Of a stretch of 64,000 nucleotides of DNA, positions 1-64,000 are shown in pieces. Both the position numbers and the translations under genes were made by a program. The notes beneath the pieces are model-generated. The model was not told where the DNA came from and searched no databases. It worked only from the letters and a program-made list of their open reading frames with translations. This stretch comes from an uncultured Chloroflexia bacterium (lineage in GTDB: Bacteria > Chloroflexota > Limnocylindria > Limnocylindrales > CSP1-4), in the NCBI GenBank assembly GCA_963800275.1, contig CAWDAI010000006.1:207130-271129 (forward strand), in the 5' to 3' direction. Every line of letters starts with the position of its first letter. Positions within the stretch are counted from its first letter, which is position 1.

Positions 1-13
1 ACCCGCGCTCCCC

Positions 14-871
14 ATGAGCCTGGCCTTGCCGCGACCCGTGTTCGATGCCGCCGGTGCGCCGGTCAGCGTGCTGCTCGACTTCGACGGCACCATCACCCGC
101 CAAGACGTGGGCGACATGCTGCTGGCCCGACTGGTCGAGGACCAGGACCTGGTGCGCCGCATGGACCAGCTCTACATCGAGGGCGTCAAGGGATCGCGCG
201 AGCTGATCGCCTGGGACATGGAGGTGCTGCCGCGAGATCCCGGTCCGCTGCTGGAGGTGATCGACAGCCTGCCCCTGGACGAGAGTCTCGTAGAGCTGGT
301 GGCGGCTGTGCGTGAGGCCGGTGCTGCGATCGAGATCGTCAGCGACGGCGTCGGCTTCCATGTCGAGCGCATGCTGGCTCGCCTCGGGCTGGAGGAGCTG
401 CCCATCGCCACCAACGCCAGCCAGCTCGGTCGCGGGGGCGAGGGCGTGACCTTCCCCTATGGCCACCCTGCCTGCCTGGTCTGCGGCACCTGCAAGCGCG
501 AGCGCATCCGGCGCCATCGCGACGCTGGTCGGGCGGTCGTCTTCGTGGGTGACGGACCCAGTGACCGCTACGCCGCGCACCACGCGGATGTCATCTTCGC
601 CAAGTCGTCGCTGGCTGGCTGGTGCGAGGTCGAGAACGTGCCCTATGAGCCCTGGGACCGCCTGGCGGACGTGGCCGAGTGGCTGGAGCTGGCCCTGCTC
701 GACGGCCGCCTCCCGGCTGACGCTGCCGACTATCCCGCATGGGCCATGTCGGCGCGGCCGGAGGTGGAGGACTTCATCTGTGGCCCAGAGCTCTGGGGTG
801 CGGGGCGCTTGGTCCCACCGGGCTCGGTCGACCGCACCGCACTGGCCGGTCCCGCTTCAGAACAGCCCTGA
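14..871 (+). CDS. HAD-superfamily (subfamily IB, MtnX/phosphoserine-phosphatase-like) hydrolase
   Basis: Complete 285-aa ORF. N-terminal LLDFDGTIT motif (HAD motif I: DxDGT). C-terminal Cys cluster CLVCGTCKRERIRRH, as in MtnX-like HAD-IB enzymes. Confidence 0.6.
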   Translation: MSLALPRPVFDAAGAPVSVLLDFDGTITRQDVGDMLLARLVEDQDLVRRMDQLYIEGVKGSRELIAWDMEVLPRDPGPLLEVIDSLPLDESLVELVAAVREAGAAIEIVSDGVGFHVERMLARLGLEELPIATNASQLGRGGEGVTFPYGHPACLVCGTCKRERIRRHRDAGRAVVFVGDGPSDRYAAHHADVIFAKSSLAGWCEVENVPYEPWDRLADVAEWLELALLDGRLPADAADYPAWAMSARPEVEDFICGPELWGAGRLVPPGSVDRTALAGPASEQP

Positions 872-1096
872 CCGCACCCCTCACGCACCGCGACTGTCCC
901 GCACCAGCGCGCACGTCCGTGCACCACACCTGACCGCCCCGACCTTGAGCCCTCTCGGGCCACGCCCCCCGCACGCAAGTACGGGGTCATCTCCAGCCAG
1001 TGCGGCGGTACGGTGACGTCGGACGCAGATGCGACCTGCGACAGCTCTCCTGCGAGGGCGTCGTGCCCACCGGCAGCAGCGACGGAGCCAAGGCAC

Positions 1097-1669
1097 GTGA
1101 GGTCTTTCGCCCAAGCCATCCGCCAACGACTCGGGGGGGTCAGCGCGATCCTGCCCGTAGGCCGCGGCGATGAACGCGGGCAGGGCATCGTCGAGTTCGC
1201 CATGGTCCTGCCCATCTCGCTCGTGCTCTTGCTGGCCGTGGCCGACCTGGCTCGCGCCTACACCACGATGGCGACGATCGAATCGGCAGCTCGGGAGGCG
1301 GCTGACTTCGGTGCCTACGGATCGGGCAACTGGGACCCGGCGAACGAACCGTACACCCGAGACTCGATGGAGGAGCGCGCCTGCACCGCCAGCCGGCACC
1401 TGACGGACTTCGCGGGCACCACCACCAGCTGCACCAACCCGGCCATCACCGTTTCGCTGGTCGAGGCCAACGGCAACCCCGCCACCGGCTGCGACGACCC
1501 CGAGCGCACCCCGGGTCCGTGCCGGGTGAAGGTGGACCTCGACTACACCTTCAACCTGCTGGTGCCCTTCGGCATCGACTTCGACGGCGTGCGCTTCGGC
1601 GTGCCCGACAGCTTCACCTTCCGTCGCACGAGCATCTTCGCCAACTCGGACTTCATGACCAACCCATGA
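1097..1669 (+). CDS. TadE-like minor pilin (module A, gene 1)
   Basis: In-frame GTG at 1097 inside ORF 1013..1669. N-terminus carries [28 protein letters not shown], a TadE-like prepilin segment. Stop overlaps the next start (ATGA). Confidence 0.6.
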
Positions 1670-2193
1670 TCGGACGACTGATGCGGCGGCTGACCGGCCG
1701 TCATCGCTCCCGCGGACAGGCTCTCGTCGAGTTCACGCTCGTGGCGCCGATGCTGTTCCTGCTCATCCTCGGGACCATCGAGGCTGGGCGGTTCATCTTC
1801 TTCTACGAGGTCATGAACAATGCCACCCGCGAGGGTGCACGCTACGCCATCGTCCACGGCGCCAATTCGACGTGCCCCAGCGGTCCGCCGCCGCCTGGCG
1901 AGGTCAACAATTGCGACCTGCCTGGCAAGAACGTGAAGACGGCGGTGGCCGATGCCGCTCTCGAGCTGGCCGGGGTCGGCGACCTCATCGTCTTCGACCC
2001 GGTCTGGACCAACCGAAGCACGCCTGCCAACCCCAGCCCGGGAGACGCCAGCTCGGGCACCAACGCTCGCGGCGAGTACGTGACCGTCTTCCTCGACTTC
2101 ACCTACCAACCGCTCGTGCGGGAGGTCGTGGACATCCCCTTCCTGCCGGACATCAACATCAGCGCGGAGTCGACCCTTGTCATCAACTACTGA
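1666..2193 (+). CDS. TadE-like minor pilin (module A, gene 2)
   Basis: ATG at 1666 overlaps the upstream stop (ATGA). [49 protein letters not shown] matches the TadE-like motif. Confidence 0.65.
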
Positions 2194-3580
2194 GCGACAG
2201 CGCGGGCAGGTGCTCGCCATCTTCGCCCTGAGCCTGACCGTCGTGCTCGGGGCCGGAGCGCTTGCCTTCGACGGCGGCCTGATGATCCTCGAGCGTCGCG
2301 ATGAGCAGAACGCGGCAGATGCGGCGGCCATGGCCGGTGCGCGCTACGTCACCACCGACCAAACAAAGGCGCGCGACGTGGCTGCGAGCGTGGCCAGTGA
2401 CAATGGCTTCACCGCCGGCGACGGCCAGGAGATCGTCACGGTCAACATCCCGCCGGCTACGGGCAAGTTCGCGACCTGGCCCAATGCCATCCAGGTCGAC
2501 ATCCGGAACACACGTCCCTCTATCCTCGGTGCGGTCATGGGCTTCCTCAACTGGCCCGTCAGCGCCACGGCCACGGCTGCCTCGTTGGACAACGTGGGCG
2601 GTCCGTTCTCAATGCTCGCGCTCGAACCGCACGAGTGCAAGGGCATCCTTGTCGCAGGCTCAGGGGGCATCGTGGCCAACGGCAACATCCAGGTGAATTC
2701 TGACTGTCCGGACTCAGCTCTCATGCGGCAAGCCGGCGGTACGATCACGGTCACAGCGGCTGGCGCAGCGTGCAATGTGAACGGTGGCATCAAGGATGAC
2801 GGAGGCCAAGGCGACAACCTCCACTGCCTCACGGTGACTGGGGCGCCGGTAATTCCGGATCCGCTGGAGGCCCTGCCGGACGTGACGATGCCGTCGTTCC
2901 CGCAAGCGCCCGCGAAGATCGGCCACAACAAGCAAACCCCAACCGGTTGCCCGGGTAGCAACAAACCCGCCACGCTCGACGCGCCCGCCGAGTGCAAGTT
3001 CGGGGCCCAGCTCAAGGACACCACGTGGCGCCTCTATCCGGGTGTGTATCCCGGTGGCATCACCATACTGGGTGGGAACTTCTACCTGGAGCCAGGCATC
3101 TACTGGATCGGCGGAGGCGGCCTATCAATTGGCGGCAACGGCTCGTTCATCGAGTCGGTAGAGGCGGGTACAACCACGATCGGCGGTGGCGTCCTCTTCT
3201 ACAACACAGCAATCTCAGGTTCACCGCTCGGGGTCATCGACCTCAATGGCGCCTCGGCCAACATGCACCTGATGCCGCTGAACATGCCCGCAGGTACGTG
3301 GCAGTCCACTTGGAATGGGTTGATCATCTATCAGGACCGTTCCTACACCAGCGGCGCGAACGATCTCACCGTGAATGGGAACGCCTCCGTGGGCATGGAC
3401 GTCCGAGGCACCATCTACCTGCCTGACGGCGAAGTCGTCATCAATGGCAACAACGGCGACCTGGTGATGGACCAGATCATCGCGCGAACGTTCAAGGTCA
3501 ACGGAGACAGCGGCGACATCCTGGCCCTGAAGGACACGGACAACATCTACAAGTTCAACGCCGCCGGCCTCGTGGAGTAG
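2177..3580 (+). CDS. TadG-like (Tad/PF13400-type N-terminus) pseudopilin with large Gly/Asn-rich beta-rich C-terminal region (module A, gene 3)
   Basis: N-terminus [53 protein letters not shown] matches the TadG-like N-terminal pattern. 467 aa. The C-terminus is rich in G/N/T repeats typical of TadG. Confidence 0.65.
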   Translation: MSSTTERQRGQVLAIFALSLTVVLGAGALAFDGGLMILERRDEQNAADAAAMAGARYVTTDQTKARDVAASVASDNGFTAGDGQEIVTVNIPPATGKFATWPNAIQVDIRNTRPSILGAVMGFLNWPVSATATAASLDNVGGPFSMLALEPHECKGILVAGSGGIVANGNIQVNSDCPDSALMRQAGGTITVTAAGAACNVNGGIKDDGGQGDNLHCLTVTGAPVIPDPLEALPDVTMPSFPQAPAKIGHNKQTPTGCPGSNKPATLDAPAECKFGAQLKDTTWRLYPGVYPGGITILGGNFYLEPGIYWIGGGGLSIGGNGSFIESVEAGTTTIGGGVLFYNTAISGSPLGVIDLNGASANMHLMPLNMPAGTWQSTWNGLIIYQDRSYTSGANDLTVNGNASVGMDVRGTIYLPDGEVVINGNNGDLVMDQIIARTFKVNGDSGDILALKDTDNIYKFNAAGLVE

Positions 3581-3618
3581 CCGCCGGCCCGGCCCGGGCC
3601 TCAAGATCACGAGTAGGA

Positions 3619-3660
3619 CCCCTCCCTCGGACAGCATGTCCGGCGGAGGGGTTCGTTCTT
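3619..3660 (+). terminator. Rho-independent-like terminator after pilin module A
   Basis: CCCCTCC...GGAGGGG 7-bp GC stem (3619-3651) followed by TTCGTTCTT. Sits 40 nt after the TadG-like stop. Confidence 0.45.
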
Positions 3661-3858
3661 GTGCGCTCAGGTGTTAAGCAGGGTGCGCCAGCCGTTGACT
3701 TCCATCGCCACTAATCGCGCTTCGGTGTGGTCGAAAAGTACCGGGGAGCGTACCATCGTAATGTGGTTCGGGGGACCACTGGTCACAGTCGCCGGTCCTC
3801 CTCCTGGACCCGAGTCCTGAGCGCAGGCCCACGTGGGCCCGACTAGGGGGAATGGCCA

Positions 3859-4845
3859 GTGAAGCGCATCGCGGGTTCCCTGCGATCCCGCCATCGAGAC
3901 GTTTCGACTCCAGGGACTGGCCTCACGCGTTCGCGCGGCCAGTCTCTGGTGGAGTTCACCCTGGTCATTCCGGTGCTTCTCCTCATCGTTTTGGGTGCGC
4001 TTGACTTCGGCCGAGCGTTCATGGGTTGGATCGTCCTCAACAATGCTGCACGGGTCGGTGCGAACTACGCATCTCTGTATGCGCCCGCGTGGAATGGTGG
4101 TGTCAACGCGAGCACCCGCCAAGACGCGTACGAGCAACTCGTGGCAGGCGCCAGGAGAGAGGCGGCAGGTGTCTTCGCAGGCTGTGATGACGAGGTTGTG
4201 CCGAGCCCTGCTTTCCCGAGTGGGTATGAGATCGGTGACTATGCCGTCGTCGAGTTGGATTGCGGATTCCAGCCGATCACACCTCTGATCGGGGAGATCC
4301 TCTCTTCAGGTGGTGGCACCTTGCCAGTCGGAGCGAAGGCCGTGTTTCCGATTCGCACGGGCAAGATCGACAGCCCTCCCGAGGATCCGGCGGGGCTCTG
4401 CAGGTCCACTTTCACGTATCAGGCGGAAGCTGAGGACCCGCACGCGGTTCAGTTCACGAATACGACGGCTGGCGGGAGCGGGATATTCGCTTGGGACTTT
4501 GGGGATGCGGAGTACGAGGTCGTCGAGAACCCGCTGCACATCTATGAAGAGGGTCGGGCTTACAGCGTGACATTTCAGGCCGGCGGCTGTACTTCGATCA
4601 CCTACCCGGTGCTGGTGCTCGATGAGGCACCGGAGGATCCACCCCCACCTGGCGACACCCGCTGCCAGGTTCCGGTATTCGCCGACACATTGAATACTGG
4701 CGCCATCGCACTCTGGTCAGATGCTGGGTTCACCGGAACCATCACATACATCCCTGCGGTCGGCGAATGGACGGTTGCATCGCAGACGTTGGTAGGCAAC
4801 TCCCTACAGGCCTGTGATGAGGACATCACCTTGAGGAAGAAATAG
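3859..4845 (+). CDS. TadE-like minor pilin fused to a PKD domain and a Cys-bracketed C-terminal module (module B, gene 1)
   Basis: GTG start, N-terminal RGQSLVEFTLVIPVLLLIVLGALDFGRAF. PKD signature at aa ~181-254 (FAWDFGDAEYEVVENPLHIYEEGRAYSVTFQAGG). C-terminal CQVP...WSDAGFTG...C module. Confidence 0.65.
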   Translation: MKRIAGSLRSRHRDVSTPGTGLTRSRGQSLVEFTLVIPVLLLIVLGALDFGRAFMGWIVLNNAARVGANYASLYAPAWNGGVNASTRQDAYEQLVAGARREAAGVFAGCDDEVVPSPAFPSGYEIGDYAVVELDCGFQPITPLIGEILSSGGGTLPVGAKAVFPIRTGKIDSPPEDPAGLCRSTFTYQAEAEDPHAVQFTNTTAGGSGIFAWDFGDAEYEVVENPLHIYEEGRAYSVTFQAGGCTSITYPVLVLDEAPEDPPPPGDTRCQVPVFADTLNTGAIALWSDAGFTGTITYIPAVGEWTVASQTLVGNSLQACDEDITLRKK

Positions 4846-4853
4846 GACTGGCC

Positions 4854-5321
4854 ATGGACGACCAGTGCCAAGCCAAGACCGTCCCCGCGGCGAGGGAACA
4901 TCAGCTCGGTGGGGGGTTGGTGGAGTTCGCCCTGGTCCTGCCATTGCTCGTGCTTGTGATGCTTGGGTTGTTCGACGGTGGCCGGGCGATCATCTTCTAC
5001 TCAGAGTTGTCGAACGCCTCACGCGCCGGCGCTCGCGTGGCAATGGTCAACCAGTCGAACGATGCGAGTTGCTCGGGTAGCGAGCCCACGTTCAAGTGCG
5101 CCGCTGCTGCGCAGACGAGTGGTACTGGACTGACCGCCTCTGATATCGGCGACCTCACGATCGAGGGGGACGACTGCGCCCTCATCAACGCATGCAGTGT
5201 GACAGTGAAGGTGGAGTACACCTACGAGCCGATCACACCGGTCATCGGCGACCTGATCGGTCCGATCGATCTGGTGGCTGAGTCCACGATGCCCATCGAA
5301 CGCCAGCACACGGGCCCATAG
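4854..5321 (+). CDS. TadE-like minor pilin (module B, gene 2)
   Basis: [47 protein letters not shown]. 155 aa. Confidence 0.65.
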   Translation: MDDQCQAKTVPAAREHQLGGGLVEFALVLPLLVLVMLGLFDGGRAIIFYSELSNASRAGARVAMVNQSNDASCSGSEPTFKCAAAAQTSGTGLTASDIGDLTIEGDDCALINACSVTVKVEYTYEPITPVIGDLIGPIDLVAESTMPIERQHTGP

Positions 5322-5324
5322 GAG

Positions 5325-6533
5325 ATGCACATGGACACGAGGCACTTCGGCTCGCGCGAAGGAGGGCAAGTCTTGCCACTCTTCGCGCTTGGGCTTGTCA
5401 CCCTCATCGCTGCCATCGCGCTCGTGCTGGACGGCGGCTTCGCTCTCGCGAAGCATCGCGAAAGCCAGAATGCGAGCGACGCGGCGGCCGAGGCTGGCGC
5501 AGTCGTCTTGGCGGAGCACCGATCTGGTGCCGACCGAACGGATTCCGAAGTGTGGGATGCCGTACAGGGTGTCCTCACCGCGATGGGCATGGATGTTGTT
5601 GGTTCCAGCGCCGAGTACACCAGGATCGATGGGACCGGACTTGGGCTGATGGTCGGCGAGAGCGGCGGTTCTGCGTCCGCCCCACCACCAGCGGCGTGGG
5701 GAGTCACCGTCAATGGTTCGTTGCCTGTCGACACCTTTTTCGCACGCGTCATCGATATCGACGAGTTCGACGCAGCGACGACGGCAACTGCCATAACCGG
5801 GTATGGCAAGCCCGCGGGAACTACGCTGCTTCCTGTCACGCCACCGATCACGATGGTCACGTGTGATGGCACCAACCGGCCGCTGAGCACGGCAACGCGA
5901 TGGGGCACAGAACAGATCTACAAAGTGCCCCTGTGCTCCAACGGTGCCGGCAATGTCGGTTGGTTGGATTGGTCAGACGAATACGACGAGAATGAGGGGG
6001 GCGGCAAGGTCGAGATCGAGGACCAGATCAGGAGTCCGTACATTCCCCCTCCAGGGATCTTGATCCCGGCGTGGCACCAAGTAGCCGAGACTGGCAGCCC
6101 GAACAAGATCGGGATCGAGGACGCCCTGCGAGAGCACGACGGTGAGATTGTCCTTCTTCCTATCTTCGATGCATGGTGCACAGGAGACGTGGAGCCGAAC
6201 AGCGACGGGGTTCTGGACTGCCCTGAGGGCGATGTGAGCCCAGTCGAGAGCCCCGATCCCAGTAACCCAGGTGGCGGCGCCAAGATGTGGTATCACCTCC
6301 AGGAGATCGCCGCGTTCGAGCTTTGCTCGCCGGCGATTGACGGCTGCACCGAGCATGGTGCGTACATCAACTCAGCGACCGAGGCCACCCAGATCTGCGA
6401 ATCGGGTAACGGATCCACGCGTTGTCTCGTTGGCAAGTTCGTCAACTTCATCCCAGGCCCGGGTTACGTCACCGGCGAGCTCGATACCACGGCTGGGCCT
6501 TCGAACTTCCTCGTCATCCAACTGATCAGGTAG
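5325..6533 (+). CDS. TadG-like pseudopilin (module B, gene 3)
   Basis: EGGQVLPLFALGLVTLIAAIALVLDGGFALAKHRESQNASDAAAEAGAVVLA, a TadG-type N-terminus. 402 aa. The 3-nt gap to the previous gene suggests co-transcription. Confidence 0.65.
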   Translation: MHMDTRHFGSREGGQVLPLFALGLVTLIAAIALVLDGGFALAKHRESQNASDAAAEAGAVVLAEHRSGADRTDSEVWDAVQGVLTAMGMDVVGSSAEYTRIDGTGLGLMVGESGGSASAPPPAAWGVTVNGSLPVDTFFARVIDIDEFDAATTATAITGYGKPAGTTLLPVTPPITMVTCDGTNRPLSTATRWGTEQIYKVPLCSNGAGNVGWLDWSDEYDENEGGGKVEIEDQIRSPYIPPPGILIPAWHQVAETGSPNKIGIEDALREHDGEIVLLPIFDAWCTGDVEPNSDGVLDCPEGDVSPVESPDPSNPGGGAKMWYHLQEIAAFELCSPAIDGCTEHGAYINSATEATQICESGNGSTRCLVGKFVNFIPGPGYVTGELDTTAGPSNFLVIQLIR

Positions 6534-6535
6534 GT

Positions 6536-6561
6536 CCCGACGCTCCAGCAGCGGAGTCGGG
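6536..6561 (+). terminator. Hairpin after pilin module B (possible terminator, no U-tract)
   Basis: CCCGAC-g-CTCC agcagc GGAG-t-CGGG, immediately after the stop at 6533. Confidence 0.3.
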
Positions 6562-6877
6562 CCAGGTTGGGCCGGGAGGAGAACAACTGCGGTGCGGCAC
6601 GCCCTTGTGGTCCCATCGCAGACGTCGGGACAGCCATCCGAGCCATACGTTCACGAATGCTAGTCGAGTTTGACGGCTGCATCAGGCATAGCCTCCAGAT
6701 TTCCCGGTTCTGGTCCATGGTGGACCGCTGGACACCAGTGCGGTGATGTGCAGTCACGCCGTTGATTCCTGTCAGCAGAAAGGCCCAGCGCGCCTATGCA
6801 CTTTGGTCAGGGGACGGTACGATTGAGCCCAGCCGAGGTACCAAGGGTCATCCCTCTGCTGTTCGTCCGAGCGCCAG

Positions 6878-7789
6878 ATGCCTGCCCACTCTCCGGAGGC
6901 GAATGTGGAACCAAACAAATTCAGGGCCGGACCAGAGACCTCCCGGTCGTCATCGTCGCGGTCGGCTGGTCAGGCGCTCGTCGAGTTCGCGCTCGTGCTG
7001 CCCGTCATGCTTCTCCTACTGCTGATGGCAGTCGATTTCGGTCGTTTGTTCACGACCTACATCGCTGTCAACAACGCCGCGCGGGAGGGTGCGTTCTACG
7101 CTGCCGAGCACGCCAAGGACACCCCGTTCGACCAGTCGACGTTCAACGCCGCGGCGCGAGCGGCCGCAGAGAGGGAGGTCAACGTCCAGAGCCAGGGCGG
7201 AGAGGGCACGCTGTCGGTCAGCCTGCCGGTCTGCTCGGTCGCCGGGGTACCATCCAGCACAGTGTCGTGCGAGACGGCGGCTGCCAGTGGTGGTGTAACG
7301 GGCTACCAGGCCACTGTGACGGTCTCTCGGCCCTTCTCGCTGATCACCCCCATCGTGGGCGACCTCTTCGGCGGTTCGCTTGACCTGACCGCGACATCAA
7401 GCGCGCCGGTTCTGAACGCGCCGAGCGTGATCGTGCTCCCCGGGGCTTCGCCGACTCCTACTCCGTCGCCAACCCCCAGCCCGTCGCCTACCCCGAGCCC
7501 TACGCCCGACCCAGGAGCGTCGCCCAGTCCGTCCCCCGACCCGAACGCCAGCCCGACGCCCACCCCCTCGCCTACGCCTGAACCCACCTGCACAGTGCCC
7601 GACGTGACCTCGAGCGGCAACATCCACTGGTACTACAACACTGATCCCAACGCCCTCGATGCCTGGCAGGTGGCCAACTTCACCGGAGCGCTCGTGGACG
7701 ACACCTCCAACCAGAAGATCAAGAGTCAGACGCGCGCCGCCGGATCGGTGGTGGTGTGTTCCAGCAGCATGACTGTGAGCGACAAGTGA
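6878..7789 (+). CDS. TadE-like minor pilin with Pro/Thr/Ser-rich linker and Cys-bracketed C-terminal module (module C, gene 1)
   Basis: [30 protein letters not shown] motif. Alternative GTG start at ~6906 follows a GGAGG RBS. Linker [21 protein letters not shown]...SPTPEP (aa 189-236) precedes CTVP...WQVANFTG...C. Confidence 0.6.
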
Positions 7790-8352
7790 ACCGACATTCC
7801 ACCCGCACCCGCCAGGATGGCCAGACGCTCGTGGAGTTCGCCTTGGTCCTGCCGTTCTTCATGCTCATCCTCTTCGGGGTCTTCGATGCCGGACGGCTCG
7901 TGTTCACCAACTCGACCCTCTCCCAGGCGGCACGTGAGGGTGCGCGTCTGGCGGCCGTGGAGGCTGGCAACGTCGGTCTCAGCGACAGCGATTGCGTCGA
8001 CACCGCCGCCGATGTCGGGACCTCGGGTGGTATCGGTGCCAAGGTGTGCCCACCTTCCTTGACCTCGCTCAAGACGGACGTGGAGTCCGCCGTGGATCGG
8101 ATGACCGCGGCGGTCGGTCCACTAGCGGCCGTCTATTTCTCCTGCGACCCAGACGGCACGGAGCCGAGTGGCGCCTGGACCGAAACAAGCGAGGGCAATG
8201 GCTGTGACGACGGAAGTGGCAACAGCCTCGGTGCCACCGGCGAATTGGTCTCGGTGCGGATCGAGCACGCCTATCAACCCATCACGCCGGTCATCGGCGA
8301 GATCTTCGGCACGATCACGCTCAGCGGGTCGGCCAGCATGACCATCAACTAG
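7786..8352 (+). CDS. TadE-like minor pilin (module C, gene 2)
   Basis: GTG at 7786 overlaps the upstream stop (GTGA). N-terminus [40 protein letters not shown]. The ORF could extend to an ATG at 7756. Confidence 0.6.
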
Positions 8353-8361
8353 GAGGTCATC

Positions 8362-9426
8362 GTGACGGACCATTCACGGCAGAAGGGCCAAGCTCTTGCG
8401 CTCCTCGCCATCGCCTTGGCTGCAATCGTGGCTGGCGTCGCTGTCGTCGTCGACGGCGGATATGCGTATGCACAGCGTCGCGCCTCGCAGAATGCGGCCG
8501 ACTTCGCGGCGATGGCGGGCACTCGCCTCATCGGCCAGGCGCGGACGAACAGTTCCGTTAGTGGCGGACAGGTCCGGAGCGCGGTCGATACGTCGCTCAC
8601 CTCGAACGGTGCCTCGCTCGTCTCTGGCACATACATCGATGAGGACGGCCAGGCCATCGGTGCCCTCTCAACAGGCGGGTCGATCCCGCCGAACGCTTTT
8701 GGACTCGTCGTGCAGGCCAAGACAGACTGGCAGCCGTTCTTGCTCGGAGTCATCGGGATCACTGACTGGGCGGCCGGAGCCAAAGCCACCGCCAAGACGC
8801 CGGGCGAGGCGCTCGGCGGTGGGGTCATGCCGGTGGGGATCCAGGACTCTCAATTCGATGGCCTCGTGCCCTGTCCCATCACCGATCTCGGCACCTGCAT
8901 CGATCAGAACCTCACGTCGGGGGCACTCAACATCCCCGGGGGGTTCGGCTGGCTCAAGTTCGGCCTCCAAGGTACCGGGGGCAAGTGCAGCTGGACGAGC
9001 AGTCTGGGCATGATCGCCGACGGCGGCTGCCAGACCAGCAAGACCTACCTTGATTCGCAGATCGGCCCGCCGGCCGACTCGCACGGCTGCTGCACTGCGG
9101 TGGACCAGAGCGGCAGCGTGGACCTCATCGGCAGCCTCACCGGCAACGAGTGGGGAGACCTCAGCTTCTACATCGATAACCGTATCCCCGTTTGGGTGCC
9201 GATCTGGGACTCGCCGCAGGGAACTGGCGCGAACTCCTCCTACCACATCGTCGGATTCGGCGCGATCGTCTTCACCGGTGAGAACGAGCACGCCAAGTGG
9301 CTGGAAGGTGCGGCTATCGCAGATGCCTGCAAACCCGGTACGGCCATAACTGGCACGTCGTATTGCACGGAACCCGGTGGGCCCTTCGTCTTGGGCGCGA
9401 CCGGGGAAGTGTTCCTGGTGAACTGA
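8362..9426 (+). CDS. TadG-like pseudopilin (module C, gene 3)
   Basis: AGGAGG RBS, then GTG. N-terminus QKGQALALLAIALAAIVAGVAVVVDGGYAYAQRRASQNAADFAAMAGTRL. 354 aa. Confidence 0.65.
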   Translation: MTDHSRQKGQALALLAIALAAIVAGVAVVVDGGYAYAQRRASQNAADFAAMAGTRLIGQARTNSSVSGGQVRSAVDTSLTSNGASLVSGTYIDEDGQAIGALSTGGSIPPNAFGLVVQAKTDWQPFLLGVIGITDWAAGAKATAKTPGEALGGGVMPVGIQDSQFDGLVPCPITDLGTCIDQNLTSGALNIPGGFGWLKFGLQGTGGKCSWTSSLGMIADGGCQTSKTYLDSQIGPPADSHGCCTAVDQSGSVDLIGSLTGNEWGDLSFYIDNRIPVWVPIWDSPQGTGANSSYHIVGFGAIVFTGENEHAKWLEGAAIADACKPGTAITGTSYCTEPGGPFVLGATGEVFLVN

Positions 9427-9621
9427 GGACCAGGTCAGCATGGTCGCCCCGGCTCTGGAAACGAGCTGGCGCCGGCGGAGCGTGACTCGGGGTAGCATCG
9501 TCTGACGGGAGGGACCAGCCCTTGCCAGTCGGAGGAACGATGCGCCCCCACATGCTCCGTACCCTGGCCACGCTCGTGGCCATCCTCGTCTCGCTGCTGA
9601 CACTCGGCACCTGTCGCCTCC

Positions 9622-11232
9622 GTGGCGCAGAGCCCGGAGCCGAGCGCCGTACCATCGGCTTCCGCGTCGTCGGCGTCCGCGCCAACGGCCCCGGCCTCGG
9701 CCGCGCCAGCAGACGCCTGTGTCCAGCCCGAAGCCAGCCTCGCGCCGGTCGCCCAGGAACCGCTGTCCATCCCGGAGGACTTCCGCATCGCGCTGTTCGA
9801 CGGGGTCTGGCAGGGCATCCGCGACTACTACTGGGACCCTGACACCAACGGGCTCGACTGGGACGCGATCGGCGATGAGTACGCGCCGCTGATCATCCAG
9901 ACCGACGATGCCTACGAGGTCTACTCGCTGCTCTCGGAGATGGTCGGCCTGCTCGACGACCCCTACACCGGCTTCTTCGCGCCGGAGGACCTTGCCAGCA
10001 CGGAGGCGTTCAACGCCAGCTACGGCGGTATCGGTGCCCTCCTCGACACCAGCGCCGCGGGTGAGGACACCGACGGCCTGCGGATCATCTACGTCTTCGA
10101 TGGCGGCTCAGCCAAGGATGCCGGCATCCGTCCCCGCGACCGCATCGTCGCGGTGGAGGGCGACCCGTGCGCTCGCATCGCGGACATCCGCGGCCCGTCG
10201 GGCACGGACGTCACGCTGACCGTGGTCTCGCCGGGCGAGGAGCCGCGCGACGTCATGCTCGAGCGCCGCCAGATCGACCCCACCATCCGCCCCGTCGCGC
10301 ACCGGCTGGACGTCGACCCGACGGTCGGCTACCTGGGCATCATCTCGCTCGCCGGACAGGCGGGCATCGATGGTATCCAGCAGGGCCTGACCGAGCTCCT
10401 CCGCGGCGACCCGCTCGATGGGCTCATCATCGACCTGCGAGCATCCGACACGGGCGCGCCGGCGGTCACCATCTCCACGCTCGGGAACTTCGTCGAGGGT
10501 GAGGTCGGCGAGTATCACTCGCGCGTGGGCAACGAGCCCATCGAGATCGAGCCGAGCGACCTCTTCGACCAGTACGCCGAGGTGCCGGTGGCGGTGCTCG
10601 TGGACGAGCAGACCGAGGCCGATGCCGAGCAGCTGGCGGCGATCCTGCAGGACCAGGGCCGAGCGGTCATCGTCGGCGCCCAGACCTCCGGCCAGACGCA
10701 CGGCGTCGCCACCATCGACTTCCCCGAGGGCTCGCTGCTGCAGGTCGTGTCCTTCGGCTTCCAGCTCCCGGACGGCCGGACGCTGGAAGGGGAGGGCGTG
10801 ACGCCCGACGTGCCGGTCGAAGCTGACTGGCTGGCCTATCCGGAGTCGGAGGACCCCTTCATCCTGGCCGCGCTCGACGCGCTGTCGGCCCCGGTCGCCA
10901 GCCCGGGCCCGGAGGGTGGCTCGGCGCCCAGCCCGGCAGCCACCGCGCCAGGCCACCGAACCTGCGACCGCCGAGGCCTCGCCTGCCGGATAGAGGTGGC
11001 AGGCCACCTCGTGGCCCGGCTCGACCTCGATGAGCGGCGGGACCACGCGCTCGCAGACGCCCGCGATGACCGCCGGGCAGCGGGGTGCGAAGGCGCAGCC
11101 GGGTGGCAGGTCGCCCGCATCGGGCGGCTCGCCCCCGACGACCGGGCGCTGCCGATGGCGGTTGGCCGGATCCGGCTCCGGCACCGCCGCCAGCAGGGCC
11201 TTGGTGTAGGGGTGCAGCGGGCGCTTCGATGA
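9622..11232 (+). CDS. S41-family C-terminal processing peptidase (CtpA/Prc-like, PDZ + S41 domain); apparently frameshifted; catalytic residues possibly substituted
   Basis: PDZ-like GGIGALL...IRPRDRIVAVEG. S41 core VAVLVDEQTEADAEQLAAILQDQGRAVIVGAQTSGQTHG. The lipoprotein-type signal peptide (MRPHMLRTLATLVAILVSLLTLGTC, ATG ~9540 after a GGAGG RBS) lies in a different frame. The ORF runs ~240 nt past a plausible natural end (TAG in the +1 frame at ~10991). Confidence 0.55.
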   Translation: MAQSPEPSAVPSASASSASAPTAPASAAPADACVQPEASLAPVAQEPLSIPEDFRIALFDGVWQGIRDYYWDPDTNGLDWDAIGDEYAPLIIQTDDAYEVYSLLSEMVGLLDDPYTGFFAPEDLASTEAFNASYGGIGALLDTSAAGEDTDGLRIIYVFDGGSAKDAGIRPRDRIVAVEGDPCARIADIRGPSGTDVTLTVVSPGEEPRDVMLERRQIDPTIRPVAHRLDVDPTVGYLGIISLAGQAGIDGIQQGLTELLRGDPLDGLIIDLRASDTGAPAVTISTLGNFVEGEVGEYHSRVGNEPIEIEPSDLFDQYAEVPVAVLVDEQTEADAEQLAAILQDQGRAVIVGAQTSGQTHGVATIDFPEGSLLQVVSFGFQLPDGRTLEGEGVTPDVPVEADWLAYPESEDPFILAALDALSAPVASPGPEGGSAPSPAATAPGHRTCDRRGLACRIEVAGHLVARLDLDERRDHALADARDDRRAAGCEGAAGWQVARIGRLAPDDRALPMAVGRIRLRHRRQQGLGVGVQRALR

Positions 11233-11977
11233 TCGCAGCTGCCGATGCCAGCTCCACCACGCGGCCGGCATACATCACCGCGATGCGGTCGGCGAAGTGA
11301 CGCGCAGAGGCCAGGTCGTGGGTGATGTACAGGAACGTCAGGCCGCGCGCTCGCTGCAGCTCGGAGAGCAGGTACAGGATCTCCGCGCGACTCGACGCGT
11401 CGATCATCGAGACGGGCTCGTCCGCGACCAGGTAGTCGGGCTCCAGCACCATGGCGCGGGCGATGCTCACGCGCTGTCGCTGGCCGCCGGAGAGCGTGTG
11501 GGGGTACTTCTCCACGAACTCGGCGGCGGGAGAGAGCTTGACCTGTTCGAGGGCGTCGAGCACCCGTGGCGCCTGCTCTGACCGGTCCGTGGGGCCGTGG
11601 ATGTCCAGTGGCTCCGCCACCAGCTGTCCCACACGCATGTAGGGGCTGAGGCTGGAGAACGGATCCTGGAAGATGGCCTGGGCGCGGCGGCGGAAGGCGA
11701 GCATGGACTTGCCGCTGAGGCCCGCGATGTCCTGGCCTTCGAAGATCACTCGCCCATCGGCTGCCGGCACCAGCCGCAGGGTGGCCCGGCCGAGCGTCGT
11801 CTTGCCGCTGCCCGACTCGCCCACGACCGCCACCGTCTCTCCAGAGGCGAGGTCGAGCGAGACGCCCGTGACCGCGGCGATCGGCCGGGTATGCAGGAAC
11901 GAGGTGCGCACTTCGAACCGGACCGAGAGGTCCTCGATGCGCAGCACCGGCCCGTCCGTCGTGCGCGGTTGGCTCAC
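10859..11977 (-). CDS. Oligopeptide/dipeptide ABC transporter ATP-binding protein (OppF/DppF-like), apparent frameshift near 11225
   Basis: Walker A GESGSGKTTL, signature LSGGQRQR, Walker B LVADEP. The C-terminal oligopeptide-type HPY segment (PLHPYTKALLAAVPEPDP...CAFAPRCP) is in another frame (ORF 10108..11271). The GTG start overlaps the oppD stop (GTGA). Confidence 0.55.
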   Translation of the reverse strand: MSQPRTTDGPVLRIEDLSVRFEVRTSFLHTRPIAAVTGVSLDLASGETVAVVGESGSGKTTLGRATLRLVPAADGRVIFEGQDIAGLSGKSMLAFRRRAQAIFQDPFSSLSPYMRVGQLVAEPLDIHGPTDRSEQAPRVLDALEQVKLSPAAEFVEKYPHTLSGGQRQRVSIARAMVLEPDYLVADEPVSMIDASSRAEILYLLSELQRARGLTFLYITHDLASARHFADRIAVMYAGRVVELASAAAIIEAPAAPLHQGPAGGGAGAGSGQPPSAAPGRRGRAARCGRPATRLRLRTPLPGGHRGRLRARGPAAHRGRAGPRGGLPPLSGRRGLGGRRFGGLARWLPGWAPSHPPGPGWRPGPTARRARPG

Positions 11978-12950
11978 GGCGTCACCTCCGCCCGCGCAGC
12001 ATCCGACACCACCCGCCAGCAGCGCGCGCGGTGGCCGGCCTCGAGCTCCACGTAGGGCGGGGCCGCGCTACACGCCTCGTACACCAGCGGGCATCGGGGC
12101 GCGAAGCGGCAGCCCGCGATGGGCTCGCGCAGATCCGGCGGCGCCCCCCGCAGGAAGGCCGGCGGGCTCGCGTCGTACAGGCTCGGGATGCTTGCCAGCA
12201 GGCGCTGGGTGTAGGGGTCGGCGGGAGCGCCCAGCACCTGCTCGGCGCTGCCCAGCTCGCGCACCTGGCCGGCATAGACCACGGCCACCTCGTCACACAG
12301 GTCGGACGCGAGGGCCAGGTCGTGGGTGATGAAGAGCATGGAGATGTGGCGGCTCGCCTTGAGCTCCTTGAGCAGGTTCATGATCTGGGCCTGGATGCTC
12401 ACGTCGAGCGCGCTGGTGGGCTCGTCGAGGATGAGCAGCGACGGATCGTTGGTCAACGCGGAGGCGATCATCACGCGCTGCTTCATGCCGCCCGACAGCT
12501 CATGGGGATAGCGCTGGGCGATCGCGGCGGGCAGGCCCACCTGCACCAGCAGCTCGGCCACGCGTGCCCGCACCTCGCGCTTGCCCAGCCCGTCCACGCG
12601 CAGGCGCTCTCCGACCTGGTCGCCGACCCGGATGACCGGGTTGAGCGAGTGCATCGCACCCTGGAAGACCATGGCCATCCGACTCCAGCGGATCCGCCGC
12701 CGGAAGGACTCGTCGTCGAACCCGGTGAGCTCCTCGTCCCCGAGGCGGATCGAGCCGCGGGCGAGGCTGCCGTTGCCCGGCAGCAGTCGCATGAGGGCGA
12801 CCGCCAGGCTGGTCTTGCCGCTGCCCGACTCGCCGATGACACCGAGCGCCTGGCCTTCTGCAAGATCGAAGCTGATGCCGTCCACCGCCCGCAGCGGACC
12901 ACGCTCGGTGCGGTACTCGACCACCAGGTCACGCACCTCCAGCAGGGCCA
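11974..12950 (-). CDS. Oligopeptide/dipeptide ABC transporter ATP-binding protein (OppD/DppD-like)
   Basis: Start MALLEVRDLVVEY at ~12950 abuts the upstream permease stop. GESGSGKTS, LSGGMKQR and ILDEPTSALD motifs. C-terminal CRFAPRCP segment. Confidence 0.8.
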
Positions 12951-14372
12951 TCAGTCGCGCCGCAGCCGGGGATTCACGACCGGCTCCATGGCCAGCGCCA
13001 GGAGCATGAAGGTCATGGCCGTGAGCACGATGAGCAAGCCCGGCGACACCACCCACCACCAGTAGCCAAGGAAGACGGCGCCGGTGCGGAAGCCGTCCTC
13101 GAGGATCTGGCCCCAGGTCGGGAGCGAGGGATCGCCCAGCCCCAGGAAGGAGAGACCGGCCTCGGCGAGGATGACCGCGGGCACGAAGAAGATGAGCTGC
13201 GTGAACACGTACGGTGCGGTGTGCGGGAAGATGTGCCGCACCATGATCTGCCGGCTCGAAGCTCCCATCGCGCGCGCGGCCTCCACCTCCTGGCTGCCGG
13301 AGAGCCCCAGCACCATCGAGCGCACGAGGATGGTCAACCCCGGCCAGCTGAACGCCACCAGCAGCAGCAGGATCAGCCACAGCTGGGCCCCGAAGACGAA
13401 GACGAAGAAGATCAGCAGCGGCAGCAAGGGCACGTTGTTGACCACGTCCGCGGCGCGCTGGATGAGCAGGTCGACGCGGCCGCCGCGATAGCCGCTGAGC
13501 AGGCCCAGGCTGGTGCCGATGACGGTGCTGACCGTGGCCGCGGCGATACCGATGAGCAAGGCCACCGGCAGACCGAAGGCGAGGCCCTGTGCCAGGTCGC
13601 GCCCGGAGGCATCGGTGCCGAGCAGGCCGAAGACGGTCCCGCCGACCACGAAGCGGACCCACTCGATCGAATCCTCCGGGCTGGCGAGGGCCGCACGCAC
13701 CTGCGCGCTGTACTCCCCTTGGAGCGGCGCCAGCACCCCGTCGGGCCCAGGTGCGCCGAAGAGGGCTGCGGTCGGGTCCGCTGCGACATCGCTCGCGGTC
13801 AGCTCCAGGCCGTAGGCCTCGTTGAGGGCATCCGCGGTCGCTTGCGCGACCTCGGACTCCGAGGTCAGCAGGACGCGCAGGGGGGTCTGGTCGTGGCGCA
13901 CGTACGGCGGCTCCTCACCCGGGCGAGGGCCCCGGATCGTCGTGCGCAGGAGGGGTACGGACGTGCCGTCCGGCCGCAGGAGCGTCACGCTCAAGGCCGG
14001 CGGACGCTCGCTGAAGGTGACCGGTCCCAGGCTGAAGGAGAGGAAGGTCGGCGCCGCATCTGCGGCCTGGTCGAAGACCAGGTCGTAGACCTCGACGCGG
14101 CCATCGCCGCGCTCGGTGGTCTCGCCCGGCTCGCTCGACTCGAGCACCTGGTGCTCGACGACGTCGCCACCGAGCAGCGCGGTCCAGGCCGGGGGCACGG
14201 CCTTGGGGTAGTCGGCCCAGACCGCGGGGTTGGACCAGCGCGCCGGGCCGAAGTCGAGGGGGAAGGTGATCAGCACCAGCAGGCTCGTGCCCAGCAGTAC
14301 CAGCATCAGGGCTACGCCCACTTTGCCCGCGGTGCTGGCGAGGACGGCGCGCCACAGGCTTCGCCGTTTCAC
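12951..14372 (-). CDS. ABC transporter permease (OppC/DppC-like) with long N-terminal extracytoplasmic segment
   Basis: GTG start overlaps the oppB stop (GTGA). The C-terminal half carries a BPD-transporter motif (EAARAMGAS, multiple TM helices). Confidence 0.75.
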   Translation of the reverse strand: MKRRSLWRAVLASTAGKVGVALMLVLLGTSLLVLITFPLDFGPARWSNPAVWADYPKAVPPAWTALLGGDVVEHQVLESSEPGETTERGDGRVEVYDLVFDQAADAAPTFLSFSLGPVTFSERPPALSVTLLRPDGTSVPLLRTTIRGPRPGEEPPYVRHDQTPLRVLLTSESEVAQATADALNEAYGLELTASDVAADPTAALFGAPGPDGVLAPLQGEYSAQVRAALASPEDSIEWVRFVVGGTVFGLLGTDASGRDLAQGLAFGLPVALLIGIAAATVSTVIGTSLGLLSGYRGGRVDLLIQRAADVVNNVPLLPLLIFFVFVFGAQLWLILLLLVAFSWPGLTILVRSMVLGLSGSQEVEAARAMGASSRQIMVRHIFPHTAPYVFTQLIFFVPAVILAEAGLSFLGLGDPSLPTWGQILEDGFRTGAVFLGYWWWVVSPGLLIVLTAMTFMLLALAMEPVVNPRLRRD

Positions 14373-15427
14373 TGGTAGCGCACCCGCGGGTCGAGGAAGA
14401 CGTAGAGGACCTCCAGCAGCAGCCGTGCCGCCACGTAGATGAGCGTGAACATGAAGGTCAGCCCGATGATGATGGACTCGTCGGGCTGGCCGGAGAAGGT
14501 CTTGAAGTAGAGCTGGCCCATGCCCTCCCAGGCGAAGACCGTCTCGATGAGGATCGAGCCCCCGAGGGTCGCTGCCAGCCCCAGGATGAGCCCGGTCACG
14601 ATGGGCGGCGCGGCCACGCGCAGGATGTGCCGTCGGCGGATCAGCCCCTCCGGCAGGCCCTTGGCTCGGGCCACCGTGACGTGGTCGGAGAGGGCCACGT
14701 TGAGGGTCATCGTGCGGATCACGTAGATCGACGGCCCGATGCTCACCAGCACCAGCGTCAGGACGGGCAGGAGGGCATGCCGCGCGAGATCGAGGAAGGA
14801 GGCGACCGGACCCTCCGGTGGGGGTGTCGAGTACATCCCGCCCGAGGGCAGGATCCGCAGCCAGAAGCTGAAGACGAGGATGAGCAGGATGCCCGCCCAC
14901 CACGCCGGCAGGCCGTTGGTGATGGCGGCCACGTAGGACACGAAGCGGTCGGCCCGCGAGCCGGGCCGCGTCGAGAGCCAGACGCCGACCGTGAGGCCGA
15001 TGAAGGCGGTGATGAGCAACGAGGTCGTGAGCAGCATGACCGTGCGCGGCAGGCGCTCGAGGATGATGTCAGCCACGCTGTTGGAGCCGTCAGCGGCGCG
15101 GATGGACCGGGCCTCGCCGAGGTTGAACACGAGCACCTGGGCGACCACTGCGGGCAGGCGCTCGTACCACGCTCGATCGAGTCCGTACGAAGCCTCCAGC
15201 TCCGCCCGTCGCGTGGCGATGATCTCCTCCACCGCGTCGGGGTCCTTGACCGTCTCGGACAGGCTCGTGCGCATCCCGCGCAGCTCCTCGCCGACCTGCG
15301 CCTGCAGGATGTTGTCCGAGTAGCCCGTGGCGCCAAGCGTGAGCACCAGCAGCACGAGCACGATGATGAGCACCGCGCCCAGGCTCGCGGCCCGGACCAG
15401 GATGGGGCGCAGCAGCGACGAGCTCAC
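14369..15427 (-). CDS. ABC transporter permease (OppB/DppB-like)
   Basis: 352 aa, six predicted TM segments, conserved RTMTLNVALSDHVTVARAKGL segment typical of OppB-type permeases. Confidence 0.8.
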   Translation of the reverse strand: MSSSLLRPILVRAASLGAVLIIVLVLLVLTLGATGYSDNILQAQVGEELRGMRTSLSETVKDPDAVEEIIATRRAELEASYGLDRAWYERLPAVVAQVLVFNLGEARSIRAADGSNSVADIILERLPRTVMLLTTSLLITAFIGLTVGVWLSTRPGSRADRFVSYVAAITNGLPAWWAGILLILVFSFWLRILPSGGMYSTPPPEGPVASFLDLARHALLPVLTLVLVSIGPSIYVIRTMTLNVALSDHVTVARAKGLPEGLIRRRHILRVAAPPIVTGLILGLAATLGGSILIETVFAWEGMGQLYFKTFSGQPDESIIIGLTFMFTLIYVAARLLLEVLYVFLDPRVRYQ

Positions 15428-15475
15428 GAGCCGGTCTGGCCCTCCCTGGGTCTCGCTAGATGGTCGGACCCAAGG

Positions 15476-17887
15476 TCAGGGCAGGACCTCCAGGTCGACC
15501 CGGCGCTCATCGATCAGCGCCAGGGCATCACTCTCGGCGGCCAGGAAGAGCTGGTAGAAGCCGGGGAACAAGGAGCCGGTGATGTCGGCGGGGATGGTCA
15601 CGCTGAAGGCACCATCGGCGCCTGCCTCGGCGTCCCCCGAAGCCACCACCTCACCCACGGCCGGGTCCAGCAGGAGGTAGCGCATGGCCACCGTCCCGGG
15701 TCCGTCCACGGCCGCCTCGACCACGGCAGCCTCACCCGGCACCACCGGCTCGGCGGTGACGTCCGTGATGGCCAGGGTCGGCGGATCGCCGCGGTAGAAG
15801 TCGCCAGCCGTGAAGGGATAGGTCGGATCCCGGAAGGCGTCCAGCTCGGCGAACTGGGCCGGTGGGTCGAAGCGCTCGAGATAGAAGGGCCCCTGGCTGA
15901 TCACCAGGTGGTCCTTCTCGTCGAACCAGTCCTGCGCCGCCTGGTATCTGGCCATGGCCTCGTCGGGCGTGACCAGCGTGCGGTCGCCGAACTGGAACAC
16001 GCCCGCGGGCACGAAGTCGTCGCGCTCGAACCCGCGCAGCGTGCGATCCACCAGCTGGGCGTCGCGCTTGAGCACGAGCGACAGCCAGGGCACGCTGAAG
16101 CGACTGGCCGCGGTATCGCTGTAGGCCGCTCGCCGCTCGTTGAAGACGAGCTCGTCCATGGCCGCCTTGACCTCCCACGGCATGTCGAAGCCGGTGGGGC
16201 TGGCGTAGGCTGCGATGTAGTCGTCATCGAAGTGCCAGTAGTCGGTATAGACCTCCAGGCGGTCGTCGTCGGTGAGGCGGTAGCCCTTGAACGTCTCCAG
16301 CACCGGTCGTGCGGTCACCGCCAGCGCCGTCTCGATCTTGGCTTTCTCGGGGTCGTAGGCCATGTCGAAACCCTGGGCGATCGAGTAGACCGCGTCGGCC
16401 AGGGTGATGGGCTGGCCGTCGTGCCAGTTCGCGCTCGTGTACTTGGAGTAGTCGAAGGTGACTTTGCTCACGGCGGTCGTGCCGGCCGCCACGGGCACCC
16501 AGGCCTTGGTTTCGACATCCCAGGTGAGGGCATCGGCAGGGACGTCCATGGTGCCGTCCGGCCCCGCGGTCTCGACCTCGTATTCCGCCCGGAACGGCTG
16601 CGGCAGGCCGGTGAAGGGATCGTTCCAGATGGGCGGGTCGGCCAGGTTTCGCCACACGTCCACGGAGTAGACGTCGCCGAATCCGCCGACCGGGTTGTAG
16701 GTGGTGCGCTCTGTCCAGACCCACTGGTGACCGACGCGAACGTCGCCGCTGCCGGGCACGTGCGCCTCGCGCAGGGCCCACGGGTTGCGCGGCCCGGCCA
16801 CGATGTCGGTCGTCAGACCCTCCACGTCGTCGAGCACGGGGAAGCTGTTGTCCACCGTCGCGAGCCAGACCCGGACCGACTCGTCGAGACCGGCCTCGGT
16901 CATGGTGCGGTAGATCTGGTTGCGCTCATCGAGGCTGGTGAACTGCCCGCGATAGAGCGTCTGGCCCAGCTGGTCGAGCTCGTCGTTCTCGTACTGCCAG
17001 AAGCCTTCCTCGCGCCAGCCCGGCATCTGGCCCAGCCAGGGCGCGATGTAGGCGTTGACGGCACCCACGTCGTAGCGACTGGCCGAGCTACGGCCCCAGC
17101 CCTCCGTGTAGATGTGCCACTCGAAGGAGGCAGGGTCCGAGGCGTAGACCTTCTGCAGGGCAGCCGCGAACTGGTCATAGGTGATGGCCACCTCGAAGCC
17201 GGCGGCTTCCAGCTCCGAACGCACGAGGTCCGCGATGTCGCGACGCTCGTCCTCCACGCGACCGATGAGCTTGATGCGGATGGGCTGGCCCTCGTAGTGC
17301 CAGGTGCCATCCACCAGCTCCGCGCCGGCCGCGATCATGGCCTCCGAGATGAGGTCTCGGGCCAGCTCGGGGTCGTAGGTGATGCCTGAGCCACGGTCGA
17401 TGTCGTAGATGGTCAGGAAGTCGGGGTCGCTGGGGCCGACCTGCGTGAGCATGGGCTGCGCCGCCCCGCGGTAGATGTCCTGGGCGATGGCCTCGCGGTT
17501 GACGAGGTACTGCATCGCCTGGCGCACCTCCTTGATGGAAAAGGGGTTCAGTTCGCCTTCGCGTGCAGGGGCCGGGTTGAGGATGAGGTCGACCTGGGTC
17601 GCGGGCGCGTCGATGAGACGGACGCCCTCGGTGCCGCGCAGGTCCTGGGCCGCCTCTGTCTTGAGCCCGAAGAGGTAGAGGTCCATGTTGCCGGCCTCGA
17701 TGTCGAGGGGCGCACGGTCCACGAAGAAGCTGTTGAAGAGGAGGCGGTCGGCCGCCGGGCCGGGCCGGTCGGACGCGGGTTCGCTCGAGTCGTCCTGGGC
17801 CAGGGCCGTCCCCGGCAGCAGGCCGGCCACGAGGGCCAGGCCCAGGGCGAACGTGAGTGTTGCCCGCACGTTGGCGCGTCCGGTCAC
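15476..17887 (-). CDS. ABC transporter substrate-binding protein, family 5 (peptide/oligosaccharide-binding), secreted
   Basis: 803 aa. Signal peptide MTGRANVRATLTFALGLALVAGLLPGTALA. Length and composition fit family-5 solute-binding proteins. Placed upstream of oppBCDF-like genes. Confidence 0.75.
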   Translation of the reverse strand: MTGRANVRATLTFALGLALVAGLLPGTALAQDDSSEPASDRPGPAADRLLFNSFFVDRAPLDIEAGNMDLYLFGLKTEAAQDLRGTEGVRLIDAPATQVDLILNPAPAREGELNPFSIKEVRQAMQYLVNREAIAQDIYRGAAQPMLTQVGPSDPDFLTIYDIDRGSGITYDPELARDLISEAMIAAGAELVDGTWHYEGQPIRIKLIGRVEDERRDIADLVRSELEAAGFEVAITYDQFAAALQKVYASDPASFEWHIYTEGWGRSSASRYDVGAVNAYIAPWLGQMPGWREEGFWQYENDELDQLGQTLYRGQFTSLDERNQIYRTMTEAGLDESVRVWLATVDNSFPVLDDVEGLTTDIVAGPRNPWALREAHVPGSGDVRVGHQWVWTERTTYNPVGGFGDVYSVDVWRNLADPPIWNDPFTGLPQPFRAEYEVETAGPDGTMDVPADALTWDVETKAWVPVAAGTTAVSKVTFDYSKYTSANWHDGQPITLADAVYSIAQGFDMAYDPEKAKIETALAVTARPVLETFKGYRLTDDDRLEVYTDYWHFDDDYIAAYASPTGFDMPWEVKAAMDELVFNERRAAYSDTAASRFSVPWLSLVLKRDAQLVDRTLRGFERDDFVPAGVFQFGDRTLVTPDEAMARYQAAQDWFDEKDHLVISQGPFYLERFDPPAQFAELDAFRDPTYPFTAGDFYRGDPPTLAITDVTAEPVVPGEAAVVEAAVDGPGTVAMRYLLLDPAVGEVVASGDAEAGADGAFSVTIPADITGSLFPGFYQLFLAAESDALALIDERRVDLEVLP

Positions 17888-17890
17888 GAT

Positions 17891-20119
17891 CTACTCCCCG
17901 CTATCCGAGGGCGCTGCGCTCGCCGGTGCTTCCGTCGCACGTGCCCCCTCGCTGCCGTTGCCGGCACCGGCGCTCGACTCCATCTCGTCGATGCGCTGGC
18001 CAAGCTGGTCGAGCATCGTGGCGATGTCGCCGAAGCCGAACTCGGTGAAGAACGACGTGCTGGCGCCATTGCCCGACTCGTCGAAGACGGTGATGGTCTG
18101 GCTGCCCTCGCTGGTGATGGGCATGTAGATGCGGGCGCTGAACTCGCCGTCCATGTTCGTGCGCAGCGTGCTGATGGTGCTGTCGCCGAGCTGGACGTAC
18201 ACGCCCATGTCGGGCTGGAAGGCGAAGCCCTGCAGCGTCACCTCCTGGCCACCGGGACCCGACGGCGGGCTGATGAAGATCTCCGGCGTGTCGATGGCCT
18301 CGATGCGTGCGGTCGCGACCTTCTGGTTGGCCGGGCCGAACTCGCCGAGACGGGCGTCGGACCAGACCAGGTGGACGTCATCCTCGGTCGCGGCCAGGCT
18401 GAAGTAGTCGCCGATGAAGAGGCCATTGGGGAAGGCGTAGTTGGGATTGGAGGGGAAGTCGGTCACCCGGGTGTCACCGACCTGCAGACCCAGCTCCTCG
18501 TTGGTGAAGCCGAAGGTCTGGCCCTGGTCGTCGGAGCGCGTGTAGTAGATGTTGTAGCTCGACTCGGTGGGGCTGTCGCGGAAGTCGCCCCACATGGCGT
18601 GGACCACGCCGTCCGGGCTGACGTCGATCGACGGGAACATCTGCGTATGCTCCGAATCGTCGTCATTGAGCACCTTCGGCCGGGACCAGGTCCCGCCCTT
18701 GTCCATGGAGACGGTGAGGAAGACGTCGCCGTCGTCGCTGGGCTTGTCCGAGGGGCGGCCCACATAGGCCACGTAGACCTCGCCTTCCGGCCCCGTCGCG
18801 ATCTGGGGGAAGGCCGAGGCCCAGAAGCGGAAGTAGTTCGTGCGCGGCCGGAACTCGGGCTCGTTGAAGACCGAGGCCACGACCGGTGTGGACCAGGTGT
18901 CGCCCCCGTCGGTCGAGGAGGCCACCTGGATCTCGGCGATGCCCTTCTGGGAGTCGTCATCGGTACTGTCCATCCAGGCCACGTGCACCGTGCCGTCGGG
19001 CGCGACCGCGGGCTGGCTGCCCTGCACCACGCGCAACGTGCCCACCACGCCGGGCGCACCGCTGCCATCGCCGGTCTCACCGTACGCTCGGCGCACGACC
19101 GGGCTCACGGCCACCGGATCGGTCCAGGTCAGGCCGCCGTCCTCGGACTTGACCAGCTCGATGCTGGTGCGCATCTCGGTCGGCAGCAGGTTGGGGATCT
19201 CACCGATATAGAGGATCTCGTAGCTGATGTCGAAGTTGGTGTAGGTGACGTAGAGCACGTCCTGCTCCGAACCGTCGACGCTGGGTCCGGAGGCCATCCA
19301 GGGCTTGTCCAGGAAGCTCATATCCACCGTGCCGCGGAGGCGCCCGAACCGGTCGCTCTCCAGGCCGTCGGTGTTGACCCGGCTGCGCGCCGAAGAGATC
19401 TGGATGGGCCAGGTGTAGCCCTCGTCCTCCGACTTGGCCACGGCGATGCTCGAGACCTGTGCCGAGACCTCGATGGGACCGAGGTTGAAGTCATCGACGC
19501 CGATGGAGATGTAGGCGAGGTAGACGTTGCCATCGCGGTCGAAGGCCACGACCGGGTCACCGCCCGAGCCAAGGTCCTCGGTCAGGTAGGGCACCTGGTT
19601 GGGGCCGTCCCAGCGCTCGCCGCCGTCGAAGCTGACGTACGTGGACATCGACGGGAAGGCGTAGTCGATGACGCCCAGCAGGAGGTGCTGCGGATCCTCC
19701 GGATCGGCCTCGATCATGGGTTCGGTCTGGAAAGGGATGTTGCTGTAGTCGCGTGTTACCAGCAGGTTGCGCGAGAAGGCGGGGCCTGGATCGCGATAGG
19801 GGACCGGCGCGCCTGCGCCGGCCGCCTGGGTGCGCACGTCGCTGCTGAGGTCAGAACCGGTCCAGGGGTCGTAGGTGGGCATGTCGCCGGCACCCGGATC
19901 GACGCCTTTGGTGGCCAGCCACGACGGGCCGGAAAGGAACTGGCTGGCAGGTCCCAGCAGGTCGGCAGGAGATGCACCCAGCAGCCCGATGACGTTGGAG
20001 GGATCCTGGCCCAGCGAGCCCTCTCCTTCTTCTCCCGCGGCGACCGGGAAGGCCAGGCTCAGCACGAACGTGAGGGACGTACCCAGCACGAGCGGCCAGG
20101 CGGATCGGGATGCGGACAT
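17891..20119 (-). CDS. Secreted BNR/Asp-box repeat beta-propeller protein (sialidase/glycosyl-hydrolase-like)
   Basis: Signal peptide. Repeated SxDxGxTW Asp-box motifs (SEDEGYTWP, SEDGGLTWTDP, STDGGDTWSTP, SMDKGGTWSRP, SDDQGQTF). Ends 4 nt upstream of the SBP gene on the same strand. Confidence 0.7.
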   Translation of the reverse strand: MSASRSAWPLVLGTSLTFVLSLAFPVAAGEEGEGSLGQDPSNVIGLLGASPADLLGPASQFLSGPSWLATKGVDPGAGDMPTYDPWTGSDLSSDVRTQAAGAGAPVPYRDPGPAFSRNLLVTRDYSNIPFQTEPMIEADPEDPQHLLLGVIDYAFPSMSTYVSFDGGERWDGPNQVPYLTEDLGSGGDPVVAFDRDGNVYLAYISIGVDDFNLGPIEVSAQVSSIAVAKSEDEGYTWPIQISSARSRVNTDGLESDRFGRLRGTVDMSFLDKPWMASGPSVDGSEQDVLYVTYTNFDISYEILYIGEIPNLLPTEMRTSIELVKSEDGGLTWTDPVAVSPVVRRAYGETGDGSGAPGVVGTLRVVQGSQPAVAPDGTVHVAWMDSTDDDSQKGIAEIQVASSTDGGDTWSTPVVASVFNEPEFRPRTNYFRFWASAFPQIATGPEGEVYVAYVGRPSDKPSDDGDVFLTVSMDKGGTWSRPKVLNDDDSEHTQMFPSIDVSPDGVVHAMWGDFRDSPTESSYNIYYTRSDDQGQTFGFTNEELGLQVGDTRVTDFPSNPNYAFPNGLFIGDYFSLAATEDDVHLVWSDARLGEFGPANQKVATARIEAIDTPEIFISPPSGPGGQEVTLQGFAFQPDMGVYVQLGDSTISTLRTNMDGEFSARIYMPITSEGSQTITVFDESGNGASTSFFTEFGFGDIATMLDQLGQRIDEMESSAGAGNGSEGARATEAPASAAPSDSGE

Positions 20120-20167
20120 CGTTCTCCTTGTCGAAGTGGGTGGGGCGGCGGCCTGAAGGTCAGTGAC

Positions 20168-20758
20168 TCAGCGCACGCGATCGAGGATGGTCAGCAGGCT
20201 GTCCAGCCGGTTGGCCACGGACATGAGCACTTCCGAGCGGAATTCTTCCATGGACGAATCGAAGGCGTTGGCGCCGGTCTCCACATAGGCATCGGTGTAG
20301 GCCTGCACGGAGTCGTAGTCGCCGAAGCGCCAGTCCAGGAACGTGGGCACCGCGTCATCGAGGCGCTTGACGATCCGGCCCAGTCCGGCCGGATCGGACG
20401 CGAGCGCAAGGTCGCGGATACGGGCCAGCTGGGCCTCGGCTTCCGGACGCGTCTCCGGCAGCGCCTTGCGTAGCTCCACGAGCAACTGGCGATCCGCTTC
20501 CAGCGGCGAGTACAGCTTATCGAAACGGTCGAGCGACTTGCGCAGCTGGTCTCGCTCCTGCTCCAGCTGGCTGACCGTCTGCTGCAGGCTGCTGTTGTCC
20601 GCGCGCAGCTCCTCCACCGTGGGGGCAGAGCCTTCCAGCTCGGCACGCTCGGCATCGGTGGCAGTAGCGGTGAGCGCAGGCAGGGACATGGCCGTCGCGA
20701 GGACCACGGCGGTGACGAACCCACGTACGGGCGGGCGGGCGGACTCCTTCGTCAGCAT
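20168..20758 (-). CDS. Hypothetical secreted coiled-coil protein
   Basis: Internal ATG at ~20758 gives MLTKESARPPVRGFVTAVVLATAMSLPALTA (signal-like). Heptad-like, charged helix-rich remainder. Confidence 0.4.
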   Translation of the reverse strand: MLTKESARPPVRGFVTAVVLATAMSLPALTATATDAERAELEGSAPTVEELRADNSSLQQTVSQLEQERDQLRKSLDRFDKLYSPLEADRQLLVELRKALPETRPEAEAQLARIRDLALASDPAGLGRIVKRLDDAVPTFLDWRFGDYDSVQAYTDAYVETGANAFDSSMEEFRSEVLMSVANRLDSLLTILDRVR

Positions 20759-20915
20759 CGGTCGAGGCACCTCTCCGGTTGTGCTGCCGGGTTGGGCATC
20801 CCGGGATCGCAGGGGGCATCGCGCAGTGCGCCACTCCCTGATTGCGGTGGAGCCTACACCCTGCCTTGAGAGTGCGCCATCTCGCGTGTCACGCTTCGAT
20901 GACAGCGCCCGGTCG

Positions 20916-21302
20916 TCAGTCGCGGAAGGCCGGCCGCAGCACCAGCACGACCAGGCCGAGTGACGCGACGATGATCGACCCGTCGAAGGCGGCAGGATCG
21001 TCGAGGCCCAGGTCGAGAGCATCGACGTAGAGCATCACGCCGAGCATGAACGTGGCCAGCGTCAGGCCCGCCCACAAGGTGATGGCCAGGTCGAAGCGCC
21101 TTCGGACGGTCATCAGCAGGCCGCTCAGCACGAGCACCGCCGGGAAGAGCCAGCCGGTCGGGAAGAGGGATGACTCCAGGTCGGCCAGGAAGAAGGCGCT
21201 GCCGAGCAGCAAGCCCAGCGCCAGGAAGGCGAGGCCGGTGGCGGTGAGCACCACCGTGGAGGCCGGTGGGGAAGTCGGTCGCTGCGGGCTGGCTGCGGTC
21301 AT
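20916..21302 (-). CDS. Hypothetical small membrane protein
   Basis: Three or four hydrophobic segments (LTATGLAFLALGLLLGSAFFLADL, LFPAVLVLSGLLMTV, LATFMLGVMLYV). No recognizable motif. Confidence 0.35.
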   Translation of the reverse strand: MTAASPQRPTSPPASTVVLTATGLAFLALGLLLGSAFFLADLESSLFPTGWLFPAVLVLSGLLMTVRRRFDLAITLWAGLTLATFMLGVMLYVDALDLGLDDPAAFDGSIIVASLGLVVLVLRPAFRD

Positions 21303-21349
21303 CGCGCCTATCCTATCGACCCATCCGCACACCGCCTCGGAGCTCGCCG

Positions 21350-22651
21350 ATGCCTGCCCTACCGTCCCGCCTGGTTCGCCTCCTCACGTTGGCCGTGCTG
21401 CTCGTGGCCGCGACCACCTCCGCCGCCTCGGCCCAGCAGCCATCCGGGTCGGTCTCGTTCATGGTCTTCGGCGATCCCGCCGAGCTGGCTGCGTACCAGG
21501 CCCTGGTCGGGGCCTTCGAAGAGCAGCAGCCGGACATCGACGTGCAGCTGATCCACATCCCCAGCACGTCCGACTATCGGGCCCGCCTGGGGGCCGACTT
21601 CGCGGCCGGCGATCCCGCCGACGTGGTCCTCGTCAACTATCGCCGCTATGCACCGTTCGCGGCGATGGGCGTGCTGGAGCCGCTGGCACCCTACCTGCGC
21701 GCGAGCGATGTCATCAGCGCGGGCGATCTCTACCAGGTCGCCACGGAGCCCTTCACGTGGCGCGGCCAGCTCATGTGCATCCCCCAGAACATCAGCAGCC
21801 TGGTGGTCTACTACGACCGTGACCTCTTCGCCGCCGCGGGTCTGCCCTATCCGACCGATGGCTGGACCTGGGACGAATTCCTGGCGGCCGCGAAGGCCCT
21901 GACCCGTGACCTCGATGGTGACGGCACGACCGACCAGTACGGGGTCGGCATCGAGCCCTCCATCTTCCGCTTGGCGCCGTTCGTGTGGGCCAACGGCGGG
22001 GAGCTGGTGGTGCTCGAGTCCGGCCAGCGGCCGATCCGGCTGGCGCTCGACTCACGAGCCTCGCGCGAAGCGGTCGAGTGGTTCGTGGCCCTGCAGACCG
22101 AACACGGCGTGGTGCCGGATGCGCTGGCCGCGGCGGCACGAGACGATGCCAGTCGCTTCCTCGATGGCACCACGGCCATGTACTTCGACAGCCGGCGCTT
22201 CACGCCCACCGCGCGCACGATCGAATCCTTCGCCTGGGACGTGGCGGCATTACCGGTGGGACAGGAGCGTGCGGGCATCCTCCACTCGGACGCCTATTGC
22301 ATGGCTGCGGCGGCCGAGGACAAGGGCGCGGCCTGGGCCTTCATCGAGTTCGCCAACTCGCCCGAGGGCCAGGCCATCGTGGCGCGCAGCGGCCGGACGG
22401 TGCCCTCGCTGCGCGCGGTAGCCGAGTCGGATGCCTTCCTCGATCCGGCCGCGAGCCCGGCCAATTCGCGCGTCTGGCTCGACACCATCGACTCGCTGCG
22501 CGGCGTGCCGGTGATCGCCGGCTGGGTGGATGTGGAAGAGCTTACGGGCGACGAGCTGGAACGCGCCTTCTATGGACAGGTCGGGGTGGATGAGGCCATC
22601 GATGCGATGGTCGCGCGGACGTTGCCTTTCTTCGCCGGTGAGGAAGGCTAG
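21350..22651 (+). CDS. Sugar ABC transporter substrate-binding protein (family 1 extracellular SBP)
   Basis: Signal peptide MPALPSRLVRLLTLAVLLVAATTSAASA. Overall pattern matches MalE/UgpB-like SBPs. Followed by two MalFG-type permeases. Confidence 0.75.
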   Translation: MPALPSRLVRLLTLAVLLVAATTSAASAQQPSGSVSFMVFGDPAELAAYQALVGAFEEQQPDIDVQLIHIPSTSDYRARLGADFAAGDPADVVLVNYRRYAPFAAMGVLEPLAPYLRASDVISAGDLYQVATEPFTWRGQLMCIPQNISSLVVYYDRDLFAAAGLPYPTDGWTWDEFLAAAKALTRDLDGDGTTDQYGVGIEPSIFRLAPFVWANGGELVVLESGQRPIRLALDSRASREAVEWFVALQTEHGVVPDALAAAARDDASRFLDGTTAMYFDSRRFTPTARTIESFAWDVAALPVGQERAGILHSDAYCMAAAAEDKGAAWAFIEFANSPEGQAIVARSGRTVPSLRAVAESDAFLDPAASPANSRVWLDTIDSLRGVPVIAGWVDVEELTGDELERAFYGQVGVDEAIDAMVARTLPFFAGEEG

Positions 22652-22681
22652 GGGCGCGGTCCTGATGCCGCTTCCGCACCG

Positions 22682-23566
22682 GTGAGGCGCTCCTCGGTCT
22701 CGTGGCGGTCCCGCCTGTGGGTCATGCTCCTGCCCTACCTCGTGGGCAGCCTGCTGCTGGTAGGCCTGCCGGCACTCCTCTCGGCGGTGCTGGCCTTCAC
22801 CAGCTACGACGCCCTGCGCCCGCCGGTGTTCGCGGGCTTCGCCAACTTCCGGCTGCTGGCCGCTGACCCCGTCGTGGGCACGGCGCTGCGCAACACGCTC
22901 TTCTTCATCGTCCTGGCCGTGCCCCTGCGCATCGCGGGCGCCCTGGGCCTGGCCCTGTTGCTGTCGCGTCCGCGCCGAGGCGCCACCGGCTATCGGGCGG
23001 CTGTCTATGTGCCCACCGTCATCCCCGACGTGGCCTTCGCGCTCATCTGGCTCTGGATCTTCAACCCCGTCTTCGGACCCGTCAACGTGGCGCTGGAGGC
23101 GGTGGGTCTGCCTGCGCCCGGCTGGCTGGCGGATGCGGACACGGCGCGGTTCCCCTTCGTGGTCATGGCCGCCTTCGTCATCGGCGAGGGCTTCGTGGTG
23201 CTGCTGGCGGCCCTGCGCGGGCTGTCGCGGGAGATCTTCGACGCAGCGGCCGTGGACGGAGCCGGGCGCTGGGCGTCGTTCCGCCATCTGACGTTCCCCC
23301 TCTTGCTGCCGTGGCTCGCGCTGCTCAGCGCCAGGGACGTCGTGCTCAGCTTCCAGTGGACGTTCACGCCCTCATACGTGATGACCGGCGGCGATCCCTA
23401 CTACGCCACGATGTTCCTGCCGCTGGTGACCTACGAGGAGGCCTTCGACCGCTTTCGCTTCGGAGCCGGATCGGCGCTGATGCTGGTGACGTTCCTGCTC
23501 TCGGTGCTGATCATCGGGGGTCTCTACCTGCTGTTCCGTCGTCGCGGATACGTGGCCGATGTCTGA
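22682..23566 (+). CDS. Sugar ABC transporter permease (MalF/UgpA-like)
   Basis: Six TM helices. Conserved EAAAVDGAGRWASFRHLTFPLL segment (the EAA loop of binding-protein-dependent permeases). Confidence 0.8.
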   Translation: MRRSSVSWRSRLWVMLLPYLVGSLLLVGLPALLSAVLAFTSYDALRPPVFAGFANFRLLAADPVVGTALRNTLFFIVLAVPLRIAGALGLALLLSRPRRGATGYRAAVYVPTVIPDVAFALIWLWIFNPVFGPVNVALEAVGLPAPGWLADADTARFPFVVMAAFVIGEGFVVLLAALRGLSREIFDAAAVDGAGRWASFRHLTFPLLLPWLALLSARDVVLSFQWTFTPSYVMTGGDPYYATMFLPLVTYEEAFDRFRFGAGSALMLVTFLLSVLIIGGLYLLFRRRGYVADV

Positions 23567-24392
23567 GCGGGCCGATCCACGCGGCGGATGGCTGAGCGTG
23601 CATCTGCTCCCGCTGCTGGTGGCGGCGGTCTTCCTGCTGCCGCTGCTGTGGATGATCACGGCCTCGCTGCGGGGGCCGGGGCTGGCGCCGCCCTCGACCA
23701 TCGAGTGGCTGCCCCCGGGGGCCACGCCCGCCAACTACGGGACGGTCTTCGAGCTGCTGCCGTTCGGGCGCTACCTGCTCAACTCGCTGGCGGTCGTGGC
23801 GCTGGCGGTACCACTCACGGTGATCACCGCGTCGATGGCGGGCTTCGCCATGGCCCTGCTGGACCGGCACGTTCGGGGCGCCCTGGTGGTGCTCTCGGTG
23901 GCCTTGCTGCTGGTGCCGGTGACGGCGCTCTGGCTGACCCGCTTCCTGCTCTTCAGCTGGATCGGTCTCACGGACACCTTGGTGGCCCTGGTCGTGCCCG
24001 CGCTGGCCGGCTCGAGCCCGCTCTTCGTGCTCATCTACTACTGGACCTTCCGGCGAGCCAACGCCGAGGTCTTCGAGATGGCTCATCTCGACGGCGCTGG
24101 TCCGCTGGACGTGTGGCGGCGCGTGGCCATGCCCAACGCCTGGCCCTCCACGGTGGCGGTGGCCGTGCTTACGTTCATCCTCTATTGGAACGACTTCATC
24201 AGCCCGCTGCTCTACCTGCGTGACCAGGACCTCTACACGCTGCCGCTGGGACTGCGGCAGCTCCAGCAGCTCGATCCCACGGGCTGGCCGGTGATGATGG
24301 CCGGGGCGGTCATGCTGACGCTGCCGGCAGTGCTCTTCTTCCTCGTCGTCGGCCGACTCTTCCTCGGCCAGCGCGGCTGGGAGCGCGACTAG
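23559..24392 (+). CDS. Sugar ABC transporter permease (MalG/UgpE-like)
   Basis: EAA-loop-like EMAHLDGAGPLDVWRRVAMPN. TM-rich. Overlaps the previous permease by 8 nt. Confidence 0.8.
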   Translation: MSERADPRGGWLSVHLLPLLVAAVFLLPLLWMITASLRGPGLAPPSTIEWLPPGATPANYGTVFELLPFGRYLLNSLAVVALAVPLTVITASMAGFAMALLDRHVRGALVVLSVALLLVPVTALWLTRFLLFSWIGLTDTLVALVVPALAGSSPLFVLIYYWTFRRANAEVFEMAHLDGAGPLDVWRRVAMPNAWPSTVAVAVLTFILYWNDFISPLLYLRDQDLYTLPLGLRQLQQLDPTGWPVMMAGAVMLTLPAVLFFLVVGRLFLGQRGWERD

Positions 24393-24596
24393 CCAAGGAC
24401 CCAGCACACCGGTGCCGGCACCCGACTTCCAGGCCCTGCTGGGCAGGTGCAAGGAAGCCGTAATCGCCCACGGGGCTTCGGCGATGCGAGCGTAGCCGCC
24501 GCGGCGCTGGACTGGTGGCATGAACGGCATCGATCCGGCCGGCCGCGGCCGCCTCTCTACGGTTCCCGCAACGTGGGGCTGATCGACCTCAACGCC

Positions 24597-25166
24597 ATGC
24601 TCCGGACGCTGGCCGTCGGCGCTATCGCCTACGTCGCCCTCGTGGCCATGCTGCGGGTATCGGGCAAACGGACGCTCTCGCAGCTGAACGCGTTCGACCT
24701 CGTCGTCACCGTCGCGCTCGGCTCGACGCTGGCTACGATCCTGCTCTCGGACGACACCGGCCTGGCGCAGGGGCTCGTGGCGTTCGCCTTGTTGATCGCA
24801 CTCCAGTTCCTCATCACGTGGAGCTCGCTGCGCTCACGGAAGGTCGCGCGATTGGCCAAGTCGGAGCCCACGATGCTGGTCTTGCGCGGCGAGCTGCTCA
24901 CCGAGGCGCTGCGTCGGGAGCGCCTGCTGCTCAGCGAGGTGGAAGCGGCCCTGCGGCAGCACGGCTTGGCCACGGTGGACGAGGCGGCCCTGGTCACGCT
25001 CGAGACGGACGGCTCGATCTCGGTGGTTCCGCACCTCGCGCCCGAGACGGCCCGCAGACTCGAGGATGGCCTTGTCGCCCGCGGCCCCGGCACCGCTGCT
25101 TCGAGACCGGGGCAGTCGCCATCGACGTGGAACGACCCTACGGTTACCGAGGACCGGGCCGATTGA
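24597..25166 (+). CDS. DUF421/YetF-like membrane protein
   Basis: N-terminal two TM segments, then GKRTLSQLNAFDLVVTVALGSTLA, typical of the YetF/DUF421 family. Start chosen at the internal ATG (MLRTLAVGAIAYV). Confidence 0.55.
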   Translation: MLRTLAVGAIAYVALVAMLRVSGKRTLSQLNAFDLVVTVALGSTLATILLSDDTGLAQGLVAFALLIALQFLITWSSLRSRKVARLAKSEPTMLVLRGELLTEALRRERLLLSEVEAALRQHGLATVDEAALVTLETDGSISVVPHLAPETARRLEDGLVARGPGTAASRPGQSPSTWNDPTVTEDRAD

Positions 25167-27787
<2,621 letters not shown>

Positions 27788-27962
27788 GCGCAGTGAGACG
27801 TCACCGCGGGTCGGGTGGTTCCCGGCGAGATGGTGCGATCGCAAGGGCGACGGCATCGGGAACGGCGACAGGCGGCAAAGGACAGGGACGCGGCCGGCTG
27901 CCCGTACAATGGTGGCCCATCCCCCAGTCGCAACGAATCAACCTCCGGAGGCGGCCAGACCC

Positions 27963-28628
27963 ATGAAGCTGTTCCTTGATACCGCTGTCATCGATGAGAT
28001 CCGCACCGTCCACAAGTGGGGCGTGCTCGATGGCGTGACCACCAACCCGACGCTCTTCGCCAAGGCCGGAGGTGGCAGCTACGAGGACGTGCTCGCGGAG
28101 ATCTGCGACATCACCTCGGGCCCCGTGAGCGCGGAGGTCATCGCTGACGACCTCGAGGGCATCCTGCGCGAAGGCCGCGCCTTCACCAAGATCGCGCCCA
28201 ACATCGTCATCAAGGTGCCCATGTCCGAGACCGGCCTGACTGCCATCTCGACCTTCGCCGAGGAGGGCATCAAGACCAACTGCACGCTCATCTTCAGCTC
28301 GGCCCAGGGCCTCCTGGCGGCGAAGGCCGGCGCGACCTACCTGTCGCCGTTCGTGGGGCGGCTCGATGACATCGCCGAGGAGGGCATGGACATGGTCCGC
28401 GAGCTTTCCGCCATCCTCGAGATCCAGGGCCTGGACGCGGAGATCATCGTGGCTTCCACCCGCTCGCCGCGCCACGTCATCGACGGCGCGCTGGCCGGGG
28501 CCCAGATCGCGACGGTGCCGTTCAAGGTCGTCCAGCAGATGGTCCATCACCCCTTGACGGACAAGGGCATCGCCCAGTTCGAGGCTGACTGGGCCAAGGC
28601 CCAGAAGGAGCTCGCCGCCAAGGGCTAG
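27963..28628 (+). CDS. tal: Transaldolase (short form, fructose-6-phosphate aldolase-like)
   Basis: MKLFLDTAVIDEIRTVHKWGVLDGVTTNPTLFAKAGG, then KIAPNIVIKVPMSETGLTAISTFAEEGIKTNCTLIFS with Schiff-base Lys context. 221 aa. Confidence 0.85.
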   Translation: MKLFLDTAVIDEIRTVHKWGVLDGVTTNPTLFAKAGGGSYEDVLAEICDITSGPVSAEVIADDLEGILREGRAFTKIAPNIVIKVPMSETGLTAISTFAEEGIKTNCTLIFSSAQGLLAAKAGATYLSPFVGRLDDIAEEGMDMVRELSAILEIQGLDAEIIVASTRSPRHVIDGALAGAQIATVPFKVVQQMVHHPLTDKGIAQFEADWAKAQKELAAKG

Positions 28629-28894
28629 CTCGCCAGGCGGCGGCCGTCGCCAGCGCGATCGGACACGCACCGGAGGCGGAGCGACCGCCCGGTCCCACGT
28701 GGTTGACCGATTCCGGGTGCGTGATTACTATCCCATCAACCCCTTCCTTCCCACGATCTGCCGAACCGTCGGTGCATGGTCGGCCGTACCGGATCGGAAC
28801 GGGGTCCCATCCTTCAGCTTGGTCCGGCGTCGTGCGTCGCGCTGTTCGCCCCGAGCACCCATCCCCGTTGCCGCAAGGATCGAAGACCCTGGAT

Positions 28895-30166
28895 ATGGAC
28901 ATCAAGGAACTCGAGAAGAAGGACGCCGACGAGCTCGCCAGGATCGGTGGAGACCTGGATGTGGCCGATGCCGATGGCATGGATCGCGGAGAGCTGGTCG
29001 AGCAGATCATGCAGCGTCAGTCCGAGCAGAAGGGCCAGCGCTATGCGGCCGGCATCCTGGACCTGGTCGAGGACGGCTATGGCTTCATGCGCCGCCGTGG
29101 CCTCATGCCCAGCCCCGACGATGTCTACGTCAGCTCCAGCCACGTCCGCCGCTTCAGCCTGCGTGCCGGCGACCGTGTGGCCGGCATCCCGCGTCCGCCC
29201 AAGAAGGGTGAGAAGTACTGGGGCCTGGTGCGCGTCGAGACCGTCAACGGCATGGACCCCAACGACGCTCGCCGCCGGCCGCACTTCGATGAGCTCACGC
29301 CCATCCACCCCTACCAGCTGATCAACCTCGAGTCCGACCCCGAGAACCTGAGCCAGCGGCTGGTCAACATCGTCAACCCCATCGGCAAGGGCCAGCGTGC
29401 TCTTGTGGTGAGCCCGCCCAAGGCGGGTAAGACGATGCTGCTCAAGAACATGGCCAATGGCATCACCACCAACTACCCGGAGATCCTGCTCATGGTCGCG
29501 CTCATCGGCGAGCGGCCGGAGGAGGTCACGGACATGCGACGGTCGGTGAAGGGTGAGGTCATCTCCTCGACCTTCGACGAGCCCACCGAGAACCACACGC
29601 ATGTCGCCGAGATGGCCCTGGAGATCGCCAAGCGCCAGGTGGAGTCCGGCCGCGACGTGGTCATCCTGCTCGACTCCATCACGCGCCTCTCGCGGGCCTA
29701 CAACCTGGCCCTGCCGCCGTCCGGCCGCACGCTCACCGGCGGCATCGACCCCGTCGCCCTGTATCCGCCCAAGCGCTTCTTCGGCGCCGCCCGCAAACTG
29801 GAGGAAGGTGGTTCGCTGACCATCATCGCGACCTGCCTCGTGGACACCGGGTCGCGCATGGATGACGTCATCTACGAGGAGTTCAAGGGGACCGGCAACA
29901 GCGAGCTGATCCTTGATCGCAAGCTGGCCGAGAAGCGCATCTACCCCTCCATCGACGTGCAACGTTCCGGCACCCGTCGCGAAGAGCTGCTGCTCGAGGA
30001 GCCGGTGCTCAAGATGGTCTGGACCATGCGCCGCATGCTCAGCGCGGTGGGCACCAACGAGGGCATCGAGCTGCTGCTCAACCGCCTCTCCAAGACGGAT
30101 ACCAACGCCGAGTTCCTGGCCTCGCTCACGCGGCAGGCTGCCAGCGAGGGTTCCGGCAACAAGTGA
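28895..30166 (+). CDS. rho: Transcription termination factor Rho
   Basis: Start MDIKELEKK at 28895. RNA-binding N-terminus, Walker A GQRALVVSPPKAGKTMLL, and conserved DSITRLSRAYN / LIATCLVDTGSRMD segments. Confidence 0.9.
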   Translation: MDIKELEKKDADELARIGGDLDVADADGMDRGELVEQIMQRQSEQKGQRYAAGILDLVEDGYGFMRRRGLMPSPDDVYVSSSHVRRFSLRAGDRVAGIPRPPKKGEKYWGLVRVETVNGMDPNDARRRPHFDELTPIHPYQLINLESDPENLSQRLVNIVNPIGKGQRALVVSPPKAGKTMLLKNMANGITTNYPEILLMVALIGERPEEVTDMRRSVKGEVISSTFDEPTENHTHVAEMALEIAKRQVESGRDVVILLDSITRLSRAYNLALPPSGRTLTGGIDPVALYPPKRFFGAARKLEEGGSLTIIATCLVDTGSRMDDVIYEEFKGTGNSELILDRKLAEKRIYPSIDVQRSGTRREELLLEEPVLKMVWTMRRMLSAVGTNEGIELLLNRLSKTDTNAEFLASLTRQAASEGSGNK

Positions 30167-30212
30167 CGCGGCCGGTCGGGTGCATGACCGACCTCGCCCA
30201 CGGGTCTGAGCG

Positions 30213-31517
30213 ATGTTCCTCGACCGCGTCGATCTGACCGTCATCGCCGGCAACGGCGGCAACGGCGCGGCCACCTTCCGGCGCGAAGCGCACGTGCCCC
30301 GCGGCGGTCCCGATGGCGGGGATGGCGGCCGCGGCGGCTCCGTCTACCTGGTCGTCGATGTGGGCCAGACGATGCTCATCGACTACCGCTACAAGCACCA
30401 CTTCCGGGCCGAGCACGGCGGTGCGGGCGCGCGCGCTCGCCGCCACGGCAAGTCCGGCTCGGACCTGGAGCTGCCCGTCCCGCCAGGGACGACCATCTAC
30501 GACGCCAACAGCGGCGACCTGCTCGCAGACCTGGTCTACCCGGCACAGCGCGTGATGGTCGCACGGGGCGGCCGCGGCGGGCTGGGCAACACCCACTTCG
30601 CCACCTCCACGCACCAGGCGCCGAAGCATGCCCAGAAGGGTGAGCCGGGTGAGGAGCGTCGGCTCCGCCTGGAGCTGCGGCTGATCGCCGACGTGGGCCT
30701 GGTGGGTCTGCCCAACGCTGGCAAGTCGACCCTCCTGCGGGCGTTGACCGCGGCCACGCCCAAGGTCGCTGACTACCCCTTCACCACGCTCGAGCCCAAC
30801 CTCGGTGTGCTCGACCTGGCCCAGGATGACGCGGGCGATGAGCGGCGCCCGACGCTGGCCGACCTGCCTGGGCTCATCGAGGGCGCCAGTGCTGGTGCCG
30901 GCCTGGGACACGCCTTCCTGCGCCACGTCGAGCGCACGCGCGTGCTGGTGCACGTGGTGGACATGTCCGAGACCGATCCTGAGCGTGACTACGAGGTCAT
31001 CCGGGACGAGCTGGAGGCGCGCGACCCGGCATTGCTCGAGAAGGCCACCCTGGTGGTGCTCAACAAACTGGACCTCGATCCCGATCCGGCAGCGGTCCGT
31101 GGCTTCGCCGCGGCCCGCGCGCGCGAGGGTCTCGAGGTGGTGGGCATCTCTGCCGCGGAGGGCCTGGGACTGGCCGAGCTACGGGCAGCGCTGGCGCGGA
31201 TGTTGCCGGCGGACGAGGAGCTGGGCGGTCCCGGCGAGGCTGCGGGCGTGGTCGTCCATCGCTATGACCCGGCAGAGGAGGGCTACGTCATCGAGCGTGA
31301 GTCGGATGGGGTGTGGGTCGTGGAAGGCCGGCGCGTCGAGCGACTCGTGGCCCAGACGGACTTCGAGAACGATGAGTCGGCCGCGCGCTTCCAGCGGGAG
31401 CTGGCCCGACTGGGCCTGGTGGACAAGCTGCGCGCGGCCGGTGTGGAGGCGGGCGACACCGTGCGTATCGGTCGCACCGAGCTCGAGTGGGGAGCCGAAC
31501 CTGGAGCGTGGGTGTGA
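30213..31517 (+). CDS. obg: GTPase Obg/CgtA
   Basis: MFLDRVDLTVIAGNGGNGAATFRREAHVPRGGPDGGDGGRGGSVYLVVD Obg fold. G-domain motifs GLVGLPNAGKSTL, DLPGLIEGA and NKLD. Confidence 0.95.
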   Translation: MFLDRVDLTVIAGNGGNGAATFRREAHVPRGGPDGGDGGRGGSVYLVVDVGQTMLIDYRYKHHFRAEHGGAGARARRHGKSGSDLELPVPPGTTIYDANSGDLLADLVYPAQRVMVARGGRGGLGNTHFATSTHQAPKHAQKGEPGEERRLRLELRLIADVGLVGLPNAGKSTLLRALTAATPKVADYPFTTLEPNLGVLDLAQDDAGDERRPTLADLPGLIEGASAGAGLGHAFLRHVERTRVLVHVVDMSETDPERDYEVIRDELEARDPALLEKATLVVLNKLDLDPDPAAVRGFAAARAREGLEVVGISAAEGLGLAELRAALARMLPADEELGGPGEAAGVVVHRYDPAEEGYVIERESDGVWVVEGRRVERLVAQTDFENDESAARFQRELARLGLVDKLRAAGVEAGDTVRIGRTELEWGAEPGAWV

Positions 31518-32158
31518 CCACGGCAGGGGAGGCGCGCGCCTTCGGCATCCTCGGAGGCACGTTCGACCCGGTCCACGAGGGCCATCTCGCGCTCGCGCGC
31601 GAGGCGCTGCGGGAGCTCGACCTCGATCATGTGCTCTTCGTGCCCAATGCCGACCCACCTCACAAGCAGGACCAGGTCATCACCCCGGCGAACGACCGGG
31701 AGGCGATGGTGGCCCTCGCGGTCGAACCCGAGTCGGGCTTGCGGCTATCGCGCATCGAGCTTGACCGGCCCGGACCGTCGTACACGGTGGACACGGTGGC
31801 GGAGCTGGCGGCGCGTGCCCGCCGCGAAAGCCGTCCCGAACCGTGGTTCGTGATGTCCGCGGAGGTCCTCGATGACTTCGAGACCTGGCGCGAGCCCGAA
31901 CGGATCCTGCAGCTGTGCCGCATCGCCGTCGGGCCGCGGCCGGGCACGGAACCGCTCGATGACCGTTGGGTGGAGGCGCGGTTCCCGGGCTGCGGCTCAC
32001 GCTTCGCCTTCCTGCCCGGCCCGGAACTGGACATCGCCAGCACCACCATCCGCGAGCGGGTGGCGCGAGGTGAACCGATCGACACGCTGGTGCCCGCCCC
32101 CGTGCGACGCTACATCGACGTACACGGGCTCTACCGCATGCATGCGCCCGCTCGGTGA
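31514..32158 (+). CDS. nadD: Nicotinate-nucleotide adenylyltransferase
   Basis: GTG overlaps the obg stop (GTGA). FGILGGTFDPVHEGHL (HxGH nucleotidyltransferase motif). The ORF could also start at GTG 31487. Confidence 0.8.
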   Translation: MTTAGEARAFGILGGTFDPVHEGHLALAREALRELDLDHVLFVPNADPPHKQDQVITPANDREAMVALAVEPESGLRLSRIELDRPGPSYTVDTVAELAARARRESRPEPWFVMSAEVLDDFETWREPERILQLCRIAVGPRPGTEPLDDRWVEARFPGCGSRFAFLPGPELDIASTTIRERVARGEPIDTLVPAPVRRYIDVHGLYRMHAPAR

Positions 32159-32868
32159 GCAGCCTTCGGACGATCGGGCTCCTCGGGGGCATGAGCGCCG
32201 AGTCGTCCATCGAGTACGAGCGCACGATCAACGCCGAAGTCCGCGCTGCGCTCGGCGGCCTGCACTCGGCGAGTCTGCTCATCCGCTCGTACGATTTCGC
32301 GGCCATCGAGGAGTTGCAGACCTCTGGTCAGTGGGATGCCGCCGGCGAGATCCTGGCCACCGACGCGCGTGTGCTGCAGGACGCTGGCGCCGGACTCATC
32401 GTGCTCTGCACCAACACCATGCACCGTTGTGCCGAGGCCATCGAGGCGGCGCTGTCCGTGCCCTTCCTGCACATCGGCGATGCGACCGCGCGAGCCGCGC
32501 TGGAGGCCGGGGTGGGTCGGGTCGCGCTGCTGGGGACGCGCTACACCATGGAGGGCGACTTCTACCGCGCGCGTCTGGAGGCGGCCGGCCTCACCGTGCT
32601 CGTGCCTGACGAGCCCGACCGCACACTCGTCCACGACGTGATCTACGACGAGCTGGTGCAGGGCCTGGTGAGGGAAGGCTCCAGGGTGGCCTACCTCGAG
32701 GTCATCGGGCGACTGGCCGAGCGCGGTGCCCAGGGCGTCATCGCCGGCTGCACGGAGATCGAGCTGCTGGTGGGTCCCCGCGACACGGGCCTACCCTACT
32801 TCCCGACGGCGGCGATCCACGCCCGGGCCGCTGCGCGCTGGGCGCTGGCTGGACCGGAGGAGGCATGA
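32155..32868 (+). CDS. Asp/Glu/hydantoin racemase family protein (aspartate racemase-like)
   Basis: TIGLLGGMSAESSIEY N-terminus. Two-Cys racemase-type motifs (LIVLCTNTMH, VIAGCTEIEL). Confidence 0.75.
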   Translation: MSSLRTIGLLGGMSAESSIEYERTINAEVRAALGGLHSASLLIRSYDFAAIEELQTSGQWDAAGEILATDARVLQDAGAGLIVLCTNTMHRCAEAIEAALSVPFLHIGDATARAALEAGVGRVALLGTRYTMEGDFYRARLEAAGLTVLVPDEPDRTLVHDVIYDELVQGLVREGSRVAYLEVIGRLAERGAQGVIAGCTEIELLVGPRDTGLPYFPTAAIHARAAARWALAGPEEA

Positions 32869-33074
32869 TGGGGCGCGAGCCAACCCACGAGGAGGAACCC
32901 GACACGGTGCATGAAGACCAGGACCAGGTGCCGACCCCGACCGCACAGCCCGTGAAGGACGTGCCCGACCCCCACGCGGCGCCGAGGCCGGGCCTGCCCG
33001 CCGGTCGCCGGGAGGCCACTGTCAGGCGGTCGCGACCCGTGGTGCCGGACGAGCCCGATCCGGCGGTCCTGGCG

Positions 33075-33404
33075 ATGGCCCATCGAGTCGTGGACCTCGC
33101 GGCTGACAAGAAGGCCAGCGACATCGTCCTGCTCGACGTGCGCGGCCAGACGGCCATGACCGACTACTTCGTCATCTGCTCCGGCGCCTCGGACCGGCAG
33201 CTCGACGCCATCGCCGACGGCGTCATCGAGGGACTCAAGGAGCACGGGGACCTGGCGCTCTCGCGCGAGGGTGATGCCGGTTCGCACTGGCTGCTCGTCG
33301 ACTTCGGTGGCGTCATCGTGCACGTCATGAGCAAGCCCGAACGCGAGTTCTACCAGCTGGAGAAGCTGTGGTCGGAGGCGACGCTGCTGGTCCACGTCGT
33401 CTAG
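33075..33404 (+). CDS. rsfS: Ribosome silencing factor RsfS (Iojap family)
   Basis: DYFVICSGASDRQLDAIADGVIEGLKEHG...WLLVDFGGVIVHVM. The ORF extends upstream to 32865 with a Pro/Asp/Glu-rich 70-aa segment that may or may not be translated. Confidence 0.75.
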   Translation: MAHRVVDLAADKKASDIVLLDVRGQTAMTDYFVICSGASDRQLDAIADGVIEGLKEHGDLALSREGDAGSHWLLVDFGGVIVHVMSKPEREFYQLEKLWSEATLLVHVV

Positions 33405-33567
33405 ACGCACAGCGGCCGTGGTGCGGGAGCGCAACACCAGCGCACCGTACTCTTCTACCCCCACCCCCAAAGGGGTCTTGGTACCACCGGGGCATGGGGC
33501 CTGAACGGGTCGATACCTAGCATCGAAGACCTGAGTGACCGGACCGAACCGGTGACCGAGCTGAGGT

Positions 33568-33834
33568 GTGATGTCGACGATGAGCTGGCTCCGGGACACC
33601 TGCCCGCAGTGCGAGCACCAGTTGGTCAACTCGCGCTTCGATACCACGTTCCGGATGCCTGACGGCGAGGAGCGACTGTGCTTCGCGGTGCCGGCTGGCT
33701 TGTGCGCTGATTGTCATCAGCTGTATCTCGATCCCGACCTGCTCGAGGTCCTCGACATCCCCGACGGCCGTTGCGTGTTCGCCATCGAATCCGACGGTGT
33801 CACCCAGGAGCGCGCAACCCAGTTCCCCGTCTGA
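33568..33834 (+). CDS. Hypothetical small Cys-rich protein (YgiT/MqsA-type zinc-ribbon-like)
   Basis: CPQCEH ...(30 aa)... CADCHQ: two CxxC pairs spaced as in YgiT-type zinc ribbons. 88 aa. Confidence 0.35.
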   Translation: MMSTMSWLRDTCPQCEHQLVNSRFDTTFRMPDGEERLCFAVPAGLCADCHQLYLDPDLLEVLDIPDGRCVFAIESDGVTQERATQFPV

Positions 33835-33883
33835 TCCGAGCCTCATCGATCGACCGAGCCGGGCGGGACGCCCGGCTCCTCGT

Positions 33884-34834
33884 CTATGTCGGGCCGTCTG
33901 CGGCCCGGGCGAGCGGCTGCACTTCGCCGCCTCGGCGGCGAGCCACCTGCACGAGGTAGACACCGCTCGAGACGAGGGCGATGCCGAGCAGGCCCAGGAG
34001 GCCCGGTGACTCGCCAAGCAGGAGCCAGGCCAACAGGGCGATCTGGACCAGCATGGTGTTGTTGATGCCGGCCGATTCGAGCGCCGAGAGTCGTTGGAGC
34101 GACAGGTTCCAGAGTGTGAAGGCCAGCGCGGTGTTGACGAGAGCCAGCCATCCGATGATCAGCCAGCCGCGCGGTGAGATGACAGGCATGCCCTCCAGGC
34201 CCAGCGCGAGCAGGACCAGCACACCCGCGCCCACGCTCATGCTCACCGCGGTGACAGCCACCGCCGGCAGCGCGTCGCTTCGGTTCACGCTCCGCCCGAT
34301 GATGGCCGCCGCGACGTTGGCGCAGAGGGCGATCAGCGCCGCCAGCAGGCCCACGCTCGTCGCGCCCAGGTCGCCGGCGAAATAGCAGGCTGCTCCGACC
34401 AGGACGATCAGGGCTCCCCCGATCTGCGCGCGGCTGGGCACCTCGGACAGGGTCACGGCCGCCCCGCCCGCCACCAGCAGCGGGCTCAGCGACAGGATCA
34501 GGCTGGTGGTGGCGGCGGGTTGCTCGTCGAGGGCCACGAACTGGGCTCCCTGCGTCAGCGCATACATCACGATCCCCAGGACCACGAGCCTGAGCAGGAA
34601 GCCTCGCTCGGCGTGGCGAAGCCTGGGACGGCGGCGGTCAGAGACGATCGCGACGACCACGAGCAGGGCGGCAGCGAGGCCGTAACGCAGCGCTGCGAAG
34701 GTCAGTGGCCGGAGGCTCTCGTCCTCCAGTCCCCATCGGATGAGCACCCAGGAGGTGGACCACAGGAACGTGACCAGCAGGGCCAGCCAGACCGCTGTCC
34801 GGTGGGTGCGCAGCTGGAGCCGCCGCGCCTCCAT
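33884..34834 (-). CDS. EamA/DMT-family transporter
   Basis: Ten predicted TM helices in two halves. Generic DMT composition. Confidence 0.7.
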   Translation of the reverse strand: MEARRLQLRTHRTAVWLALLVTFLWSTSWVLIRWGLEDESLRPLTFAALRYGLAAALLVVVAIVSDRRRPRLRHAERGFLLRLVVLGIVMYALTQGAQFVALDEQPAATTSLILSLSPLLVAGGAAVTLSEVPSRAQIGGALIVLVGAACYFAGDLGATSVGLLAALIALCANVAAAIIGRSVNRSDALPAVAVTAVSMSVGAGVLVLLALGLEGMPVISPRGWLIIGWLALVNTALAFTLWNLSLQRLSALESAGINNTMLVQIALLAWLLLGESPGLLGLLGIALVSSGVYLVQVARRRGGEVQPLARAADGPT

Positions 34835-34836
34835 GC

Positions 34837-35953
34837 CTATCGAGCGGTGTCGACGTGGCGCGCGAGCCAGGTCTGGACGGTCAAGGCATCGATCCGTTCA
34901 GAGACTTGCAGCGTGGAGCCATCGAGGGCGATGCCCTTGGAGCGCAGGTCCAGCGCAAGCAGCTCGACGAGCGCCAGCTCCAGCCCCGGCGCGGTCCAGG
35001 TGCGGGCTTGCTCGGCCAGCTTCTGGGCCCGGAACGGCTGCATCTTGAGCTCCCTGACCAGCTGGGGGTTGGGGGTGCCCACGTCGATGTGTTCGCGCAC
35101 CACGATGAGGTCGCGCAGCCGGCGATGGAGCTGCGATACCAGCACCGGCAGGGGCGTACCCTCGGCCAACAGTCGCTCGGCGAGTGCGGTGGCGCTGGCA
35201 GCCGAGCGCGACCCGACCGCATCGAGGAAGGCCCAGGTCGAGCCTGGCACGGTCTCGGTCACGAGCGCGTCGACATCCTCGGGCTCGATCGTGCCCTCGG
35301 GCTTGTAGAGAGCCAGCTTCTCCAGCTCGCTGTTGGCCAGCTCGGTCCGCCGGCGACGATCGACATCGGTCTCGCGGACATGGCCGCCCACGCGCTCGGC
35401 CAGCAGCCGGGCGGCCGCCGGCCGCAGTTCCGATCCGAGCTCGCGCGCACGCTTCACCAGCCACGGCTCGAGCTGGCCGGCAGCCGGCACCTCGGAACTC
35501 CTGGACCACGCCACCAGACGCAGCCACGGCGTCCCGCAGCAGGCCCCTTCCCGATGGCCCCTTGGCACCCGACGCCGTCAGATCGGTGACGCACAGGGCA
35601 TTGCCCGGCGGCACCGAGGCGACGAGGGCCAGGAGCCGCTCGCGAGCGCTCTTCTCGGCCAGGAGCCCGCCGGGTTGGCGCAGGACCACCAGCGTCCCGG
35701 CACCGAAGAGCGGGGCCATGCCCAGGTGCTGTTCGATGCCGTCGAGCGCCCGGGCACGGCGCTTGGCCAGGCCCGCGGAAGCCCCCTCCTCGCCGGCGTC
35801 GTCATCGAGGTTGACGCGCCAGGCCTCCATGGTCTCGCCTGCTGGTGCCACTCGATCGGCATAGCTCCGTGCCGCCCGCTCGATCATGAAGGCGTCCTCG
35901 CCCCAGAAATAGGCCAGGGCCGGCGCCTCGGTCGACTCGCTCACCTTGCCCAT
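34837..35953 (-). CDS. holA: DNA polymerase III delta subunit (HolA), apparent frameshift near 35495
   Basis: The N-terminal domain (frame of ORF 34898..35953) reaches ...GGVVQEFRG. The continuation SEVPAAGQLEPWLVKRARELG...ELANSELEKLALY and the C-terminal domain are in the frame of ORF 34837..35568. Confidence 0.6.
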
Positions 35954-36573
35954 GCAGCCGCCCGGCCTTGCGGCCCGGGCAGGCCATGAGCGACGGCGTG
36001 GTCGAGTGCATCCCCCACCCAGCGCAGGCGCTCGACCTCACACGGCTCGATCGCCGCCGCCGCGCAGACGGCATCCTCCAACCGGCGCGCCACGATCCGC
36101 GCCTGCTCGAGCTTCGCCACGTACTCCGGATGCCTGCGCTCCCAGCGCTCGAAGCGCTGGTCCAGAGAGACCACCCGTTGCGTGGCTCGCTTGTCGGCAT
36201 AGGTCACGATGCGCTCCTCCAGCGGAGCGTCCTGCAGCCAGTGCTCGATATCGGGATCGGTGAAGTGCATGACCGGATGGGCGGTGAGAGTGCGGGCCAG
36301 CTCCGGGTGCCCGGCCTCGGTCACCCAGGCGGCGCCGGCGGCGCCGTGCGGCAGGGCCCTCAGCGGGTGGTCGTCGGGCAGCGCCTTGTCGACGTCGTGG
36401 AGGAGCGCGGCCGTTTCCACCAGGCGCCGGTCCACCGGAACCCCGGCGCGCGCGCTGCGATAGGCCAGGAAGGCCGCCACCTCGGCGACCACCGTCATGT
36501 GCTGCAGCAAGCGCGGCGAGGGTGACGTGGACAGGAGCAGGGAGAGCGCCTCGGTGCGCGTTGGTACCGCCAT
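35941..36573 (-). CDS. HD-domain hydrolase YqeK-like (bis(5'-nucleosyl)-tetraphosphatase family)
   Basis: Start MAVPTRTEALSLL at ~36573. AALLHDVDK HD motif. 211 aa, typical YqeK size. Confidence 0.7.
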   Translation of the reverse strand: MAVPTRTEALSLLLSTSPSPRLLQHMTVVAEVAAFLAYRSARAGVPVDRRLVETAALLHDVDKALPDDHPLRALPHGAAGAAWVTEAGHPELARTLTAHPVMHFTDPDIEHWLQDAPLEERIVTYADKRATQRVVSLDQRFERWERRHPEYVAKLEQARIVARRLEDAVCAAAAIEPCEVERLRWVGDALDHAVAHGLPGPQGRAAAWAR

Positions 36574-39052
36574 CGGGACGAATGTAGCAGGGGTCGGAGA
36601 GCGAGGTCGCGGACCTGGCGCCCGCTGGCCGGTGCACGCAGGCGGGCGACCCGACCGCGGCGAGCAGCGTGCCCGCGGAACGCGTCCGCCCGTCGAAGTC
36701 GACAGTGAGCGTGCCCCCGCGATCGGTCCGCCAGACCGATGCACCGACCGACGCCAGGCGGGCGAGCGTGGCCGGCGCGGGATGGCCATAGGGGTTGCCG
36801 GTGCCGGAGCTGATCACCGCCAGGCGCGGGCGCAGGGCCTCCAGCAGTGGCTGGCTGGTAGACGTGGCGCTGCCGTGGTGGGCGACCTTCAGCAGGTCCC
36901 AACGGTAGCGGCGCCCGGCGAGCGCTTCGAGCAGATCGGCGTCGTGGTCGTCCTCCGCGTCGCCGGTGAGCAGGATGTGCTGCTCACCGACGTGGACCGC
37001 GAGCACGATGGAGGTGCCGTTGATGGCTCGCCCGTCGGACAGGGGGCGGTCGGGCAGCAGCTCCCGCGGCGGCCACACCACCTCGATCGCCGCCTGACCC
37101 AGTCTCAGGCGATCACCGCGCAGGACCCGCGAGCGGGGGATGGACAGGCGGGCCGAGGCCGCCCGCAGCTCGAGCACACCGGCGCCCTCGCTGGGCATGC
37201 CCGTCTCGACCACTCGTCCGACCCGATAGCGTGGTGCCAACCCGGCGAGCCCACCGGCATGATCCTCATGTGGATGCGTCAGGAGCGCTGTGTCGATCCT
37301 CCTGTCCCAGGTCGGGATGCGCTCGTCGAGTCGCCGCACCAGGACGTCGGGATCGGGGCCGCCGTCGACGAGCATGCGCTCACCGTCGCGTGCCTCCAGC
37401 AGGATGGCATCGCCCTGGCCGACGTCGAGGACGCTGACCCGAAGGGCCGCCGCCGGGCCTGCCACCAGCGCCACCGAGACCGTGGCTACGAGGGTCAGCG
37501 AAAGCCCGGCCGCGACGAGCCGCCACCGGCCCCTGTGCGCGGTGGGTGGCGCCGGACCGGTAGGCGTCGGGGCCAGGGTGGTCAGCTCCGGCCGGCGGCG
37601 GCTGCGACGTGTCCGCCGGAGCACCACCACCAGGATGGCGAGGGCGACCAGCGCGCCGACGATGTCCGATGGCTCCGCCAGCTCCACATTGGCCAGGGGT
37701 ACCCGGGCGAGCAGCGACGCTCCCCGGGTCATGAGCACGAGCGGCAGCCAGGCTGCCAGCAGCAGCGGCGCGAGCAGGAGCGACAGCTGTCCGACCGCGA
37801 GGAGCGGGGCCACGACCACGCCGATCACCGCACCGAGCATGGCCAGCGGCACGACCGGCGCCACCAGCAGGTTCGCCAGCGGCGAGATGAGCGAGAGTCG
37901 ACCGAAGTGGAACAGCACCAGGGGCAGGGTCGACAGCTGAGCCGCCAGGGAGACACCCAGCGACTCGCTGAGCCAGCGCGGACCACGGTCGCGGCAGGCG
38001 CGTCGCACCGCTCGTTCGGCCGGGCCGCCCAGTGCGAGCAGGCCGGCCGTGGCGGCCATCGACAGCTGCAGGCCGATGTCCTCGATCATGCCGGGATCGG
38101 CCAGCAGGAGCCCCCAGCAGGCGAGCCCGAGGGCGGCCGCGGCGCCCGACGGCCGGCCGCCCTCGCGGGCGATGAGCACGACCCCGCCCATGACCGCCGC
38201 GCGCACGACGCTGGCGTCGGCACCGGCGAAGACGGTATAGGCCACGATGGCCGCGAGCACGATCGCGCTGCGCCAGCGCCGCCGCAGACCGGTGGCGCGC
38301 AGCAGGGCCGTGGCGATGCCCGCGACGAGCGCGATGTTCCAGCCGCTGATGGCGACCACGTGGGTCAGACCCGTGACCGTGAAGTCGTCCGCCACGGCCT
38401 GCGAGACTCGTTCGCGCAGGCCGATGAGGATGCCCGATGCGAGTCCGGCCTCGGGTTCGGGGACCGCCCGCCCCAGGGCGCCATCGACAGCCCATCGAAG
38501 CTGCTCGACCGTGGGCCCGAGGCCACTGCCGTGACCGCGCAGCTCCAGGGCATGGGCCTTGAGCGTGCCCACCGCTCCCCGGCTCTCGAGGAAGTCGGCG
38601 AAGCCTGGTGCACTTGCGGGTGGGCCCTCGACGACGCCGCGCACGTGGACGCGGTCGCCGGTCACCAGTGCCGGATGGCGAGGCAGCCAGGCGTACACGA
38701 GCCAGCCCTCGGGTCTCCCGGGCGGCTCGAGCGTGATGAAGGCGCGCTGGTCAGGCCCCTTGGGAGCGGAGACGTCGGTGACCGTGCCGTCCCATTCCGC
38801 GCTACCGGTGACGAGCGCGGGGACGACGCTCCCGGGACCGGCCAGCAGGGCCACCAGGCTGGCTCGCAGCGCGACCGTGCCGAAGGCTAGCGCAAGCGCG
38901 GCCGCGCTGCGCCGGTGAGCCACGGCCAGCACGAACGCGGCGGACAGTCCGATCGTCCCCGCGACCGCCGCCAGGGGGCCAGCATCGCGCAGGAGCAGCG
39001 CCGCCACGAGGGCGCCGATGGCCAGCCAGCCGGCGCGAGGGATCCGCTGCAT
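36038..39052 (-). CDS. comEC: DNA internalization competence protein ComEC/Rec2 (competence + metallo-beta-lactamase domains)
   Basis: Polytopic competence domain, then MBL motifs LLTHPHEDHAGG and KVAHHGS. The recognizable domain ends near TLTVDFDG (~36680), but the ORF stays open to 36038, overlapping yqeK by >500 nt; the 3' end is doubtful. Confidence 0.7.
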   Translation of the reverse strand: MQRIPRAGWLAIGALVAALLLRDAGPLAAVAGTIGLSAAFVLAVAHRRSAAALALAFGTVALRASLVALLAGPGSVVPALVTGSAEWDGTVTDVSAPKGPDQRAFITLEPPGRPEGWLVYAWLPRHPALVTGDRVHVRGVVEGPPASAPGFADFLESRGAVGTLKAHALELRGHGSGLGPTVEQLRWAVDGALGRAVPEPEAGLASGILIGLRERVSQAVADDFTVTGLTHVVAISGWNIALVAGIATALLRATGLRRRWRSAIVLAAIVAYTVFAGADASVVRAAVMGGVVLIAREGGRPSGAAAALGLACWGLLLADPGMIEDIGLQLSMAATAGLLALGGPAERAVRRACRDRGPRWLSESLGVSLAAQLSTLPLVLFHFGRLSLISPLANLLVAPVVPLAMLGAVIGVVVAPLLAVGQLSLLLAPLLLAAWLPLVLMTRGASLLARVPLANVELAEPSDIVGALVALAILVVVLRRTRRSRRRPELTTLAPTPTGPAPPTAHRGRWRLVAAGLSLTLVATVSVALVAGPAAALRVSVLDVGQGDAILLEARDGERMLVDGGPDPDVLVRRLDERIPTWDRRIDTALLTHPHEDHAGGLAGLAPRYRVGRVVETGMPSEGAGVLELRAASARLSIPRSRVLRGDRLRLGQAAIEVVWPPRELLPDRPLSDGRAINGTSIVLAVHVGEQHILLTGDAEDDHDADLLEALAGRRYRWDLLKVAHHGSATSTSQPLLEALRPRLAVISSGTGNPYGHPAPATLARLASVGASVWRTDRGGTLTVDFDGRTRSAGTLLAAVGSPACVHRPAGARSATSLSDPCYIRPDGGTNAHRGALPAPVHVTLAALAAAHDGGRRGGGLPGLSQRARRGSGGPAPGGNGRAPPRRRQGAARRPPAEGPAARRRRRRLGDRGRAPGAGPHSHRPSGHALHRSRYRALAAGRSAGGAHRDLCRQASHATGGLSGPALRALGAQASGVRGEARAGADRGAPVGGCRLRGGGDRAV

Positions 39053-39070
39053 CGGACGCGTCCCGGGGAT

Positions 39071-39772
39071 TCAGCCCGCGGTGACGAGCTCCTCGATGTC
39101 GCCGAAGACCGACTCCCCGACGAGGCCGCGGCTGCGCAGGTCGCGGATAGACTGGAAACGTCGTTCGGCGCGCGCGGCCATGATCTTGCCGGCGGTCACC
39201 GGGCCGATGCCGGGCAGCGACTCGAGCTCGCTCTGGCTGGCCGCGTTGAGATCGATCCGACCGTCGCGGGCGGCTGATCTCGGCCCCTCGCGGTCGAGAC
39301 CCAGCTCCGGTACCAGCACCTTGGCACCATCCTCCAGGCGCTGTGCCAGGTTCAGCTGCTCACTCGCGGCGACGATATCGACTCGCGGCGCGAAGCCGCC
39401 GGCCGCCTCGATGGCATCGCCCACGCGGTCGCTCGCGCGCAGGCGGTGGAGGCCCGGGCGCACGACCGCGCCGGCCACGTCGACCAGGATGTCCTCGCCG
39501 GATGGCAGGGGCTCGATCGCCGCGACCGGCGGCAGCTCGAGCGGCTCGCCGATGGCGTCGGCCGGCGGAGCGGAGCCCACCACGAGGATGAACGCCAGCA
39601 GCCCCGCGGCCAGCCCACCGATAGCGAGACCGCCCAACCCCAGCAGGAGGGGCACCAGCCACCATGCCCGCGAAGTGGGTGCCGGCTCGTCACCGGGGCG
39701 TGCGGAGGCGGCTTCAGGGCCCGCCGGTGTCTCGGAGGAGAAGGACCGCCACGGTGGCGTGGCTTGGTTCAA
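39071..39772 (-). CDS. comEA: Competence protein ComEA (helix-hairpin-helix DNA-binding)
   Basis: N-terminal TM. C-terminal RIDLNAASQSELESLPGIGPVTAGKIMAARAERRFQSIRDL, the ComEA HhH signature. Confidence 0.8.
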   Translation of the reverse strand: MNQATPPWRSFSSETPAGPEAASARPGDEPAPTSRAWWLVPLLLGLGGLAIGGLAAGLLAFILVVGSAPPADAIGEPLELPPVAAIEPLPSGEDILVDVAGAVVRPGLHRLRASDRVGDAIEAAGGFAPRVDIVAASEQLNLAQRLEDGAKVLVPELGLDREGPRSAARDGRIDLNAASQSELESLPGIGPVTAGKIMAARAERRFQSIRDLRSRGLVGESVFGDIEELVTAG

Positions 39773-39971
39773 GGGTTCGCTCCAGCCGGCGGGCGGAAGC
39801 GGCGGGTATCGGTTCGGCGGGCCGTTCGGCGGTCACGACCCGGTTTCGGCGGATCGCTGGCGAACGGGAGCGCCTCGGGCACCGTGGCCGGTCATGCGGT
39901 CGGGCCCGATGGCGCGAGCACAGGCTAGCCAGGTCGCCTTGCGGCTCCCTGGCCCGTGCCTTGGCCGCGAC

Positions 39972-40961
39972 TTAGATGTAGTCCTCGAGCTGTGGACGGA
40001 CCTCGGTCGCCAGGCGCCGCATGGTCTCGTCGTCGTAGGGCGGCGGGAAGCCGCAGATGAGATGGCGATAGCCCGCGTCGACGTAGGGCTTGAGCTGCTC
40101 GAAGACCTCGTCGGGGTTGCCCGCGATGATGCGTTCCGAGCCGACGCCGGCGGAACCGGGGCGCTCCTCGTCATCGACCGCCCCACCGTTGTGTTCCAGC
40201 AGCTCCGCCTCCCGTGCCAGGGCCGCTTCGCGCGTGTCGCGGATGACCACGCGCTGGAGCTCGACGGTACGCTCGATCTGCTTCTCGTCGCGCCCCAGGC
40301 GCTCGCAGTGCTCGCGCAGGATGGCGTCCGACTTGATCAGCGGCTCGACCGGGTTGCCGAGGTTGTTCATGTCCGCGTACTGGGCCACCAGCCGCAGGGT
40401 CACCTTGGGCCCGGAGCCGCCGATGAGGATGGGGATGTGCTTCTGCACCGGCGCCGGCAGGTTGAGCACGTCATGGAAGTCGTAGCGGTCGCCCTCTGCC
40501 GACGACGGTCGCTTGCCCGCGAGCATGCCCGTGATGATCTGCAGCGATTGCTCCAGCCAGCGCAGGCGGGTTCCGGGGCGGTCGCCGAACTCGATGCCGA
40601 AGCCGGTGTGCTCCGGCTCCATCCAGGCGGCCCCGATACCGAGCACCGCGCGGCCGTGGCTGATGTGATCGATGGTGCTGATCATCTTGGCCACCAGGCC
40701 CGGATTGCGGAAGGTATTGGCGGTCACGAGATGGCCGATGGTGGCGCGCTTCGTCTGCGCCGCCACCGCCGCCATGGCCGTGTACGTCTCCAGGGCCGGG
40801 CCTTCCCACGAGCCCACGATGGGATAGACGTGATCCCAGGTGAAGAGGGAGTCGTAGCCCAGGTCCTCCGCCTGCAGCATGCCCTCGAGGAAGCGGGGCC
40901 ACTCCACGTACTGGTTCCAGAGGTTGGCACCGAGCTTGATCGGTGCGTTCATGTTCGGCAT
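39972..40961 (-). CDS. LLM-class (luciferase-like) flavin/F420-dependent oxidoreductase, paralog 1
   Basis: MPNMNAPIKLGANLWNQ...LFTWDHVYPIVGS...GRAVLGIGAAWMEPEH...PILIGGSGPKVTLRLVAQYADMNN. Confidence 0.8.
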   Translation of the reverse strand: MPNMNAPIKLGANLWNQYVEWPRFLEGMLQAEDLGYDSLFTWDHVYPIVGSWEGPALETYTAMAAVAAQTKRATIGHLVTANTFRNPGLVAKMISTIDHISHGRAVLGIGAAWMEPEHTGFGIEFGDRPGTRLRWLEQSLQIITGMLAGKRPSSAEGDRYDFHDVLNLPAPVQKHIPILIGGSGPKVTLRLVAQYADMNNLGNPVEPLIKSDAILREHCERLGRDEKQIERTVELQRVVIRDTREAALAREAELLEHNGGAVDDEERPGSAGVGSERIIAGNPDEVFEQLKPYVDAGYRHLICGFPPPYDDETMRRLATEVRPQLEDYI

Positions 40962-40987
40962 CGGTCGCTCCTTCCTGCTGTGGCCGC

Positions 40988-41944
40988 TCAGGCCGCGAGA
41001 TGGGCTTCGAGCGCCGGGCGGACCTCGGTCGCGATCCGCTCGGCGGTCTGCTGGTCGTACGGCGGGGGGAAGCCGAAGATGAGGTGTCGGTAGCCGACGT
41101 CGAGGTAGGGCTTGCAGTGCTCGATCACCTGCGCGACCGTGCCCACGGGCATACCCGTGGGCACCTTGGCCTCGCCGTTGTCGGCAAACATGTCGGCCAG
41201 GACCGTGTAGGCCTCCTCGCGACTGTCGCGGATGATGGGGATGCCCACGCCGACGGTGCGCTCGACCGTCTTCTCGTCACGGCCGAGGTCCTCGCAGTGG
41301 CCCACCAGGTGGGCGTCCTTCTCGGGCAGTTCCTTGGCCCCGCCGCCGAGGTTGTTCATATCCGCGTACTCCGCCACCAGGCGCAGCGTGACCTTGGGCC
41401 CGGAGCCGCCGATGAGGATGGGCAGGTGCGACTGCACGGGTGCCGGCAGGTTGAGGGCCGCGTTGGTGATGTAGCGGCCGCCGGTCGAGGGTTCCTCGCC
41501 GTCGAGCATGGCGCGCATGATGGGCAGGGCTGCCCGCAGCCAGCGCAGGCGTTCAGGCGGACCGTCGCCGAACTCGATGCCGAAGGCCTTGTGCTCGGTC
41601 TCGAACCAGGCGGCCCCGATACCGAGCACCGCGCGACCACCGCTGATGTGGTCGAGCGTGGTCACCATCTTGGCCACCAGCGCGGGGTTGCGGAAGGTAT
41701 TGGCACCGACGAGCAGGCCGATGGTCGCGCGCTCGGTGGTGCCCGCCACCGCCGCCATGGCCGTGTACGCCTCGAGGATCGGCCCCTTGTGCGATCCGAC
41801 GATGGGATAGAGGTGATCCCACGTCCAGATGGAGTCGAAGCCGAGTCGGTCTGCGCGCTGCTGTGCCGCCAGGAACGAGTCCCAGTCGGTGTACTGGTTC
41901 CAGTTGTTGATGCCCAACTTCAGCGGGGCGCTCATGTCCGGCAT
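40988..41944 (-). CDS. LLM-class flavin/F420-dependent oxidoreductase, paralog 2
   Basis: Start MPDMSAPLKLGINNW by analogy with paralog 1. ~60% identical to paralog 1 by eye (IWTWDHLYPIVGS, GRAVLGIGAAWFETEH). Confidence 0.8.
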   Translation of the reverse strand: MPDMSAPLKLGINNWNQYTDWDSFLAAQQRADRLGFDSIWTWDHLYPIVGSHKGPILEAYTAMAAVAGTTERATIGLLVGANTFRNPALVAKMVTTLDHISGGRAVLGIGAAWFETEHKAFGIEFGDGPPERLRWLRAALPIMRAMLDGEEPSTGGRYITNAALNLPAPVQSHLPILIGGSGPKVTLRLVAEYADMNNLGGGAKELPEKDAHLVGHCEDLGRDEKTVERTVGVGIPIIRDSREEAYTVLADMFADNGEAKVPTGMPVGTVAQVIEHCKPYLDVGYRHLIFGFPPPYDQQTAERIATEVRPALEAHLAA

Positions 41945-41963
41945 GTCTGTCCTGTCCTTCCTT

Positions 41964-42926
41964 TCAGCGGTTGATGAGGGCTTCGAGTCGGGGGCGCACC
42001 TCATTGGCCATGCGCACCATCGTCTCCTCGTCATAGGGCGCCGGCCAGTAGAAGACCAGGTGGTGGTAGCCCAGCTCCACGTAGCGGGCGAGCCACTCGA
42101 AGACGTCCTCCGGCGTGCCTGTAGGCTGGTTCTTCCAGGGGGCCGAGCCCTGCGCTGCGAAGAGGTCGTCGCGATCCTTGAAGGCCTGGGCCCGAGAGTC
42201 TCGGATGGTGGGCGCGCCCACGTCGATGGAACGCTCGATGGTGCGCTCATCACGCCCGACCGCCTGGCAGTGCTCGATCAGGATGGCGTCCTTGGCGGCG
42301 ACGTTGGAGGGCGAGCCACCGATGTTACAGATGTCGGCGTATTCCGCCACCAGCCGCAGGGTGACCTTGGGGCCCGAGCCACCGATGAGCAGCGGCATGT
42401 GCTCCTGGAGGGGCGGCGGCTCGTTGTAGGCGTGCTTGATGGCGTAGTGGGGGCCACTCGAGCTGGGGGTGGTGCCGTCGAGCATGCCGCGCATGACCGG
42501 AAGGGCCTCCTTGAGCCAGCGCAGGCGCTCGCCGGGACCGGAACCGAACGCGAAACCGAAACCTTCGTGCTCGTGCTCAGCCCAGCCGGCGCCCACGCCG
42601 AGGATGGCCCGACCCTCGCTGATGTGGTCGATGGTCGTGATGATCTTGGTCAGCATGGCCGGGTTGCGATAGGTATTCGAGGCCACCATCACGCTGATCG
42701 AAGCCCGCGACGTGACCTCCGCGATCGCGGACATGGCCGTGAAGGCCTCGAAGATGGGCCCGTCCGAGGGCTTGTTGGGCGGATAGATGTGGTCCATCGT
42801 CCAGAGCGACTCGTAGCCAAGCTCCTCGGCCCGCAGGTGAGCCGCCTTGAAAGCGGGCCAATCGGTGTACTGGTTCCAGATGTCGGCGCCTAGCTTGAGG
42901 GGCGCGGTCAGGTCGGGCATCGTCAC
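41964..42926 (-). CDS. LLM-class flavin/F420-dependent oxidoreductase, paralog 3
   Basis: MTMPDLTAPLKLGADIWNQYTDW...LWTMDHIYPP...GRAILGVGAGWAEHEH...PLLIGGSGPKVTLRLVAEYADICN. Confidence 0.8.
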   Translation of the reverse strand: MTMPDLTAPLKLGADIWNQYTDWPAFKAAHLRAEELGYESLWTMDHIYPPNKPSDGPIFEAFTAMSAIAEVTSRASISVMVASNTYRNPAMLTKIITTIDHISEGRAILGVGAGWAEHEHEGFGFAFGSGPGERLRWLKEALPVMRGMLDGTTPSSSGPHYAIKHAYNEPPPLQEHMPLLIGGSGPKVTLRLVAEYADICNIGGSPSNVAAKDAILIEHCQAVGRDERTIERSIDVGAPTIRDSRAQAFKDRDDLFAAQGSAPWKNQPTGTPEDVFEWLARYVELGYHHLVFYWPAPYDEETMVRMANEVRPRLEALINR

Positions 42927-43066
42927 TTCACGCGTGCGGTTCGGGACCGCATCAGGCTAGCGCACCGGTCGCCAGCGGGTCGCTGGTGGCCCTACGGCAG
43001 CTCCCCGTCGAGGTAGACCCAGGCCGTGTCCTCGCCCACGCCATCCCAGCCCATGCCGACCGTCCT

Positions 43067-45661
43067 TCAGCGCACGACGATGTTGACGAGGCGTCCCCCG
43101 ACATGGATGACCTTGACGATCTGCTTGCCCTCGAGGTTGGCCTGCACCCTGGGTTGCGCCATGACGATGGCCTCCAGCTCGTCTTGCGCCAACCCCGGCG
43201 CGACCAGCACCTTGTCGCGCAGCTTGCCGTTGATCTGGACCGGCAGCTCCACCATCTCTGCTGCCACCAGCGCCTCGTCGAACGCCGGCCACGACTCGGT
43301 ATGGATCGAGCGCCATCCTGCCCCACGCGCCTCCAGCCGCCGCGACCACAGCTCCTCGGCGATATGCGGCGCCTCCGGCGCCAGCATCAGCAGGAGCAGG
43401 CTGACCGCCTCGTCATAGGCGGGTGTCGCCGCCGCGGGCGTGCCGCGGTGCTTCATGAGCGTGTTGGTCAGCTCCATGAGCTTGGCCACGATGGTGTTCC
43501 AGCGGAAGCCCGCCTGGTCCGCGGTGACGCCCGCCAGGGTCTTGTGCGCGGCCACGCGCAGCGCCTTCTCCGCCGCCGCGAGATCCTGGCCGCCCGGCAG
43601 CGCGCCGGCTTCGGAGTCGCCGGGTTCCCGGCCGTGTGGGTCCAGCGAGACGGTCCAGACGCGCCGCAGGAAGCGGTTGATGCCCTCGATGCCTTGCGGG
43701 TTCCACGGGCCACCCTGGTCCCACGGCCCCATGAACATGAGGAACAAGCGGACCGTGTCCGCACCATAGCGCGAGACGAGCTCGTCGGGATCTTGCACGT
43801 TGCCGCGCGACTTGGACATGCGTTCACCATCGGCGCCCAGGATCTGACCCTGGTTGAAGAGGCGCTTGAAGGGTTCGCGCGCGCTGGTCACGCCGATGTC
43901 GTTGAGGGCCTTGGCGAAGAAGCGGCTGTAGAGCAGGTGCATGACCGCGTGCTCCGCGCCACCGGTGTACTGGTCGACCGGCGTCCAGCGGGCCGCGAGG
44001 TCCTTGTCGATGGCCACGTCGTCCGCGTGCGGCGAGAGGTATCGCCAGTAGTACCAGGAGCTGTCCACGAACGTGTCCATGGTGTCGGTCTCGCGCCGGG
44101 CAGGAGCGCCGCAGCGGGGGCAGGTCGTGTGCAGGAACGATTCGTTCGTCTCGAGTGGGTTGCCGCCGCCCTCCGGGTAGCTGAAGTCGTCCGGCAGCAG
44201 CACCGGCAGGTCGTTCTCCGGCACCGGCACGATCCCGCACTCGGCCGAGCAGTAGACGGCGGGGATGGGCGTACCCCACGCCCGCTGGCGGCTGATGAGC
44301 CAGTCGCGGATGCGATAGGTGACCGCGGCCTCGCCCTGGCCACTGGCCTCGAGGTCCTGCACGATGGCCGCGAACCCCTCCGCCCAGGGCAGGCCGCTGT
44401 AGGGCCCCGAGTTCACCAGCCGAGCCCGCTCATCCTTGGCCGGGTAGGCCTCGTCGAGTGGCGCATCGTCGGCGTCATCGGGTCCGGCCACCACGCGCCT
44501 GATCGGGATGTCGAACTTGCGCGCGAACGCGAAGTCACGCTCATCGTGCGCGGGCACGGCCATGATGGCGCCGGTGCCATAGCTCGAGAGCACATAGTCG
44601 GCGATCCAGATGGGGATGCGTTCGCCGTTGACGGGGTTGATGGCGTCCGCGCCGAGGGGCACGCCGGTCTTCTCGCGCTCGGTCGAGAGCCGCTCGATCT
44701 CCGTCTGTCGACGAGCGGCGGTGATGTAGGTCTCGACGGCCTCCCGCTGTGTCGGGGCCGTCAGCTCGGCGACCAGTGGATGCTCCGGCGCGAGCACCAT
44801 GAAGGTCGCGCCATAGAGGGTGTCTGGTCGGGTCGTGAAGACGCGCAGCTCCTCGCCGCCCGCGTGATGGTCTGACGGAGCGGTGTGGAAGGTGATGTCG
44901 GCACCCTCGCTGCGGCCGATCCAGTTGGTCTGCATCAGGCGCACGGGCTCGGGCCAGTCGAGACCCTCGAAGGAGAGCAGCTCGTCCGCGTAGCGGGTGA
45001 TGCGGAAGAACCACTGCTCCAGGTCGCGCTTGACGACCGGGGTCCCGCAACGCCAGCAGACGCGATCGACACCCTCCACCTGCTCTCGCGCGAGCACCAC
45101 CTGGTCTTTGGGGCACCAGTCGACCGGCGCCATCTGGCGGTAGGCCAGTCCGGCCTTGAGGAACTGCAGGAAGATCCACTGGTTCCACTTGTAGTACTCG
45201 GGCTGGCAGGTGACGACCTCCGCCGACCAGTCGAAGGTGGCGCCCATCGTACGCAGCTGGCGGCGCATGTTGGCGATGTTCTTCATGGTCCACTCGGCCG
45301 GGTGGACGCCGCTCTTGATGGCCGCGTTCTCCGCCGGCAGCCCGAAGGCGTCGAAGCCGATGGGGAAGAAGACGTTGTCGCCGTTCATGCGCCGATAGCG
45401 GCTGATGGCATCCGAGGGCGTGGTGATGTACCAGTGGCCGATGTGCAGGTCGCCCGATGGGTAGGGGTACATCGTGAGCAGGTAGTAGTCGGGCTTGCCG
45501 GTCGCATCGAGGTCGGTGTGGTGGAGCCCGAGCTCTTCCCAGCGCTGCTGCCAGCGAGGCTCGATCGTGGACGCGTCGTAGCGATCGATCGTGGAACGCT
45601 CAGCTGAGCCGTCGGCGTGTTGCGCGCCGCCGGCTGGGCCGTCCTGGACGGGGCTGCTCAT
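43067..45661 (-). CDS. leuS: Leucine--tRNA ligase
   Basis: Start MSSPVQDG at ~45661. [11 protein letters not shown] (HIGH motif). KMSKS motif (ERMSKSRGN). CP1 editing-domain hallmarks. 864 aa. Confidence 0.95.
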
Positions 45662-45733
45662 GCGTGGATCCTCACCGATGTCTGGCCGTGCGGGCCGGCC
45701 GAGCTGTGGTTCCGGGCTGGGCCGGAATGACAA

Positions 45734-45756
45734 GACCCCCGTCGGTGACGGGGGTC
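45734..45756 (-). terminator. Hairpin downstream of tRNA-Ala(GGC)
   Basis: Near-perfect inverted repeat GACCCCCGTC-ggt-GACGGGGGTC. On the minus strand it is followed by TTGTCATTCC. Confidence 0.4.
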
Positions 45757-45771
45757 CGCGTTGGGGTCGGG

Positions 45772-45847
45772 TGGTGGAGCGACGGGGACTTGAACCCCGG
45801 ACCTTCTGCATGCCATGCAGATGCTCTCCCAGCTGAGCTATCGCCCC
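45772..45847 (-). tRNA. tRNA-Ala (anticodon GGC), CCA encoded
   Basis: Reverse complement GGGGCGATAGCTCAGCTGGGAGAGCATCTGCATGGCATGCAGAAGGTCCGGGGTTCAAGTCCCCGTCGCTCCACCA. G3:U70 Ala identity pair. Anticodon loop AT-GGC-AT. T-loop GGTTCAAGTCC. Confidence 0.85.
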
Positions 45848-45869
45848 GTGCGGCGCATCATACCGAATC

Positions 45870-46592
45870 ATGGCAAACCCCGCGACCACTCGCCATCCGT
45901 ACATGGTGCGCCGCTCCGACCGCGCTCGGCGGGCACGGGTGATGGTGGACCGTGAAGGCCGGACGGTCGTGGTCCTGCCGCGCCGATGGCCGCTCGTCGA
46001 AGCCGAGCGGCTGGTGGCCCGGCACGCGGCCTGGATCGAGCGTCACGTCTCGCGGATCACGATCGTCCAGGCGAGGCTCGGCACACGTCCGACGCTGGGG
46101 GAGGGGCGGGTCCTGAGCGTGGCCGGTGAGACGCTGCGGGTATCGGTGGTCGACGGCGTGTCCGCTCGCCCGGCGCGCGGCCGAGTGGAGGCGGTGCCCG
46201 GGGGCCTGGTGGTGCGGCTGGGCCGGGACGGACGCGACACGGCGGCGGTGCTCGAGCCCTGGCTGCGAGTCCGGGCACGGGAGGTGCTCCAGGCCCGGGT
46301 CGCGGCGCGGGCGGCCGAGATGGAGGTGCTGCCGGGACGCCTGACGATCCGCGACCAGACCAGCCGCTGGGCGTCGGCATCGGCGAGCGGATCGCTCTCG
46401 TTCAGCTGGCGGCTGGTGCTGGCGCCGCCGTTCGTGCTCGATGCGGTCGTGGTCCACGAGCTCGCACACCTGCGCATCCGCAACCATTCGCGACGCTTCT
46501 GGGAGCTGGTCGAGCGGTACGCGCCGCGCACCGCGGAGGCGCGTCGGTGGCTGCGCGAACATGCCCCCGAGCTGCGCGCGGCCCTGGACTAA
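45870..46592 (+). CDS. YgjP-like metal-dependent hydrolase (DUF45/WLM-type, HExxH)
   Basis: C-terminal [18 protein letters not shown] (HExxH...NHS) signature of the YgjP/DUF45 family. Confidence 0.75.
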
Positions 46593-46869
46593 AGGAGTGT
46601 CCGGAGGTTCGCCGGTCCTCTAAGTGCCAGCCAGCGGACTTGCGCTGCTGGCCTATGGACTCGAGGTGCCGGCCAGCGGACGCACGCGGATGCGGCGCAG
46701 GTGTGCATGCGGGGCACACCCGCGTCGGGTCAGGCCCATGCCGGCGTCCCGGATCTGGCGGACGTGCCTGTCTGGCACATCACGGACGATGACGTGCCCA
46801 AGGCCGGCATTTGCGTGTCTGGCACGCACGGCATCCCTCCAGCAGATCCCGCCAGCCCTGCGGTGTGAC

Positions 46870-47361
46870 CTAGCAGCGCGAGAGGACGACGAAGGCTGCG
46901 AGCTCGTCGGCCACGCGCTGGGCATCACTCTCCACGTGGGGCGCAGCCTTGCGAGGCTTGGGATTGGTGCGGAAGTCCTCGACCGCCAGGTCCAGGTCGC
47001 CGAGGCGGTACTTGAGCCGCGTCGATGATCGCTCCAGCTCGTCCGCGCGGTCACCGAGGTCGGCATCGTCCAGCTCGTTGTAGGCGGCCACCAGCTTCTC
47101 GAGCTCGATGTCGAGCGCGACCCGGTTGGGCAGCTTGAGCTCGACCGCTCGCAGCGACGCCAGCCGGGTCTCCATCTCCGTCAGGAGCTGACACAGGCCG
47201 GTATCGGGATCAGGGCTCGGCAGCAGCGAAGGGCTCGGGCTCGGGCTCGGTGCGACGACGGACGGGCCGGGAGAAGGACTGCCCGGAGCGCTCCCGCCGC
47301 CACCGCAGGCGCCGACGACGAGTGCGGTCGCAGCGAGGCAGGCAAGGAGACGGTTGGACAC
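46870..47361 (-). CDS. Hypothetical lipoprotein
   Basis: MSNRLLACLAATALVVGACGGGG (lipobox LVVGAC). PSPSPSPS linker. Coiled-coil-like remainder. Confidence 0.5.
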   Translation of the reverse strand: MSNRLLACLAATALVVGACGGGGSAPGSPSPGPSVVAPSPSPSPSLLPSPDPDTGLCQLLTEMETRLASLRAVELKLPNRVALDIELEKLVAAYNELDDADLGDRADELERSSTRLKYRLGDLDLAVEDFRTNPKPRKAAPHVESDAQRVADELAAFVVLSRC

Positions 47362-47444
47362 CCGGACAGTCTCGCAGACGATCGTGGACTCGGCAGTGAT
47401 CGGTCCCCCAGGTGGGCCGTGCGGTTCTGGGTGAAGATGTGCCC

Positions 47445-49076
47445 ATGTGGTCGAAGCGCCCGCCGCGGCTCTCCTCGCCCGCCGCCGGCCTGGTCCTGGT
47501 CCTGCTGCTGGTCACGGCCCTGCTCCCGGCGCCGCTGGCGACACTGGGAGCCGACCCCAGCGTCGCGCCCGAGCCTGCTCCCTCCGCTGCGGCCGCGCTC
47601 TCGACCCCAGGCGAGCGCCAGACGGACGTCAGCGGCACCTGGCGCCGCGTGGCCAACGCGCCATTCGCGTCTGAGCGTGCGTCCGGAGGCTGGACCGGGA
47701 CCGAGGCCATCGTCGTGGCCCAGGGACGGGAGCGCCGGGCGGCGGCCTACGACCCCGTCAGCGATGTGTGGAGGAGGATCGCCCGACCTCCGCGGCCGAT
47801 GGCGAGCGGCACCCGCGCCGAATGGACCGGCAGCGAGCTGCTCTTCGTCGAGGAGGACGCGGGCTCGGGAGACGGCCTCCTGGCCTACGCTCCCGCTTCC
47901 GACAGCTGGCGCGCGACGGCGCCGGCACCGGTCACCGATATCTCGTCGGCAGCCATGGTGGGGGCCACGCTCGTCACGCTCGCGTCCGACGGGTCGGCAG
48001 CGAGCTACGACCCCGCCGTGGACGCCTGGACGGCGCTGCCGCCGCTCGAGCAAGCCGTCCTCCTGGCGGCGGGGGACGAAGTCCTGGCGCTGACCGGGGA
48101 CGTGACGCTTGCCGTCCGCCGTCTCGACCTGCTGGCGAACAGCTGGAGCGGTCCGTCGGCAGGACCGCTCGCCGAGTCCAGCGCCCCGCCGGTCTGGGTC
48201 GGCGACGCGCTCGTGTTCCTGTCCCGGCCCCTCGACCCGGACGCGGATGGCACGGGCCTGGCGCGCGACGGGCGGTACGACCCCGCGACCGACACGTGGT
48301 CGCTCACCGAGAACCCCTGCGGGCTCGACACGTCCGAGGCGGTCCGGACCGGCGCACTCATCCTGTCGATGGGGCAGCGGCTGGCGTTCGACCCGGCCTC
48401 GGAGACCTGCCAGGACCTGCCGGCGCCGCCGTGGCCGTCACGCAAGCGATCGCTGCGGATCTGGACCGGCGAGGAAGCCATCGAGTGGTCCGGCCGCAGC
48501 GGCAAGCAGGGCCAAGCGCGCCGTGATGGGATCGCCTATCGGCCGGTTCCGGCGGAGGGTGCGCGAGGGGCGATCGTGGACCAGGCGGCGCGGCCGGTGC
48601 GGGTGCGGATCCCGTCGCTGGACATCGATCTGCCGGTGGTCTCGCTCGAGCGACGAGTGAAGGGTGCGACGCCCGGCTACCCCGCCTGCGACGTGGCCTT
48701 CTTCTGGCCGGTGTTCGACCTGCCCGGCGCGCCCGGCACCACCTGGATCCTGGCCCACGCCCAGGAGGGCATGTTCCTGCCGCTTCTCGACACGGCCCGA
48801 CGACTCGGCCCTGACAGCCTGCTCGGCCGCAAGGTGGAGCTGCAGCTGCGCGACGGCCGCCTTTTCACCTACCGCACCTATCGCGTGAAGCGGCGCGCGG
48901 ACAACTACGACCTGGGCCTTGCCACCCAGGGCCGCAAGGACTGGGAGCAGCGACTCGTCCTGCAGACCAGCACCGGCATCGGCAGCGCGCCCAAGCTGCA
49001 GGTCGCAGCGCGCCTGCTGGACGTGGGCACCACCGACGAGCCACGACCCAGGCCGCGTCCGCGCGCCTGCGGCTGA
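47445..49076 (+). CDS. Secreted Kelch-like repeat protein with C-terminal sortase-fold (class E/F-like) domain carrying Cys->Ser at the TLxTC position
   Basis: Signal peptide. Five YDP..D.W-type repeats. C-terminal RVRIPSLDIDLPVV...GTTWILAHAQEG...GRLFTYRTYRV...LVLQTSTG...AARLL parallels the sortase pattern (L.IP.IGV.APV...AGH...TLxTC...R). Confidence 0.5.
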   Translation: MWSKRPPRLSSPAAGLVLVLLLVTALLPAPLATLGADPSVAPEPAPSAAAALSTPGERQTDVSGTWRRVANAPFASERASGGWTGTEAIVVAQGRERRAAAYDPVSDVWRRIARPPRPMASGTRAEWTGSELLFVEEDAGSGDGLLAYAPASDSWRATAPAPVTDISSAAMVGATLVTLASDGSAASYDPAVDAWTALPPLEQAVLLAAGDEVLALTGDVTLAVRRLDLLANSWSGPSAGPLAESSAPPVWVGDALVFLSRPLDPDADGTGLARDGRYDPATDTWSLTENPCGLDTSEAVRTGALILSMGQRLAFDPASETCQDLPAPPWPSRKRSLRIWTGEEAIEWSGRSGKQGQARRDGIAYRPVPAEGARGAIVDQAARPVRVRIPSLDIDLPVVSLERRVKGATPGYPACDVAFFWPVFDLPGAPGTTWILAHAQEGMFLPLLDTARRLGPDSLLGRKVELQLRDGRLFTYRTYRVKRRADNYDLGLATQGRKDWEQRLVLQTSTGIGSAPKLQVAARLLDVGTTDEPRPRPRPRACG

Positions 49077-49136
49077 GCGCTGCGGGCTCCATCATAGGCG
49101 GGCCCCCGATGGACCCAGCCAGGAGTTGAGAGAGAC

Positions 49137-50052
49137 ATGCTACTGATCACCATCGTGCTCATCGTCGTCGGCATCGCGCTGATCGTGGCCGGCATCGCCA
49201 TCGTGGCCCAGGCCCTCAGCACCCGCAGTGGGGGCCTGACCGTGGGCAAGGCGGCGCTCGCGGTGGCCTCGGTCGCCCTTGGGGTCGTCGTCTCGGTGGG
49301 CGCCCTCGGCCTGAACGAGATCGGACCCGGGCCAGGTCGGCGTCAAGATCCGTTTCGGCCAACCGCAGGAAGGCACGCATGCCTCGGGACTCAGGCTGGT
49401 TCCCCTGGTCGAGACCGCCATGGTCTACGATGGGCGCGTGCAGGCCTACAACTTCGAGGGCATCGCGGGGGCCACCAAGGACCTCCAGCCGGTGAAGCTG
49501 TCCGGGCTCATCAACTACCACATCGACGGCGCGCAAGGCGGACAAGGTCCTGCAGGACATCGGCGGCCCCGACCGATTACGCGGCGAAGGTCTTCCTGCG
49601 GCCGGCCAACACCGCGCTCAAGGAGATCACCCGCGATACAACGCGGCCGAGGTCATCGGCAAGCGCGACGAGATCGGGCAGCTGACGCTGAGCGCGCTGC
49701 AGGAACGCATGGACCCGTTCAACATCATCGTGGATCGCGTGTCGGTGGAGAACGTCATCCTCAACGAGGCCTTCCTGAGTCGGTGGAGGCCAAGCAGATC
49801 GCCCAGCAGGACCAGGAGCGCGCGACCTTCGAGAAGCAGCGCCAGGTGACGCTGGCACAGGCGGACGCCGAGGCCACCATCGAGCGGGCCCGGGGCCAGG
49901 CGCAAGCGAATGACCTCATCAACAACAGCCTGACCGAGAACCTGCTGCGCTGGCAGACGATCCAGCAGCTGGCCGACAACATCCGGGTCATGCTGCTGCC
50001 CTCGGACCAGAACTTCATCCTCGACACGAGCGGCATGCAGCTGGACGAGTGA
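49137..50052 (+). pseudogene. SPFH/band-7 (prohibitin/HflC-like) gene disrupted by multiple frameshifts
   Basis: N-terminal TM helix (frame 0). GQVGVKIRFGQPQEGTHASGLRLVPLVETAMVYDGRVQAYNFEGIAGATKD (frame 1). Further SPFH-like segments (TDYAAKVFLRPANTALKEITRD, YNAAEVIGKRDEIGQLTLSALQERMDPFNIIVDRVSVENV, EAKQIAQQDQERATFEKQRQ...) alternate between frames. At least four shifts in 0.9 kb. Confidence 0.6.
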
Positions 50053-50083
50053 CTGCCGGCTGACAGCGTGGCTGCCAACGCGG

Positions 50084-50503
50084 ATGGTCTCGTGGCCACG
50101 ACTTCACATCTACCCAGGGGGAGGCAATGCCGCCGCTGAAGGCTCCCGAGTCCACAAAGCTCGCCCGCACGCGTCTTGGGCCCTCGCTCAAGGCCGCCGG
50201 GTTCAAGCGAACGCCCAAGGCAGCGCCCGCCAGCTGGTCGAACTCCGACACCACCAGAACCAGGCCATCGCGAAGCTGCCGCCGCCCGACATGCGGTTCA
50301 TCGGCGGCCTGCCTCCGAGCACGCAGGAGCACGTTGTGGAAGGGTGGCGCCCACGGACCAACCCGTATGGCCGCGGTGGTGAGGACATCTGGATGAGGCA
50401 GGGCAGCCGAGAGGACGTGGAAGCGCTCCTCGACTTCAGCTCGGCGCAGTTGCCGGACGTGATCGAGACGTTCATCTCGCAAGCCCGCGCCACCGCCTCC
50501 TGA
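50084..50503 (+). CDS. Hypothetical protein, possibly frameshifted (two overlapping ORFs 50127..50396 and 50084..50503)
   Basis: MPPLKAPESTKLARTRLGPSLKAAGFKRTPK (one frame) continues plausibly as ...QLVELRHHQNQAIAKLPPPDMRFIGGLPPSTQEHVVEGW...EALLDFSSAQLPDVIETFISQARATAS in the other. No family recognized. Confidence 0.25.
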   Translation: MVSWPRLHIYPGGGNAAAEGSRVHKARPHASWALAQGRRVQANAQGSARQLVELRHHQNQAIAKLPPPDMRFIGGLPPSTQEHVVEGWRPRTNPYGRGGEDIWMRQGSREDVEALLDFSSAQLPDVIETFISQARATAS

Positions 50504-50714
50504 CCGCCAGTGGGACCATCCGAGCGATCGCCTTTCCGCTGCTTCCTCGTCGATGACGGCCTGCGCATCGGGGCCGGCGTGCGCTAGACCCGGCCGTTTC
50601 GGACCGGGGACCCGCGGAGGCACCTGGGGGTCCCGACCGGCAGGGCCACTCGGCCTTGACCACGCCTGGTGGGACCGGGACCATGGGCTCGAGCGCACGA
50701 ACGGGAGGGACCTG

Positions 50715-51836
50715 ATGCCAGCATCCACGAACCCACACCGGGTCAGCACACAGCGGTGGCTCAGCGCCGCCCTGGCCACGCTGCTGGCCCTGGCCACGCT
50801 GCTGACGCTCGAGGCCGCCCCGGTCGCAGCCGCCGGCAAGACCTGCCGGGTGCGCGACACCAGCAGCGGTGCGGTCTACGGCCGGCTCCAGCAGGCCGTC
50901 TACCGTGCCCGGCCCGGCAGCACGCTGGTGCTGAAGGGCACCTGCGCCGGCCAGACCATCATCGGCAAGCGGCTCACGATCGTGGGCGTCAGGACCGCGC
51001 GGCTCGGGCGCCCGACGCTCGACGGCCAGCGCTGGAAGTCCCCGGGCAGGCCCGTCCTGACCGTCAAGGCCAGGGCCTCGGTCGGCCTGCGCGACCTCGA
51101 GATCGTGCGCGGCGAACGAGCCATCGTGAATCGTGGTCGCCTGTGGCTGCGGGCTGTCACCATCCGCCACAACACCGGGCTCGCGGTGACCAACGTCGGG
51201 ACCCTGGTCACGAACGGGCACACCCGCATCGTCGACAACGACACCGCTCGCACGCTCGTTAACCGGGGCACGATGCGGCTGCGCGGTAGCACCGCCATCC
51301 ACGACAACCAGCTCTTCCACGGCGTCTCGGCCACGGTCATCAACCGCGGCGCGCTCGTCTTCGACGACCGGGCCAGCCTCTCGCGACAGGGACCGGTCGA
51401 CAACGCCGGCAGGCTGGTCATGCGGGGGACGAGCGCCATCCACCACACCTGGACGACCTCGTGTGTGAACGTCACCTGCGAGGCCTCCGGCGATCCCGGG
51501 GCCGGGGTCCGCAATAGCGGCACGCTCCGGCTCGAGGAGCGGTCCAGCATCCACCACGCGGTGGTACGCGACGACACCCCCCAAGGCAGTTACAGCGACC
51601 CGCCCGGTAGCTACCCACCGGCGCGGGGTGGCGGCGTCTACAACGCGGGCACCCTGGTCATGCAGGACGACAGCAGCATCCACGACAACGCCGCCAAGAC
51701 CCTGTTCGGCGGCACCGTGGCCGGTCAGGGTGGCGGTGTCTACGACGCGCCCGGCGGTGTCCTCGTGGGCGTGCGCTGCACCGGTCCCGATGCCAACGTC
51801 TTCGACAACGCACCGGACGACTGCTCCGCGCCGTAG
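50715..51836 (+). CDS. Secreted right-handed parallel beta-helix repeat protein
   Basis: Signal peptide after internal ATG (MPASTNPHRVSTQRWLSAALATLLALATLLTLEAAPVAAA). Repeated N.GTL...T.I.DN / IHDN / IHHA beta-helix-like repeats. Confidence 0.5.
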   Translation: MPASTNPHRVSTQRWLSAALATLLALATLLTLEAAPVAAAGKTCRVRDTSSGAVYGRLQQAVYRARPGSTLVLKGTCAGQTIIGKRLTIVGVRTARLGRPTLDGQRWKSPGRPVLTVKARASVGLRDLEIVRGERAIVNRGRLWLRAVTIRHNTGLAVTNVGTLVTNGHTRIVDNDTARTLVNRGTMRLRGSTAIHDNQLFHGVSATVINRGALVFDDRASLSRQGPVDNAGRLVMRGTSAIHHTWTTSCVNVTCEASGDPGAGVRNSGTLRLEERSSIHHAVVRDDTPQGSYSDPPGSYPPARGGGVYNAGTLVMQDDSSIHDNAAKTLFGGTVAGQGGGVYDAPGGVLVGVRCTGPDANVFDNAPDDCSAP

Positions 51837-51936
51837 GGATCGCCGGGTGGCCGAGTTCCAATGCAGCTATCGACTGGCCACCCGGCAATTCCGCTCGGTG
51901 TCCGGCAGAAGTGACCGCCGGCTGACGGCGGGAAGG

Positions 51937-52012
51937 TGGTGGAGATGAGGGGACTCGAACCCCTGGCCTCTGCGATGCGAACGCAGCGCTCTCCCAGCTG
52001 AGCTACATCCCC
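51937..52012 (-). tRNA. tRNA-Ala (anticodon CGC), CCA encoded
   Basis: Reverse complement GGGGATGTAGCTCAGCTGGGAGAGCGCTGCGTTCGCATCGCAGAGGCCAGGGGTTCGAGTCCCCTCATCTCCACCA. G3:U70. Anticodon loop TT-CGC-AT. Confidence 0.85.
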
Positions 52013-52120
52013 ACTGAGCGTGGCCGAAGCCACCGGCGGGCGAAAGTATACCCCGCCTCGTGCGACCGCTCCGCGCTGTCTGCCTGGAGCCATCGGCCTA
52101 CCAGCCATGCAGTAGCATCG

Positions 52121-52924
52121 ATGGCCTACCAGCACACCAAAGGGGTCCGTGTCGTGTTCTGGCCAGTCTGGTTCGTCTATAAGCTGTCGAGGCGCCTGTG
52201 GCTCCTGCTCGCCGCAGCCAGCGCCGGGTTCGCGGCCGGTCTGCTCCTGCAGGCCCGGGCTGAGCAGCGAAGCTGGGCCGTGGTGCGGGCCGATGCCGAG
52301 CGGCAGCTGGTGGGAGATGACCTCATTCCCGCAGCCGACACGGTCGACACCCGCAGCCTGCGGATCGAAGCCCCGCCGGAGCGGGTCTGGCCATGGATCG
52401 TGCAGATGGGCTGGGGACGTGGCGGCTGGTATTCGTACGACAAGCTGGACATGGACCGGCCCAGTGCCCAGACCATCCTTGAGGAGTTCCAGGACCTGTC
52501 CCCGGGCCAGACCGTGCCGATGTACCCCGAGGGTGGGTTCGAGGCACGTGCCGTGGATCCGCAAAAGGCGCTCGTCCTCTACCTCGACACCGAGCTGGTG
52601 CGGGCCCAGGACGCGGCCGCGCAGGACGACCGCACGGCCGCTGGAGCAGCGACGGCGGGTCCGCACATGGGCCTCGAGGCCGCGGGCGCGATGAGCGAGC
52701 TGACGATGCCCGACTTCCGGGTCAGCTGGGCCTTCGTGCTGGAGCCTGCTGCCGGCGGTGGTACACGACTCATCGAGCGCCTGCGCCTGTGGACCGCGCC
52801 GGGCGGCGTGGCGCAGCGTCTGGGCCTGCCGTTCGTGGGACTCGGTGTCTTCCTCATGACTCGCAAGCACATGCTCGGCCTCAAGGAACGAGCCGAGCGC
52901 CACGCACCGACCGGGGAGGTCTAG
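52121..52924 (+). CDS. SRPBCC-superfamily protein (polyketide-cyclase/START-like), paralog 1
   Basis: PERVWPWIVQMGWGRGGWYSYDKLD motif. N-terminal TM segment. Confidence 0.55.
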   Translation: MAYQHTKGVRVVFWPVWFVYKLSRRLWLLLAAASAGFAAGLLLQARAEQRSWAVVRADAERQLVGDDLIPAADTVDTRSLRIEAPPERVWPWIVQMGWGRGGWYSYDKLDMDRPSAQTILEEFQDLSPGQTVPMYPEGGFEARAVDPQKALVLYLDTELVRAQDAAAQDDRTAAGAATAGPHMGLEAAGAMSELTMPDFRVSWAFVLEPAAGGGTRLIERLRLWTAPGGVAQRLGLPFVGLGVFLMTRKHMLGLKERAERHAPTGEV

Positions 52925-52927
52925 CCC

Positions 52928-53701
52928 ATGTTCCGGCTGCTCAGATCCAACTTCAAGACCATCGTGCTCCTGCAGCTGCTGGCGCTGGCCTTCAGCGCGG
53001 GCATGGGCGCGGCCTACGTCCTTCAGCTCCGCCGGCACTACGGCAGTTGGGGCAAGGCCCACGGCGAGGACGCGCGAGCCATGGCCGGTGACGACCTGGT
53101 GGCCGCTCCCGATCTGGTCGAGACCCGCTCCATCGATATCGATGCCGCGCCCGACGAGGTCTGGCCCTGGCTGGCACAGCTGGGCTATGGGCGGGGCGGC
53201 TGGTACAGCTTCCCGGTGCTCGACCGCCCGTGGGCGCCCAGCGGCGGCCCCACTCGTCGCAGCGCCGACGAGATCCTACCCCAGTTCGGCACTCTCGCCG
53301 AAGGCGACATCGTGCCCACCCAGACGGGCGCCGGCTTCATCGCCCGCGCGGTGCAGCCGGGGCAGGCTCTGCTGCTGTACCTCGACGACGAGATCACCCG
53401 AGAGCAGTTGCGCGAGGTCGCGGAGGCCGCTGCCGACATGGACAGCGACGAGGCTTTCGAAGGTGCGGGCGCAGACCTGGAGCTGACCGACCAGGTCCCG
53501 CCCTACCAGGTCACCTTCGCCTACGAGCTGGAGTCGCTGCCAGGTGGGCGAACCCGGCTGACCGAGCGCCTGCGAGTGCACCTGGAGGCGAGCGAACAGC
53601 AGTGGCGCCTGCGGCCTGCCTTGGTGCTGGCCCTGTTCGCCTTCATGCGCTGTCAGCTGCTGGGCATCAAGCGTCGCGCCGAGGGCTTGGAGAGGGACTG
53701 A
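52928..53701 (+). CDS. SRPBCC-superfamily protein, paralog 2
   Basis: PDEVWPWLAQLGYGRGGWYSFPVLD. Same architecture as paralog 1, 4 nt downstream of it. Confidence 0.55.
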   Translation: MFRLLRSNFKTIVLLQLLALAFSAGMGAAYVLQLRRHYGSWGKAHGEDARAMAGDDLVAAPDLVETRSIDIDAAPDEVWPWLAQLGYGRGGWYSFPVLDRPWAPSGGPTRRSADEILPQFGTLAEGDIVPTQTGAGFIARAVQPGQALLLYLDDEITREQLREVAEAAADMDSDEAFEGAGADLELTDQVPPYQVTFAYELESLPGGRTRLTERLRVHLEASEQQWRLRPALVLALFAFMRCQLLGIKRRAEGLERD

Positions 53702-53710
53702 GCGAGCGGC

Positions 53711-54895
53711 TCAGCGACCGCTGCCGGGCAGTGATGGGCCTGCCGGCAGGCTGAACCAGAAACGCGTCAGCCCGGAGCTCGATTCGGCACCCACGCGGCC
53801 ACCCCAGCCCTCTACCAGCTGCTTGACGATGGCCAGCCCGATGCCGGCGCCACCGCGTGCCCGGTCACGTGATTTCTCCACGCGATAGAAGCGCTCGAAG
53901 AGGCGCGGCAGGTCCTCGGCCGGGATGGACTCGCCGCTGTTGGTGATGCTCACGAGCAGGGTGTCGTCGCGCTGCTCGGCCGCCAGCACGACGGTCCCAC
54001 CCGCGGCCGCATAGCGGGCCGCGTTCTGCAGCAGGTTGGCCAGCACCTGGGCCAGCTGATCGGGGTCGGCTCGTGCGGGCAGGGCTCGCGGCCAGTGCCG
54101 TTCGAGGCGCAGGCGGCGGGCATCGAAGGTGGGGCGCGCCAGCTCGGCCGCGGCCGTCATGATCGCGGCCAGGTCGACATCGAGCGGGTGCGCGGGCTTG
54201 CCCGCCGCATCGCCCTGAGCCAGGTCGTCGAGCGAGCGAGCCAGCCGCACCAGGCGCTCGGTCTCCTCCAGCAGTGATTCGTAGGTGCTCGCCTCGGGCC
54301 TGATGACACCGTCCCGGATGGCCTCGACATAGCCCTCCAGGTTGGTCAGGGGCGTGCGCAGCTCGTGGGCCGTGTTGGCGATGATGTCGCGACGCTGGCG
54401 CTCGCTCTCCTCCAGCTCGGCCGCCATCTGGTTGAAGGAATCGGCCAGGCTGGCCAGCTCGTCGGGCGCGGCCCGGGGCACGCGGATGGCGAGGTCGCCC
54501 GCGGCCAGACGTCGAGCGGCGGCGCCGACCTCCGCCAGCGGCCGGGCGATCATGCGCGAAAGCACGACGGCCAGGACGATGCTGGCGACGACGGCCACGC
54601 CGATGGCCAGGAAGAGCAGCTCCCGCACGGAATCGTCGAACATGGCGTAGGCGTGGCTGGTGCTCTCGCCCTGCTCCATGGCCTCCATGAGCACGTGCGC
54701 CAGCTCGTTGCGAAAGGCCCAGATGCCGGCGGCCACGATGCCCACCGTCAGCAGCGTGGAGGCGATGCCGACGAGCGCGATGCGCCAAGCCAGGCCCCGC
54801 CCGAAGGCCGGGCGCTGACCGATCCCCGGTCGAGGGTCGCGGCTCACGGTCTGCTCAGGACTCGTCGAGCGTGGGTGCGGCTCGGTAGCCGACAC
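53711..54895 (-). CDS. Sensor histidine kinase (HAMP-HisKA-HATPase_c)
   Basis: Two TM segments. HAMP (LAEVGAAARRLAAGDL). H-box ANTAHELRTPLTNL. N/G boxes (LLQNAARYA, GGAGIGLAIVKQLVE). Confidence 0.85.
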   Translation of the reverse strand: MSATEPHPRSTSPEQTVSRDPRPGIGQRPAFGRGLAWRIALVGIASTLLTVGIVAAGIWAFRNELAHVLMEAMEQGESTSHAYAMFDDSVRELLFLAIGVAVVASIVLAVVLSRMIARPLAEVGAAARRLAAGDLAIRVPRAAPDELASLADSFNQMAAELEESERQRRDIIANTAHELRTPLTNLEGYVEAIRDGVIRPEASTYESLLEETERLVRLARSLDDLAQGDAAGKPAHPLDVDLAAIMTAAAELARPTFDARRLRLERHWPRALPARADPDQLAQVLANLLQNAARYAAAGGTVVLAAEQRDDTLLVSITNSGESIPAEDLPRLFERFYRVEKSRDRARGGAGIGLAIVKQLVEGWGGRVGAESSSGLTRFWFSLPAGPSLPGSGR

Positions 54896-55622
54896 CGCGC
54901 ACGGTCATGACATAACGGGGTCGATCGGCATCATCCCCGAGCTTCTCGCGTAGGCGGCCGATGTGGACGTCGATGGTCCGGTCGAGCACATCGCCATCGT
55001 CGGAGCCGTACACCGCGTCGAGCAGCTGGTCACGGGTGAGCGCCCGTCCATCGGCTGCGACCAGGGTCACCAGCAGCTTGAACTCGACGGGGGTCAACGG
55101 GATCAGGCTGCCGTCGCGGCGGACCTCGTAGCGCTCCGTGTCGATGCGCAGGTCGTTCTGGGCCAGGACCGCCGGTGTCGCCGACTCCGCGGAGGTGCTC
55201 GATGCCGGACCGCCGGCGCGCCGCAGCACGGCCTTCACGCGCACCACCAGCTCGGCCGGGCTGAAGGGCTTGGGCAGGTAGTCGTCGGCACCCCGCTCGA
55301 GGCCGATGATGCGCTCGGGCAGCGAGCTGCGAGCGGTGAGCATCAGCACCGGCACCTGGCTGTCTGCGCGGAGCAGGCGCATGACCTCGTAGCCATCGAC
55401 CTCCGGCAGCATCAGGTCGAGCACGATGAGCGCGGGATCCTCGGCCCGGGCCTGGCGCAGGGCCTCACGGCCGTCATGGGCGGCGATGACGGTGAAGCCC
55501 TCGCGCTCGAGATAGGCGCGTACGAGGGCCACGATCTTGCGGTCGTCATCGACGACGAGGATGGGCCGAGCGGGGATGGCCGGCTCGGCGTTGGGCGTGA
55601 GGGTAGGCATCAGGCTGTTCAT
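54855..55622 (-). CDS. OmpR-family response regulator
   Basis: Receiver ILVVDDD...DLMLP.. and winged-helix C-terminus ...LTPVEFKLLVTLV...RTIDVHIGRLREKL...YVMTVRGVGYR. Overlaps the kinase gene start. Confidence 0.85.
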   Translation of the reverse strand: MNSLMPTLTPNAEPAIPARPILVVDDDRKIVALVRAYLEREGFTVIAAHDGREALRQARAEDPALIVLDLMLPEVDGYEVMRLLRADSQVPVLMLTARSSLPERIIGLERGADDYLPKPFSPAELVVRVKAVLRRAGGPASSTSAESATPAVLAQNDLRIDTERYEVRRDGSLIPLTPVEFKLLVTLVAADGRALTRDQLLDAVYGSDDGDVLDRTIDVHIGRLREKLGDDADRPRYVMTVRGVGYRAAPTLDES

Positions 55623-55678
55623 GCTAGCGCCGCAGTCTCGCGGGCTTCGGTGACAGCGACGTGACACTTGACGAAATA

Positions 55679-55690
55679 GAACGGATGTTC
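55679..55690. promoter_or_regulatory. Cheo-type LexA (SOS) box upstream of imuA
   Basis: aTAGAACGGATGTTCGAt = GAAC-N4-GTTC palindrome directly upstream of the imuA-like ORF. TTGACG -35-like hexamer ~15 nt upstream. Confidence 0.6.
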
Positions 55691-55691
55691 G

Positions 55692-56648
55692 ATGATTCGT
55701 CGGGCCATGGAACGGTCATCAGCGCCTCTCGGCAGTGCTCTCGCCACCCTCCAGACCCGCTGGGGCAGTGCTGCCGTCCGGCTGGGTAACGGCAACCCGG
55801 TCGGTGCGGTGGCACCAGCGGATCGGATGGTCGGAGATGCGCCGGCCGTCCATGGCGCCCTCGCCCTCTCGGCGCTCCCGGACTCCCACCCGGGGGCGCC
55901 GCAGCCCATGCCGAACCGGTCCGTCATCTCCACCGGGTTCCCCTTGCTGGATGCGGTCCTCGGACCAGCGGGCCTGCCGGCGGAGGCGAGCGTCGTGGTT
56001 CGCGGCGGGCCCTCCAGCGGCAAGACCACGTTGGCCCTGCGCTGTGTGGCGGAGGCCCAGGCGGACGGGGACATCGTGGTCTGGCTCGACCTGGGCCGAG
56101 CCTTCGATCCGGTGGAGGCGGTCGGCCGCGGCGTGGATCCGCGCTGGTTACTGGTCGTGCGCCCAGCGGATCCCCAGGAGGGCCTGGACCTCGCAGCGGC
56201 CCTGCTGGCAGGCCGTTCCATCGGCCTGTTGGTCGTGGACCTGCCGGCGCGTGCTCGCGGACGGCTCGATGACGGACTGCGCCGCCTCGCGGCCCATGCT
56301 CGGCGGGTAGGCGCACGCTTCATCGCGCTGGAGCCGGACCGGGCGCCTGGCGCGGTGCAGGCCGTGCTGGCGCGCAGCACGGGCCTGCGGCTGGAGTTGG
56401 AGCGGCAGGCATGGCTGCGCCTGGGGCCGGACGTGGTGGGTCAGCGCACGGCCGTGGTCGTGGCCAAGAACCGCTATGGACCACCCGGACAGCGGGTGGA
56501 GCTGGACATCCACTACCTGGCCGATGGCGAACGGGCCCTGGCTGCACACCAGCTGACCACCGACGAGGGCGGGATCGCCGGCGAGCCGATACCCATCCGC
56601 CTGGAGCCGGTGCCACCGTCCCGATCATCACGGCCGGTCCCGGCCTGA
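55692..56648 (+). CDS. imuA: ImuA-like RecA-fold SOS mutagenesis protein
   Basis: FPLLDAVLGPAGLPAEASVVVRGGPSSGKTTLALR (RecA/SulA-like P-loop). Immediately precedes an ImuB-like gene. LexA box upstream. Confidence 0.65.
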   Translation: MIRRAMERSSAPLGSALATLQTRWGSAAVRLGNGNPVGAVAPADRMVGDAPAVHGALALSALPDSHPGAPQPMPNRSVISTGFPLLDAVLGPAGLPAEASVVVRGGPSSGKTTLALRCVAEAQADGDIVVWLDLGRAFDPVEAVGRGVDPRWLLVVRPADPQEGLDLAAALLAGRSIGLLVVDLPARARGRLDDGLRRLAAHARRVGARFIALEPDRAPGAVQAVLARSTGLRLELERQAWLRLGPDVVGQRTAVVVAKNRYGPPGQRVELDIHYLADGERALAAHQLTTDEGGIAGEPIPIRLEPVPPSRSSRPVPA

Positions 56649-56679
56649 CCACCGACCCTCTACCGCCATCGATCGAGCC

Positions 56680-57915
56680 ATGCGCCTGCTGTACCTGGAC
56701 TGGCCGCACCTGCCCATCCGCCTGGCCCTGGGCCACGAGCCCGCACCCGATGAGCCCGTCGTGCTCGGTGGGCGGCCGTGGGACCCGGGCGTGGTGCTCG
56801 ACCGCAGTCCCGCTGCCGGTGCCCTGGGTGTGCGCCGGGGGCAGCCCCTGGGCACGGCCCACAGCCTGGTCCCGGAAGCGCTGTTCCTGCCCCTGGAGCC
56901 GGCCATCCTGGCTGACCCGTTCGAGGCCGCGCTGGAGGCACTGGGTGGCCTCGCCCCGGCAGTGGAAGGGGAGGTCGACCCGGCCGACCCACGGTTCGGT
57001 CAGGTCCTCCTGGGGATCGAGGGCCTGGAGCGGCTGTGGGGTGACGAGGCGGCACTCGTGCGCCGGGCCCTGGCGCTCACCGCACCATTGCTGCCGGGCT
57101 GCCCCCGGACCGGCATCGGCAACACCCGCTTCGGGGCGGCGGTGGCCGCCCGGCTGGGCGCCGGCATCATCCCGCCCGGCGGCCGGCGGGAGGAGGCTGC
57201 CTTCCTGGCGCCACTACCGCTGGGGCTGCTGCCGGTGGACCCGTCCGTCCATGAGCGCCTGCGCGTGCTCGGCCTGGAGACCATGGGTCAGCTGGCCGCG
57301 CTCGACCACGCCGCGGTGGTGGCCCGCTTCGGTTCGGCCGGTGAGTCGATGCACGACCTGGTCCGTGGTCTGGACCGGCGGCCGCTGCGTCCCCGGCGCC
57401 CCCTGGAGCACCTGGTCGCGGACGTGGAGCTGGACCCGCCGGCGAGCGAGCTCGAGCCGCTGCGTTTCGTGCTGCACCACCTATGCGGAACGCTCTGCGC
57501 GCAGTTGTCAGCCCGCGGAGCGGGAGCAGCGCGGGCGACGCTGACGGTGACCCTGGAACGATCAGAGCGAGACCCGGCACCCCGCACGTGGACCTATGGA
57601 CAGGCCTTGCCGGAGCCATCCGCCGCCGCGGAGCTGCTGGAGCGCCTGCTCATGGCCCGCCTGGAGGCGGAGCCGCCATCAGCGCCGGTCGAGCGGCTGG
57701 CCCTACAGCTCGATGGCACGGCGCCGGAGGCGGGCCAGCAACTGGCCCTGTTCGACCGGCAGGGCATACAGGCCGGACGTCTCGAGTGGCAGCTGGCCAG
57801 CCTCGCGGTCCGGTTCGGTCACGATCGCGTGCTGCGAGCGGTCATCGCAGACGCGGACGACCCGGTGGCCGAACGGCGCTTCGGCTGGCAGGACACGGCG
57901 GTGGCCGAGCCGTGA
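56680..57915 (+). CDS. imuB: ImuB (Y-family polymerase-like, SOS mutagenesis accessory)
   Basis: MRLLYLDWPHLPIRLAL...GQPLGTAHSLVPEALFLPLEP N-terminus typical of ImuB/DinB-like fold. Lacks the obvious catalytic acidic triad context. 411 aa. Confidence 0.7.
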   Translation: MRLLYLDWPHLPIRLALGHEPAPDEPVVLGGRPWDPGVVLDRSPAAGALGVRRGQPLGTAHSLVPEALFLPLEPAILADPFEAALEALGGLAPAVEGEVDPADPRFGQVLLGIEGLERLWGDEAALVRRALALTAPLLPGCPRTGIGNTRFGAAVAARLGAGIIPPGGRREEAAFLAPLPLGLLPVDPSVHERLRVLGLETMGQLAALDHAAVVARFGSAGESMHDLVRGLDRRPLRPRRPLEHLVADVELDPPASELEPLRFVLHHLCGTLCAQLSARGAGAARATLTVTLERSERDPAPRTWTYGQALPEPSAAAELLERLLMARLEAEPPSAPVERLALQLDGTAPEAGQQLALFDRQGIQAGRLEWQLASLAVRFGHDRVLRAVIADADDPVAERRFGWQDTAVAEP

Positions 57916-58160
57916 CCCGTTTGCTGGGACAGCATCCACGCATCGAGGTGGAGCTGGATGACCGTGGCTGGCCGGTGGGCCTGCGCTGGCCTGGCGTGCG
58001 CGAGCCCGTCGAGGCCTGCAATCACTGGCGGGTGGAGGAGGCCTGGTGGCGCCGGCCGCTGGTGCGCGACTACTTCAAGGTCGTCGGTCCGCGCGTGCTG
58101 GCGCTGGTCTACCGGGATGCCCTCGATGACACGTGGCACCTGGAACGTCTCTATGACTAA
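57912..58160 (+). CDS. Small hypothetical protein translationally coupled to imuB
   Basis: GTG overlaps the imuB stop (GTGA). 83 aa, VTRLLGQHPRIEVELDDRGWPVGLRWPGVREPVEACNHWRVEEAWWRRPLVRDYFKVVGPRVLALVYRDALDDTWHLERLYD. Protein-like composition unlike surrounding shadow ORFs. Confidence 0.35.
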   Translation: MTRLLGQHPRIEVELDDRGWPVGLRWPGVREPVEACNHWRVEEAWWRRPLVRDYFKVVGPRVLALVYRDALDDTWHLERLYD

Positions 58161-58331
58161 GGAGATGAACGCAACATCACATCCGGGCTACCCACGATCC
58201 TGCCGTACGGCCAGAGCATGCTGGTGGTGTGGTCGCAGATCGCGGGGCTGGTCGCCGCCACCATCGTGGCCTTCGCCGCGGCCTACATCGCCTTCATGCG
58301 CCAGGAGGTGCGTGCCTGATCGGGTCTCGGG

Positions 58332-59231
58332 CTAGTAATCGGAGAGGCGCGGCGGGTTCGCGGGCGGCTGGCGCAGCATGCGTGGCTTGCGCTTGACGTT
58401 CAGGGGCAGCACCACGAGTGGGTCCACGCGCTCCCTCGCGTACCCCGGATAGCCGCGGTCGCGTGCGCTCTCATGGACCTTCATGAGCGGCCCGTCCATG
58501 CGCACCAAGCGGTACCGCATCATCTGCTTCCGCTCGGCCAGGGACATGTAGCCGATGGGCTGGGCAGCCTTGACCTTGTCTCCCGGCTCGACCAGCAGGT
58601 CCTTCAGCTCGGTGTAGACGCTGTAGTAGCCATTGCCGTCATCGATGACGATCCCCAGCGGGAACTGCGGCTTCTTGCTCTTCTTCTTGCTCGGGTCGGC
58701 GAAGTGCTTGTAGACCTCGTCGAGCGGGCTATCGAAGCCGACGTACTCGGCCCAGTCCCTCCCGGCGGCCACGACCACACCCTTGTGGGCGGCCTTGACC
58801 ACGGCGCCCTCGTCCCAGGTGATGAGCAGGCCGTCGTGGATACGCTTGCCATCGACTTCGAAGTCGCCGCGCTCGTCCGGTGCGTAGTAGGTGTGGATTT
58901 CGCCACCCCGGACCGGCCACACGTAGCCCCGCAACTTGTCTGGCGACTTGGAGGTCGGCGGGGCCTCGATCCTGAGCGGTGCCGCCTGCGCCGGATCGAG
59001 TGAGGGGAGAGGGCTCTCGAGGGCGACATCACCGGTCACCGGAGGTTCAGCCTCGGCGTACTGGGGAACGACCATGACGATGGCCAGGACCGCGGCGATG
59101 ACGGCAACCAGAAAACCGCCGGTGATCAGCCCAGAGAGAGCGTCACGGCGCGCAGCGGGGTCTGTTTGCTGGCCCGCTCGCGCCGAGGGCACGGACGTCG
59201 TTCGCAGGCCCCTATCTGCCACTGCCGGCAT
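58332..59231 (-). CDS. Membrane-anchored LytM/M23-like domain protein (probably non-catalytic)
   Basis: Start MPAVADRG at ~59231. One TM helix. C-terminal region with M23-like topology (YVWPVRGGEIHTYY...GIVIDDGNGYYSVYTELKDLLVEPGDKVKAAQPIGYM) but without an HxH motif. Confidence 0.4.
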   Translation of the reverse strand: MPAVADRGLRTTSVPSARAGQQTDPAARRDALSGLITGGFLVAVIAAVLAIVMVVPQYAEAEPPVTGDVALESPLPSLDPAQAAPLRIEAPPTSKSPDKLRGYVWPVRGGEIHTYYAPDERGDFEVDGKRIHDGLLITWDEGAVVKAAHKGVVVAAGRDWAEYVGFDSPLDEVYKHFADPSKKKSKKPQFPLGIVIDDGNGYYSVYTELKDLLVEPGDKVKAAQPIGYMSLAERKQMMRYRLVRMDGPLMKVHESARDRGYPGYARERVDPLVVLPLNVKRKPRMLRQPPANPPRLSDY

Positions 59232-59291
59232 TGTAGCAACTCGCCGCTGTTGACAGGACGCACCAGCGCACGCTGGGGCACTCGAATGCGG

Positions 59292-59307
59292 TAGAACATC
59301 TGTTCTA
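59292..59307. promoter_or_regulatory. Cheo-type LexA (SOS) box in the divergent promoter region of dnaE2 and the M23-like gene
   Basis: TAGAACATCTGTTCTA is a perfect 16-nt palindrome (GAAC-N4-GTTC). Immediately followed by TAATAT, a -10-like hexamer. Confidence 0.65.
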
Positions 59308-59318
59308 ATATCAGGCCG

Positions 59319-62300
59319 GTGACGGCCTTCGCGGAACTTCATTGCCACTCCGATTTCTCGTTCCTCGACGGCGCGTCTCCGGCCGACGACCTGGTGGAGC
59401 GAGCGCTCGAGCTGGGCCTGGCCGGCCTCGCGGTGACCGACCACCAGGGCCTCTATGGCGCGGTCCGTTTCAGCGCCGCCGCGCGTGAAGCCGGCTTGCA
59501 TCCGCTCATCGGCATGGAGATCGAGCTGGTGGACCCGGTCGTGCCCGACCCGGCGCGGATCGTGGTCCCGCCGCGTCGGCCTGCCCGCCGGGCGCCGAGT
59601 CCTCCGCCGGCCGTCGCCACGCGCGGGGCGCCGGGCGTCCGGATCGAGACGCGACGCCTGCGCCCGCCGGGCCATCGGCGCCCACGCCGCGAAGACCTGC
59701 GGGGGGTGCGGCCGCGCGAGCTCGGTCCGCACTTGACACTGCTGGCGCGCGACCAGGCCGGCTACGCCAGCCTCTGTCGTCTGGCCAGCGCGGCCCACCT
59801 CGCCGGCACCAAGGGCGTGCCCCGCTTCAGCCACGAGCTGCTCGAACGACACCGCGAGGGCCTGCTCGTGCTCAGCGGATGTCGCCACGGGGAGCTGTCG
59901 CGACGCCTGCTGGCGGGAGACCGCGAGGGGGCGGCCCGGGCCCTGGAGCGGTTGGCGCGAGTGGTGGCCCGCGACGGGCTCTACGTGGAGTTGCAGCATC
60001 ACCTGCTGCCAGATGACAGCTGGCTGACCGCGGAGCTGGCGCGGCTGGCGCACGAGGCCGGCCTGCCCACGGTCGTGACCAACGGCGCCCACTACGCCCT
60101 GCGCTCGGACCGCGAGCTGCAGGACGTGCTCGTCTGCATCCGCCACGGCGCGGACTCTCGATGGCAGCACGCACCTGCGCCGGCCAATGCCGAGTACGCG
60201 CTCAAGAGCGGTGCTGAGCTGGCGGCACTACCCCCCGGCCGAGACCTCGACCCGCTCGTGCGCCACGCCTGGCTCGACGGCATCAAGCGCAGCGGTGAGA
60301 TCGCCGCGCGCTGCCAGGTCGATCTCGAGTTCGAGCGCTATCGTTTCCCGGGCTTCCCGGTGCCGGGGGGAGAGACGCCGTTCTCCTACCTGGAGCGGCT
60401 CTGCCACGATGGCTGCGCGGCGCGCTACCACCCCATCACGCCGCCGGTGCTCAAGCAGCTGGCCCACGAGCTGGAGGTCATCGAGCGCACCGGCCTGGCC
60501 GAGTTCTTCCTCATCTGCTGGGATCTCATGGGCTTCGCGCGCGATCGGGGCATCCCGGCCCAGGGGCGCGGCAGTGCGGGCGACTCGATCGTGGCGTACG
60601 TACTGGGCATCACGCGTGTCGATCCCATCCGCCATCAGCTGCTCTTCGAGCGCTTCATCAACGAGGGCCGCACCACCTACCCCGACGTGGACATCGACTT
60701 CGCCTCCTCCCGTCGCGAGGAGGTGATCCAGTACGTCTACGAACGCTACGGCCCCGAGCACACGGGCATGGTCTGCAACATCGTCACCTATCGCGCCCGC
60801 TCGGCCGTACGCGAGGTGGGCTACGCACTGGGCTTCCCGCGCCCGCTGGTGGATCGGGTGGCCAAGGCGCTCGAGACCTATGACTCGGTGATGGTGCGGC
60901 GGGACCTGGAGGCGGACGGCGGGTTCGCCGAATTCTTCGCCGAGCCGGGTGGTGGCGGAGAGCGTGCACCGGCTGCTCGACGACATGGGCGAGCTGGCGA
61001 CCAACCGACGCGAGGCTGCTCGGGCACACGCCGTCGCCTGCGCGGCGGGTGCACCACCGACGACGAGGGCGGCCCCGGCGCCAGGCGACACCCCCGCGAG
61101 CGAGCACTATCTGCGCCACGAGCGCGCGGCGCGGCCCTGGCCTCGCTGCGGGAGAGGGTGGCCCCGACAGCACGGCGGCCGGCCCGTAGCGGAGGCGGAG
61201 CGCCGGATCATCCCGACCAGGCGTGGGAGGCGGTCGAACTCGACCCGCTGCCGCCACGCCGTCGCGGCTCCACCCTCGGCCTCTCGCCCTGGGACCGCTG
61301 GCTCGAGCTGTGCGCGCGGATCGACGGCGTCCCCGGCACCTCTCGATCCATGTCGGGGGCATGCTCGTGACGCGCGCGCCGCTCGTGGACATCGCTCCGC
61401 TCGAGCGTGCCACCATGCCCGGGCGCGTGGTGGTCCAGTTCGACAAGCGCGACATCGAGACGATGAAGCTGATCAAACTCGACCTGCTCGGCCTGCGCAT
61501 GCTCAGCGCCATCGATGACGCCCTGCGTGACATCCGCGCCGACTGCGCGGTCGACCTTGACCTGGACCGCCTGCCGGAGGACATCGAAGAGGTCTTCCGC
61601 ATGATCGTCGCGGCGGACACGGTCGGCGTCTTCCAGATCGAGTCACGGGCCCAGATGCAGACGCTGCCCAAGAGCCGGCCCCGGACGCTCGATGACCTGG
61701 TGGTGGAGGTGGCCATCATCCGGCCCGGACCCATCCAGGGCGATGCCGTCCATCCCTACCTGCGCCGCCGGCAGGGGCTCGAGCCGGTGACCTACCTGCA
61801 CCCGTCCCTGGAGCCGATCCTCTCCGAGACGCTGGGCGTGATCCTCTACCAGGAGCAGGTCATGCGCATCGCCATCGATGTGGCCGGCTACAGCGCCGCC
61901 GAGTCCGATGGCTTCCGCCGGGCCATGGGCACGTGGCGCTCGACGCGCGAGATGGAACGGCTCCACCGGGGATTCGTGGATGGCTGCATGGCCACCAGCG
62001 GCCTGACCGGGGCGCAGGCGGAAGAGCTCTTCACCAAGGTCGCGGGTTTCGCCAGCTTCGGCTTCAACAAGAGTCATGCCGCGGCCTTCGCACGCACCGC
62101 CTACGAGTCGGCCTTCCTCAAGCTCTTCTACCCGGCACAGTTCGTGACCGGGCTCATCAACGCCCAGCCGATGGGCTTCTACCCGGTCGAGGTGCTCATC
62201 AACGACGCCAAGCGCCACGGGGTGGCGGTGCTGCCACCGGACGTCAACGCCAGCCGCTTCCGGACCACGACCGAGTGGGTCGGCCTGCCCGGTACGCCAC

Positions 62301-63203
62301 TGCCGACGGGGACCGGGATCGAGGCGCGGCCGGAGGTGGTGGCCTCGTCCGCGGTGGTCGTCCCCGCAGACGAGGCGCGCGAACGGCTCGCAGCCCCGGC
62401 CGCGCGAGGCTACGGCATCCGCCTGGGCCTGGGCCTGGTCAAGGGCATCGGCGAGGCGGAAGGGGAGGCGCTCGATGCGGCGCGCTCCGGGGGCGGGCCG
62501 TTTCGCTCGCTGGCCGACCTGGTGGCCCGAACCGGGCTGGACGAGGAGGTGGTCGAGCGGCTCATCCGGGCGGGTGCGCTCGATCCACTGGGCCAGCCGC
62601 GGCGCGAGGCACTGTGGCAGCTGCGCGAGGTCGCGGGCGCTACCCGCGGTCGGACCGACGGGCGCACGGTCCGGTCGCCACGAGCCGCTGGGCGGCCGCT
62701 GGATATCCGCCTGCCGCCGACGCCGGCGCCCGACCTGCCACCACCGACGGAGCTGGAGCGATTGGGCGATGCCTACGCCATCCTCTCGCTCGACGCGCGC
62801 CACCAGGTCATGGAGCTCTATCGTCCGGCCCTGCAGCAGCTGGGGGCGTGCACGCTGGGAGAGTTGTCGGATCGCCGTCCCGGGCGGGTGGCGATCGGTG
62901 GGCTGGTGGTCACTCGCCAGCACCCCATGACCGCCAAGGGCACGGTCTTCCTCGCGCTGGAGGACGAGACCGGCATGGTCAACGTGACCCTCTGGCCTCG
63001 GACCTGGGGGCGGCTGCGCGGTGTCGTCAGGCGGCACGCGCTGCTCTACGTGGAGGGCCAGCTGCAGGTCGAATTCAGGTGTCATCAACCTGGTGGCGCG
63101 GCAGGTGCGGCCGCTGATCGAGGTCTGTCGTACGGCCGGCGGTCCGGAGCAGCCTCGTGGCGTCCGACAGCTGGGTCACGCCGGCATGCGTCGGCTGGGT
63201 TGA
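59319..63203 (+). CDS. dnaE2: Error-prone DNA polymerase DnaE2/ImuC (PHP + polymerase core), several apparent frameshifts
   Basis: PHP N-terminus MTAFAELHCHSDFSFLDGAS. Polymerase core FDKRDIETMKLIKLDLLGLRMLS. The C-terminus GVINLVARQVRPL is in the frame of ORF 63021..63203. Frame changes near ~60960, ~61130, ~61345 (CCCC run) and ~63075. Confidence 0.7.
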
Positions 63204-63209
63204 ACCGAG

Positions 63210-63917
63210 CTAGCTCTCGCTGGAGGACTTGCTCGAGCCCTTGCGGCGAGCCTCGCGTTCGGCGAACTTCTGCGCGCGCAGGGTCTCGCGATCGGCCCGT
63301 GCCTGCTCCTTGGCCTTGGCCGCCTGCTCGCGATCACGCTGGGCGCGGTTGGCCGCGGCCCGCTCCTGCGAGGAGCGCAGGAAGCGGCGATACCAGGCCG
63401 CGAAGCCGCCCGCGAAGACGCCGATGACGACGCCCAGGCCGAGCGTCTGGATGATCAGGTCCGTGCTGATGGCCGGGACCGTACCGCCGGTCGAGGAGGT
63501 GAGGGCGTCGGTGCTGGTGGGCGCCGCGTCGATGGCGAGCGAGACCACGACCAGGTAGACGATGGCGCTGAGAAGACCGAGTACGCCACCCACGAGGTAC
63601 GAACCACGCGGCGCGAGGAAGCCGCCGATGAAGAAGATGAACAGGCTCGTCGGGTGCAGCGTCAGGCTGATGTAGAGCGTGAGGACGTCCCGGACCGGAT
63701 TCGGCAGGTCGTCGAGCGCGCCATTGACGAGGGCGATCCCCAGGATCAGCGTCAGCGCCAGCAGGCCGAAGGGCAGCCACACCAGCTTGCGACTGAGGAA
63801 GATCTCCGGCAGGTGCCGCAGGTCGTCGCCGACGTTGGGCATCTGGATGACCGATGACCGTTTCTGTGGCTCCTCGGCGACGATGGCTGCCGGCGCTTCA
63901 GCGCCATCGGCGGTCAC
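63210..63917 (-). CDS. Hypothetical membrane protein with basic coiled-coil C-terminus
   Basis: Four TM segments, then ERAAANRAQRDREQAAKAKEQARADRETLRAQKFAEREARRKGSS. Start uncertain (internal ATG at ~63842 possible). Confidence 0.45.
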   Translation of the reverse strand: MTADGAEAPAAIVAEEPQKRSSVIQMPNVGDDLRHLPEIFLSRKLVWLPFGLLALTLILGIALVNGALDDLPNPVRDVLTLYISLTLHPTSLFIFFIGGFLAPRGSYLVGGVLGLLSAIVYLVVVSLAIDAAPTSTDALTSSTGGTVPAISTDLIIQTLGLGVVIGVFAGGFAAWYRRFLRSSQERAAANRAQRDREQAAKAKEQARADRETLRAQKFAEREARRKGSSKSSSES

Positions 63918-64000
63918 GTCGGCCTCACGATCCTCCTCGCGATGGCGGCGCCGAGCCTCGGCTCGACTGGTGTCCTTGGGGCGGATGCGGGTATTCCTGG

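Follow-up and report, generated by a model that had tools for sequence, protein, structure and literature searches.

A probable split SOS mutasome locus with two conserved LexA-type operators in an uncultured Chloroflexota genome, and the degenerate LytM gene that lies between its units

Two perfect GAAC-N4-GTTC palindromes, one ahead of an imuA-like gene and the other in the divergent promoter region between an M23-like gene and dnaE2, raise the question of whether this locus is a split SOS mutagenesis cassette under LexA, and whether the M23-like gene shares that control. The locus lies in a 64,000-nucleotide stretch of DNA from an uncultured, Limnocylindria-like soil Chloroflexota bacterium (the window), and a preliminary description had read it as a split cassette with two Cheo-type LexA boxes and had placed the M23-like gene, as a cell-wall remodelling factor, probably under LexA control. 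A direct check of the window sequence agreed with the places given for both palindromes, GAACGGATGTTC being found at 55679-55690. It should be said that these are the coordinates of the 12-nt core GAAC-N4-GTTC, since the 16-mer quoted with them, TAGAACGGATGTTCGA, which is predicted LexA box 1, covers 55677-55692. Predicted LexA box 2, TAGAACATCTGTTCTA, occupies 59292-59307. The pattern occurs four times in the window, compared with 0.48 occurrences expected, and four sites were reached in none of 100 shuffles, which speaks against the two promoter palindromes being chance occurrences. The remaining two sites, at 31838 and 33339, are within coding sequence, have no A/T flanks and look accidental, and to that extent they lend something to the chance reading.

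What decides this point is the conservation of the boxes in 23 related Chloroflexota (Limnocylindria-like) genome loci, amounting to about 285 kb, not all of which cover the imuA site. These loci contain 46 copies of GAAC-N4-GTTC, against about 2.5 estimated for chance from base composition. All but one of the copies precede either dnaE2 (23) or imuA (22). Box 1 keeps its position in each of the 22 loci in which the imuA site is covered, and box 2 is found in 23 of 23 as well as in locus L149, with a gap of 12-14 nt between box 2 and the dnaE2 GTG in 25 of 25 sequences. The N4 of the boxes is strongly biased to ATCT/AGAT within the clade. Both promoter boxes are thus kept in position and sequence across 23 genomes within otherwise variable intergenic DNA, and this conservation already refutes chance, which we regard as essentially untenable. 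On this comparison both LexA-type sites are real and conserved, and the reading of the locus as a split SOS cassette with two Cheo-type boxes is borne out by the operator-like placement of each box together with its conservation.

The first unit begins with the imuA promoter (55668-55696, forward strand), composed of a -35 TTGACG (55668-55673), a 17-nt spacer and a -10 GATGAT (55691-55696). Box 1 fills this spacer and overlaps the -10 by 2 nt. This was the only sigma-70-like site that the promoter scan called between 55500 and 59500, and both TTGAC and a hexamer of the form [GT]A[TC][GT]AT are conserved around box 1 in 22 loci. The hexamer is taken as a -10 and not as a start codon because its internal ATG is lost in four relatives (L002, L003, L012 and L021). 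The imuA-like gene (55707-56648, forward strand) encodes a RecA-fold paralog with the Walker A motif GPSSGKT; its longest open reading frame runs from 55692, and conservation points to the ATG at 55707 as the start. Its product matches Pfam RecA (1.6e-22) and scores 82 bits with NCBIfam RecA, which is below the cut-off, and 34 bits with ImuA_translesion, for which the cut-off is 150. We therefore regard it as ImuA-like through fold and position, not through family score. The imuB-like gene (56680-57915, forward strand) encodes a Y-family polymerase homolog with Pfam IMS and IMS_C domains, whose alignment to E. coli DinB shows D10 replaced by P and D103/E104 by G/Q, and the product is predicted to be catalytically inactive. 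Its translation contains a beta-clamp-type motif, QLALF, and has no ImuB-C domain; none of the ImuB-specific family models matched it. The ImuB C-terminal domain (ImuB-C, DUF6504-like) is instead encoded by a standalone gene of 82 aa (57912-58160, forward strand), the GTG start of which overlaps the imuB stop (GTGA). It is a separate ORF in every one of the 23 loci, with 80-91% identity, and its 227 representative homologs are mostly standalone proteins of about 82-86 aa, some others being fused C-terminally to an IMS/IMS_C protein (P0262) or to a RecA-like protein (P0217). Standalone ImuB-C has already been described (PMC6511836).

The second unit is dnaE2 (imuC; 59319-63203, forward strand), which encodes an error-prone C-family polymerase and is interrupted by two frameshifts in the window, the true stop being at 63201-63203. 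The Pfam domains PHP, DNA_pol3_alpha, finger, HHH_6 and OB are distributed between two frames, and the two halves score 415 and 615 bits with NF004225 ("error-prone DNA polymerase"), the best family for both, whose cut-off of 939 bits applies to the intact protein. Box 2 abuts or overlaps a conserved TAnnAT-type -10 of dnaE2, with TAATAT at 59305-59310 overlapping the box, and it ends 13 nt before the dnaE2 GTG. Conservation argues for this -10 and for a leaderless-type GTG; the promoter scan made no call for dnaE2 or for the M23-like gene. Relative to 22 relatives and to L149, which is 95.6% identical, the frameshifts are a -1 at 61328/61329, where the window has GG, L149 has GGG and the 22 relatives have the extra base, and a +1 near 63071. 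With dnaE2 frameshifted twice, the cassette may not work in this genome. It could be decaying, with operators that still regulate the accessory genes and no functional polymerase made, and the lack of frameshifts in the histidine kinase, response regulator, imuA, imuB, imuB-C and M23-like genes (about 5.3 kb) fits with real lesions in dnaE2. However, both changes are single-base length differences in short runs, as is typical of assembly errors, similar breaks are present in many related MAG loci, and the rest of dnaE2 has 87-95% protein identity to the relatives and no stop codons. With dnaE2 making up 3.9 of 9.2 kb, two events in it are no significant excess (p ~0.18). Decay is possible, and we consider it the less probable explanation of the two breaks.

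The gene between the two units is on the opposite strand (58332-59222, reverse strand), and it is described here from a Pfam M23 match (2.5e-12), a family alignment and a conserved GTG start at 59222. The distance of 87 nt given in the preliminary description for the region between this gene and dnaE2 holds for a start at ATG 59231, but with the conserved GTG start it becomes 96 nt. The product is a bitopic membrane protein in which a cytoplasmic N-terminal tail, which is conserved, is followed by a single transmembrane helix, a LytM domain and a conserved C-terminal PPRLSDY. The LytM beta-fold is present, as indicated by a Pfam score of 47 bits against a cut-off of 28.7 and by a Foldseek probability of 1.00 to LytM domains; EnvC and SpoIIQ are among the best sequence matches of solved structure, and the AlphaFold model (pLDDT 76.5) has the LytM domains of DipM and EnvC as its best fold matches. 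Aligned with lysostaphin, the protein has L/V/I in place of the Asp of HxxxD, E/G/N at the catalytic His and RYR for HLH. The first His is thus the sole M23 zinc ligand or catalytic residue to be retained, the Asp and three of four His being replaced. The product is accordingly predicted to carry a degenerate, non-catalytic LytM domain and to be neither a peptidase nor a hydrolase. It is most similar to regulators such as EnvC and DipM; these, like the regulator NlpD and like SpoIIQ, have the LytM fold without zinc and catalytic residues. Unlike them, the protein here has an N-terminal TM anchor, its cytoplasmic tail of about 30 aa is highly conserved, it carries a Lys-rich insertion as well as the C-terminal PPRLSDY, and coiled-coil and LysM domains are absent. 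Members of the family were seen solely in this clade, and all Limnocylindria-like genomes examined have the gene between imuB-C and dnaE2.

Whether box 2 is an operator shared by the M23-like gene and dnaE2 was addressed through the promoter of the former and through two loci in which the genes have been moved apart. The promoter region of the M23-like gene (59230-59266, reverse strand) has a -10 TACAAT (59235-59230) 7 nt before the GTG at 59222, a leaderless layout, and a TAnnAT-type hexamer is present 7-8 nt ahead of the start in 25 of 25 sequences (TACACT in one relative). Further upstream is a motif conserved in all loci, GTTGACAGGACGCACCAG (59249-59266, reverse strand). From the M23-like start back to the core of box 2 there are 71-83 nt, a variable spacing, and the core lies beyond both the -10 and this motif. 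Insertions separate the M23-like gene from dnaE2 in L006 (291 nt) and in L004 (1133 nt, with a gene inserted); in both cases the box remains with dnaE2 whereas the M23-like gene retains its own -10 and upstream motif, and in L006 there is no box within 291 nt of the M23-like gene. The M23-like gene and dnaE2 are adjacent and divergent in all 23 genomes and likewise in L149, as would be expected of a shared operator, but synteny covers the whole neighbourhood and takes in the outer flanks as well as a histidine kinase/response regulator pair. As the flanking synteny is equally conserved, the adjacency appears to be inherited and is uninformative on function. More distant dnaE2 loci keep the box with no M23-like neighbour, and no M23 gene adjoined the box at any of 120 sampled GAAC-N4-GTTC sites. 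In L004, where the insertion has displaced the dnaE2 box, a second GAACCGTTGTTC precedes the M23-like start by about 57 nt and speaks for the shared-operator reading. Its chance probability is about 0.002 (post hoc), so that the M23-like gene may receive some LexA input, although the flanks of this site are poor (CC...CT).

A precedent for such a gene exists, as SOS-induced bitopic peptidoglycan-binding division inhibitors of the YneA type are an established class, and the remark that a cell-wall factor in the SOS regulon is not standard is inaccurate; the protein here is, moreover, predicted to be no hydrolase. ChiZ/Rv2719c of M. tuberculosis is an SOS-induced division inhibitor of the same kind. 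YneA of B. subtilis and ChiZ share with the protein here a single membrane pass, a peptidoglycan-related domain outside the cell and a gene divergent from an SOS gene. They differ in having LysM domains and a LexA box in their own promoter, whereas here the LytM domain is degenerate and the box lies outside the core promoter. Membership of the M23-like gene in the SOS regulon through box 2, for example as a damage-induced envelope or division factor, is in our judgement unlikely. Somewhat less probable again is the joint proposal that the LytM protein is tied to the damage response via back-to-back promoters or weak LexA sites and that the locus is at the same time a four-part mutasome; were it so, the LytM protein would be a YneA/ChiZ-like envelope or division checkpoint factor whose induction is coupled to that of dnaE2. 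Most likely the M23-like gene is outside LexA control and owes its position in the locus to inherited synteny: it appears to have its own conserved promoter, and the box moves with dnaE2 while its spacing to the M23-like start varies.

The identity of the repressor has to be considered separately. No lexA or recA gene is present within the window and no demonstrably same-clade lexA locus was retrieved, so that the prediction of LexA as the binder rests on motif identity and context. LexA of Dehalococcoides ethenogenes (Chloroflexi) is reported to bind the same GAAC-N4-GTTC motif (Fernandez de Henestrosa et al., 2002). In a metagenome sample TAGAACA-NN-TGTTCTA was found directly upstream of lexA in L029, L048 and L054 and of recA in L024 and L090, these being environmental contigs without taxon assignment, and also upstream of other imuA, imuB or dnaE2 genes; in two lexA loci (L144 and L146) the motif is within a TTGACA...TATAAT promoter. 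The Cheo box of Bacillus subtilis (CGAAC-N4-GTTCG), the Gram-positive LexA operator, is likewise a GAAC-N4-GTTC palindrome overlapping the core promoter, but it has C-G flanks where the boxes here have T-A flanks (TAGAAC...GTTCTA). GAAC-N4-GTTC is an established and experimentally defined LexA motif of Firmicutes and Actinobacteria (PMC3323433). Damage regulators of dnaE2 and imuB that are independent of LexA exist in other phyla, such as DdiA in Myxococcus and PafBC in mycobacteria, and with no lexA gene from this clade among the loci compared the palindromes might be operators of a non-LexA repressor that recognises a similar sequence. We consider this very unlikely, given that the motif exactly matches the Gram-positive box as defined by experiment and that the same 16-mer pattern precedes lexA and recA in the environmental contigs, as LexA autoregulation predicts. 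We infer LexA binding and repression at both boxes.

Taken as a whole, the locus is quite probably an SOS mutasome of two LexA-repressed units, with the M23-like gene between them and outside LexA control. The proposed units would be transcribed in the same direction, one comprising imuA-like, imuB-like and standalone imuB-C genes and the other dnaE2. The operator of the first would fill the spacer of a TTGACG-17-GATGAT promoter and that of the second would abut or overlap the -10, 13 nt ahead of the leaderless-type dnaE2 GTG, so a LexA dimer on either 16-bp palindrome would block RNA polymerase. Upon DNA damage, active RecA would promote self-cleavage of LexA and both units would be released jointly, after which the ImuA-like protein, the inactive clamp-binding ImuB scaffold, ImuB-C and DnaE2 may assemble for translesion synthesis. 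The M23-like gene would be transcribed from its own conserved leaderless promoter. Transcription start sites, and the -10 hexamers outside the imuA promoter, are placed by conservation, and the assembly of the mutasome is a proposed step.

The current picture of the SOS response is unchanged by these results, and the tempting inference of a cell-wall gene in the SOS regulon is removed as unsupported. What they would add is that the LexA-regulated mutasome and its Gram-positive-type SOS boxes extend to an uncultured, little-studied lineage of Chloroflexota from soil and fresh water, with an operator-promoter layout (leaderless genes, box fused to the -10) conserved in about two dozen species-level genomes. 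That an ImuA-like protein is found alongside an ImuB-C with a gene of its own could help to clarify the role of the latter.

A split, LexA-repressed imuA-imuB / dnaE2 mutasome is an already known kind of system, and split cassettes with a separate SOS box for each part have been described (PMC3901139). As outlined there, the split imuA'-imuB / dnaE2 cassette of M. tuberculosis (Erill et al., 2006) combines a RecA-like accessory gene with an inactive Y-family gene in one unit and has dnaE2 as the other, and in this and other split cassettes there is a GAAC-N4-GTTC-type SOS box for each unit, as here. The present locus differs from that of M. tuberculosis in that the units are about 1.1 kb apart with a single opposite-strand gene between them, that a gene of its own encodes the ImuB C-terminal domain and that the host belongs to the Chloroflexota. 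The Kyrpidia tusciae type and the lexA-imuY-(243-bp ORF)-imuC arrangement of Deinococcus deserti likewise combine an inactive Y-family protein, a separate ImuB-C of about 80 aa and DnaE2. The mutasome variants with standalone ImuB-C that were described by Timinskas and Venclovas (2019) are all without ImuA, whereas here a RecA-like ImuA homolog is encoded upstream of the Y-family gene in 22 of 22 covering loci, and the predicted four-part set of ImuA-like protein, inactive PolY, standalone ImuB-C and DnaE2 is a combination reported as absent in that survey of the Y-family.

The two GAAC-N4-GTTC palindromes at this locus are a genuine and well-conserved pair of predicted LexA operators controlling a split mutasome, as judged by motif identity and context. 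Direct reading of the window confirmed the sequences and positions of both as given in the preliminary description: the imuA-side palindrome GAACGGATGTTC occupies 55679-55690 within TAGAACGGATGTTCGA (55677-55692), while the dnaE2-side palindrome TAGAACATCTGTTCTA occupies 59292-59307 and runs into TAATAT (59305-59310). The 64-kb window has four copies of the motif where 0.48 would be expected, and none of 100 shuffles contained four; the remaining two sites, at 31838 and 33339, are intragenic, lying in coding sequence, and are devoid of A/T flanks. Relaxing the search to AGAAC-N4-GTTCT with up to two mismatches gave 11 matches in the window against 9.3 expected, and thus no further credible box.

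Pfam and NCBIfam scans of the window identified, on the minus strand, a histidine kinase gene (53711-54895) and an OmpR-type response-regulator gene (54855-55622) and, on the plus strand, genes for a RecA-fold ImuA-like protein (55707-56648) and a Y-family ImuB-like protein (56680-57915). An 82-aa ORF (57912-58160, plus strand) overlaps the imuB stop codon (GTGA), and the same scans placed a Peptidase_M23-fold membrane protein on the minus strand (58332-59222), with dnaE2 starting at 59319 on the plus strand. Alignment showed that the DinB catalytic residues are gone from the ImuB-like protein (P stands in place of D10, and G/Q in place of D103/E104), and a QLALF clamp-type motif is present. 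For both halves of dnaE2 the top NCBIfam family was "error-prone DNA polymerase". A tblastn search of the window for lexA and recA found neither, the sole match being the ImuA-like RecA paralog, and a scan of ten large window ORFs for SOS genes returned ComEC, LeuRS and ABC-transporter parts and no SOS gene. The Rfam scan of the window gave only two tRNA genes, at 45775-45847 and 51940-52012 on the minus strand, neither within the locus; because the long ORF 43067-45904 contains the first of them, the start of the LeuRS gene must be downstream of this tRNA.

Conservation was addressed by a one-genome-per-species scan with alignment of the M23-like family, which yielded 23 loci. All 23 share the gene order histidine kinase, response regulator, imuA-imuB-imuB-C, M23-like gene (opposite strand) and dnaE2. 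A perfect box is present upstream of dnaE2 in every one of them and upstream of imuA in all 22 loci that extend to this gene, which bears out the proposal of a split mutagenesis cassette with LexA-type boxes; beyond these sites GAAC-N4-GTTC occurs just once in the approximately 285 kb covered. The consensus of the dnaE2 box is (A/G)ATAGAACA(G/T)(A/C)TGTTCTAT(C/T) and that of the imuA box is TAGAACAGATGTTCGATGAT. Two relatives, L011 and L013, have about 300 nt of repeat-rich inserted sequence between the response-regulator gene and imuA, and in both the box is kept beside imuA. A conserved direct repeat, GTGACA-N5-GTGACA (equally GTGAC-N6-GTGAC, with an 11-bp period), occupies 55650-55666, in the stretch that separates the imuA -35 from the response-regulator gene; across the insertion in L011 and L013 the full repeat remains with the response regulator, and it is probably an autoregulatory site of the OmpR-type regulator.

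The imuA box occupies the 17-nt spacer of TTGACG/GATGAT, the sole promoter called in the region by the promoter scan. In four relatives this -10 hexamer reads TACGAT or TACTAT and the ATG at 55692 is lost, which identifies the hexamer as the -10 and ATG 55707 as the conserved imuA start. At dnaE2 the right arm of the box merges with a conserved TAnnAT hexamer, and in all 25 sequences 12-14 nt separate the box from the GTG, an arrangement which implies that the mRNA has little or no leader. The M23-like gene and dnaE2 each have a TAnnAT-type hexamer 7-8 nt 5' of the GTG (59222-59235 and 59305-59321), and at imuA the distance from the hexamer to the ATG is 10 nt (55691-55709). No Shine-Dalgarno sequence was evident at imuA, the M23-like gene or dnaE2, and all three seem to be transcribed with little or no leader; the predicted transcript starts are 59319 for dnaE2, 59222 for the M23-like gene and a position near 55703-55707 for imuA. 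A plus-strand TTGACA at 59250 was considered as a second dnaE2 promoter and rejected, there being no conserved -10 at 16-18 nt.

LexA is the predicted binder of both palindromes, an assignment made indirectly from the motif and its context. A LexA box with the same motif is present in Dehalococcoides ethenogenes, a member of the Chloroflexi. In Firmicutes and Actinobacteria the LexA box has been defined by experiment as GAAC-N4-GTTC (PMC3323433), and control of both halves by LexA is the documented norm for split imu cassettes (PMC3901139). Among 120 listed metagenome matches to TAGAACA-NN-TGTTCTA, the site is directly upstream of lexA in three loci (L029, L048 and L054) and of recA in two (L024 and L090), and further sites have imuA, imuB or dnaE2 genes directly downstream. 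Homologs of the LexA from the high-GC match L054 led to two lexA loci on long environmental contigs (L144 and L146), which may not be of this clade; here too the box is fused with the promoter upstream of lexA (TTGACA, then AGAAC-N4-GTTCTATAAT), lying within a TTGACA...TATAAT promoter. The gene order in L144 (2930-6100) and L146 (2950-5410) is lexA, an FtsK/SpoIIIE-like ATPase and one or two small ORFs, with an additional small ORF in L146 showing a faint match to DUF6504 (ImuB-C-like); these loci may represent an uncharacterised SOS operon.

The proposal that the M23-like gene shares LexA control with dnaE2 was not upheld. The gene starts at a conserved GTG (59222) with its own TAnnAT-type hexamer 7-8 nt upstream in 25 of 25 sequences, and upstream of this -10, at a variable spacing of 13-16 nt, lies a conserved 18-nt motif, GTTGACAGGACGCACCAG (59249-59266), which includes the plus-strand TTGACA without a matching -10. 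Reading this motif as the response-regulator direct repeat, and hence as shared two-component control, was rejected as the half-sites and spacing differ. The core of the LexA box starts 71-83 nt upstream of the M23-like start codon, again at variable spacing, and the two part company in two relatives: in L006 the box stays with dnaE2 across an insertion of 291 nt, with none near the M23-like gene, and in L004 a gene for a membrane protein (1133 nt; about 315 codons, L004 4866-6000) has been inserted and the box is again next to dnaE2, the M23-like gene retaining its own -10; the 18-nt motif accompanies the M23-like gene in both. The new intergenic region of L004 has a second GAACCGTTGTTC at 5941-5952, some 57 nt from the M23-like start on its upstream side. 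Its flanks are poor and chance would account for a single additional site in about 285 kb, but its placement is suspicious and speaks for LexA input to this gene. Three further findings speak against a functional link: the genes flanking the locus on the outside are also syntenic, so the position of the M23-like gene is inherited and uninformative on function; in two dnaE2 loci of more distant relationship the box is kept and the divergent neighbours are different; and no M23 gene adjoins a LexA box among the 120 listed metagenome sites, the only case being 3 kb off. We consider it unlikely that LexA input reaches the M23-like gene. In the distant loci, both without the M23-like gene, the divergent neighbour is a 503-aa secreted protein, GH18 glycosidase-like in appearance (L059, 1279-2790), or a lipoprotein of a family common to the L059 and L109 contigs (L109, 3095-3679). 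The dnaE2 of L059 forms a fusion with cytochrome-oxidase-like sequence, pointing to a chimeric or rearranged contig.

Nor is the M23-like product, a cell-wall remodelling factor in the preliminary description, a remodelling enzyme. Members of its family share a cytoplasmic tail of about 30 aa, which is highly conserved, a single transmembrane helix and a LytM domain, with the sequence PPRLSDY conserved at the C-terminus. Alignment with lysostaphin showed substitutions at the catalytic His, at the Asp of HxxxD and at each His of HxH. Among solved structures the top matches include non-catalytic regulators, namely EnvC and SpoIIQ in the sequence comparison and DipM and EnvC in the fold comparison; the protein is therefore not a peptidase and is better described as a degenerate LytM regulator. 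A cell-wall factor in the SOS regulon would not be as unusual as had been supposed, SOS-induced bitopic peptidoglycan-binding division inhibitors being an established class, to which ChiZ belongs, as does YneA, a protein that combines a LysM domain with a transmembrane helix.

Relative to all relatives, dnaE2 in the window carries two single-base frameshifts. One base is missing at 61328/61329, where the window has GG and L149, a 95.6%-identical relative with an intact 1132-residue dnaE2 ORF, has GGG, the extra base being present also in 22 relatives; near 63071 the window has one T too many (GAATTCAGG, where relatives have GAATCAGG-type sequence). These frameshifts account for the apparent 1369-codon reading and for the overlap with the convergent ORF 63210-63917, both of them artefacts, and with the stop corrected to 63201-63203 the overlap vanishes. 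The frameshifts may reflect either an assembly error or recent pseudogenisation. DnaE2 also contains an insertion of some 110 low-complexity residues, rich in Arg, Gly and Pro, inside the DNA_pol3_alpha (NTPase) domain (window approximately 60950-61290), differing in length and sequence between relatives.

The 82-aa ORF (57912-58160) is a separately encoded ImuB-C module. Exhaustive searching with HMMER recovered 227 representative homologs, the majority standalone and of about 82-86 aa, and some of the homologs match DUF6504; elsewhere the domain is C-terminal in an IMS/IMS_C protein (P0262, 538 aa) and in a RecA/ImuA-like protein (P0217). With 80-91% identity the 82-aa product is the most conserved protein of the locus, the C-terminal part of DnaE2 excepted. 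From imuB-C to the 3' end of the M23-like gene the spacer (58161-58331) measures 171 nt here versus about 30-45 nt in most relatives and encodes ...ILPYGQSMLVVWSQIAGLVAATIVAFAAAYIAFMRQEVRA*, which looks like a candidate C-terminal remnant of a membrane permease. The module is comparable to the 243-bp ORF between imuY and imuC in Deinococcus deserti (PMC3901139), and standalone ImuB-C is already known (PMC6511836). In the 2019 survey, however, the variants with standalone ImuB-C are without ImuA (PMC6511836), whereas an ImuA-like gene of the RecA fold is present here; the co-occurrence of the two, contrary to that survey's statement, is a modest compositional novelty. A split LexA-controlled mutasome is a known kind of system, and what is new here is its lineage together with this minor twist in composition.
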